Below the pieces are notes generated by a model. The model was not told the DNA's origin and did no database searches. It saw nothing but the letters and a program-made list of their open reading frames with translations. DNA of 64,000 nucleotides from Macrostomum lignano (lineage: Eukaryota), in NCBI GenBank assembly GCA_002269645.1, contig NIVC01003217.1, forward strand, positions 1-64,000, in the 5' to 3' direction. Positions 1 to 64,000 of the stretch are shown here, piece after piece; position 1 is the stretch's first letter; every line of letters starts with the position of its first letter. The translations under genes and the position numbers were made by a program.

Positions 1-3000
1 GCCGATAACCTCGCCTGCGTCTTCTTTGCTCCCTGGTGTCCTTGGTGAGCGAGCCGCAGCACCGTCAGCTGCAGCGCTTCGGGACGACGATGCGCTGGCC
101 TCTCAGTAGGATTCCGTCTGCTGCGGAGAAGCTCCTGCTTGACTGCGTGCAGCGACCGCAAGGTAGCCTCTCGGAGATCCCACTTGCCGCCTCGGAGTGC
201 TGAGATGGCTGCTTGGAGGGCTCCGTCTCTCGTTGTTGCATCCTTAAGCTGTTGCAGCGCCAGTCCCTTTGGGGTCGAGTCCTCGGCAATGCTGTTGATG
301 TAGTGGTTGTCCTTGGTTGCTCCTGCGCTGGAGACCGCTGATGCTGGAAGATTTGCCGGCTTAGGACGTCACTGGGATTGGTCGAGCCTGGCCTGTACAT
401 TGTCTCGAACACCAGGTCCTGGATGCTCAGTGCCATCCTCTCGATTCTTGGTGGCGGATGCGATCCTGGCTTAAATAGGTGCACCAGCGGCTTGTGGTCA
501 GTGACGACCCGGAAACCGGACGAACCACTGAGGTAATGGCGGAAGCGAAGGCAACCGAATTTGACGGCGAGGGCTTCTCTTTCCGTCTGAGAATAGCGCG
601 TCTCCACCGCTGACAGTGCGCGGCTTGCGTAGGCGATCGGTCGCAAGCTGCCGTCTGGCTGCTGTTGGCTGAGGATCGCTCCGAGTCCCGTCGGGCTGGC
701 ATCCACGATCACTTCTGTGGGTCTGCGCTTGTCAAAGAATGCCAGTGTGCTTCTCGCGGAGATCGAGTTCTTGATGGCGCTGAAAGCAGTCTCCTCAGCT
801 GCTCCCCAGGACCACGGCGCATCCTTTCTGGTCAGATCTCGCGGGGGCTTGGCCATGTCTGACAGGGCTGGGATAAAGCGACTGACAAAAGCCACAAGGC
901 CGAGAAAGGACCTCACTTCGGACGCGTTTTTCGGTGCTCTGAATGCTTTCACAGCGCTCACCTTCTCGTCTGTCGTTGGATGCCCTTCTCGGACAGGCGC
1001 ATAGCGAGAAACTTGGCCTCCTTGACGGCGAACTTGCACTTTGCCGGATTTAAGGTGATGTTGTGCTCTTCTAGCCTTTGCAAGGTTGCCGCTAGCCGCT
1101 GGTTGTGCTCAATGATGGAGCTTGCATAGATGATAATGTCGTCATGTACCCAGCGGACTCCTGGAAGCCCGCCGAGCACGCTGGTCATGACTCGTTGTAG
1201 AATCTCAGACGCTGACGTAAAGCCCATGCACAGGCGCGTCAGTCTCATGAGACCCTTCGGCGTCGAAAATGTCAGCAGGTGGCGCGAGTCTTCTCGGACG
1301 CGGATCTGGTGAAACGCCTTGTTGATGTCCAACTCGGTGAAGTAGCGCGCACCGGCCATTTCATCAGTGACCTCTTCAAAAGTTGGTATGGGCTGTTTCT
1401 CGGGCACTACAGCTATTCGGGCATTAGCTGGGGTAATTGAGGGTGTGTGTGGCGACCCCCAGTCCTTGGACTGAACAGCCGTACGCAGCCTTCAGATGCG
1501 CCGCGCAATAGCTGCGGCTGAGCTGTCGGTTGCACATCTGCCCATTGGGCAGGTGTAATCAATTATTATTATTATCGGGCACTACGAACTTGTTCACATC
1601 TCGCAGATCTTGGGTAATGCGCACTTGGCCAGGCTGCGACTTCGGGACAACAACTATTCGTGCCACCCATTCGGACGGTCCGGTCACTTTCTCGATTATT
1701 CCAGCCTGCAGTTGATCGTCGAGCTCGCGCTGCGCAGCCTCTCGCAGATGCACGGGGATGCGACTTGGCGGATGGCAGACCGGCACGGCTCCGTCTTGCA
1801 GGTGGATGCCAACTTCAACGTCCTTGACGCACCCAATTCCCACAAATCGCTGCCTGAAAGTCTTGATAATGTTGCTGAGGCGCTCGTGCTGTGGCATTGC
1901 CTGATCGTCTGCCTCCGTCGCTGCGGCCGCCAATGCAGCGCTGAGTGGCTCATGGAGCTCACCAGAGTCTTTCAGATGACAGACGCTGGATTGCTTGGTC
2001 CGATGCGTAGGATTCCCAGCTTCTCGCTGGTTTCGCGGCCCACGATCGTCGTGCCCGTCTCCTTGACAATGATGTAGCTAATGCTGGCGCTGACGTCATA
2101 AACGGCGGTCCGGAGGGTCGCTTTGCCAAGAGTGGTGAGGGGTTCACTGGAGCCGAACGGGAAGACCCGCTGCTTTGACTCGCGAAGGTCGTCTGCCGTG
2201 CCTCCGATGGCCTTGAATGTTTTTGAGTCCATTAGATTGCAGCTTGCGCCGCTATCGATTAGCAGGTCTGTGGCGTGGCCGTTGATGTCTGCTTTAACGA
2301 GCGGCAGTCGCTTACGCTGTGGCGTCAGGCAGAACACCTCGCAGCTGCTGTCGCTGTCTCGCTGTTGCTGATCACTCGGCTGCTCCTCGGCAATGGCGTG
2401 CACCTTTCTGGAGCTTGCGGGTTTGGACAAGCACGCTTTTGCCAGGTGGCCGACCTTGTTGCAGTTCCGACACGTCTTTCCTCTGGCCGCCTCGCACGTT
2501 CGGTGGCCCGACTCTCCACAGCGGATGCACTTTGTTCTGGTTCGCTCCGGTCGGTCTGGCTTTTCGATACGCCGCATTGCGTTCACAGACTCGCTCTTCC
2601 GCGCTTCGATAACTGCAGATTGAAGGTCGGCCGCCTCGAATGCCCTGGCTTGCTGCAGCGCTTCTTTGAGCTGGATATTGGGTGTCTGCAGCAACCTGCG
2701 CCGGAGCTGGTCTGACTGGCAGCCGGCGACAATTTGGTCTCGGATGATGAGATCCCGCTGAGTCTCGAATTCACATCCTTCTGCAGCCTTGAACAGCCGT
2801 TGCACCCAGGCGTTGATGGCTTCGCCGGGCTGCTGCGTGCAGTGCCGGAATTCATATCGCACGAATACCGGGTTGTGTCTGCTCTTGAAGTACTCTTTGA
2901 GGGCGTCCAGGAGCTCTTCGAGGGTCTTGCCTGGCCTCGTGAGTTCTGCGTACGCTTCAGCCACCTGTTTGCCGCCGACGTAAAGTAGAATCTCTCGTTG

Positions 3001-3531
3001 TTGACTTGCATCTGTTATGCCGCTTGCAGTCACAAAGCACTTGAATCGGTTGGCCCATTCTGCCCACCGTGCTGAGAGGTTGTGTGGCTCTTTCTGAGTA
3101 TCGAAAGGCTCAGGCGGGGGCAGTTGTAGAGGCACAGACATTCCTGCTAGCGATGCCAATGTAGATTTGTTTTAGGGGTAAGAAAAGGCTTGGCCACTGC
3201 GAGGCCTTGAGCGCCAATATATATATTTAGAAATCGATATTTGCGTGGGGTGGAGTTGCGCCTGATAAACAAGAAGCGTGCAAGCTGATTGGCTGCAGAG
3301 CGACGGGGGCAGGCATTGTACACTCGAGGGTCAGAGAGTTAAACGGTGTACGGCCAACAAACATAAACCACACACACAGGTAGTTAAAAAAGATTGAAAT
3401 GTAAAGACTACGCTTCTTTGACATTTATGAGAACTGTTGTTGGCCGTATCTGAGGCACTAGCAGCACGGGGGTGATTTACAATTAGGATTTTTTCTGCAA
3501 TAAAGTATATATATACAATATATTCGCAACA
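1..3531 (-). mobile_element. Decayed Ty3/Gypsy (Mag-like) LTR retrotransposon: 5' LTR, PBS, gag-pro-RT-RNaseH and start of integrase; runs off the window start
   Basis: Gag-pro ORF 1972..3141 has two zinc knuckles (CIRCGESGHRTC, CRNCNKVGHLAKAC) and the protease motif LLIDSGAS. RT lies at ~960..1933 (PSEWVARIVVVPK, WVHDDII, KCKF). RNase H carries DASPTGLGAIL, YASRAL and EREALA. The integrase H-x3-H start (AHQGHQG) is readable at 1..75 after a frameshift. PBS TGGCATCGCTAGCAGGA is at 3158..3142, 1 nt after an LTR end ...CTACA at 3160. The LTR start TGTTGC at ~3531 is a guess. Frame breaks occur at ~1975-2070, ~985, ~350, ~130 and ~80. Confidence 0.93.
1411..1574 (+). mobile_element. 5'-truncated SINE copy inserted into the Gypsy RT
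   Basis: Flanked by an 11-bp target-site duplication TCGGGCACTAC (1400..1410 and 1575..1585) and ends in an (ATT)n tail. Removing it restores RT ...DVNKFVVP/EKQPIPTF. A 60-nt core is identical to the copy at 28526..28818. Confidence 0.9.
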
Positions 3532-3603
3532 CACTACTTAATATGAGAGTTGCGCATTCGACTGCCCGAATTGCATATCATTAACATTAACACTTCTCCA
3601 CAG

Positions 3604-4483
3604 CCACCAAACCAACCGAGACGAAGAAGACTCTGCAGCCTCTGCTGGCGAAGGCTCGTCCAACGACATTAGCGGAGATGGCAAGAAAAAGAGCGCCCCA
3701 ATGGACAAGAGTCTGAAGACTATGCAACAGTATAGTCACAGCAAGCAGGTGTTGCACAGTGAGTTATATTGTCTGTGTGCTGCTTTTTCATATTATTTTA
3801 CTTCAATGCTGTGGCGGTCGTTTGGATAAATTAAAAACCAGAATACCAGCTGGCATCGGTCAAAATTTCGATATGTTGAAAACAAAAAAATCAACATATC
3901 TACCCTATCCTTTACATTTCTGAGCCTCCCTGACCCACAGAAGTTAGAGAAGTCAGCAGACTACCATGTTTACAGATTACCCAAATTTATTCTTCCGTGC
4001 GTCTTATTTCATTGACACAAAAAACTAGAGCCCGAAGCACTTACCAATCAATAATAGGAAAATTTGCCTTTTCCAAATTTTATTTAAGGCTACAAAAGTC
4101 GACTTCGAACTCTGCAACAGCAGCAGCAACAGAGGCAACAACAGCAGCAGCAGCAGCATCAACAACAATCTGGCAGTGGCATCTTGCCGTTAGCCATCGC
4201 CGAACGCATCCGGCGAAGACGCTGCTTCGCTGACAGCTCATTGAATCTGCCATTCTTCTTGGCGCAACCAAACTCTGTCGCAGAGAATCCAACAACTTGT
4301 CCTACAACTGCAACGTCATCAAGTCTGCTATTGCCGCCAGTGCCTCATCTACCGCCCCTGCTGCCACAGGCGCCAATGCAAACTCCCGCGCTACAAACTG
4401 ACGCAATGGATTTAAGCAACAAAACAACTAAGAAAGGTGGCTTATCAAATTTTTCTGTCGAATCTATATTGGCAAGGAGTTAG
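3604..4483 (+). CDS. dmrt2: Last two coding exons (3604..3758, 4089..4483) of a DMRT2/Dmrt11E-like transcription factor; DM-domain exon not in window
   Basis: AG/GT boundaries join in frame: ...HSKQVLH-S-YKSRLRT-polyQ-LPLAIAERIRRRRCFADSSLN...AMDLS...FSVESILARS*. This resembles, from memory, DMRT2 KSILEG/YRP, PPVSDRMRKRRAFADKELE and its C-terminal eh1-like FSVESIL. The DM domain itself is not seen. Confidence 0.6.
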
Positions 4484-4827
4484 GTTTGAACTGACAACTT
4501 GATTGCCGACAGTGTAACGCACAATAACTGTTTCTCCTCAGTTAAAAATCACAGAAAGTATTGCTGCAACCAGTTTAACTTGGCTTTACAACTTTTAGCC
4601 AAGACTTAGGACCATTGTTAACGGAACCCATTTTGTGGAAATCGTTTATTTTCAACGATAACTTTAATTTTCAGCAAAGTAATCTTGGCTTAGCTTATGA
4701 ACAAATTTAATGTACATTAAAAGCTTCATTTCGCCTTTAATGTCACAAGCCAGTATTTGCCTTTGCTTGCACCTGTATTTTAGCTTGAGTATAGAAAATT
4801 GACAAGATTAGTCAGTTCAGAACTCAC

Positions 4828-7800
4828 CATTGAATGCCCGACCAAAACGATTGAAAACTTTGCGCGACTTGAATACAGCGATTCAATGTGGTCAACCACG
4901 TGGCGAACAAATTCTGAGCAAAGGAATTATTGTTATTGTAATCAAATTTGACCCTATTTCTAGCCATCTATTCTGTTCACTTGGTTTTTAAATTTATAAA
5001 AAATAAATATATAAATGTAAACACAATTATTTATTTGGCTTACACTAACTATACATTGAAATACAGACTTACCACTTTGTCGGTACAAAAATGGACCGTG
5101 AAGAGCAGAAAATTCCTGAAATGTTAATTGCTTTGCTTTTTAGACTACTGAACTGATCTGGTCAGTAGGATGTACGGGATTTATTTAGCCTGTAGAAAAA
5201 TTACTCGATTGCAGTAGTACACTTACACTATTCAAGTCAACAGCAAAGCAATCGAATCTGGTCTTTGTGCCAAGCGTTTTCCTCATCTGGATTGCTACAG
5301 AAGCCAGCGAGCGAACCTGCTTGTGGCTGCCATCATTGCCAGGTATGAATAGCAATGGCGAGCCTTCAAAGACGCTGCGACTCACTGGCTCAGAGTGCCT
5401 GGCAGTTCGAAATGGGAAATAACAAGTCAGATGCAAATTCAAGAGATTGAAAAACAAAGACCCAGCAATGAATATAATATAGGCAAATATGAAGAACTTA
5501 CCCTTCTGTATAAACAAACAAATTATACTCAGGAAACTTTCTTCTTACAGATGCTGGCAGAGTGACAGGCTAAAAGGTAAAAGTTATGTAATGTCAATTC
5601 TTCAAAAGACAAGCTAAGATATTAAAACATAAGCCATCTTTTAAACAAAACATTTTAAATATTCTACTAGTGAAATTAAAAAATATGATGATAAAGTCTA
5701 GATATATATAATAAATATATTTAAAAACCTTAGATAAATCAATACAAACATGCTATTACAAAAGCCTGTAATAATTGGGATACTGATACTTAACCTTTAA
5801 GGTGTTTTTTGTTTCTTAAGCCTTAAGCCTTACTAAAAAGATGTTAGTTTTGCAATTGGCCAATTGCTATATGTGATATAGTGCATCATACAGCTTTAAA
5901 GCCTATAACAAAGACTTAGATAAAAAGATAGATAGATAGACACAGACAGACCATTTTCAGTATATAGGATAGGTCCTAGCACAGCTAAGTAATGCAAGTG
6001 CCACTGAGAGTAAAAACGAAGCAAATATGCTTAAATAAGAAATAATTATATATAATGGCTAAAATACTTGGGTATCTTAGCCAATTGCCATGCATGCAAA
6101 TTTGCATATACTACTATAGGTGCCATTGTGTCATATAGACATTTTAGGACTTGTCTAGCCTAATAAGTCTATTGATAATGTAGCACCTATAAGAGGGGCA
6201 ATAAATAAGTCAGGTGGTCACCTCCTTTCCTTAGAAATTTTAAAAAATTAGAGCAACATTATATAAAACCTTATAATAATGCATATATTAAAAAAACTAT
6301 AGTGGTCACCCCATAGAAGGATAAAGGATAGTCACCTGGGGGGTGGATGGGAAAAGGTTACCTAAGGGATACAGCACTCTGCCTCCTGCCAATACTGCCA
6401 TTTAATATCTTAATGATATAATAATAATATCTATTAATTATAAATATATAAGATATTAAAATTTCTTTTCTTTTGTCTATTAATTGTCTATATGAGTCAA
6501 TGCATTTTGTACTTCATGTTGTATCTTCAGGTTTATTTTATTGGAATATAAAAACAAGATTAATAATTTACTATACAAAATAATTATTATTCATCAATTT
6601 TTGCAAAATAGAGCAGTATATAGTGCATTGAGTCACATAGACAATTCATAGATTTTTGGGTTATAGATTAGGTTATAGATTTTTTGGATTTTTGGGCATA
6701 ATGCCTCTTTGCATAGCATAGGTCCTAATGTAGTAGGCCTATAATATAGCATAGGCCCTTATGCAAAAATTGATAAATATTAATCATTTTCTTACTTGGG
6801 TGCAACCTAGGGATTCACCCAGCCATTTCTATTGGCAACACACACATGTAAGTTGCTATTGGATGGAATAGTCACATGATTGCTCTCAGCCAATAGCAAC
6901 TTATAATGTGTGTGTTGCCAATAGAAACAGCGCATGACCAAGACCGCCATATACCAAGACCGCCACAGCTCTTACTGACTATTGGAATTGAGGGGAAGCT
7001 ACCAATCTTCCAGCATTGCTATTGGTTATGATGAGTTGTGGAATTAGATGAGGAGGAAGTGTCCCAAGATTGGTCACTAATAAGATGAATAAGTGGCCCA
7101 AAATGATTGCAAGTCAACCAGGGCAATTTTAACAATTCAAATTAAATGAAAAAAACAAGGAGCCTGGCTTACCACCTACCTGGCCAGGCTGGCCTGCTCA
7201 CCAGTTCCTCTCTCGTGGCCTTGTCTTGCTGGCTCTCCCCATCTCACCCCTCCTCAGCACCATCCAATAACATGGCAAGCTAAATTCCTCCCTCCTAGCT
7301 CCCCCAAGTGTGGCAGTCTTGGTGTATGGCGGTCTTGGTCCTACACCATAGAAACGGCTGAATGATTCCTAAGGTTGCGCATGTATGATCATTTTGTATA
7401 GTAAATTTGTCCAAAGATCAATGGGGAGGACAGAGACAAAAAGTTTCGTAGAGCAATGCAATCTATAGTTAGCATTCTTTTTCAAAATTAATAAAATAGA
7501 GAAAATAAGGCTTGTATTATTAATAGCATACTATATTAAAGTTGGGATTTGTGTGCAAAATAGTCTAGGAAAAAATATACCTGGCTAAAATACTTTAAGA
7601 GCTGAGGAGCACAATAACTAGATGCTAATAAATTTAGTCTAACCCAATTTAAGTTTTAAAATTAAACAAAAAAACTTGATTTATTTATTAGTGATTGAAA
7701 AAATAAAATAGGCCTATAAAATAGAAAATATTGAGAATTTTTTAATATCTAGACTATAATGCACATATAAAAAATTTTTTAATAACAAAAAATCCCTAAT

Positions 7801-8156
7801 CTCAGTTATTTTTCCTTGATTTCTACTTTATTTCATCTTCCCAGGCTGTTGCAGACTATAGACTGTTTGGTTCTATTGTAAAAATATACTCCTTAGTCTA
7901 AAGTCAATAACTAAGGGATTAACGTCTTCAAAAAAATTTAAAGCACTCTCGGAAATTATCTAATATAATATATTACAACATAAAAAATATAGCATAATAA
8001 ATATAATGTGTAACTTACAATGTACTCTGGATATTGAAACATGTATGTCATGTCACATTTGTTGTACTCTACATCAAAAACAAAGCTGTATAGGCTTGCC
8101 AAAAGAAAAATCAAAGCAGTTATGATGAGCGCAAAGACAAATAAATATTTTTTCAT
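4828..8156 (-). CDS. PGAP1: GPI inositol-deacylase PGAP1, N-terminal 169 codons (exons 8156..8019, 5569..5502, 5398..5227, 5115..5073, 4913..4828); continuation not found
   Basis: All introns are GT-AG and phase-compatible. Translation: signal anchor, NKCDMTYMFQYPEY, PVTLPASVRRKFPEYNLFVYTEG, PLLFIPGNDGSHKQVRSLAS, FDCFAVDLN, EFSALHG, IVLVGHSM (lipase nucleophile elbow). Confidence 0.9.
5920..5969 (-). mobile_element. Short 5'-end fragment of a non-autonomous Helitron-like element
   Basis: Minus strand reads TCCTATATACTGAAAATG followed by a (GTCT)/(CTAT) microsatellite, matching the start at 10542 (TCCTATATCCTAAAAATG). Confidence 0.35.
6791..7387. mobile_element. hAT-like palindromic MITE (8-bp TSD) carrying a nested second element
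   Basis: TSD ATCATTTT at 6783..6790 and 7388..7395. Arms GCAACCTAGGGATTCACCCAGCC...TTCTATTGG and ATAGAAACGGCTGAATGATTCCTAAGGTTGC match the copy at 21174..21347. Confidence 0.75.
6929..7347. mobile_element. Nested non-autonomous DNA transposon with ~39-bp imperfect TIRs
   Basis: TSD ATAGAAAC at 6921..6928 and 7348..7355. TIRs GACCAAGACCGCCATATACCAAGACCGCCACA (6937..6968) and TGTGGCAGTCTTGGTGTATGGCGGTCTTGGTC (7309..7340). Confidence 0.75.
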
Positions 8157-10541
8157 GATATATAACTTCTATTCAGAGAAGCAAGCAACCTAGCTCGTGA
8201 CCACAAAAGTAAAAACGACTAAAATAGTGCGACAAGAAAATAAAAACGTGACTGATTTTTTGTGTTAAATTGCCGCTAATGCATATGAAAAGAGCATTTA
8301 AAGTTTGTATTAGAAATATTTTGCACTTGTAGCCAAAACATCATATGTTATTATTGCAAATATGCTGTGAAAAAATGTAAACTAGATTTATGTAGCGTAA
8401 ATTTGTTTTTAATCGCTCTCTAGTCGAAAATTTAAACTTCTTAGTTAAAGTTAAACTTTCTTTAAAAAGTTAAACGGCTTCCTTTCTGCTCTGTTTGTTA
8501 TTTATTATTAATATTAGCCTCCCCTTTAATTATTATTCAATACACCTAACTATACTGGCCAAACAGGCTTTTTGCCTGAGCCAAACTTACTACTACTACT
8601 ACCATATTTATGCTAATAATATGCGGCATATGGCCTAGTACTAGTACAGTAGGCGTAGCTAGTAGGGACTTCAGTTTTGATTTTGAAAGTTATTTTTAGT
8701 ATTTTTCTTTTTTTGATCAATCGTATTGGCCAGAGTAAAATAAAAGAACACATTGGCTTGGCTTAGGCCCTTTATTAGAAATTGGTCAAAAAAACAAAGA
8801 AGGTACAAAATAAGTTTTTGTATTTTTTAAACATTTTGTATGCATTTTGCCATGATACAAATTAGGCCCCTTTTTGTTGCCAAAAGCTTTATTAAAATTT
8901 TGATATATAATTATTAATGTCTTTTTTATTATCTCTCTCATTATATCAAATGAGCGCATTTGATAGCAAACTGCAGCAAAGTCATTGGTAGCAAAGTCCA
9001 TGGCCTAAATTTTTTTAAGATTTCTTAACTTTCAAGCTTTTTTATTGATAAAAATATAATATAGCCAGAATAACCAAAAAATTTGTTCTTTGAAACTGCC
9101 TAAAACATTAGTCTTAGGTTTATAATACTTAGTAAGACCACAATTTTTTGACCATTTTGTTATAATTAATGCCTTGGCTTTTGCCTAATTAATTGTTTTC
9201 CTCTTATAATTGAGGTGGGGGTGGAGAAGAATTTTCTTGGAAACTCTCGGTTTCGAAATTATGCTGACACTAGTGAGGTGGGGTGGATTCCTCGTTTGAA
9301 TTGCCGCCAGTGTTGTAGAAACACGAATAAAGCCAGAAAATGCACGAATTGATGCGCTGATTCTTTTCCTAGGTTACTCTGTCTGCTGGGTCCTCAATTC
9401 CAGGGTAAGGGTAGTCGTAATTGCAGTCGAGCGGTCTAGTAGCAGCCTGAGTCGTTCAGAATGGGTCCTCAGACACTGTAAACTTATGATTTGTCAAGAT
9501 TGCTAGTTGTGTTACTCTAAGTAGTAAAGTAGCACTGCCACCACCTTAAATGTCATTTTACAGAACATTGAGGGTCTCAGAGCTTTCTTTGAGTTGAGAC
9601 TGATTGGTTATTTTACGCCCTGCGGGCAAAGAACTTAATATAAACTAAAGGCTTCGATTAAGACTGACTAGATAAATATTAATTATTTATAAAACTTATT
9701 ATTATTGCTCGTTATTTATTATTGATTAATTTTACGGTAGTCAGTGATTAAGAAATTGTTATTATTCACAAAGTTAATTGAATAAAAAGACAAGCTAATT
9801 GACTAATAAAGAAGTTAGGTGATAGAGTAATTGTTCACACTACAATTAGACAGATGATTATGAGACAGTGCCGTGCAACTATTAGAAAACTAACAAGACA
9901 AAGTTAAGTCACGGCCTATAAGATCAAACTAAAACAACCAAGAAGAAAGAAGAAAAGGGGAGAAGGGGGTTGACAAACTAAAGCAACGCCAAAGATTAAA
10001 TACCAAAAGAACGCAAAAAAACGATCAGGGGAACACCAGAAGGAACACAGGGGGGAACACCGGTAAGAAAAGTGGACAAACCTGGGTGGAAAACGGCAAA
10101 ACAAAGCAGGACCAAGGGAAGGGGCAACCGATGGACCAGAGGTAGGAACAACGGGGGGAAGAAGACAGTTCAAGTGGGGGAGCCAAAATGATGTCAAAGA
10201 ATTGTCCGCCGGGTAGAGGCGTTCCGCGCATCGCCAACTGTTGCCGAAGCCCCAGTGGTAGACCGGCCTACCACATAATAAATATTAATTTAAAGCCTTA
10301 GCATAGGTTAAAGTTTGTTGAGAGAGGGTAGATTCTGAAAGATAAAAACCCAAAAGAGTAAAAGGAGTGCAGCTCTATATTTTGACAACAATTTGCTTGG
10401 TTGCCTTTGATTTTTTCTAGTCTATTCAAGAGTGTGAGGCCAATTGTCCCTATCTATACCCCCAGGCCCCAGTTATACGCATGTCTAAGGTGGCCATATA
10501 CCAAAGTAGCTATAGTATCTAGGCATTGTTCTAAATCAGCT

Positions 10542-10700
10542 TCCTATATCCTAAAAATGAGTTGTTTGTATGTATGTATGTATGTATGTATGTATGTAGC
10601 TATGCAATAGATTTCAGAAAAAACGGCTCAACCGATTTTCTTCAAACTTGCACCATTCGATCAGAAATTTTCCTGGGACGGTACATGCATCTTGGCTAAG
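10542..10700 (+). mobile_element. Non-autonomous Helitron/Helentron-like element, 5' part (3' end not located)
   Basis: TC start, TATATCCTAAAAATGAG, (GTAT)n, then AACGGCTCAACCGATTTTCTTCAAACTTG. This layout is typical of Lep1/DINE-1-like elements (from memory). Confidence 0.45.
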
Positions 10701-11164
10701 AAATTGCTCAATGTTAAAGGGATTAAATATTCGAAAAACATGCTTTTCTGCAAAGGTCAAGAAGCTCTTTCGACCTGAAATGCATTGTAAGAATGCTAGA
10801 GAAAAAACTGACTGACTGAATTTCAACTCCGATAAAGATTCCGAACAAGTTGAAAACAGTGCCGAAGAAATGCTCACACGACATGATTTAAATTGCGTAA
10901 CCATATTGCTAACTTGAAGTAAGACTGATACTGGCTAACTGGGAAATTGATTATGTCATAACTTTTTTCTCCAATTGACTTGCTGTAAGAATTGAATTAT
11001 AAGGGCCACAATTCATGTTCTCCAATTGAAAAGAGATAGCCCTGATGCGAACAGACTGGAATGCCAATATAGCGACCTGGGTTCAAATCTTAGTAGTGCA
11101 AAAAAGATTTTTTTATTAAAACACCTTAAAAACACAATAAAACTGCTAAACATCAAAGAAGCGC

Positions 11165-12265
11165 AATGTCAAACATAGAAGAGCCACCATGTCAAACATA
11201 AAAGACCCACCATGTCAAACATTTAAGAGCCACAATGTCAAACATAAAAGAGCCACCATTTCGAACATTAAAGAGCCACCATTTTGAACATTGAAGAGCC
11301 ACCATGTCAAACAATTAGGAGCCACCATGTCAAACATTAAAGAGCCACCATGTCAAATATAAAAGAGCCACCATTTCAAACATTAAAGAGCCACCATGTC
11401 AAACATTAAAAAGCCACCATATAAAACATAAAAGAGTTACCATATAGAACAAAAAAGATTCACCATGTCAAACATAAAGAGCCACCATGTCAAACATTTA
11501 GGAGCTACCATGTCAAACATATATGTGACTTTATGTCAAATATTAAAGAGCCACCATTTTGAACATTAAAGAGCCACTATGTTGAACATTAAAGAGCCAC
11601 CATGTCTACCATAAAAGAGCTATACCATGAAGAACATTAAAGAGCCACCATGTCAAACATAAAAGAGCCACCATGTAGAATATTAAAGAGCCACCATGTC
11701 AAACATTTAAGAGCCACCATGTCAAACATTTAAGAGCCACCATGTCAAACATTTAAGAGCCACCATGTCAAACATAAAAGAGCCACAATGTTGAACATTA
11801 AAGAGCCACCATGTCAAACATTTAAGAGCCACCATGTCAAACATTTAAGAGCCACCATGTCAAACATATATATGACTTAATGTCAAACATTAAAGAGCCA
11901 CCATGTCGAACATTAAAGTGCCACCATGTGTAACATAAAAGAGCTACATCATGAAGAACATTAAAGAGCCACCATGTTAAACATTAAAGAGCCACCATGT
12001 GAAACATTAAAGAGCTACCATGTCAAACATAGAAGAGCCACCATGTCAACATTAAAGAGCTACCATGCCAAACATAGAAGAGCCACAATGTTAAACATTA
12101 AAGAGCTATCATGTCAAACACAAAAGAGCCACCACGTCAAACATTAAAGAGCTATCATGTCAAACACAAAAGAGCTACTATGTCAAACATAGAAGAGCTA
12201 CCATGTCAAACATTAAAGAGCCACATTTTTAAACAAAAAGAGACACCATTTCAAACATAAAAAGA
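11165..12265. repeat. Minisatellite, ~23-bp unit AAAGAGCCACCATGTCAAACATT
   Basis: Direct reading; roughly 45 degenerate copies, intergenic. Confidence 0.95.
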
Positions 12266-12334
12266 AGTGCATGCCAAACAAAATGGAACCATTATAAAGC
12301 TAAGGAAATTGTTGCACTAGCTACTTGTTCTCTG

Positions 12335-12965
12335 GTGGATGCTTGCTATTTAAGGATGGATACTTGCTATCAGGGGGATGCTTGCTCTTGGGGGTGGAGA
12401 GTACTTGCTATCTGAGAGGGGGTTGCAAGATATCTATAAGGTCTATTTGTATCCAGGTTATGCTTGCTATCAGGGGTTGCTTGCTGTCTGGGGGATGCTT
12501 GCGATCTAGGGGGATGCTTGCTATCTGGGGGATGCTTGCTATCTGCGGGATGCTTGCTATCTGGGGGATGCTTGCTATCTGCGGGATGCTTACTATCTGG
12601 GGTCTGGGAGAATGCTTGCTATCTGGGGGATGCTTGCTATCTAGGGGATGCTTGCGATCTGGGGGATGCTTGCTATCTAGGGGATGCTTGCTATCTGGGA
12701 GGGGATGCTTGCTATCTGGGGGATGCTTGTTATCTGGGGGATGCTTGCTATCTGGGGGACACTTACTATCTGGGGTCTGGGGGAATGCTTGTTATCTGGG
12801 GATGCTTGCTATCTCGGGGATGCTTGCGATCTGGGGGATGCTTGCTATCTTGGGTTGCTTTCTATTGGGGGGATGCTTGCTATCTGGGGGATGCTTGCAG
12901 TCTGGGGGATGCTTGCTATTTGGGGATCAATGCTTGAATGCTGTCTGAGGATGCTTGCTGTCTTG
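12335..12965. repeat. G-rich minisatellite, ~18-bp unit GGGGGATGCTTGCTATCT
   Basis: Direct reading; explains the repetitive ORFs at 12325..13043. Confidence 0.95.
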
Positions 12966-14181
12966 GGATGTTTTGTTTTTAAGAGGGAATGTCTGTTGTT
13001 TTTTTATGAAGGCTTTATTTTGCTGTCTATTTGTTATTTGTAAAGAACAAGGATTCTATCCAGATGTCCCCTATCGGGGGCAAAGATTGCTAGTATATAG
13101 GCCTAAAGAGAAACAAATTTTAACCTCTAAATTATTATTGGCTATTCTAGCTACTAGGATATAGAGAGAAGTTAAAGGACCAATGTGATTGTATTGTGTG
13201 ATTGATTGTGATTGTATAACTTTGACTATAGACCCAATTAATAAATACATACCTAATTATCAATAATATAGTATTTACTATTGGTTATTCAAAAGCTAGG
13301 TCTATCTAAAACTAGATAGTTTGGCAAATAAGATATGGACTTATAGAGGTTAAGATAAGAATTGATGAGAAAAAGTTTCCATTTCTATACCTCACCTTAT
13401 TCTTAGCCTTCCCTTCAAAGCAATAAGAAATAGGTTTGCCTTGTGGCCACATTGGTCTATGGCTACTTTGGTCTGTCACTCCTGGTTGTATCACTGATTA
13501 TATTGAATTTTTTATGACTTCATGGTAGAACTTACATTTTTTCATTTTTAAGATACAAAATAATCTATTTTTAAGTGTCAAGTTTTCTTTAAAGTTTTTT
13601 TATAAAAAATGTAACAGTTCTGTTATAATATTATTTGCATTGCAATGTTACATATTTATTGATTTATAAAAAAACTTTTTTTTATTAAAACTTGTTTTTT
13701 ACACATATATATTACCAAGTAATAAAACCATTAGAACCTTAGAATTTTTATTAATAGGGCCTACTCAAAATTTGCTTGATTCATAATTATTTTAATATTT
13801 CTATGCCATAGCTAATGTATCTAATGTCTGCAATAAAGATAATTAGTTTCATTTAACTATACATTTATAAACTATCCCATGGCCACCCAGTTTACTAAAA
13901 TATATATTTGTCTTTTAGATAAATTCATAAGAAACATTTACTTGTGTTGTGTTTATTCTTCAAAATAAACAAAATCTTTTATAGAAATTTTGAACACTAA
14001 ATTTTAAGAGATAATTGGAAGAAAAAATAATGTCTTATAAAAGCAGATGAAATTTGTGACATTCAATAGATGTTATAATGGTATTACTTTTTTAAAGAAA
14101 AGCCTTGTACAACAGTCTTAATATATTAGAATTATCAAATTCAACAGAGAACTGGTATTCAATAAACCCACAGGAAGACAG

Positions 14182-14457
14182 CTGGGTTTTTTTGTCCATA
14201 ACTTGGGTGTGATTTTGCACCCTGTGCTAGATTTCAGGGTGCAATTTTCAAGACCAGAATGTGCTGCATTGCTGCAGACAAAAACTGGTCTAACATAACA
14301 CTACTCGACATCCATAACACAAAATTGTGAAATCCGCATCATATCCTTGCCAAAAAATCTGGTGCACTTTTTGCACCCTGAGTCAAATTTAAGGGTGCAA
14401 TTTTAAGACCAGGATGCTATTCGCACCCATTTGCACCCATTTGCACAAAAGACCCAG
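14182..14457. mobile_element. MITE with 13-bp TIRs and 9-bp TSD (Mutator-like by TSD length)
   Basis: TSD GGAAGACAG at 14173..14181 and 14458..14466. Termini CTGGGTTTTTTTGT and ACAAAAGACCCAG. Two internal hairpins TTGCACCCTG...CAGGGTGCAA / TTGCACCCT...AGGGTGCAA. Confidence 0.75.
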
Positions 14458-14717
14458 GGAAGACAGGATGACATTAAGAATATATACTTAGATAAATAAA
14501 AAGATTTATTGCATTTTATTTTTAAAACAAGTTTTTTTACAAAAAAGTATCATAGTGTCACAAAAATTGTCTTTATAAATAGCAAAAGGTTTAGATTTTT
14601 TATAGATTATATATCTTTTATTTATAAGATAGTCATTATATTTTAAAAATTTCTGAAGTTCTTACTTCTTTCAGCCCTAAATCTGGTTCTTTCATTTTCT
14701 TTTTAATCTATGCAAAA

Positions 14718-17700
14718 ATGACAGGTAAGTTTTTCAATATCAAATTTTATCCATAAGCAAGATCTAAAATCAGCATTGTTTATGTTTTAGATTCATCCAT
14801 GTTTACTCAAGCTGACCATGATGCACTACTCAATCATGTCTTTCCTGAGTTGCTCAGCAATTCAAAGTAAGTTTTTTTAAAGTGTATTTCTGAAAAAGAA
14901 TAAAAACAATATTTACTAGCACTTTCCTCATTGCACTATTGGATTTTCAAATGAAACTATCATTCCAGGTCATCAGAATGGTCCCTGACTAATTTGAGCG
15001 AATATATAAAGCAAACTATTTCAGATTCTATTGATGAGGCAAAAATTAACTGTGAGTACTGCTTTTAGGTTTAGTCCTGTTAATTTCTTTTTCTTAGCTG
15101 TCTTTCTTGATATTCTCTATCCCTGTGTCTGCAAGATTGTGTAAACCCTCAAATCCCACATCTAATGCTCCCAATCCCACAGCTTATAATCTCACTCTCA
15201 CAGCTAATAATCTCAAATCCCATAGCTAATATTCCAAAATCCCATAGCTATTAATCCCAAATCCCACAGCTAATAATCCCAAATCCCACAGCTAATAATC
15301 TCAAATGCCACAACTAATAATCCTAAATCCCACAGCTCTAATAGTCCCAAATCCCACAGCTAATAGTCCCAAGTCCTACAGGCCAATAATCCCAGATCCC
15401 ACAACTAATCATCCTAAATCCCACAGCTCTAATAATCCCAAATCGCACAGCCAATAATCCCAAATCCCACAGCCAATAATCCCAAATCCCACAGCTCTAA
15501 TAATCCCAAATCGCACAGCCAATAATCCCAAATCCCACAGCTCTAATAGTCCCAAATCCCACAGCTAATAATCCCAAATCCCACAGCTCTAATAGTCCCA
15601 AATCCCACAGCTAATAGTCCCAAGTCCTACAGGCCAATAATCCTAAATCCCACAGCTCTAATAATCCCAAATCCCACAGCTAATAATCTCAAATGCCACA
15701 ACTAATAATCCTAAATCCCACAGCTCTAATAATCCCAAATCCCACAGCTAATAGTCCCAAGTCCTACAGGCCAATAATCCTAAATCCCACAGCTCTAATA
15801 ATCCCAAATCGCACAGCCAATAATCCTAAATCCCACAGCTCTAATAATCCCAAATCGCACAGCCAATAATCCCAAACCCCACAGCTAATAATCCAAAATC
15901 CCACAGCTAATAATACCAAATCCCACAGCCAATAATCCCTATCCCATAGATAGTAATCGTTCATATTCAGATCTAAAAAGCAAATTAATCAAAATCCCCT
16001 ACTCCAACCCATTCCCTGCATTCCAGCTGCCCTCAAAGCTTTCAATAGCGGCCGTTTAGGCCCAACAAAAGTACAATTAGACTCCGAGACCAACATCGGC
16101 GGCCAGGTGCTATTGGATCAGCGCCGCCAATTAGTTGTTGGGCACAGTTCGTTTAGCACAGCTCGAGCTAATTGTTGCGTCTATAGCGGCAAATGGTGCT
16201 ACGAGACGCGATTGTGTACAGGCGGGCTGATGCAGATTGGCTGGTGCACCTTGAAGTGTACCTTTTCTAGAGAGGTAATTGGTTCACTATTTGGGCCATA
16301 ATTATCTTTATGGCGCACATTTTTTATCATATTAGCTTCCACGAGATTTGTTTGCTAGCTTCAATGAGACTCGTTTCTTATTTTCCATAAGATTCGTTTC
16401 TTATCTTCCACGAGATTAGTTTCTTAGCTTCCATCAGATTCGTTCTTGTCTTCCATGAGATTCGTTTCTTATCTTTCATGAGATTCGTTTCTTAGCTTCC
16501 ATCAGATTCGTTCTTGTCTTCCATGAGATTCGTTTCTTATCTTTCATGAGATTCGTTTCTTATCTTGAATGAGATTCGTCTCTTAGCTTCCATGAGATTC
16601 GTTTCTTATCTTCCTTGAGATTCGTTTCTTAGCGTCCATGAGATTCGTTTCTTATCTTCCAGGAGATTCGTTTGCTACCTTCCATGAGATTCGTTTCTTA
16701 TCTGATGAGATTCGTTTCTTAGCTTCCATGAGATATATTCCATGCTTTATTGTTACTAAGAGTAGTTAATTAACCAATACTTGCAATTTTACTGTTTATT
16801 TTCAGAACGGCGTTGGTGACACGCCCAATTCATTTTCCTATGACGGCTCCAGGGTGCGGAAATGGAACGCCAAATTTGGAACTTACGGAGAGGTTCGTGC
16901 CGGTCCTAGGGGTCGGGATTAGCGAAGAGGGAGTGGGATTTGGGAAAAGAGACTGGGGTTTCGGGAAGAGAGAGTAGGATTTTGGACGGAGGGTCTGGGA
17001 ATTTGGAGAAGAAAGAGTGAAAGACAGTGGGATTCAGGGAAAAGAGACAGTGGGATTTAAGGAAGAGGTACTGGGATTTAAGGAAGAGGTACTGGGATTC
17101 GGGGAAGAGAGAGTGGGATTTGGGGAAGAGGGAGTTGGATTAAGGGAAGAGGGAGTGGGATTTGGGGAAGAGGGAGTTGGATTAAGAGAAGAGGGAGTGG
17201 GATTTGGGGAAGAGGGAGTTGGATTAAGGGAAGAGGGAGTTGGATTAAGGGAAGAGGGAGTGGGATTTGGGGAAGAGAGTGGGATTTGGGGAAGAGGGAG
17301 TTGGATTAAGGGAAGAGGGAGTGGGATTCGGGGAAGAGAGAGTGGGATTTGGGGAAGAGGGAGTTGTATTAAGGGAAGAGGGAGTGGGATTCGGGAAAGA
17401 GGGAGTGGAAAGAGAAGATGAGGGGCTGGGATTTAGCAAAGTGATTGTGGGATTTGGGAAAGAGGAAATCAGATTTGTGGAATACAAATTAAGATTTCGA
17501 TAAAATGGGATTTCGAGAAGAGGGACTGGTGTTTAGTCGCAATAAACTGTCAGTTTGTTAAACTTTTGTCTTGGTAAACATGAGTTCAAATAATAGAAAA
17601 AAACATGCATAGACAAACATGATGAGAATTGTCTCGTTCGTTTGAACGCTGTCCAATACAGTGCAAAATTTGATTTTTTTATTAAATTTTGCTAACGTCT

Positions 17701-20700
17701 CGGAATAGCTATTGATATCCAAGCGTATACTCTGATTTGGAATTGATTTGTTGTTAGATATCTCTAATCCTTTTATCCAAAAATAGAGCACGTCATAAAC
17801 TGTTTAACTGATCACAGTTTTTGTTTATCATTTTTTTCACATCTAAACAGCCCTGGCTACCTCACGACGTCATCACTTGCTGCATCGACTGCGACGAAGG
17901 CGTCGTGTCGTTCTATCGCAACGGACGCAGCCTGGGCGTTGCTTTCGATAATGTTCGTCTGGGTCCCGGTGTCGCGTACTTTCCAGCTTTGAGCGTAGCT
18001 CGAGGCCAGGCAGCGTTTCTGAATTTTGGCGACGTGCCTTTTGCGTAAGTTTCTTGTTGCAAAATGTCTTAGATCTGGTTCTACTGTTAGTAGGTTTTAT
18101 CGAGGTTCAGTTTTAGGGTGTTAAACTAACAGAAATCTACGTATCATCTTGCTACTATTATCGGCTACTATGAATATTATAGGTTGAGTATCGGGTATTT
18201 AATTACCAGCAATCTAATCATCTTACTACTAACAGTAGTTTGAGTATCGGGTATTTAATCACCAGCAATCTAATCTTCTTACTACTAACAGTAGATTGAG
18301 TATCGGGTATTTAATTACCAGTGATCTAATCTTCTTACTACTAACAGTAGATTGAGTATCGGGTATTTAATTACCATTGTTCTAATTTTACTACTAGCAG
18401 TAGATTGAGTATCGGGTATTTAATTACCAGTGATCTAATTTTACTACTAACAGTAGGTTGAGTATCGGGTATTTAATCACCAGCAATCTAATCTTCTTAC
18501 TACTAACAGTAGGTTGAGTATCGGGTATTTAATCACCAGCAATCTATTCATCTTACTACTAACAGTAGATTGAGTATCGGGTATTTAAATACCAGCGATC
18601 TAATCATCTTACTACTAACAGTAGGTTGAGTATCGGATATTTAATCACCAGCAATCTAATCTTCTTACTACTAACAGTAGGTTGAGTATCGGGTATTTAA
18701 TCACCAGCAATCTAATCTTCTTACTACTAACAGTAGGTTGAGTATCGGGTATTTAATCACCAGCAATTTATCATCTTGCTACTAACAGTAGGTTAACATA
18801 GAGTTTTAACTCTATAAAAAAATTACTTTTTTTGTCTACTGCAGCTACCCGATTCCGGAGGATTATCAACCGTTGCAAGCCCCGCCGCTACGTTTAGAAA
18901 CTCGCCTAGTGCCTGTGCTGTCGCATTTAGAGCGGCTGATACCGTTAGCCGCAGACACACGCAACGATGCCTTGTCTGCTACTAAGGTTACTGGAGCCAG
19001 TTTACAAGAACCTGTTCAACCAGCTGCGCCAATGCACAGCGGCAATACTGGCTCCGCATCAAATGTCGCGTCAGCTGGTGTTTCGTCTGTTGCTACCACC
19101 GCCTCGTCATCAGCTACTACTAGAAGTAGAGATTCAACTTGCTGGTTGATTGCTTCGCATTTGGTGCCACTTATCGAACAGGGATTGGTAAGAATTAGTA
19201 CCAATATTTGCTCCTTTTGTAAAGCTTCTAGATAAAGCCATAAGATCTAGATAAAGCTTCTAGTCTTTTAACCAATCCGCCACTGAGAGAATCTCGCCCT
19301 ACTAATCCGCCCCTGGAAGAATCTTGCCGTACTAATCTGCCCCTGGGAGAATCTTGCCGTACTAATCCGCCCCTGAGAGAATCTCGCCCTACTAGTCTGC
19401 TCCTGAGAGAATCTCGGCCCACTAATCTGCTCCTGAGAGAATCTCGCCCTACTAATCTGCTCCTGAGAGAATCTCGGCCCACTAATCCGCCCCTGACAGA
19501 ATCTCGCCCTACTAATCTGCTCCTGAGAGAATCTCGGCCCACTAATCTGCTCCTGAGAGAATCTCGCCCTACTAATCTGCTCCTGAGAGAATCTCGGCCC
19601 ACTAATCTGCTCCTGAGAGAATCTCGCCCTACTAATCTGCTCCTGAGAGAATCTCGGCCCACTAATCCGCCCCTGGGAGACTCTCGGCCCACTAATCCGC
19701 CCCTGAGAGAATCACGCCATGCTAATCTGCTCCTAGGAGAATCTCGCCCCACTAATCTGACCCTAATGATTCCCTATGAATCCGATTCATAAAGCCTACA
19801 TGATGAGAATTGTCTCGTTCGTTTGAAGCTTTTTCAAATATTCGTAGAGATATTAATTGTCTCTTTGTTTATATGGATTAGCTGTTGATATCAAACAATT
19901 ATCTCTGAATGTGTTTATGCAAACGTTTATTCATTCACTGATCTGTTTAAGATTTAATTAGAAAAGTACACCGTGTCCTTTTATAATTGCAGACCTGCGA
20001 CTACACAGTTGCCAAATACATTCTACCGTTGATGGCCAAATTTAGCGATATCGATTGCTTGCCGCAGGCTAGGCAATGCCATTTGGAGGTTATTGTGCAG
20101 TACATTTGTACTTTTCTACAGGTAAGCTTTCGTTTTTAACGTAAGCAAGAAAGGCACTGGCTACTATGATATTTTTCCTTCTTCCATTAACTATGAGATT
20201 CGTCCCTTAGTTAACTACTTTGAGATTCGTCCTCTAGCCACTATCTACTATGAGATTCGTCTCTTAGCTACTATGATATTCGTCTCTTAGCTACTATGAT
20301 ATTCGTCTCTTAACTAATGAGACTAATGAGATTCGTCCTCTAGCCACTATCTACTATGAGATTCGTCTCTTAGCTACTATGATATTCGTCTCTTAGCTAC
20401 TATGAGATTCGTCCTTTAGCGACTATGAGATTCGTCCTCTAGCCGCTATGAGATTCGTCCTCTAGCCACTATGAGATTCGTCCTCTAGCCACTATGAGAT
20501 TCGTCCTCTAGCCACTATGAGATTCGTCCTCTAGCCACTATGAGATTCGTCCTCTAGCCACTATGAGATTCGTTATCTAGCCACTATGAGATTCGTCCTC
20601 TAGCCACTATGAGATTCGTCCTCTACTTTCATTAAATAGGGTATATCTGATACCTGACTCCTTTTATTCACAACGGGCAATATTAACTAGTATTATATAC

Positions 20701-23700
20701 CCATATGCTGTTTATTTCCAGCGGGACTCCTGCCAACGCGCCTTAGCCTCCATCGTGTCGGCCCTATTCGCCACCTGTCACAGCCATCCCAGCCCAGATT
20801 ACGCTCATCAGCGCACCTGCCTGACCATCCTATTGGCTATGCTCAGACACGATTGCGCTAGGCGTTATTTAGTCTCCTCTGTACTGTTTGATACCGTGGA
20901 ATTGCCAGTGTTCTGCTTTGTTAATCAATTGCCGGAGTTACTGTTCACTAAGGAGCCGCACATTTTTGTAAGTGTATTGGTTAACTTCCTCTCCTATCCA
21001 TCCCACTTCAGTCTATTCGCCTCTATAAACTGATGCGCTCTACCACACTTTCCTACTCTACTCTGTCATATTTTGTCTACTCTATCACACCCTACCATAG
21101 TCTACCCAACTGTACAACACATTACCCCACTCTATCACACGCGACCTCACTCTACCATGCTCTACCCTAGGTCCATGCTTGGGAGCAACCTAGGGATTCA
21201 CCCGGCCGTTTCTATTGGAAACACAGACACGTAGGTCGCTACTGGACTGAATAGTAGTCACGTGACTGCTCTCAGCCAATAGCGACTTACATGTGTGTGT
21301 GTTGCCAATAGAAACGGCCGGGTGATTCCCAAGGTTGCGCATGTATACCTAGGTCTCTACCACTTACCATGCTCTACCCGAGTCTAACATCTTACCACAC
21401 CTACCCCACTCTACTACACCCTAACCCACTGTATCACACTATATGCCACTCTACCACACCCTACCTTACTCTACCACAGTTTACCATACTCTGTTAATTA
21501 CCCCACTCTCTATCACAGCAAAACACCCCATATACCCCTATTGCCGCGCAGGAGGACTCGAAACGCGAGAAGTACAGCAACAGTCCGCACGCCACCCCCA
21601 GCATAGCCTGGCGCCTCGGCCCCTCAGCCCAATCTCGCCTAGCAGACTATCAGGCCAGCATTAGCAAAGTCGACGATCTTATTCAAGAGATGCTGCGCAC
21701 TTTAATGAATCACACAGACGGTACATTGTCTATATTTGCTGATAGACTGCACGAGTTTGTACGCGACAACATGTCACCGGATACTGTCAGTATGCAGCCT
21801 GCTGTACTGCGCGACTGCTGTCCGCAACACGCTATGCCGGCCTTTTTTCACGCTTTGGTGCGAACTATTCAGTCTAAATGGAATGGCACACCAGAGATGG
21901 CTGTTAGTAGTATTATTAAATATTGCTTTTGTATATCCATTTTGATGGTTTTAGATATTGATTTCTAACTGACATCTACTATAGGTCCAAATCTTATTTT
22001 CCACAAAACAAGATTCGAACCCCAGACCTTCATAGAGATTCAAACCCCGACCTTCATCGAGATTCGAACCCCAGACCTTCATAGAGATTCGAACCCCAGA
22101 CCTTCATACAGATTCGAACCCCAGACCTTCATAGAGATTCGAACCCCAACCTTCATAGAGATTCAAACCCCAGACCTTCATAAAGATTCAAACTCCAACC
22201 TTCATAGAGATTCAAACCCCAACCTTCATAGAGATTCAAACCCCAACCTTAATAGAGATTCAAACCCCAACCTTCATAGAGATTCAAACCCCTGACCTTC
22301 AAAGAGATTCGAACCCCTGACCTTCATAAAGATTTGAACCCTGACATTCATAGAGATTTGAACCCCTGACCTTCATAGAGATTCAAACCCCTGACCTTCT
22401 TGAGATCCGAACCCCTGACCTTCTTAGAGATCCGAACCCCTGACCTTCATAGAGATTCGAACTCCTGACATTCATAGAGATACGAACCCCAGACCTTCAT
22501 AGAGATTCGAACCCCAGACCTGTATAGAGATTACATTCGAACCCCTGAAGACCATAGTGATTCGATCCCATGAACTTAGTAGACCCTGCGAGACCCTCAT
22601 CTTAAATTACTAAACATTCGAACTTCGAACCACTGTTCTTTACCGAGATTCGAACCTTCTCTCTAATCGCAGCCATTCGAGCAGCAGCCCTACATACCAG
22701 CCGAATATTTCTGCCTAGAAGAGTTGGACTCGTACGATGCCCAACGGCTAGGCGGTTTGCAAGCCTACCTGGCCAAAACTTACAAAGACGAAGTGTCTGC
22801 CGTGCTGCGCTCTTCGGCCACCCTGGCTGAGCAGTATCGGCAGCGGGGCGGCTTCGGCGCCGGCCTGAGCTCGCTGGGGGACTCGGCTGCTAGCAGCGGG
22901 AAACGGCGCTTTGTTGGAGGTCTGGGCGCCCTGCTGACCTTCACTGGCCGGGGCGGAAGCGGCGGCGGCCATAAAGAGGGTAGCTCGCCCACGGCTGAGC
23001 AGCAACAGGTGACTTGCGTCTAATCGTTTTTTATCCTCTAGGAGACTTGCCGCACCTTTCCGGATCAACAGTTGCTGGGCCAGCTCCCCAGATAGTCTAA
23101 TGCTGGCCCACCAGCCTCCCAGATTCTTAGTTTCTGGGCCAGCCTCTCAGACCCCCAGTTGCTGGGCCAGCCTCCCAGAGTGTCAGTTGCTGGGCCAGCC
23201 TTCCAAATCCTCAGTTGCTGGGCCAGCCTTCCAAATCCTCAGTTGCTGGACCAGCCTCCCAGAGTGTCAGTTGCTGGGCCAGCCTCTCAGATCCTCAGTT
23301 GCTGGACCAGCCTCCCAGATCCTCAGTTGCTGGACCAGCCTCCCAGAGTGTCAGTTGCTGGGCCAGCCTCTCAGATCCTCAGTTGCTGGACCAGCCTCCC
23401 AGAGTGTCAGTTGCTGGACCAGCCTCTCAGATCCTCAGTTGCTGGACCAGCCTCCCAGAGTGTCAGTTGCTGGGCCAGCCTCTCAGATCCTCAGTTGCTG
23501 GACCAGCCTCCCAGAGTGTCAGTTGCTGGACCAGCCTCCCAGAGTGTCAGTTGCTGGGCCAGCCTCCCAGAGTGTCAGTTGCTGGACCAGCCTCCCAGAG
23601 TGTCAGTTGCTGGGCCAGCCTTCCAAATCCTCAGTTGCTGGGCCAGCCTTCCAAATCCTCAGTTGCTGGACCAGCCTCCCAGAGTGTCAGTTGCTGGGCC

Positions 23701-24937
23701 AGCCTCTCAGATCCTCAGTTGCTGGACCAGCCTCCCAGAGTGTCAGTTGCTGGACCAGCCTCCCAGAGTGTCAGTTGCTGGACCAGCCTCCCAGAGTGTC
23801 AGTTGCTGGGCCAGCCTCTCAGATCCTCAGTTGCTGGACCAGCCTCCCAGAGTGTCAGTTGCTGGACCAGCCTCCCAGAGTGTCAGTTGCTGGACCAGCC
23901 TCCCAGAGTGTCAGTTGCTGGGCCAGCCTCTCAGATCCTCAGTTGCTGGACCAGCCTCCCAGAGTGTCAGTTGCTGGGCCAGCCTCCCAGAGTGTCAGTT
24001 GCTGGACCAGCCTCCCAGATCCTCAGTTGCTAGGCCAGCCTCCCAAAGTGTCAGTTGCTGGGCCAGCCTCCCAGATCCTCAGTTGCTGGGCCAGCCTCCC
24101 AGATCCTCAGTTGCTGGGCCAGCCTCCCAGATCCCCAGTTCCTGATCCAGCCTCCCAGATCCCTATCCCAATCAAACTGAAACCGCTGTAGGCCTCGGCA
24201 ACTCCGCCTTCGCCATCGACGCCGGCCCATCCGCAGCAGCCGCTTGGACCAGCAATGCTGGCCGAGTTTGGTTGCCGCCACCTGCTGCCACCCTCCTCCA
24301 GTCCTGCCGGCACTTCAGCTGGCTCGTCGCCAACTGCCACATTCCTAGACGAGCGACAGCAGCTGCTGTTGCAGATGCACTCGCTCAGCAGTCAGCACCA
24401 CCGTCGGCATAGTCGCAGACAGCAGCAGCAACAGCAGCAGCAGCAGCAGCAATTGCAGCAGAGTCTAATTCTGCCCCTAATCCGTCTATTGGACTGCACT
24501 ATAGCTTTATTCTATCTGAGCGTCTACCGCCAGCTAGTGCTGGCTAGCAAGCGGCTGCTAGACTATGCGTCTTATTGCGACGCGCTGGACCAGACTAGAG
24601 CTAATCTGGCCCGCTGTCCGCCGGATCGGCTGGCCGACATCGGGCAGCGGATTGAAGCCGCCGAACGGGTGCTGCGCGATCATCTGATTGGTCGAGAGGC
24701 GGCGCTGGCGCATCTGCTAGCCGGACCATTGTCGCCCGAAATGCGCGCCTCTGTTCGTTGGCTGTGCTCGGTGTTATCCGCGACCTTTGCTAAAGCGGCT
24801 GGAGCTGGCGGAGAGGCGGACAATAATAATTTGTTCCGATTCTTGCCCGAGTATTTTGTTTCCACTGCGGCTAATGCGTTCTACACTCTGAAGGATGTGT
24901 GCGGCCTGCTGGTGCCGTTCCAGACCGCTGAGGGTGA

Positions 24938-24969
<32 letters not shown>

Positions 24970-24978
24970 GTCTGTCAC

Positions 24979-25027
<49 letters not shown>

Positions 25028-28000
25028 GTCTGTCACTGTCTGTCTGTCTGTCTCTCTGTCTGTCTGTCTGTCTGTCTGTGTCTGTCTGTCTGTTCGTCTG
25101 TCTGTCTGTCCTTCTCTCTGTCTGTCTGTCTGTCTGTCTGTCTGTGTCTGTCTGTCTGTGGATCCATCCATCTCTGAAACGAGAAGTAGAACTTGTTTAC
25201 GATGACTATAAGTGTAATTTATGTAATCCTACAGCTAAATTATCATCTTATCTAACTAAGGAATAAAAGTTATCTATCTCAACCGCCTACAGATAGCGCA
25301 GAAATCCTGCTCAGCTTCGCCCGCTTCATCACAGCCTATTTCGACGATCCTCGTATAGTGAGCTCGGAGACTCGCGAACTGTTCCTGTCTAATCTGGTTG
25401 TGCTCACCTGCGAGCCTGACTTCATCGAGGCGCTACAAAGATTCAGCCAGGATGAAGCGGCTTCCCTAGTAAAGTCTTTGTTGCTACCGGCTTCGTCAGA
25501 TTCCGGCTATAGCAGGCGCTGGTTTCTCACTAATCGAGTCCTGGTTCGATTCTGGAAAGGCGACGGGTTCGCGTTTCGGTACGCCGAAGAGCCAGACGAC
25601 TTGGCTGACGCTTCCGGCGAGGCTGGCAGCGCCGGCGGCAGCGGCGGTGGTGGCGACCTGATGAAGCAGCTGGCTGCCAATCGGTTGTTTAATACGACTC
25701 CGACTCCGAAGAGCTTTGATTTAGGTGAGTTTTTGGTTTCTAGTGGGAGCCCAGGGATCCTTCATTTATTTTCTAGATGCTCAAACTGGTCCCAATTCTT
25801 CCCATTCCCAGATCTTCAGCTTGCTCCCATTTATTCCCATTCCGTGATCTTCAAACTGGTCCTAAATTCTTCTCATTGTCTGACCCTCTAACTAGTCTTC
25901 TAAACTCCCGAGACTCATCCTATTCCTAGATTCCTACTGATCCTATTCCCAGATTCCCAGTAGACTGATCCTATTCCCAGATCCCCAAACTGATCCTATT
26001 CCCAGATTCCCAGTAGACTGATCCTATTCCCAGATCCCCAAACTGATCCTATTCCCAGATCCCCAATTTTATCCTATTCCCAGATTCCCAAACTGATCCT
26101 ATTCCCAGATCCCCAATTTTATCCTATTCCCAGATCCCCAAACTGATCCTATTCCCAGATCCCCAAACTGATCCTATTCCCAGATCCTCAAACTGATCCT
26201 ATTCCCAGATCCTCAAACTGATCCTATTCCCAGATCCCCAAACTGATCCTATTCCCAGATCCCCAAACTGATCCTATTCCCAGATCCCCAAACTGATCCT
26301 ATTCCCAGATCCTCAAACTGATCCTATTCCTAGATTCCCTAGGACTCATCCTATTCCCAGATCCCTAGACTGATCTTATTCCCACATCCCAAATCTGATC
26401 CTATTCCCAGATTCTCGAACTGATCCTATTCCCAGATCCCTAATATGATCCTATTCCCAGTTACCCAAACTGATCCTATTCCCAGACCCCAATTTGATCC
26501 TATTCCCAGATCCCTAATATGATCCTATTCCCAGATCCCCTAACTGATCCTATTCCCAGATTCCCGAACTGATCCTATGTTTAAATCCCTTCACCATTCT
26601 AAGATCTTTAGGTTTGCTAATTTTTCTTTCCACCTCCAAGTTATTAGGTTGAGTCGTTTCTCCCATTGCAGACCCGTATCCTTCGGCATTTTATCAGCGC
26701 CAAATCCGCGCCCTCCTGGTCTCCGACCCGGCATTGCAACGTCAAATTGTCGATTTCCTGCTTAACAAGCTCAATCTGAGCTTCTCAGACTACCTGTCTG
26801 TGTCGCAGGACAGCCGGAATGCCGCCTCAGCCGCCGGAGCCGCCATCAGCAGTCGGCGAGCCAAAGTGCTGTCTGGCTTCCTCGACATGACAGTCGTGCT
26901 GGTCCGGGCGCTCGAGATGGTGGCGCATTTAACGCCTGAGTTCTTTGTGCAACCAACTTCTAGCTTGTTTTTGAGCCGGCTGAGCCAGGTAGCTTACTGG
27001 AAGCTTTCGCTATGTTGCTATATGGAAGGTGCAATCTGTGCTGCTATGGGAGATGGGATCTGTGTTTCTGTGGGAACAGAAGATGGGATTCGTGTTGTTA
27101 TGGGAGATGGGATCTGTGTTGCCATGGGAGATGGGATCTGTGCTGCTATGGGAGATGGGATCTGTGTTGCCATGGGAGATGGGATCTGTGTTGCCATGGG
27201 AGATGGGATCTGTGTTGCCATGGAAACGGAATATGGGATATGTGTTGCTATGGGAACGGGAGATGGGCTGTGTTGCTATGGGAACGGGAGATGGGCTGTG
27301 TTGCTATGGGAACGGGAGATGGGCTGTGTTGCTATGGGAACGGGAGATGGGCTGTGTTGCTATGGGAACGGGAGATGGGATCTGTGTTGCTACGGGAATG
27401 GGGGATGGAATCGCTGTTGCTATGGGAGATGGGAACTGTGTTGCTATGGTAATGGAAGATGGGATCTGTGTTGCTGTAGGAACGGGAGATGGGATTTGTG
27501 TTGCTATGGGAACGGGGGATGGAATCTGTTTTTATGGTAGATGAAATCTTGTTGCTACGGGAACAGGAGATGGGATCTGTTGCTATGGGAGATTAGAAAT
27601 TTAGTCTATTACTAAGTTTTCAAGTCCCAAGGTAAAATTAGGTGATTGGGGTCTGTTGCTATGGTGTGAGAATGGGATCTGTTGCTAGGCTTTTAGAAAG
27701 AAATCGGCTGCTAGATAATGCGGCAAATAAATAAGAGTTTACTTGATTTGGCAAGTCTCATTCATTCGCACACAACTAAGCAATGGAAATCCCCCCTACA
27801 CAACCGCAGGTTGCTGGCCAGATCATGCTCCGATTGCCAAGCATCTGTGGCGCCACTGGCCTGTTCCCCTGCTAGCGGGCGTCTGCGGCCTTCTCCGCGA
27901 GCTCACGGCCGGTTCAGGGTCAGCCTCATCAGCGGCAACCCGCCGACAGACTGTATTGAGCAGTTTAAAAAGCGAAGCGTGTTTAAATTCGCGCACACTG

Positions 28001-28324
28001 ACTAAAGTGTACGAAGTTTTAGCCGCCTATGCTACTAAGGGTGACGAAGAAGGTCTGGTCACCTCAGCGGAGCTGGAATTTGTCAAACAACTCGGCGAAG
28101 ATCTGGACAGCCTAGTTGAAGACTCAGAGTTGACCGGCTGCTCAGAGGACGATCTGTGTCCAATCTGCTACGCGCACAAGCTCAGCGTAGTGTTCAAACC
28201 GTGCGGCCACCGCTCCTGCGGCTCCTGCATCGCGTTGCAGCTTAGCAACAAACGAGAATGCTTCTTCTGTAAGGCGGCCGTGAAAAAAGTTGAAGATTTC
28301 TCTGGCAATCAGATTAAAATGTAG
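14718..28324 (+). CDS. RNF123: E3 ubiquitin ligase RNF123/KPC1 (SPRY + C-terminal RING-HC), 15 coding exons
   Basis: Exons 14718..14724, 14791..14866, 14969..15051, 16027..16274, 16806..16892, 17851..18044, 18845..19187, 19993..20121, 20722..20967, 21552..21902, 22673..23008, 24192..24933, 25293..25724, 26672..26988, 27810..28324, all GT-AG and phase-compatible. SPRY motifs: [40 protein letters not shown]. Also [26 protein letters not shown] and [28 protein letters not shown]...CFFCK. One apparent frameshift near 27866. The start exon is less certain. Confidence 0.93.
15165..15945. repeat. Minisatellite, ~22-bp unit ATCCCAAATCCCACAGCTAATA (RNF123 intron 3)
   Basis: Direct reading. Confidence 0.95.
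16335..16735. repeat. Minisatellite, 23-bp unit CATGAGATTCGTTTCTTAGCTTC (intron 4)
   Basis: Direct reading. Confidence 0.95.
16925..17525. repeat. G-rich minisatellite, 21-bp unit GGGGAAGAGGGAGTGGGATTT (intron 5)
   Basis: Direct reading. Confidence 0.95.
18165..18797. repeat. Minisatellite, 56-bp unit AACAGTAGGTTGAGTATCGGGTATTTAATCACCAGCAATCTAATCTTCTTACTACT (intron 6)
   Basis: Period 56 checked at 18460/18516. Confidence 0.95.
19272..19765. repeat. Minisatellite, 30-bp unit ACTAATCTGCTCCTGAGAGAATCTCGCCCT (intron 7)
   Basis: Direct reading. Confidence 0.95.
20170..20625. repeat. Minisatellite, 23-bp unit GAGATTCGTCCTCTAGCCACTAT (intron 8)
   Basis: Direct reading; shares ATGAGATTCGT...TAGC with the intron 4 unit. 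Confidence 0.95.
21035..21520. repeat. Degenerate CTCTACCACAC-type repeat (intron 9), interrupted by a MITE
   Basis: Recurrent CTCTAC/CCACAC/CCTACC motifs. Confidence 0.7.
21174..21347. mobile_element. 174-bp palindromic hAT-like MITE
   Basis: 8-bp TSD CCTAGGTC at 21166..21173 and 21348..21355. Near-perfect long inverted arms; same family as 6791..7387. Confidence 0.8.
22010..22560 (-). repeat. Minisatellite, 25-bp unit GATTCGAACCCCAGACCTTCATAGA (intron 10); the reverse complement is a tRNA/SINE B-box segment
   Basis: About 20 copies; the reverse complement TGAAGGTCTGGGGTTCGAATC matches the SINE head at 28578..28598 at 19/21 nt. Confidence 0.9.
23065..24175. repeat. Minisatellite, 28-bp unit CCAGCCTCCCAGAGTGTCAGTTGCTGGA (intron 11)
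   Basis: Direct reading; explains the three long repetitive ORFs at 23100..24191. Confidence 0.95.
24938..25160. repeat. (GTCT)n microsatellite starting directly at the intron 12 donor
   Basis: GTGAGT followed by CTGTCTGTCT... Confidence 0.95.
25905..26577. repeat. Minisatellite, 25-bp unit ACTGATCCTATTCCCAGATCCCCAA (intron 13)
   Basis: Direct reading. Confidence 0.95.
27035..27690. repeat. Minisatellite, 24/30-bp unit ATGGGAGATGGGATCTGTGTTGCC (intron 14)
   Basis: Direct reading. Confidence 0.93.
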
Positions 28325-28525
28325 ATTGATTGAGTTGGCTTTTGTAAGTGTCTGATATCGATTTTTTGACTCTTGTTGACTGCCTCTTTTGATTGTATTT
28401 TATAATAGCTTGTACAAGGGCTGATTGTTGGGATAGTGGCTCTGAGGCGACTGTTGAGTCACGTCAGTTGTAAAATCTTTCATCCAGAAGTCGTGTTGAC
28501 GCTTAACTTCCAACTAACTCAAGTA

Positions 28526-28818
28526 ATCATGACGTATAATAATGTAGCCTAGTGCTTAGAGCTTCGGACTCACAACTTGAAGGTCGGGGGTTCGATTCCC
28601 GATATCACCACCGGAAAAATTTTTTGTCTTTGAGAAAAACACTTAAAACTTAAAATGGGTGCGCCAGCGTTAGCTGGGGTAGTTGAGGGTGTGTGGCGCC
28701 CCCTCCCCCCCAGTCCATGGACTGAACAGCCGTACGCAGCCTTCAGATGCGCCGCGCAATAGCTGCGGCTGAGCTGTCAGTTGCACATCTGGCCCAATTG
28801 GAGCAGGTGTAATCGGTT
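28526..28818 (+). mobile_element. Full-length tRNA-derived SINE (~293 bp)
   Basis: A box TAGCCTAGTGCTTAGAGC and B box GGTTCGATTCC, with an elongator tRNA-Met-like CTCACAACTTGAAGGTC between them. CORE-like TTTGTCTTTGAGAAAAACACTTAA...AAAATGGG. The 3' body is shared with 1411..1574. Probable 13-bp TSD ACTAACT(C/G)AAGTA at 28513..28525 and 28819..28831. Confidence 0.85.
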
Positions 28819-29485
28819 ACTAACTGAAGTAGACTAAAAAGAGTTCTTACTGAACTGTTAATGCGAAATGCGATTCTGAATTCATAAAGTGACGCAGATG
28901 CAACTCAGTGACTCTACAATGACTCCAGCAGGCCTCGGATACGACTCTACGGCCCCTACGGTTTAGTAGGCCACAATTTGCTACATTTAGATACAGCTGT
29001 AACCAGGGTAGGCCTCTCTATAACTATCCCATCACTTAGCAGCCGCTGTACGAGCTTATTATAGTTGCTATTAATGATATTATCATTATGAATAGTTTCT
29101 TAGCCAACCAACTGATGTTTTTTGACTATCTTGACCACTTCTCATGGATAATCGTGTGTGTGTGTGTGTGTGTCTTTACTTTGATTGTGGCCTACTAAAC
29201 ATTTGTTATAATCAGTGTTGTTTAAATGTATTTTCCATTTTTTATTGCACACTTTTCATATGCAATCCCAGAAGATGTACAGAGCACCCTCTTTCGTGTA
29301 ATCATAATATCCAGATCTACCTGTCAGCTGTACGAGCTATCGACTTGTTTGAATTCTCTAATTGAGCTAAGTATTTTTGTGATTTTCAATTTTTTGTATC
29401 TGTAATTTTTATGACCCAGTTTTATTCCTCTTCTGTCTGTTACCAGCTAAGCTGAGTCTGTGTGTTATATGTGGTTTAAAAATGT

Positions 29486-30110
29486 CTGACTGACTGACTG
29501 ACTGACTGACTGACTGACTGACTGACTGACTGACTGACTGACTGACTGACTGACTGACTGACTGACTGACTGACTGACTGACTGACTGACTGACTGACTG
29601 ACTGACTGACTGACTGACTGACTGACTGACTGACTGACTGACTGACTGACTGACTGACTTGAGTGACTGACTGACTGACTGACTGGCTGACTGACTGACT
29701 GACTGACTGACTGACTGACTGACTGACTGACTGACTGACTGACTGACTGACTGACTGACTGACTGACTGACTGACTGACTGACTGACTGACTGACTTGAG
29801 TGACTGACTGACTGACTGACTGACTGACTTGAGTGACTGACTGACTGACTGACTGACTGACTGACTGACTGACTGACTGACTGACTGACTGACTGACTGA
29901 CTGACTGACTGACTGACTGACTGACTGACTGACTGACTGACTGACTGACTGACTGACTGACTGACTGACTGACTGACTGACTGACTGACTGACTGACTGA
30001 CTGACTGACTGACTGACTGACTGACTGACTGACTGACTGACTGACTGACTGACTGACTGACTGACTGACTGACTGACTGACTGACTGACTGACTGGCTGA
30101 CTGACTGACT

Positions 30111-30161
<51 letters not shown>

Positions 30162-30387
30162 TGACTGACTGACTGACTGACTGACTGACTGACTGACTGA
30201 CTGACTGACTGACTGACTGACTGACTGACTGACTGACTGACTGACTGACTGACTGACTGACTGACTGACTGACTGACTGACTGACTGACTGACTGACTTG
30301 AGTGAGTGGGTGACTGACTGACTGACTGACTGACTGACTGACTGACTGGCTGACTGACTGACTGACTGACTGACTGACTGACTGACT

Positions 30388-30446
<59 letters not shown>

Positions 30447-30511
30447 TGACTGACTGACTGACTGACTGACTGACTGACTGACTGACTGACTGACTGACTG
30501 ACTGACTGACT

Positions 30512-30570
<59 letters not shown>

Positions 30571-30667
30571 TGACTGACTGACTGACTGACTGACTGACTG
30601 ACTGACTGACTGACTGACTGACTGACTGACTGACTGACTGACTGACTGACTGACTGACTGACTGACT

Positions 30668-30726
<59 letters not shown>

Positions 30727-30932
30727 TGACTGACTGACTGACTGACTGACTGACTGACTGACTGACTGACTGACTGACTGACTGACTGACTGACTGACTG
30801 ACTGACTGACTGACTGACTGACTGACTGACTGACTGACTGACTTGAGTGAGTGGGTGACTGACTGACTGACTGACTGACTGACTGACTGACTGGCTGACT
30901 GACTGACTGACTGACTGACTGACTGACTGACT

Positions 30933-30991
<59 letters not shown>

Positions 30992-31056
30992 TGACTGACT
31001 GACTGACTGACTGACTGACTGACTGACTGACTGACTGACTGACTGACTGACTGACT

Positions 31057-31107
<51 letters not shown>

Positions 31108-31149
31108 TGACTGACTGACTGACTGACTGACTTGAGTGACTGACTGACT

Positions 31150-31208
<59 letters not shown>

Positions 31209-32980
31209 TGACTGACTGACTGACTGACTGACTGACTGACTGACTGACTGACTGACTGACTGACTGACTGACTGACTGACTGACTGACTGACTGACTGAC
31301 TGACTTGAGTGACTGACTGACTGACTGACTGACTGACTGACTGGCTGACTGACTGACTGACTGACTGACTGACTGACTGACTGACTGACTGACTGACTGA
31401 CTGACTGACTGACTTGAGTGACTGACTGACTGACTGACTGACTGACTGACTGACTGACTGACTGACTGACTGACTGGCTGACTGACTGACTGACTGACTG
31501 ACTGACTGACTGACTGACTGACTGACTGACTGACTGACTGACTGACTGACTGACTGACTGACTGACTGACTGACTGACTGACTGACTGACTGACTGACTT
31601 GAGTGACTGACTGACTGACTGACTGGCTGACTGACTGACTGACTGACTGACTGACTGACTGACTGACTGACTGACTGACTGACTGACTGACTGACTGACT
31701 GACTGACTGACTGACTGACTGACTGACTGACTTGAGTGACTGACTGACTGACTGACTGACTGACTTGAGTGACTGACTGACTGACTGACTGACTGACTGA
31801 CTGACTGACTGACTGACTGACTGACTGACTGACTGACTGACTGGCTGACTGACTGACTGACTGACTGACTGACTGACTGACTGACTGACTGACTGACTGA
31901 CTGACTGACTGACTGACTGACTGACTGACTGACTGACTGACTGACTGACTGACTGACTGACTGACTGACTGACTGACTGACTTGAGTGACTGACTGACTG
32001 ACTGACTGACTGACTGACTGACTGACTGACTGACTGACTGACTGACTGACTGACTGACTGACTGACTGACTGACTGACTGACTGACTGACTGACTGACTG
32101 ACTGACTGACTGACTGACTGACTGACTGACTGACTGACTGACTGACTGACTGACTGACTGACTGACTGACTTGAGTGACTGACTGACTGACTGACTGACT
32201 GACTTGAGTGACTGACTGACTGACTGACTGACTGACTGACTGACTGACTGACTGACTGACTGACTGACTGACTGACTGACTGGCTGACTGACTGACTGAC
32301 TGACTGACTGACTGACTGACTGACTGACTGACTGACTGACTGACTGACTGACTGACTGACTGACTGACTGACTGACTGACTGACTGACTTGAGTGACTGA
32401 CTGACTGACTGACTGACTGACTGACTGACTGACTGACTGACTGACTGACTGACTGACTGACTGACTGACTGACTGACTGACTGACTGACTGACTGACTGA
32501 CTGACTGACTGACTGACTGACTGACTGACTGACTGACTGACTGACTGACTGACTGACTGACTGACTGACTGACTGACTGACTGACTGACTGACTGACTGA
32601 CTGACTGACTGACTGACTGACTGACTGACTGACTGACTGACTGACTGACTGACTGACTGACTGACTGACTGACTGACTGACTGACTGACTGACTGACTGA
32701 CTGACTGACTGACTGACTGACTGACTGACTGACTGACTGACTGACTGACTGACTGACTGACTGACTGACTGACTGACTGACTGACTGACTGACTGACTGA
32801 CTGACTGACTGACTGACTGACTGACTGACTGACTGACTGACTGACTGACTGACTGACTGACTGACTGACTGACTGACTGACTGACTGACTGACTGACTGA
32901 CTGACTGACTGACTGACTGACTGACTGACTGACTGACTGACTGACTGACTGACTGACTGACTGACTGACTGACTGACTGA
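29486..32980. repeat. Giant (ACTG)n tetranucleotide array, ~3.5 kb, with higher-order structure
   Basis: Direct reading; the variants TTGAGTGAGTGGG, CTGGC and TTAC recur at 545-bp spacing (30298/30843, 30346/30891, 30411/30956). Confidence 0.98.
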
Positions 32981-33599
32981 TCCGTTACAATTGGCGCCTT
33001 TCCGTACTACTTACTATTTACGATTATTAAGAATAATAATGATAGCTTTGTAAATTTTATCTTATTATATTATCCTGTGTAGTGTGTATATTAGTTAAAC
33101 TAATTGTGTTTTCATCTTAAACTAAAAAAAAAAACAAATCAGGATTAAAAGGCTTATATAGATTTTCTTGGTCTTTGATGTTGATTATCTGTCCTCGCGT
33201 ACACCACCAGTTATGATACATTTTTCATGCGCTATAAAGAATCTTGATTAGCTGTAGCTTTTTACTGTTGCTATTCCGTATATACTTGTACTAAATGCTT
33301 TTTACTCTAGAGCACTCAAGCTGAATTAGCTGTACGTACAATAAGCTAATATTGCCACCATATTTCCTTTCTTTCTCTGCGATAAATATATCGTGTTCAT
33401 AAGAGCATAAAATCTATTTAATAATCAGCACCCGCTATGCACGGTGTAGTTGGCGTTCAGTTTTACTACTAGTTTTACTAATATCAAACATTTCGGGTTT
33501 GTTTTTGTTGATCTATTCCTTTAATTAGTAGCTATAGCAAAAATACAGGTCTGATTTGAATAACTGCACAGTAGCTATCTAGAACGTTGATCGATATCT

Positions 33600-34020
33600 A
33601 ATTGTAGGAGCAATGCCTTGAATGATTCCCACAAGCCGAGGTTTTTTGCTGGTGCCTAATCTTCTGCAGATCCCTGTTCCTTGGTGTCCATGCGCCTAGT
33701 TCAGGACGCAATTTATAGAGCTGCTGGAGGTCCGATGAATATTGCTCTTTCCAAGCCACCCTATTCGAGCGCTGCCGCCGTGCCCCAGACGACAAGAAGA
33801 ACGAATAGCAGAATAACTAATAATAGTGAAGCTGAAAAAAAGAGCAACTGAAGAGATTTCACGCATCTAACAGAAGATGGAAGCAACAATACGAGCACTT
33901 TTGGCGGAGACTGAAGTTTCATAATTAATTCCTGTCCGGGAGCTGCGCAAATAGTCTCGGAAAAAATGAACAGAGCAAGCTGAACTAAGCTTAGATGAGC
34001 TGAGCTCACTTTTTGTGCTC
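33600..34020 (+). pseudogene. Possible decayed DNA-transposon (hAT-like) protein C-terminal remnant
   Basis: Frame-broken peptides SRGF...SLVSMRLVQDAIYRAAGGPMNIALSK and MEATIRALLAETE resemble remembered transposon-derived proteins (ERGFS...SLVAQRLVYDAI..GG..N). Multiple stops. Confidence 0.3.
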
Positions 34021-35861
34021 TTACAACTACACTAACTTTTAACTATTTTAAAAGCGTTAAACAAGAGTGTTTTTTTACATGTGCTGATCGTCACGAAGTC
34101 CAATTGTTAGTTTTTTATATGAAAATGAGAAATTATATATATAACTGAAAACTGTTAATCTAACCTGAAAATAGTCTAGACGCAACACGAAAAAAATTCT
34201 TGAAAACCTGGAAATCGAAACTAAATACATGGCGCGGACACCCTGACTCCCTGAGACTGCGGCCTGTGTAATCAATCGTCCAGTCGATCGATCGATCGTA
34301 CATAAATATACATGTACGAGCTCGTAGTTAAAATACATACGAACAGTCGGGGTGTTGTTGATTTTTATTGTACTCTTGAGTTTCAATTTGAAGATTTTTT
34401 GTATGATGATTTTGCTGTGTTTTTGAGTTCAATGCTTATTTGAACTAAAATATTCCTAAACTAATGGTGTCTTTCGTTTATGAGTTTTGTCACCTTTTGT
34501 TATAGTGAGTATTGTTTCGTAAGTTTAAAAACAGCACAGGTCCACCGAGCACCAAAAAAAAATAATTATCGCGTCGTCATCATCGCACGAAGCATATGAT
34601 ATACATCGTAGCTTTTTTAAAAACAGCAAAATTAGACAGTATTGCAAGTATATAATACAAAAGGCCTATAGAATATATAATATACGAAGTCTTAATATAC
34701 TGGTCAGGATACAAAACAAAAAATGTGACAAGTAATGCAAATGCAGATCGTTAAACTATGAATATTTTTTATTCATAGTTTGTAACTATGGATATAATAT
34801 TTTGTATAATTTTTATCATAAATTTAGTCCTTTATTCAATACTAAACCTAGTAGGGCCTACTTGAATCTATTTAGTAACTCTATAATTGATAATAAAAAA
34901 ATTGAAGTGGCTGCAATAATAACAATGTCAATATTAATCATTTTTATTAAGCCTAGATATATTAGCTATTCATTAATTATATTACTACCAGGCCAGGTTG
35001 TGGGGTAGGCTCTAGAGGAAGTACTGTTATTACTATTGTATCTATGTCTACTATATTATTGGTTAAATTGCAATTTGTCTTAGTAATAAGTAGGCCTGCC
35101 GCCTACGGCCTTAGCCTTAGGGCTAGGCCTAATCTATTATAATTTATAAGGCTAAAATCAAAGAATGTAGGACCTATACTATAATATATTAAAGTTATAT
35201 TATTTGAAACTTTTTAATTTTATTTTAAACTTAGCTTTATACCATTGTGCTTTATTTTTCTAATTCTAGCCTAGTATTTAATTGTAAATATTAATAGGCT
35301 ATATATCTAGACCCAAAATTGAATTGATAAGTCAAATAATTCAAATTTTAGATTTCTAGCCTAGGCCCTAGCCATTCTACACCATAGTCAAAAGTTAGGA
35401 TCATGTTATATCTATGTACCAAAAGTTACCTAATAATATTTTTGATTTTGCAATAACACTAGGTATACTAGACAGAATGCACTAATCACTAATGCACTGG
35501 GTTATACCTGTGGTAGGTCTAAAATCTCCTAGCCTTTGGCTTTAGCTTATTCTAGCATAGATACAAATATTTAGCTAAAAAATTACTAACATTTTTAAAT
35601 AAAACAGTTATATTCTATGACATTGACATGTTATCTTTTAATCTATATAACTAAAGCTGCCCTGTTTTTATATCCTAAACTTTCGACTAGGGGGGCCTAA
35701 AGTTTACTGTAAACATAGCTTAAAGCTAAAAGTCTAATATAGGTAGGTCTAGATTTCTAGATTTAGGCTCCAACTATTTCTAGTTACAAATACTTAAAGA
35801 TAACTAGGCTTGATTAAAACTTTTCTTTTCAGAAATCAAATTGTAATGTCAACATACTATA

Positions 35862-42138
<6,277 letters not shown>

Positions 42139-43014
42139 ACTGCAATTTTTTAATTTTTTCAAAATCTATTATGCTAAGTTGTATACTTTCAGCTTCCCTC
42201 AATCCCAATTTACCCTAACGTTAGAATTTTTGACAGTCCTCGATTGTAAATAATATATTTTTTTGTTTTCTTTCACAAAATTTTAAATACTATTGCGATA
42301 TTACACTTACCGATATAATGCAAAATTAGTTCCAGCTTTCGATCAACTTCTATTTTATAATATACGAGCTAAGATTCGATTCTCGATTTTTACAGCCTCC
42401 TTCATCTACTTTTCATAAAAAATATTTTAATGTTTATTATACCTATTTGATTGTGAATAATGGTGGTTAATGTAAATAGAACTTAATACTTTTGCTTTCT
42501 GAAATTTTATTAATATTTATCCTGGCTTTCGTTTAATTTTAAAATCGCGCCAATTTTGTTTTGAATAGTTATTTAACAAATTTTTAAAACGCATTTTCAT
42601 TATATTTTAATAATAGACTATAGAATTTTAACACATTGATTTTTATACGAATTATTATGTGTATAATTTAAGCCTACAAATGTACCTTCCCTCGTGTTGA
42701 GAATTTCTAAATGCAATTGTTGGTTTATAAAGGTGTAAAATTACCTGTGTCAAATAAAGCAAATTAAAAAAGCTAAGTTGGTTGCGCCTATTTTGTAAGT
42801 TGCTTTTTGCTTTAAAATAACTTTTTTAGTTTCAATACCTTTCTGTCTATTTTAAGTAGCTCACATAGGATTTTGTTATTAATCGAGAAAAACTAGAAAA
42901 GCTTTCAATAAAGATTTTTTTTATTGCGTGAGTTGTCTCTCAACTATTAAGTCGACTTATTGTGTACTTTTTACAGCGACTTCGCCAAGTATAACTAAAA
43001 TTAATAATTGAAAA

Positions 43015-46000
43015 ATGCCATCGAATCGAACATTCGGTCGGCAGCAGCGAATTCAGGTAACAGAAGAGGTCAGAATTGCGGTTGCAATCGCTTTGAACCG
43101 ATTGTTACAACAGGCTAGCGGAGAGTACACGTTTCCATCGTCGTTTACCACTAATGAACGGGCCTACGTGCACAGCGAGGCGTTGGCCTTGGGATTAAAA
43201 TCCCGTTCTCGCGGTCGAGGCAATTCTCGTCGGGTAACGGTTACTAAGCGACCAGTTGAATTAGTGGAGATGCAACGTGTGACGTTCGCGCTGTCTTGGA
43301 ATTCTTGTCGAGCTGTAGCTCAGATGTCTCAGCATTGTCCGCTGACTGATAAGGAGAGAGCAGATTTAATGCCGCGAACTGACAAGTCGCAGGGACAGCT
43401 GAGGAATCTACAGTTCACTACTGGTCGACTAATGGGCATTGTGCCTCAGGTGGGTGGACTGGGATGGTCTGTGTTTAGTTCAGACTGTTTTGCTAAACAG
43501 GCACCAAAGTACACTGCAAACAATCAGATAGATTGGTTGAAGGCACTGATGATGCAGGAGACACTAAATGCAAACAGGTTGACCGGCAGACACAGGTACA
43601 AGCACTAGAGACAGGCAGATCGACCTACTGACACAGGTACAAGCACTAGAGACAGGCAGATCGACCTACTGACACAGGTACAAGCACTAGAGACAGGCAG
43701 ATCGACCTACAGACACAGGTGCAACAAGCTTTAAAGACGGTCAGGTCGAACTGCAGACAGATACAAGCACTAAAGACAGACCAGACGACCTACAGACACA
43801 AGTACAAGCACTAAAGATAGTGAGACAGATCAACTGACAGACACAGGTACAAGCACTATAAAGACAGGCAGGTTGACCGGCAGACAGGTGCAACAAGCAC
43901 TAAAGAGGTCGACCTACAGACACTCTTTGTCTTTAATGCATGTCTTTGGTACATGCACTAAAGACAGGCAGTTTGACCGGCAGACACTAAAGATTAAAAA
44001 CAAACGAACAAACAGATGCAGACTCCATAGACAAAAAAACAATATGCACATGGACTCACTGACTCAGCAACATGTCAAACTTTCCACACCGATAGATATC
44101 GTACGAGTATATCGGGCACAAAAACGAATAATGGTGGCATACTCGTATACTGTAGTGTAAACTAATAGGCGCTGACATAATTTAATGATGATAACAAGTT
44201 TTTTTTAATCCGTTGCCCATATTTAGGTGCCGCAGCCTCGCCGTCCAACTGAACTATCTAAGTCTGCTCAACAGCTGCCAGTGTGGGAGCGACGCGACGA
44301 AATTGTTAAACTAATTAACGAACGCCAGGTAGTGCTAATTAGCGGCGATCCTGGCACCGGAAAGACTACTCAGGTAATTAGGCTAGCTTTAAGCTGCTCT
44401 GATTTATTGTCGTTGACTACTGTCTACATACTACATCGTTTACTGTATCGGGTGTTTTTAATTATGGCTAATCAGACTTCTTATATACCCCATCGCTTGT
44501 CAGGTGTATTTAATTATTGCTAATTAGACTCCTTACATACCCCATCGTTTGTCAGGTGTTTTTAATTATGGCTCCTTCACTAGCCGGCTGTGTCCTGAGC
44601 GTTTTAATTATCACTACTGGCTTTCCAATACTGTTAATTAAATTAATAAGCACGCTATCTACATTTCTTCCCCCGTTTCCCAGGTGCCACAGATGATACT
44701 GGACGATTGCGCCGCCAAGGGTCGCAAATGCCGCATCGTGTGCGCCCAACCCAGACGTTTAGCCGCCGTATCCAACGCCGAACGAGTTGCCGCTGAACTA
44801 GGCGAAAAAGTTGGCGAAACAGTTGGCTTTCATATTCGCTTAGAGTCTAAAGTGTCGCCTAAGACCACTCTGCTAGCATTTTGCACCAACGGTGTTTTGC
44901 TGCGCACCTTGTCAGCTGATCCGCACCGAAGCTTCGTTCATCAAACTACTCACGTGATTATTGATGAAATACACGAACGAGATAGACTGGCCGATTTTCT
45001 ATTAGTCTGTCTACGCGATCTACTAGCGCAGCATCCTCATCTGCGCCTAATCCTGATGTCGGCTAACATGCAGACAGATTTATTTCAGTCATATTTTACT
45101 AACTGTCCGCTAGTGGCCGTACCCAATCGTACGCACCCGGTGCAGGATTTCTATTTGAATGAGGTTAGTCTGCGCTTGTTAGGCTTGTGTTCATATACTT
45201 ACGAGTACTTATGCTACTTTCAATTCAGTAGTATCCATTGTTAGTTTTTATAATTGGTGTTTTTCATTGTTGTAGGCCCGTAGTGAACGAAGCAAGGATA
45301 AGTAGAAGTAGAGGTTTTTTATAGCACTGGCTCTTAAACTTTTTCACTTGTTTGATCCGCAACTTTTATTGCCCTGTTTATATACACTACGGCGTGATAA
45401 GATGTTGGCCAAGAGCGAGAGAGATAAGGCGGTGCTGAGACCGTACAGCGAAATAGGAACAGCCAATCAGAGACAAGAGATAAGATAGAAGGGTGCCCAA
45501 TTTTATTGCCTGTGTTAATTCTTTTACCAAATAGCTAATGGGTGGGTGGGTGGGTGGCTTATGCTGGGGTTAGATAAAAATCGAATCAGCCAATCAGAGG
45601 CGAGTAATAAAATGAATGACTCGGCAGGCACAGCTGGTGGTCAAATTTATTTTGGCGCACTGGGGCTGGAGAGCTCCACGTTGCAATTTAACAAGTCTCG
45701 TCTGTCGTCCCTATATGAGGGTGCTTGGCTAAAGAAGGGGGTGGTTGATCGAGACTTATTCGCTTAAGTCAATTAAGTCTAGAGAAGAAATAACAGCAGA
45801 AGCCGCCAGCTAATTAATTCGACGCCAGCAGATTAGGATATTCAATTAAAGTTTCTTAACCTCTTTGTCTCGATTTTTCCTGGGTCATTATACGCGTAAT
45901 ATACTCTTTCTCAACAGCTTGGGCAATTCACCTTTAGCAATTTCTTTTCTTTACTCGTTACTAATTTCTTTACTTGCTACTGAATAGAATGAATATAAGT

Positions 46001-49000
46001 AGAATGGGTGGGGATGATATCACGTTTATATATACCGAATTGCCATCGCTCGCAGATTCTCGATCTAACCGGCTATCGCGGTGGATCGGCCGCTATAGCG
46101 GCTTCCAAAGCCGCCGCAGCGGCCACAGCTGCAGTTGCTGAAGTGGCTTTGCAGCGTTGGTGCGGTAGTGACCAACTAGACGAAGTTGAAAAGGACAGGA
46201 ATAACGACGAAGTTGATTTCGTTCCCAATTCGTCGTTAGATTCGGTTGCTAATAGCAACGCCGATTCCGACCAGGACTCCTCGGCTGCAGTTGTTTCTGC
46301 GGCTGCCGCAGAATTCGACTCGCTGCTCAGTCAGGCCTGGACAATGAACAGTCGCGAAGCTTTGGATAGCGCAATTTCGCTAATTCGCTCCGGTCTGGTG
46401 CCAGTTGACCGGGCGCATTCCGACACTGGCGCCACCGCTCTGATGGTCGGCGCCGGGCGCGGTTTTATCGGCTGTCTGGACGCGCTGCTGACCTGCCTGA
46501 GAGCTGATCCGTTGGTTCGTGCACCCAACGGTTGGTGCGCCATCGATTGGGCCGATAAGTTCAACCAGGAGAAGGCTGGAGCTCTGATTCGAGCGCACAC
46601 GGCTGCCACGGTCACTGATGCGGACGATTGCAAAGTTGATTGCGAGCTGGTTGTTAAACTCTTGCAGGTTTGTTTTTTTAATGTTTTCTTTGATATTCAT
46701 TTGAATCTCTTCTTCCGAGGTCCTTTTTGGTTGGAATGCTTCCTTCCGAGGTCCTTTTTCGGAAGGCTTCCTTCCGTGGTCCTTTTTTCGGAAGGCTTCC
46801 TTCCGAGGTCCTTTTTCTGAAAACTTTCTTCCTTGGTCCTTTATTCTGAATACTTTCTTCCGAGGTCCTTTTTTCTGAAAACTTTCTTCCGTGGTCATTT
46901 TTTCTGAAAACTTTCTTCCGTAGTCCTTTTTGGTTTGAATGGCTCTTCCTTCAGAGGTCATTTTTCTACATAGTTCGGAAACTCGAGGATTCTATCCAGA
47001 ATCCTTTGCTGTCGTCCTTCCAAATTATTTAGATTCGAAAATCTGCATTGCTTGTTTTTCCATTTGCTCTACTTACAGTAGCAACCAACAAACGCATTTT
47101 TTCGTTAAATTTAATCAGGCCATTCACCAGACCTATCCGATGCAACCAGACAAGCGAAGCGGCGCAGTGCTAATCTTTGTGCCCGGATTCGAGGACATCA
47201 TGTCACTCTATCAGATGATTCGTCAGTCTGCGCTGCCGTTCGCTCGAGTTGCTATGCTATTCGTGCTGCACTCCCAGCTGCGATTAGACGATCAGAAAGC
47301 GGTGCGATTTTGCTGAGTTTGTTGTGCTTTCTATTCGCCGCAACGGTACTTAGTACCACTATTGAGCAATCCATCACTGCCTGACCTTTGAGCAATCCCC
47401 TCATCGCAGGTGTTCCGCCCGACGCCCCCAGATCGCCGCAAAATCATCCTAGCCACAAACATCGCAGAGACCTCCCTAACAATAGACGATGTCAGCTTTG
47501 TAATCGACACCGGCTTAGCTAAAGAGAAATGGCTCGACGCTGGCACCGGCATTGTGACCTTCCAATGCGCCTGGATTGCCCAGAGCAGCGCCAATCAACG
47601 CCGCGGTCGTTGCGGTCGCTGCGGCCCGGGCATCTGCTTTCGTCTGTACACCAGACAGCGGTTCGCTTCGCTTCAGCCCTACCCTCTGCCCGAGATTAGT
47701 CGCTACCCGTTAGAGGAGCTCTGCTTGCAGAGTCGACTGTTGGTACCTTCACCAGATAGTGTGCTAACTACTACTGCTGCTTCTGCTGCTACTAACAGTA
47801 GCGTAGCCGGCGTTACTATTGCCGATTTTCTCGGAAAAACATTGGAGCCGCCGCCGATTGAAAATATTCGCGCGTCCGTGGCCCTGCTGAAAGAGATGGA
47901 CGCGCTGGATGCGTTTGAGGTCTCTTGTTCTACTCTTGTTCTATTCTCTGCCCTACTCTTGTTCTATTCTCTGCCCTACTCTTGTTCTATCTTTACTCTA
48001 CTCTTGTTCTATTTTTACTCTACTCTTGTTCTATCTTTACTCTACTCTTGTTCTATCTTTACTCTACTCTTGTTCTATCTCTACCCTACTCTTGTTCTAT
48101 CTTTACTCTACTCTTGTTCTATTTTTACTCTACTCTTGTTCTATCTTTACTCTACTCTTGTTCTATCTCTACCCTACTCTTGTTCTATCTTTACTCTACT
48201 CTTGTTCTATTTTTACTCTACTCTTGTTCTATCTCTTACTCTACTCTTGTTCTATCTTTACTCTACTCTTGTTCTATCTTTACTCTACTCTTGTTCTATC
48301 TCTACCCTACTCTTGTTCTATCTCTACCCTACTCTTGTTCTATCTCTACCCTACTCTTGTTCTATCTCTACCCTACTCTTGTTCTATCTCTACCCTACTC
48401 TTGTTCTATCTCTACCCTACTCTTGTTCTATCTCTACCCTACTCTTGTTCTATCTCTACCCTACTCTTGTTCTATCTCTACCCTACTCTTGTTCTATCTC
48501 TACCCTACTCTTGTTCTATCTTTACCCTACTCTTGTTCTATCTCTTACTCTACTCTTGTTCTATCTCTTACTCTACTCTTGTTCTATCTTTACTCTACTC
48601 TTGTTCTATCTTTACCCTACTCTTGTTCTATCTTTACTCTACTCTTGTTCTATCTTTACTCTACTCTTGTTCTATCTCTTACTCTACTCTTGTTCTATCT
48701 CTACCCTACTCTTGTTCTATCTTTACCCTACTGTTCTATTTAGTGTATAAAAGTAGTGTATACAGCTCCTGAATTAAAAGCAGTCACTCTCACTGCCTCT
48801 AATCTCTCCCATCAGGACCTAACCGAACTCGGTTTGCACCTGTGCGACTTGCCAATCGAGCCTCGTCTAGCTAAAATGGTTCTAGTCAGCGTTATACTCA
48901 AATGCATCGATCCCGTGCTCACCATAGCCGCTATATTATCCTACCGCGAGCCATTCGTGATCCCATCTGAGCCGGGCAAACGCTCGGCCTCTGTGGCAGC

Positions 49001-52000
49001 CAGACGCAAATTTAGCGTCGATACCTACAGCGATCACATGTCGTTATTAAGAGCGTTTCAACAATGGCAGCGTGCTAGAAGCGAAGGCTGGGAGTCCAGC
49101 TTCTGCGAGCGGAATTACATTTCTGGCGCGGCGTTTGAAATGATTCTGGGCATCCGGAGTCAACTGTTGGGCCAGTTGAGGGCTAGCGCTTTTGTTAAAA
49201 CTAAAGGCTCCGGGGATGTGCGAGATTTGAATACTAATTCTGAGAACTGGGCTGTAGTTAAAGCTGCTCTGGTGGCTGGCAGTTATCCCAATTTGGCTAA
49301 GGTAAGGGCTGAGTTTGGGTCATGTTTGCGTCATGGCAGGTTTGGGTCATGTTTGGGTCATTGTAGGTTCGGGTCATGTTTGGGTCATTGTAGGTTTGGG
49401 TCATCTTTGGGTCATTGTAGGTTTGGATCATGTTTAGGTCATTGCAGGTTTGGGTCATCTTTGGGTCATTGTAGGTTTGGGTCATGTTTGGGTCATTGTA
49501 GGTTTAGGTCATGTTTGGGTCATTGCAGGTTTGGGTCATTGTAGGTTTGGGTCATGTTTGGGTCATGTTTGGGTCATTGTAGGTTCGGGTCATGTTTGGG
49601 TCATTGTAGGTTTGGATCATGTTTAGGTCATTGCAGGTTTGGGTCATGTTTAGATCATTGTAGGTTTGGGTCATGTTTAAATCATTGTAGGTTCGGGTCA
49701 TGTTTGGGTCATGTTTGGGTCATTGTAGGTTGAGGTCATGTTTGGGTCATTGCAGGTTTGGGTCATTGTAGATTAGGGTCATTGTAGGTTGGGTCATTGC
49801 AGGTTTGGGTCATTGTAAGTTTGGGTCATATTTGTGTCATTGTAGGTTTAGGTCATGTTTGCATCATATTGTAGGTTGTGTCATGTTTAGGTCATTGTAG
49901 GTTTGGGTCATGTTTGGGTCATTGTAGATTAGGGTCATTGTAGGTTTGGGTCATTTTTGGGTCATTTTAGGTTTAGGTCATGTTTGCATCATTGTAGGTT
50001 TGGGTCATGTTTGGGTCATTGTAGGTTTGGGTCATGTTTAGGTCATTGTAGGTTTGGATCATGTTTGGGTCATTTTTAGGTTATTGTAGGCTTGGGTCAT
50101 GTTTAAGTCATTGTAGATTTTGGTCATGTTTAGGTCATTGTAGGTTTGGATCATGTTTGGGTCATTTTTGGGTTATTGTAGGCTTGGGTCATGTTTGGGT
50201 CATTGTAGGTTTGGGTCATTTTTGGGTCATTTTAGGTTTAGGTCATGTTTGCATCATTGTAGGTTTGGGTCATTTTTGGGTCATTGTAGGTTTGGGTCAT
50301 GTTTGGGTCATTGTAGATTTGGGTCATGTTTAGGTCATTGTAGGTTTGGATCATGTTTGGGTCATTTTTGGGTTATTGTAGGCTTGGGTCATGTTTGGGT
50401 CATTGTAGATTTTGGTCATGTTTAGGTCATTGTAGGTTTGGATCATGTTTGGGTCATTTTTGGGTTATTGTAGGCTTGGGTCATGTTTGGGTCATTGTAG
50501 GTTTAGGTCATTTTTGGGTCATTTTAGGTTTAGGTCATGTTTGCATCATTGTAGGTTTGGGTCATTTTTGGGTCATTGTAGGTTTGGGTCATGTTTGGGT
50601 CATTGTAGATTTGGGTCATGTTTAGGTCATTGTAGGTTTGGATCATGTTTGGGTCATTTTTGGGTTATTGTAGGCTTGGGTCATGTTTGGGTCATTGTAG
50701 GTTTGGGTCATGTTTGCATCATATTGTAGGTTTGGGTCATGTTTGGGTCATTGTAGATTAGGGTCATTGTAGGTTTGGGTCATTTTTGGGTCATTTTAGG
50801 TTTAGGTCATGTTTGCATCATTTTAGGTTTGGGTCATGTTTGGGTCATTGTAGGTTTGGGTCATGTTTGGGTCATTGTAGATTTGGGTCATGTTTAGGTC
50901 ATTGTAGGTTTGGATCATGTTTGGGTCATTTTTGGGTTATTGTAGGCTTGGGTCATGTTTGGGTCATTGTAGGTTTGGGTCATGTTTGGCTCATTGTAGG
51001 TTTGGGTCATTGTAGGTTTGGGTCATGTTTGGCTCATTGTAGGTTTGGGTCATTGTAGGTTTGGGTCATGTTTGGGTCATTGTAGGTTTGGGTCATGTTT
51101 GGGTCATGTTTAGGTCATTGTAGGTTAGGGTCATGTTTGCGTCATTGTAGGTTTGGGTCATGTTTGCGTCATTGTAGGTTTGGGTCATTTTTGGGTCATT
51201 GTAGGGTTGGTCATGTTTGGGTCATTTTAGGTTTGGGTCATGTTTGGGTCATTGTAGGTTTGGGTCATGTTTAGGTCATTGTAGGTTTGGATCATTTTTG
51301 GGTCATGTTTGGGTCATTGTAGGTTTGGATCATGTTTGGGTCATGTTTGGGTCATTGTAGATTAGAGTCATTGTAGATTTGGGTCATTGTAGTTTTTGGT
51401 CATTATAGATTTGGGTCATTGTAGACTCGGGTCATTGCATATTTGGGTCATTGCAGGTTTGGGTCATTTATGTACAATTCATATGTAATCAATCAGACTC
51501 ACTCTACTCTCTCATCTATTTGCTCCCAGGTGGATCGCGAGCACCGCCGGCTCTACTCTCGCACAGTCCGATGCGTCCGCTTCCATCCGCAGAGCGTGCT
51601 CAGCCCCAGCGGACCCCAGGAGACCCACGCCAGCGCTGTGGACCAGCTGCCCAGCGACTGGCTGATCTACAATGAAGCCGTGCGCACCGGCGGCGGCCGC
51701 ATCGCTCACATCCGGTGCGCCACTCTGGTCAGCCCGGCTGCCGTCCTGCTGTTCGCCGGCTCCTGCCGCCTGCCAGCAGACTATGTTGCCAAGCTGGAGA
51801 TGGCGCTGTCCACCGATCACCCGGCCGCCGCCGACTCAACTGCCTCCACGGCTGCGGGAGACTCCAACAGCGACAATGTCGATTTGAACGACGCCGCCGC
51901 TGACTCCGAAATCGACATCGGCGCCGACGCCGAACAAGGCCAAGGCGACGGAGATTTCGACGATGCCGATTTCGACGACGAAGATTTCGACGAATCAGAC

Positions 52001-54633
52001 GACGAGCCTCGGGATCAGCAAAATCCTCAGGCTAAGCAGCGGCAGCGCAGGTCGCTGGCCATGTCCGTTGATAAGTGGATTCGAGTCCGGTCCGACCGAG
52101 AGTCGCTGCGCTGCCTACTGCAGCTGCGTTTGAAGCTCAGCGCCCTGCTGCTCAGGCGGATCCGGCATCCGGCTAAGCTGCTCAGCTTTCAAGACGAAGC
52201 CGTGCTCAAAGCTCTAGTCAATGTGCTCACCTACGAGGAGCAGGCGCTCGGCCTCCGCCAGCCGGCCGGGGTTGGCGCCAAACCGCGCCAGATTGGCGCC
52301 GCCGATTCTTTGTTCCGGCCGCCGCCGGAGCTGGCGCCATCAGAAGAGGAAGACGGAGGATCCAATATGGCTGCCGCCGCTGCTGCAGTCTGCGTTGATA
52401 AACCAGCCAGTCCGCTGCCGCCGCCGCCACCTCAGCAGCAGCTGCAGCCTCGCCTACAGCAAATGTCGCTGCATCAGCACCAGAAACAGCAGCAGCAGCA
52501 GCAGCAGCAGGGCCAGTACCAGCATCAGCAGCAGGTTTGTGTAAACTGCTTATAAATCTGCATACACTAAATTAAATTTATATCATAAGCCCTGTAGATT
52601 GGTTGACTTAGCTGAGCTATTCTTGACCCACTAGCCTATTATGACCCTAACCCACTGCTATGGGTAGCTTTCCTTGACCCACACCCTGACCCAGTTGCTT
52701 TCCTTGACCCACACCCTGACCCAGCTTTCCTTGACCCACACCCTGACCCAGTTGCTTTCCTTGACCCACACCCTGACCCAGCTTTCCTTGACTCACCCTG
52801 ACCCAGCTTTCCTTGACCCACACCCTGACCCAGCTTTCCTTGACCCACACCCTCACCCAGTTGCTTTTCTTGACCCACACCCTGACCCAGCTTTCCTTGA
52901 CTCACACCCTGACCCAGCTTTCCTTGACCCACTCCCTGACCCAGTAGCTTTCGATGACCCACACCCCGACCCAGTCGTTTTCCTTGACTCATACCCTCAC
53001 CCAGTCGCTTTCCTTGATCCACACCCTGACCCAGTTGCTTTCCTTAACCCACACCCTCACCCAGTAGCTTTCGATGACCCACACCCTGACCCAGTCGCTT
53101 TCCTTGACTCATACCCTGACCCAGCAGCTTTCGATGACCCACACCCTCACCCAGTTGCTTTCCTTGACCCACACCCTCACCCAGTTGCTTTCCTTGACCC
53201 ACACCCTCACCCAGTTGCTTTCCTAGACCCACACCCTCACCCAGTTGCTTTCCTTGACCCACACCCTCACCCAGTTGCTTTCCTTGACCCACACCCTCAC
53301 CCAGTTGCTTTCCTTGACCCACACCCTCACCCAATTGCTTTCCTTGACCCACACCCTCACCCAGTTGCTTTCCTTGACCCACACCCTCACCCAGTTGCTT
53401 TCCTTGACCCACACCCTCACCCAGTTGCTTTCCTTGACCCACACCCTCACCCAATTGCTTTCCTTGACCCACACCCTCACCCAGTTGCTTTCCTTGACCC
53501 ACACCCTGACTTTTAAGCCTCTAATTGAACTGTTGAATTCACGGCCCCTTCCACTTTCACTGCAGGCGCCAAGGAAGCGCTATTTCCTACTGCCAGTAGG
53601 CAGTGCCAGCCTGTGGTCGCAGGCTCAAACTCACTGCACTCTTCCTGTACAGCCCGCTCTCGAGCGTCGCTTATCTGGCGCTCTACGCGATGCCACATCA
53701 AACTCCGTCGCCAACGCGTCGTCCTCAATGATGACTGGCGGCGGCGGCAGCGGCGGCGGCGGCAATGGTGTCTACCTCCTGCTGCTGCACACCAGACCTC
53801 GGCCAGCTGTCCCAGACGAGGACGGAGCCGCAGCCGCCAGCAGTTCGGCCTCCTCGTCTCTCCTAGGCGTGGCTCGACTAAGAAGCGTCCAAGTTGGCCA
53901 AGACGGCGGCTGTCGGGTCAGCTTCGACTGGATTCAGCGTCATCAGCAGTATCAGCATCACGAGTCCCAGCAGCAGCAGCCGTCGGCTCCTGTCGCTGAC
54001 TGCGACCTCTCTAGCGAAGCTCGAGGAGCCGAGACTGGTACAGGTATTGAACTGCCAATACCCGAGGCTGAACGGCTTCTAACTCTCTTCTGTACTAGTA
54101 ATAGTAGTACTGCTGCTAATGCTAGTAATATTACTACTAGTAGTACTACTGCTAGCTCGACCATTGGCTCCGCTTCTACCGGCTCAAGGCAGCAGCAACA
54201 GCCTCAACAACAACAATTATCTTCCTCGCGATTTGTTTCTCACCTGTCTCCATCGTTGCTTAGCAACCTTTATCAACAGCAGCAGCAGCAGCAGCAGCAA
54301 CAACAACTGAAGCAGCAGCCTGTGTGGCTGCAGACTGCTTCTGGCCAGCCGTTGCTGCTTACGGCTCCTGCTGCAGCCGCTCTTCTTCAACAGCAACAGC
54401 AACAGCAGCAGCAGCAGCATCAGCAGCAGCAATACCACGATGCCAAACTGTTTCTGGCAGCTGCCGCAGCCAATCTTCAGATGCGGGCTATGCAGCAGCC
54501 GCAGCAGCAGCAGCAGCCACTTCTTCCACCTCAGCAGCAACAGCAGCAGCAGAACGCGTTGACTTCTGCTATCGCGGCGGCTTTGCAGCAGCAGCAGCAG
54601 CAACAACAGCAACAGCAGAATCGGTTCTCCTAG
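43015..54633 (+). CDS. YTHDC2: YTHDC2-like 3'-5' RNA helicase (R3H, DExH core, ankyrin insert, HA2/OB, degenerate YTH, polyQ tail), 9 exons
   Basis: Exons 43015..43449, 44227..44373, 44684..45163, 46056..46667, 47119..47301, 47410..47919, 48816..49301, 51530..52534, 53566..54633. R3H EEVRIAVAIAL...FPSSFTTNERAYVH. Helicase motifs GDPGTGKTTQ, QPRR, DEIH, LHSQ, ATNIAETSLT and QRRGRCGR. Ankyrin GATALMVGAGRG. DLTELG, FSVDTYSDH, DVRDLNTNSENWAVVKAAL and LPSDWLIY. Confidence 0.93.
43590..43930. repeat. Minisatellite, ~41-bp unit ACACAGGTACAAGCACTAGAGACAGGCAGATCGACCTACTG (YTHDC2 intron 1)
   Basis: Direct reading. Confidence 0.9.
46705..46965. repeat. Minisatellite, ~29-bp unit TTCTTCCGAGGTCCTTTTTTCTGAAAACT (intron 4)
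   Basis: Direct reading. Confidence 0.9.
47920..48745. repeat. Pyrimidine-rich minisatellite, 22-bp unit CTACTCTTGTTCTATCTCTACC (intron 6)
   Basis: Direct reading; begins within the donor site. Confidence 0.95.
49310..51470. repeat. Minisatellite, 27-bp unit GGGTCATTGTAGGTTTGGGTCATGTTT (intron 7)
   Basis: Direct reading; ~2.1 kb. Confidence 0.96.
52615..53512. repeat. Minisatellite, ~30-bp unit CCAGTTGCTTTCCTTGACCCACACCCTCAC (intron 8)
   Basis: Direct reading. Confidence 0.95.
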
Positions 54634-54892
54634 ATTTTGTTAATTAAAACAAAATGCTACAAATAATTAAAAAATCTACTCGATTGACAAACTTGAACTA
54701 TTTGAAATCCCCAGATTATAAAAACAAAATTCCCTTGTTTTTTCTTGTTATTTTCGTTTAAATTTTCTTGTGTTAAAACCATTGTCAGCAATAATAAGTT
54801 TTTTGAGGTTTAAAACGTTTTTGTTTATTTTAACTCATACCGTTTGAGCATCTTAAGTGATTTTCTGGGCTGGCATACTGATATGTCTCCTT

Positions 54893-55275
54893 GACCTAAC
54901 GTCTGATCCAGTGGAGTGACTCCTTGACCCAATCTCTGACCCAGCGGAGTGACTCCTTGACCCAATCTCTGACCCAGCGGAGTGACTCCTTGACCCAATC
55001 TCTGACCCAGCGGAGTGACTCCTTGACCCAATCTCTGACCCAATGGAGTGACTCCTTGACCCAGCCTCTGACCCAATTGAGTGACTCCTTGACCCAACCT
55101 GTGACCCAGCGGAGTGACTCCTTGACCCAATCTCTGACCCAATGGAGTGACTCCTTGACCCAACCTCTGACCCAATGGAGTGACTCCTTGACCCAGCCTC
55201 TGACCCAATGGAGTGACTCCTTTACCCAGCCTCTGACCCTGCGTAGTGACTCCTTGACCCAGTCTCTGACCCAGT
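54893..55275. repeat. Minisatellite, 33-bp unit GAGTGACTCCTTGACCCAATCTCTGACCCAGCG
   Basis: Direct reading; shares CCTTGACCCA...CTGACCCA with the intron 8 array. Confidence 0.95.
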
Positions 55276-55804
55276 AAATTTAGGTTCGTTGTCAAATTGT
55301 TTTAAAAATAAAATAAAATCCTAAAGTACAAAACGTATTCATTGTTTTTGTTCAGCAGTCCCCGTTGCACTTTGGCAGCTTCAAGAGCTAAAGAGATCTG
55401 CAGAAAATAAAAAAGTTTCGTTTTGCATTTATTTATTTTCCGGTGTTCCTACCATGTTATTTTTCTGTAATCTGTTTTTTTATGAAGTTTTTTAGCCATT
55501 TTTTGTTTGTCTGCCTTACTGAATTTAGTTAGGGCTCATCTATCCTTTGTTCATGATTGTTGATGCTCGCTAAGTAGATCCATACATATTTCAGTCAGTG
55601 GGCCGTTCTGTGTCATTTGTCTATTTTAGGTTGTTATAATTGTTTTAAAAACATCTAAAAAAGCTTTAAAAAATACACAGTTCATTTTTTCCATAAATTG
55701 TTTTCCACTTGTTGAAAATGTTAAAATTTATCGCAATAATATCCTTCTGTTATACTGTTTTTTAAGCTTTTTGGACACGGAGATACGAAACAGGACGGAA
55801 AAAA

Positions 55805-56685
55805 GGTAGACTCGGACACAGATAGATGAGGTAGACTCGGACACAGATAGATGAGGTAGACTCGGACACAGATAGATGAGGTAGACTAGGACACAGATAG
55901 ATGAGGTAGACTAGGACACAAAGATAGATGATGTAGACTAGGACACGGATAGATGAGGTAGACTAGGACACAAAGATAGATGATGTAGACTAGGACACGG
56001 ATAGATGAGGTAGACTCGGACACAGATAGATGAGGTAGACTCGGACACAGATAGATGAGGTAGACTCGGACACAGATAGATAAGGTAGACTAGGACACAG
56101 ATAGATGAGGTAGACTAGGACACAGATAGATGAGGTAGACTCGGACACAGATAGATGAGGTAGACTAGGACACAGATAGATGAGGTAGACTAGGACACAG
56201 ATAGATGAGGTAGACTAGGACACAAAGATAGATGATGTAGACTAGGACACAGATAGATGAGGTAGACTCGGACACAGATAGATGAGGTAGACTAGGACAC
56301 AGATAGATGAGGTAGACTAGGACACAGATAGATGAGGTAGACTCGGACACAGATAGATGAGGTAGACTCGGACACAGATAGATGAGGTAGACTCGGACAC
56401 AGATAGATGAGGTAGACTAGGACACAGGTAGATGAGGTAGACTCGGACACAGATAGATGAGGTAGACTCGGACACAGATAGATGAGGTAGACTAGGACAC
56501 AGGTAGATGAGGTAGACTCGGACACAGATAGATGAGGTAGACTAGGACACAGGTAGATGAGGTAGACTAGGACACATATGAGGTAGACTAGGAAACAGAT
56601 AGATGAGGTAGACTAGGACACATATAAGTTAGACTAAGACACATATGAGGTAGACTAAGACACATATGAGGTAGACTAGGACACA
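55805..56685. repeat. Minisatellite, 25-bp unit GTAGACTCGGACACAGATAGATGAG
   Basis: Direct reading; intergenic. Confidence 0.96.
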
Positions 56686-57245
56686 GAAACTAAAGCATTG
56701 TCAGCTGCAATAGCGGTGATTTACATTACAGCTACGAGTATACAAGCACCTAATTTGCATGCATATTATTAGGCACTTTGAGGCGCATTACCTCTATAGA
56801 AATTAATTGCACGTGTCCTCACCTCACAGCACCAACTTTCGCATTTTGTGCCATTCGCTGTTCCGTTTTTCAGTCTGAACTACATGTTGCCACTTGTAGT
56901 GTACAGTCGTGCGCGTTGCAGCTATTTATAGTAGTATGCATGCACACTGAATATATGTAAATCTCTCTCTACACGGGGCGTCACTCTGCATAGCATGTAG
57001 CCATATAATAGGAAAATGCCAGCGAAATGATTAGCTGTACTGTAACATGCGGCTGGTGTTTTATGCAGATTTCTAAATGAGCATTGGTTAAATATTGCCG
57101 CAGGTGATAAGGTGGGGGAGAGAGTCAAGTCTATACAGATAAGGGCGAGTTTTTTGCTAAGCCAAGCGCTAGTTTTTGGTCGAAAACAGCACGATCCAAC
57201 CTGAGCAGTGGAGCCATTCTGCAGTACACGTAAGACGCTGCTGAC

Positions 57246-60200
57246 ATGACAGACCCGTTTCTGCTCGATCAAGCAGCACTGGAGGCCCGACTCACGGCTC
57301 TCCAGGAGACATTCGAGCGTTGGAGAGAGATTAGAGATTGTCGAGATGTCGCCGAATTTGTTGCCAAAGCGGATGAGTTCAATTGGTTGCTGGGTGAGTC
57401 ACTGATTGTTTAGAATGTTAGCTTCACCACTGCTTAGTGTAGATTCACCACTGCTTAGTGTAGATTCACCACTGTTTAGTGTAGATTCACCACTGTTTAG
57501 TGTAGATTCACCACTGTTTAGTGTAGATTCACCACTGTTTAATGTAGATTCACCACTGTTTAGTGTAGATTCACCACTGTTTAGTGTAGATTCACCACTG
57601 TTTAGTGTAGATTCACCACTGTTTAGTGTAGATTCACCACTGTTTAGTGTAGATTCACCACTGTTTAGTGTAGATTCACCACTGTTTAGTGTAGATTCAC
57701 CACTGTTTAGTGTAGATTCACCACTGTTTAGTGTAGATTCACCACTGTTTAGTGTAGATTCACCACTGTTTAGTGTAGATTCACCACTGTTTAGTGTAGA
57801 TTCACCACTGTTTAGTGTAGATTCACCACTGTTTAGTGTAGATTCACCACTGTTTAGTGTAGATTCACCACTGTTTAGTGTAGATTCACCACTGTTTAGT
57901 GTAGATTCACCACTGTTTAGTGTAGATTCACCACTGTTTAGTGTAGATTCACCACTGTTTAGTGTAGATTCACCACTGTTTAGTGTAGATTCACCACTGT
58001 TTAGTGTAGACTCACCACTGTTTAGTGTAGATTCACCACTGTTTAGTGTAGATTCACAATTTTTTAGTGTAGATTTACCACTGCTTGTATACTATACCAT
58101 CATTCACCAGCAGTTCACCATCATTCACCAGCAATTAACAATCATTCACCAGCCATTCAACGTCATTCACCAGCCATTCACCATCATTCACCAGCAATTC
58201 ACCATCATTCACCAGCCATTCACCATCATTCACCAGCAATTCACCATCATTCACCAGCAATTCACCATCATTCACCAGCAATTAACAATCATTCACCAGC
58301 CATTCAACGTCATTCACCAGCCATTCACCATCATTCACCAGCAATTCACCATCATTCACCAGCCATTCACCATCATTCACCAGCAATTCACCATCATTCA
58401 CCAGCAATTCACCATCATTCACCAGCAGTTCACCATCATTCACCAGCAATTCACCATCATTCATCAGCCATTCACCGTCATTCACCAGCCATTCACCATC
58501 ATTCACTAGCCATTCACCATCATTCACCAGCCATTCACCATCATTCACCAGCAGTTCACCATCATTCACCAGCAATTCACCATCATTCACCAGCAATTAA
58601 CAATCATTCACCAGCCATTCACCATCATTCACCAGCCATTCACCATCATTCACCAGCCATTCACCATCATTCACTAGCCATTCACCATCATTCACCAGCC
58701 ATTCACCATCATTCACCAGCCATTCACTGTCATTCACCAGCCATTCACCATCATTCACCAGCTATTCACCATCATTCACCAGCAATTCACCATCATTTAC
58801 CAGCCATTCACCATCATTCACTAGCCATTCACCATCATTCACCAGCTATTCACCATCATTCACCAGCAATCCACCATCATTCACCAGCCATTCACCAGCC
58901 ATTCACCATCATTTACCTGCCATTCACCATCATTCACTAGCCATTCACCATCATTCACCAGCCATTCACCATCATTCACCAGCCATTCACCATCATTCAC
59001 TAGCCATTCACCATCATTTACCAGCCATTCACCATCATTCACCAGCAATTCACCATCATTCATCAGCCATTCACCGTCATTCACCAGCCATTCACCATCA
59101 TTCACCAGCAATTCACCATCATTCACCAGCCATTCACCATCATTCACCAGCAATTCACCATCATTCACCAGCAATTAACAATCATTCACCAGCCATTCAC
59201 CATCATTCACCAGCCATTTACCATCATTCACCAGCAATTCTCCATCATTCACCATCATTCACCATCATTCACCAGCCATTCACCATCATTCACCAGCCAT
59301 TCACCATCATTCACCAGCCATTCACCGTCATTCACCAGCTATTCACCATCATTCACCAGCAATTCTCCATCATTCACCAGCAATTAACAATCATTCACCA
59401 GCCATTCACCATCATTCACCAGCCATTCCCCATCATTCACCAGCCATTCACCATCATTCACCATCATTCACCATCATTCACCAGCCATTCACCATCATTC
59501 ACCAGCCATTCACTATCATTCACCAGCCATTCACCGTCATTCACCAGCTATTCACCATCATTCACCAGCAATTAACAATCATTCACCAGCAATTAACAAT
59601 CATTCACCAGCCATTCACCATCATTCACTAGCCATTCACCATTATTCACCAGCCATTCACCATCATTCACCAGCCATTCACCATCATTCACCATCATTCA
59701 CCATCATTCACCAGCCATTCACCATCATTCACCAGCCATTCACTGTCATTCACTAGCCATTCACCAGTGATTCACGTCTCCAATCAATCGCCAATTCACC
59801 TGTTAACCGTTTCCCCCCCCCAAACGCCGCAGTGGAAATTTCCCAGGGCATTAAGAACGCCGGCTGGGATCTGGACGATCTGGAGGAGACGCTCAAAATG
59901 ATGTCGGAGAGCCGGCAGCTGTCAATCAGCGAAGCCGATCACCGGAACCGGCGCCAGTTCATCGAGAACGCGCGCCAATTGCTGAGCCAAATCAGCGCCG
60001 AGACTTTCCCAGCGCCGCAGGGATCGTTGCCGATCAATTCGACCACTAATCAGTTGCCGGCCGACGCTGAACTGCTCACTAGCGGCGGTGTGGCCACTGT
60101 GGGTCGGCTGCACAGCCATCCGCATCATTACGTCGAGGAGCCGGCTAGCTTGGACCTGCTGGATCCCGGAGACGCATCGTACAGTAGCGGCGGCGGCGGC

Positions 60201-60425
60201 GTTAGTCGATGGAAACGACGCCTTGGACAGCTTGGCGCCGTCAAAGGCTGCTGCTGTTTCGCAACGCGACTTCGAGCGCGGATCTTCTTGGCGGCGCTGC
60301 TGGCGGCGCTGCTGCTGCTGCTGATTGTCGGCATCGCCACGGCTGTCGGCAGGAGCCGCGGCGGAGATGAAGGCAACAATGGCACAACGCTGGAAGCTTC
60401 CAGTCCGACAACGGCCGGTACTTAA
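57246..60425 (+). CDS. Syntaxin-6/10 N-terminal (Habc)-like TM protein lacking a SNARE motif, paralog A (246 aa; exons 57246..57393, 59833..60425)
   Basis: MTDPF...LQETFERWREI...FNWLL-V-EISQGIKNAGWDLDDLEETL...RRQFIENARQLL matches the STX6 pattern EDPF...LFQRW...IEWDLEDLDETI...RKAFI. A low-complexity linker, GCCCF, a TM segment and a ~25-aa tail follow. The phase-1 GT-AG intron joins in frame. Confidence 0.8.
57420..59765. repeat. Two abutting 21-bp minisatellites: TTCACCACTGTTTAGTGTAGA (57420..58080) and TTCACCAGCCATTCACCATCA (58090..59765)
   Basis: Direct reading; together they fill the 2.4-kb intron of paralog A. Confidence 0.97.
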
Positions 60426-60574
60426 AATTGCATATTGAGTTCGGCTGAGCAAGCGGCTGGCTACTAATTGCCTTCCTATATATGTACTTTAAGCATGTAC
60501 TTTAGTGAAGTATTATTAGTTTTTGAAGAGTCTGGACCGTTCGTTTTGGCTCGGCCTCAGGCAAGCCATTGATT

Positions 60575-60890
60575 TTAGCGCCTCAACCCCCACTGGAAGG
60601 TAATTGGCGTCTCTATTAACCCCTTATCCACAGGCAGGAATTTTGGGCCTCAACCTCTCACTGCAGGTAATTGGGGCTCAACCCCCCCCCCCTACTGGCA
60701 GGTTATTAGAGCCTCAACCCCCCCCCCCACTGGCAGGCAATTGGGGCCTGCCTCAACACCTCACTGCAGGCAATTGGGGCCTCAACCCTCCCCCCCCACT
60801 AGCAGGTAATTTGGGCTCAACCCCTCACTGCAGGTAATTGGGGCCCCAACCCCCCCCCCCTACTGGCAGGTAATTGGGGCCTCAACCCAC
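60575..60890. repeat. ~40-bp degenerate repeat GGCAGGTAATTGGGGCCTCAACCCCCCCCCCCACT
   Basis: Direct reading. Confidence 0.85.
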
Positions 60891-61344
60891 ATTCTCGCGA
60901 ATTTTGAGCAAAGTATTTATTCTTGTCAAATTTCAATAAGCGAGACTTTCATATTTATTGTTAGCTTCCAACCAGCTAAACGAGCATTAGAAATGAAATT
61001 ATACCTTTCACTTGCTCCTTGCTCTACGCTGCTGAAAAATCATACTTATGATGCCGATTTGTTCTGAAATCAGGCTGAGGCTGTCTTCTTTTGCATTCCA
61101 AACCAACACTTTTTATTTGTAAACTGAACAGAAAATGTCAATCGCGCCTATTAATGGTTGAGTGCGCTGCGTTGAAAACATTTTTCCCATTTTTAGTGGA
61201 AGATTTGCGGCTTCCTACTCTTAGTAGAACAAATATATTTCGCTATAACAAGTTGTGGTGCATATTATTATGTAAATCTGCGAAATTCCAGTAAATTCAT
61301 CTCATTTTCTTTAAACAGTTACTTAGTATATTATCACTGTTGGC

Positions 61345-61633
61345 CACTCAGTCATTGAGAATCTGCCTCTCCGCTCACTCAGTCATTGAGAATCTGCCTC
61401 TCCGCTCACTCAGTCATTGAGAATCTGCCTCTCCGCTCACTCAATCATTGAGAATCTGCCTCTCCGCTCACTCAATCATTGAGAATCTGCCTCTCCGCTC
61501 ACTCAGTCATTGAGAATCTGCCTCTCCGCTCACTCAGTCATTGAGAATCTGCCTCTCCGCTCACTCAGTCATTGAGAATCTGCCTCTCCGCTCACTCAGT
61601 CATTGAGAATCTGCCTCTCCGCTCACTCAGTCA
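61345..61633. repeat. Minisatellite, 31-bp unit CACTCAGTCATTGAGAATCTGCCTCTCCGCT (~9 copies)
   Basis: Period 31 checked at 61345/61376. Confidence 0.97.
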
Positions 61634-62079
61634 TCTGCATCTTAACTGTTCCAATCGATAGCTAGAAGTACATTTATGTGTCAAAAAGTACAGAAGTCAT
61701 ACAGTACCAGGCCGAAAAGCTTGCATACACAGGAAGTGCATTGGTTTACTTAAAATAACGCAAATCCAAGTCAATGCTTCACAGTTTAAAGCTTCCTGTG
61801 CTTTCAACAACTGTTCTTTTCGATCTAATTGAACAGGAAATTTTATTGACGAGCAACACAAATATAAAAATTAATACCCCAATTTCACTATTCGAAACTG
61901 GCAAAATGTATTTCATTTATTGTGAGAATGATATTGAGACTTTATGTACGAGTACTTAATTATGCAAGCAAATATGGAGATCACACATATTAGCCTTGTT
62001 GAACTTCTGACAGATGGGCCAAAATGTGAGTGCCATAGCTGCTATCCAGTGCGATTTTAACACTCGTAACAGAAAGACC

Positions 62080-62855
62080 CCTGACACCGCATTCACCAAC
62101 TTCTGACCGCATCATTCACCAACTCATGACACCGCATTCACACACTCATGACACCGCATTCACCCAACTTCTGACAGCATCATTCACCAACTCATGACAC
62201 CGCATTCACACACTCCTGACACCGCATTCACCAACTTCTGACCGCATCATTCACCAACTCATGACACCGCATTCACACACTCCTGACACCGCATTCACCA
62301 ACTTCTGACAGCATCATTCACCAACTCATGACACCGCATTCACCAACTTCTAACAGCAGCATTCACCAACTCATGACACCGCATTCACCAACTCCTGAGA
62401 CCGCATTCACCAACTTCTGACAGCATCATTCACCAACTCATGACACCGCATTCACCAACTCCTGACACCGCATTCACCAACTTCTGACAGCATCATTCAC
62501 CAACTCATGACACCGCATTCACCAACTTCTAGCAGCACCATTCACCAACTCATGACACCGCATTCACCAACTTCTGACAGCACCATTCACCAACTCATGA
62601 CACCCTATTCACAAACCCCTCACAGCATCATTCACCAACTCATGACACCCCAGATTTCACCAACCTCTGACACCAGCATTCAGCAACCTCTGACAACACC
62701 ATTCATCAACCTCGGACATCACCATTCACCACCCTTTGACACCGCATTCACCAACTTCTGACACCCCATTTACCAACCTGTGATACCACTATTCACCAAC
62801 TTCTGACACCCCATTTACCAACCTGTGAAACCACTATTCACCAACTCCAGACACC
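62080..62855. repeat. Minisatellite, ~22-bp unit TGACACCGCATTCACCAACTTC
   Basis: Direct reading. Confidence 0.93.
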
Positions 62856-62961
62856 CTAAAGCATAATGATATTGACAATGTACATTATAAAGTTAATCAA
62901 CTATGACGTCATCAGTATATTAGCAACTGATTAATTAATTAATTAATTAGCATCGTCGCAA

Positions 62962-63578
62962 TCAGCACCACCAATGAGTCCAGTCTGGGGCGCAGGTCGG
63001 CCTCTCTGTGGGGGCCTCAGTGGAGGCGGCGGTGTGTTTCGCTGCCAGGACCACCACCGTGATGAAGACAATCAGGCACACAATGGCCAGCATGCCCAGC
63101 AGGTAGCGGTACCGGTACACCCAGCCTGCCCAGTCCCGGTTGTGAAATCGCATGCGTTCCAAGTCGCGCAGGCTGTCAATCTCGACAGTCGGGAATGTCA
63201 GCGAGCCGCTCGAGTTTGAAGAGTTCGAACTCTTGCGCCACGACATCAAAGGAACCGCAGCTGCTGTTCCGGCTGCTCCATTGCCGTCAGTTCTCGATCG
63301 GGTCTTGCCAGACTCCAGGTCGATCTCTTCATCTCCATCCTCGATTCCTTCATCGTCTGGCTCCGTAGCTTCGTTATTCGACGGCGTAGTGGTTGCCATG
63401 GCAACCTCCCTAGCAACCTCGTCAATGAAGCTGCGAACTCTGACTAAGAAAGCCGATCGATTGTCCCTGCTGGACGCTGATGCCAGGGCTGGCGAATTGG
63501 CTTTGAGCATGAGGCTCAGCGTCTCCTGCAGGTCATCGATTTCCCAGCCGATCGAGCGGACTGAGGTGGACAGCTCAT
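62962..63578 (-). CDS. Syntaxin-6 Habc-like TM protein lacking a SNARE motif, paralog B, last exon (first exon beyond window)
   Basis: Acceptor with branch GCTAAC and pyrimidine tract at 63579..63610. Translation D-ELSTSVRSIGWEIDDLQETLSLM...RSAFLVRVRSFIDEV, acidic linker, TM LLGMLAIVCLIVFITVVVLAA and tail ending CAPDWTHWWC. Same phase-1 intron position as paralog A. Confidence 0.8.
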
Positions 63579-63689
63579 CTGAGTCGATGAGGTGGGGGGA
63601 GGTTAGCAGCTAAATTGTTCCCCTTGGCAACCGAATTGGCCCAACATGAATTAACATGGCGCAATCGGAACTAAATTTGGTTTCCTAGC

Positions 63690-64000
63690 GACTAACTTTG
63701 GGCCCTAGCAACGAAGTTTTCCCCTTAGCAACCAAATTTCCCACCCTAGCAACCAAATTTTCTCTGCCCTAGCAACCAAGTCTTTTCTTCCCTAGCAACC
63801 GAGATTTCCCCTAAAAACCCTTTTTTTCTGCACTAGTATCCGAGTCTTCTCTGCCCTAGCAACGAGATTTCCCCTAACAACTAACTTTCCTCTGACCTAG
63901 CAACCAAGTTTTTTCTTCCCTAGCAACCGAGATTTCCCCTAACAACTAACTTTCCTCTTCCCTAGCAACAAAGTTTTCTCTTCCCTAGCAACCGAGATTT
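63690..64000. repeat. Minisatellite with CCCTAGCAACC(A/G)AG core in the intron of paralog B
   Basis: Direct reading; runs off the window end. Confidence 0.9.

What the first reader, a model, noticed from the sequence alone, without database searches (positions are those of the whole stretch)
57246..63578. Convergent pair of syntaxin-6-like genes that kept Habc + TM but have no SNARE motif (candidate decoy or tether-adaptor syntaxins)
Seen: both genes encode a recognisable STX6/STX10/Tlg1 N-terminal helical bundle (DPF; W-[DE]-[LI]-D-D-L-x-E-T-L; R-x-x-F) with a phase-1 intron at the same position. Each then runs in one uninterrupted exon through a low-complexity linker with no heptad pattern into a TM helix and a 25-27 aa luminal tail (A: NGT sequon and juxtamembrane CCC; B: C-x8-C). 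There is no room for the ~60-aa SNARE helix. The paralogs are strongly diverged yet both open, which suggests long-term selection. Known: the STX6 Habc binds the GARP/EARP subunit Vps51, and canonical syntaxins are tail-anchored with almost no luminal part. Inference: these are fusion-incompetent membrane anchors that recruit or titrate GARP/EARP, possibly a lineage-specific trafficking module.
Basis: partly seen in the sequence, partly recalled or inferred. Interest (0 to 1): 0.72.

Follow-up and report, generated by a model that had tools for sequence, protein, structure and literature searches.

The report
Flatworm syntaxin-6-like membrane proteins without SNARE motif
Two neighbouring genes of the flatworm Macrostomum lignano encode proteins that keep the front domain and membrane anchor of the fusion protein syntaxin 6 but have lost the part that drives fusion. 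They belong to a small, undescribed flatworm family that probably marks or regulates membranes rather than fusing them.

Summary
The window is Macrostomum lignano DNA. Gene A (57246-60425, +) and gene B (62962-63578 plus an exon beyond the window, -) match the transcript-derived GenBank models BOX15_Mlig029776g1 (246 aa) and BOX15_Mlig003251g1 (258 aa).

Both have a confident syntaxin-6-type three-helix bundle, a roughly 90-100 aa disordered linker, one transmembrane helix and a 25-26 aa tail. No SNARE motif was found by Pfam, a local SNARE HMM run without filters, profile-profile comparison, or a six-frame scan of the intergenic DNA.

Two details need correcting. B's "DPF" exon lies outside the window. 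The linkers are long enough for a SNARE helix; they simply are not one.

A and B belong to a Macrostomum clade of at least five SNARE-less paralog groups. Four were checked and share a phase-1 intron that Lingula and Nematostella syntaxin 6 lack. Only the bundle is conserved.

The same architecture arose separately in Emiliania huxleyi and related plankton sequences.

Function is inferred. The best guess is a membrane-anchored docking or address domain for partners of the syntaxin-6 N-domain (Vps51 of GARP/EARP, Vps13B), in the way phytolongins are non-SNARE derivatives of VAMP7. I did not test GARP binding and did not find a canonical M. lignano syntaxin 6.

The parts
57246..57393 (+). Gene A exon 1: Met1 to the first base of codon 50 (helix Ha and the start of Hb of the syntaxin-6-type bundle)
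   Evidence: Translation. In-frame stop 15 nt upstream. Identical to GenBank model BOX15_Mlig029776g1.
57394..59832 (+). Gene A intron, phase 1, GT..AG. Almost wholly two minisatellites: 57419-58083 (21 bp x 32) and 58096-59775 (21/42 bp x 80).
   Evidence: The intron is 2439 bp here and 3017 bp in the second genomic copy, while the exons are identical.
59833..60425 (+). Gene A exon 2, including the TAA stop. It encodes the rest of the Habc bundle (to about 59999), the disordered linker, the CCC, the TM helix and the 26-aa tail with the NGT sequon.
60063..60077 (+). D127-A-E-L-L131 in the linker of A. It matches the DXXLL sorting-signal consensus. D-V-E-L-L occurs in two other paralog groups.
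   Evidence: The function is inferred only.
60276..60344 (+). Gene A transmembrane helix (residues 198-220), with net +3 charge in the 15 residues before it and 0 after it
   Evidence: Hydropathy. AF2 helix 191-225 with pLDDT about 96.
60426..62961 (.). Intergenic DNA between the two converging 3' ends. It carries four minisatellite arrays and no SNARE-coding potential.
   Evidence: arrays. (six-frame Pfam scan, no SNARE hit at E<=10).
62962..63578 (-). Gene B exon 2, including the TGA stop. It encodes the end of helix Hb, Hc, the linker, the TM helix (63040-63111) and the 25-aa tail with C-x8-C.
63579..64000 (-). 3' part of gene B's phase-1 intron (691 bp in the sister copy, repeat-rich). Exon 1 (MDDPF...) lies beyond the window end.

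Best explanation
A and B are two expressed, intact members of a Macrostomum-specific family of at least five paralog groups derived from the Qc-SNARE syntaxin 6.

Each protein keeps the cytosolic N-terminal three-helix (Habc) bundle and a C-terminal membrane anchor, N-terminus in the cytosol. The region that should be the SNARE motif is a disordered, fast-evolving linker. The proteins therefore cannot take part in SNARE zippering or membrane fusion.

Selection acts on the Habc bundle and on having an anchor. The most likely job is to display a syntaxin-6-type N-domain on a membrane of the TGN/endosomal system. There it would act as a docking or address site for factors that bind this domain in canonical Stx6: the Vps51 N-terminus of GARP/EARP, and Vps13B. 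It could either mark carriers for tethering without fusing them or compete with the real syntaxin 6.

What is shown: gene structure, domain content, absence of a SNARE motif, family membership, the pattern of conservation, and that the models come from an RNA-seq-based annotation.

What is inferred: topology, location, binding partners, and whether the effect is recruiting or titrating.
For: Gene models:
- Exact identity to NCBI proteins of M. lignano.
- That annotation was built from RNA-seq assemblies (StringTie/TACO/TransDecoder; PMC5730564).
- The locus record shows products of only 246 and 258 aa.

Habc domain:
- Pfam and PDB sequence matches.
- AF2 models with pLDDT above 90 over residues 1-110 (A) and 1-116 (B).
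- Best structural matches to Stx6 4j2c_A (TM-score 0.85) and Stx10 4dnd (0.90).
- All ten columns invariant across 30 syntaxin-6-family sequences are kept: DPF, W26, E44, W61, L66, E68, T69, R89.

No SNARE motif:
- Pfam at E<=10 gives nothing for A, B and three other paralogs, while control P0007 scores 7e-8.
- A local SNARE HMM run with --max gives negative scores, below shuffled controls.
- hhalign aligns only the N-domain (99.5% probability).
- Linker pLDDT is below 50.
- There is no SNARE exon in the intergenic DNA.

Family:
- An exhaustive HMMER search finds three more SNARE-less M. lignano groups as the closest relatives.
- They are each other's best BLAST hits, at 34-44% identity.
- They form a clade with 94% bootstrap.
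- Four groups share one phase-1 intron position, which is absent from Lingula and Nematostella syntaxin 6.

Constraint:
- The N-domain is 34-44% identical between paralogs, while the linkers do not align.
- Recent copies give dN/dS of 0.10 and 0.42.

Mechanistic precedent:
- In mammalian cells the Stx6 N-domain, not the SNARE motif, carries the targeting information by binding Vps51 and Vps13B (PMC6453939).
- Vps51 binds a conserved Habc groove (PMC10094427).
Against: - No binding, localisation or phenotype data exist. The gene names appear in no paper or searched supplement.
- I could not check the Vps51-contact residues one by one, because the structure paper is not held.
- In yeast the Tlg1-Vps51 contact is dispensable for GARP function (PMC10094427). 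Titrating it might therefore do little.
- The dN/dS estimates rest on 4 and 21 substitutions. The value of 0.42 is only borderline different from 1.
So I cannot say whether these proteins supplement or replace it.
- The Macrostomum clade sits on long branches in a 101-column NJ tree.
Confidence: 0.55

Rival explanations
1. The proteins have a new function unrelated to GARP/EARP. The Habc bundle has been re-used as a generic helical interaction module, or the S/T/P-rich luminal tail carries the function. One example would be a role in a flatworm-specific secretory organelle. The syntaxin-6 ancestry would then say little about present partners.
For: - The N-domains are only about 25-32% identical to canonical syntaxin 6.
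- The family has expanded to at least five diverged groups, which is more than a single conserved partner would seem to need.
- Tails differ widely in length and content, from 1 to 41 aa.
Against: - The family-invariant residues, which a review says form the conserved Vps51 groove, are all retained.
- The tails are not conserved between paralogs, so they are unlikely to carry the common function.
Confidence: 0.3
2. The genes are decaying duplicates. They would be non-functional leftovers of syntaxin-6 copies in a genome with large-scale duplication, still open by chance.
For: - The M. lignano assembly is highly redundant (PMC5730564).
- The linker and tail evolve freely.
- One recent pair has dN/dS of 0.42, with most changes in the linker and tail.
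Against: - Five groups that are only 34-44% identical all keep open frames of about 220-270 codons, all invariant Habc residues and a TM helix.
- Conservation is strongly domain-specific.
- The models come from an RNA-seq-based annotation.
- An unrelated lineage shows the same stable architecture in at least 13 clusters.
Confidence: 0.07
3. This is an annotation artefact. The true mRNAs would contain a further SNARE-coding exon, and the in-frame TM helix would be a coincidence.
For: I did not inspect the RNA-seq reads myself.
Against: - The CDS runs unbroken from the Habc domain into a strong TM helix and a stop codon in every paralog.
- The deposited models are RNA-seq-derived, and the longest product on record is the SNARE-less one.
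- A six-frame Pfam scan of the DNA between the genes gives no SNARE hit.
- The genes converge, so each gene's downstream DNA is the other gene.
Confidence: 0.03

Closest known systems
Syntaxin 6 / syntaxin 10 / yeast Tlg1 (Qc-SNAREs of the TGN-endosome system)
   Same: - N-terminal DPF start and a three-helix Habc bundle (Pfam PF09177; TM-score 0.85-0.90 to 4j2c and 4dnd).
- Total length of about 250 aa.
- A single C-terminal TM helix preceded by basic residues and, in A, cysteines.
   Different: - There is no Qc-SNARE motif. The corresponding stretch is disordered.
- A 25-26 aa luminal tail replaces the 0-3 residues of canonical members.
- The gene structure differs: one phase-1 intron that is absent from Lingula and Nematostella syntaxin 6.
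Phytolongins (plant non-SNARE longins derived from VAMP7; PMC2779197, PMC4861013)
   Same: The design logic is the same. The regulatory N-terminal domain and the TM anchor of a SNARE are kept, the SNARE motif is replaced by an unrelated region, and the result is a lineage-specific multi-gene family.
   Different: Phytolongins derive from an R-SNARE and carry a longin fold, not a Q-SNARE Habc bundle. They occur in plants, not animals. There is no sequence relationship.
Non-SNARE splice isoforms of human VAMP7 (PMC3123573, PMC10743575)
   Same: They are SNARE-family products that retain the N-terminal domain without a SNARE motif.
   Different: They arise by alternative splicing of a gene that also makes the full SNARE. 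A and B are separate genes with no SNARE-coding exon.
Uncharacterised SNARE-less STX6_N + TM proteins of Emiliania huxleyi (UniRef A0A7S3S6V9), MMETSP and marine metatranscriptome sequences
   Same: The architecture is identical: Habc, linker, basic/Cys juxtamembrane stretch, TM helix and a low-complexity tail. Pfam shows STX6_N only.
   Different: - Their N-domains are much closer to canonical syntaxin 6.
- They cluster with a SNARE-bearing algal protein rather than with the flatworm clade.
- They carry their own conserved DEILG...GRHR[RK]KK motifs.
- They are most simply read as an independent loss of the SNARE motif.

Membership tests
Pfam PF09177 (Syntaxin 6/10/61 N-terminal domain) proteins | Match to the family HMM above the curated gathering score | tested here: met
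   A scores 56.7 bits against a cut-off of 29.4. B's in-window part covers only half the domain and scores 19.5 bits. Full-length B (P0002) carries a precomputed PF09177 hit.
Pfam PF09177 (Syntaxin 6/10/61 N-terminal domain) proteins | Three-helix antiparallel bundle superimposable on the Stx6/Stx10 crystal structures | tested here: met
   For A, the AF2 model has pLDDT above 90 and Foldseek gives 4j2c_A TM-score 0.85 (rmsd 1.9 A) and 4dnd 0.90. The AF2 model of B shows the same three helices, but I did not run it through Foldseek.
Qc-SNAREs of the syntaxin 6/10/Tlg1 type | A SNARE motif of about 53-60 aa (heptad layers around a central Gln) just before the membrane anchor | tested here: not met
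   Pfam SNARE gives no hit at E<=10, while the control is positive. The local SNARE HMM with --max scores below zero and below shuffled controls. hhalign aligns only the N-domain. The linker is predicted disordered.
Qc-SNAREs of the syntaxin 6/10/Tlg1 type | Single C-terminal transmembrane anchor with a cytosolic N-terminus | tested here: met
   There is one hydrophobic helix near the C-terminus and no N-terminal signal-like segment. Net charge is +3 before the helix and 0 after it. Insertion and orientation were not tested experimentally.
Tail-anchored membrane proteins | Single TM helix so close to the C-terminus that insertion must be post-translational (roughly 30-40 residues or fewer after it; my own knowledge) | tested here: inconclusive
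   The tails are 26 and 25 aa. That is inside the usual limit but far longer than in canonical syntaxins (0-5 aa). The insertion pathway cannot be tested here.
Vps51 (GARP/EARP)-binding Habc domains | Conserved hydrophobic groove that buries the Vps51 di-tyrosine motif | not testable with these tools
   The family-invariant residues are kept. The contact list was unavailable, and no complex prediction or M. lignano Vps51 sequence could be obtained.
Phytolongins / non-SNARE longins | N-terminal longin domain | tested here: not met
   Pfam finds STX6_N only and no longin domain. The resemblance is one of design, not of membership.

The most novel reading that the evidence does not exclude
Syntaxin-6-type N-domains have a selectable function of their own as membrane address or tether-receptor modules. 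Evolution has repeatedly produced 'non-SNARE syntaxin-6-like' membrane proteins: at least once in macrostomid flatworms (at least five paralog groups) and once in haptophyte-type algae. These would be a Q-SNARE counterpart of the plant phytolongins, and they could define or regulate lineage-specific TGN/endosome-derived carriers without fusing them.
Probability: 0.35. Interest if true: 0.65.

Novelty: new variant of a known kind. Interest (0 to 1): 0.5.

Why it matters
SNARE N-terminal domains are usually treated as accessories of the fusion motif. Work with liposomes showed that for Stx6 the N-domain, not the SNARE motif, carries the targeting information (PMC6453939). A natural family that keeps only that domain and the anchor, under constraint and arising in more than one lineage, would be an evolutionary experiment supporting that view.

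It would also extend the 'non-SNARE SNARE relative' idea to a Q-SNARE. In my literature searches that idea turned up only for longin R-SNAREs (phytolongins and VAMP7 isoforms).

M. lignano has working transgenesis (PMC5730564) and, to my knowledge, RNAi. The question can therefore be tested directly in the animal.

Tried and rejected
1. Finding the canonical syntaxin 6 of M. lignano. A profile of 42 canonical sequences returned 1159 hits, but only the best 120 were listed and none was from Macrostomum. Names of the top canonical hits from the exhaustive search pointed to protists, a sponge and unnamed metatranscriptome sequences. The promising GC-rich hit P0023 is an unnamed Logan contig. This question is unresolved.

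2. dN/dS for A and B themselves. The two genomic copies are 100% identical in A. They differ by one base in B exon 2, which leaves the protein unchanged, and by two bases in B exon 1. Non-repeat flanks differ by only about 0.3%. There is no statistical power, so I used recent copies of two sister paralog groups instead.

3. Expression or phenotype data. The gene identifiers appear in no main text and in no held supplement of three M. lignano transcriptome papers.

4. The idea that the acidic '...D-x-E-L-L' stretch is a remnant of the start of the SNARE motif. MAFFT does place it under 'QDEQLE' of canonical proteins. However, the SNARE HMM gives it no score above shuffled sequence and hhalign does not extend there. 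I rejected it as evidence of a remnant and kept it only as a candidate sorting motif.

5. Residue-by-residue check of the Vps51 groove. The structure paper (PMC4788097) is not held.

6. Literature search for SNARE-less syntaxin-6 relatives. I found nothing specific, only VAMP7 isoforms and phytolongins.


Full report
**What is in the sequence**

The region is eukaryotic: GT..AG introns and AT-rich spacers packed with minisatellites.

Gene A
- It starts at ATG 57246, with an in-frame TAA 15 nt upstream.
- Exon 1 ends at 57393.
- A phase-1 intron (57394-59832) consists almost entirely of two minisatellite arrays.
- Exon 2 runs from 59833 to the TAA at 60425, giving 246 aa.

Gene B
- It lies on the minus strand, with exon 2 at 63578-62962, entered in phase 1 after a CAG acceptor.
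- Its first exon is not in the window.

Both introns interrupt the protein 11 codons before the conserved Trp of GW[DE][LI]DDL.

The 246-aa protein is identical to NCBI 'hypothetical protein BOX15_Mlig029776g1 [Macrostomum lignano]'. B's exon 2 is 100% identical to the matching part of BOX15_Mlig003251g1 (258 aa), whose N-terminus reads MDDPFLLDQ....

The window is indistinguishable, in every non-repeat segment tested, from contig NIVC01003217.1 of assembly GCA_002269645.1. A second contig (NIVC01001532.1, about 99.7% identical) carries the same convergent pair behind the same R3H-DEAH helicase gene.

**Are the gene models real?**

The GenBank annotation of this assembly was built from RNA-seq. 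It used genome-guided StringTie/TACO assemblies plus a de novo transcriptome, with ORFs called by TransDecoder (PMC5730564). The two-exon structures therefore reflect assembled transcripts.

The collection keeps the longest product of each gene, and these are the 246- and 258-aa proteins. I did not see the reads myself. No paper or held supplement mentions these gene identifiers.

**Domain content**

A matches Pfam STX6_10_61_N over residues 3-103 (E=3.8e-15, 56.7 bits, cut-off 29.4). The in-window half of B matches the second half of the model (E=0.0015). A matches the crystallised Habc domains of syntaxin 6 (4j2c, 1lvf; E about 8e-9) and syntaxin 10 (4dnd).

| AlphaFold2 feature | A | B |
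|---|---|---|
| Habc bundle, pLDDT above 90 | residues 1-110 | residues 1-116 |
| Linker, pLDDT below 50 | 122-190 | 127-200 |
| Confident TM helix | 191-225 | 201-239 |

Foldseek puts the Stx6 and Stx10 Habc structures first for A (TM-score 0.85-0.90, rmsd 1.4-2.2 A), well ahead of other syntaxin bundles.

In a 30-sequence alignment with canonical animal and protist syntaxin 6, every invariant column is kept by A, B and three further flatworm paralogs. These columns are D3, P4, F5, W26, E44, W61, L66, E68, T69 and R89.

**Absence of a SNARE motif**

I tested this five ways.
1. Pfam at E<=10 reports no SNARE hit for A, B or three other paralogs. A canonical control (P0007) scores 7e-8.
2. A SNARE HMM built locally from 65 canonical hits, run with all filters off on the linkers, gives scores of -0.9 to -2.7 bits. 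Shuffled linkers reach up to 5.7 bits.
3. Profile-profile comparison of the flatworm family with canonical syntaxin 6 aligns only the N-domain (probability 99.5%, E=2.8e-22).
4. The linkers are rich in Gly, Ser, Pro and Ala and are predicted disordered.
5. A six-frame Pfam scan of the DNA between the two stop codons finds no SNARE-coding potential. Because the genes converge, there is nowhere else downstream for such an exon.

The linkers are 92 and 104 aa, long enough in principle.

**Membrane anchor**

Each protein has one strongly hydrophobic helix (A 198-220, B 210-233), no N-terminal signal-like segment, net +3 charge just before the helix and 0 after it. The tails are 26 and 25 aa.

I infer N-terminus-in-cytosol topology from the positive-inside rule. 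Canonical family members in the same search have 0-5 residues after the helix.

The tail lengths are still compatible with tail-anchored insertion (my own knowledge). The CCC in A sits on the cytosolic edge, where canonical syntaxin 6 has its conserved Cys (RRQWCAI). To my recollection, yeast Tlg1 is palmitoylated at that position.

**The wider family**

An exhaustive HMMER search of 1.84 billion cluster representatives with an A+B profile gave 162 hits. The closest are all from M. lignano:
- Mlig022612/Mlig024633 (263-273 aa)
- Mlig015413 g1-g3 (238 aa)
- UniRef A0A1I8HUT2 (222 aa)

A further hit is a frameshifted prediction of A from an older assembly. All three groups have STX6_N only, a TM helix and no SNARE motif.

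The five groups are each other's best BLAST hits, at 34-44% identity in the N-domain against 34% or less to anything else. They form a clade with 94% bootstrap in a neighbour-joining tree of 101 N-domain columns. That tree has long branches and should be read with caution.

All four groups for which I could fetch DNA have the same two-exon structure, with the phase-1 intron at the homologous codon. Syntaxin 6 of Lingula and Nematostella has no intron there. Their introns lie near residues 8, 69, 99, 121, 159, 195 and 224, and near 7, 159, 195 and 226, respectively.

The family therefore looks like one ancient SNARE loss followed by duplication within the macrostomid lineage. No member from another flatworm appeared among the listed hits whose sources I could check.

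**Constraint**

Between A and B, 38 of the first 106 positions are identical. The remainder is at noise level, and BLAST finds nothing after residue 111. The same pattern holds across all five groups.

| Recent copy pair | Synonymous changes | Non-synonymous changes | dN/dS |
|---|---|---|---|
| Mlig015413 g1 vs g2 | 3 | 1 | 0.10 |
| Mlig022612 vs Mlig024633 | 9 | 12 | 0.42 |

Most replacements in the second pair fall in the linker and tail. The numbers are small, and the A and B copies themselves are too similar to be informative.

The stronger argument is that five deeply diverged genes all keep open frames, the invariant Habc residues and an anchor.

**A short linear motif**

In linkers that otherwise do not align, there is an acidic run followed by D-x-E-L-L:
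- A: D127-A-E-L-L131
- Mlig022612: DDGDVELLL
- Mlig015413: DDEDDDVELLI

The multiple alignments place these, plus SLDLL of A and weaker versions in B and A0A1I8HUT2, in one column block.

The motif fits the DXXLL and [DE]XXXL[LI] sorting-signal consensus used for traffic between the TGN and endosomes (my own knowledge). This agrees with a syntaxin-6-like itinerary but is only an inference.

**Most likely mechanism**

In mammalian cells, liposomes carrying Stx6 are targeted through the Stx6 N-domain. That domain recruits Vps51 of GARP/EARP and, together with Stx13, Vps13B. The authors conclude that the targeting information lies in the N-domains rather than in the SNARE motifs (PMC6453939). Vps51 binds a conserved hydrophobic groove of the Habc bundle (PMC10094427).

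A protein made of only that bundle, a flexible tether and an anchor is the minimal form of such an address tag. I therefore rate a membrane-anchored docking site for Habc-binding tethering factors as the best explanation.

It could work as a positive tag or as a competitor of the real syntaxin 6. I cannot say which. In yeast the Tlg1-Vps51 contact is dispensable, which weakens a pure 'titration' model.

**Comparison with what is known**

A and B are members of the PF09177 domain family. They are not Qc-SNAREs, because the defining SNARE motif was tested for and is absent.

The nearest concept is the phytolongins: plant VAMP7 relatives that keep the longin domain and the anchor but have replaced the SNARE motif (PMC2779197, PMC4861013). 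Non-SNARE VAMP7 splice forms are a further parallel (PMC3123573). My literature searches found no description of an equivalent for syntaxin 6 or any other Q-SNARE.

The proteins themselves are already in public databases as uncharacterised 'Syntaxin 6/10/61 N-terminal domain-containing protein'.

**A second lineage**

The same search turned up at least 13 clusters with the same architecture. They come from Emiliania huxleyi (A0A7S3S6V9), MMETSP and marine metatranscriptomes. They carry their own conserved 'DEILG' and 'GRHR[RK]KK-Cys-TM' motifs.

They group with a SNARE-bearing algal protein rather than with the flatworm clade. The architecture therefore appears to have arisen at least twice.

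A Sarcoptes scabiei 'Syntaxin-10' entry also lacks a SNARE hit, but that may be a gene-model error.

**Verdict**

The GARP/EARP part is a reasonable but untested inference.

I rate this as a new variant of a known kind, of moderate interest. Most of that interest lies in the family-level and convergent picture rather than in this one gene pair.

Noticed in passing
Not in the window; proteins P0011, P0013, P0016, P0024, P0026, P0057, P0058, P0071, P0080, P0083, P0108, P0118, P0145: There is a second, apparently independent family of SNARE-less STX6_N + TM proteins in Emiliania huxleyi (UniRef A0A7S3S6V9), MMETSP and marine metatranscriptomes. It has conserved 'DEILG[AG][DE]L' and 'GRHR[RK]KK-Cys' motifs before the TM helix, and A/S/G/P-rich tails of 14-99 aa.
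   Followed up: partly
Not in the window; P0046 = Sarcoptes scabiei KAF7494269.1 'Syntaxin-10': This mite syntaxin-6-like protein (220 aa) has STX6_N and a C-terminal TM helix, but no Pfam SNARE hit at E<=10. It is either a third case of SNARE loss or a gene model missing exons.
   Followed up: no
window 57419-58083 and 58096-59775 (intron of gene A); also 56000-56687, 60659-60888, 61345-61634, 62080-62855, 63702-64000: The locus is saturated with minisatellites (units of 21-67 bp, up to 80 copies). Gene A's intron is 2439 bp here and 3017 bp in the sister contig, while the exons are 100% identical. Intron length is therefore set by array size.
   Followed up: partly
window 60063-60077 (A residues 127-131); also A residues 157-161: D-A-E-L-L in A recurs as D-V-E-L-L after an acidic run in two other paralog groups, within linkers that otherwise do not align. 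It matches the acidic-dileucine (DXXLL / [DE]XXXL[LI]) sorting-signal consensus.
   Followed up: partly
window up to about 54633, + strand (last long ORF 53245-54633): The upstream neighbour is a gene for a protein of about 1640 aa with R3H, DEAD/DEAH helicase, HA2 and OB_NTP_bind domains, according to the precomputed Pfam list. The same neighbour precedes the A/B pair on both genomic copies.
   Followed up: no
UniRef A0A1I8FAQ1 (P0003, 559 aa): An older M. lignano gene prediction named 'Protein kinase domain-containing protein' contains a frameshift-riddled copy of gene A's exon 2. It appears to be an artefact of an earlier, error-prone assembly.
   Followed up: no
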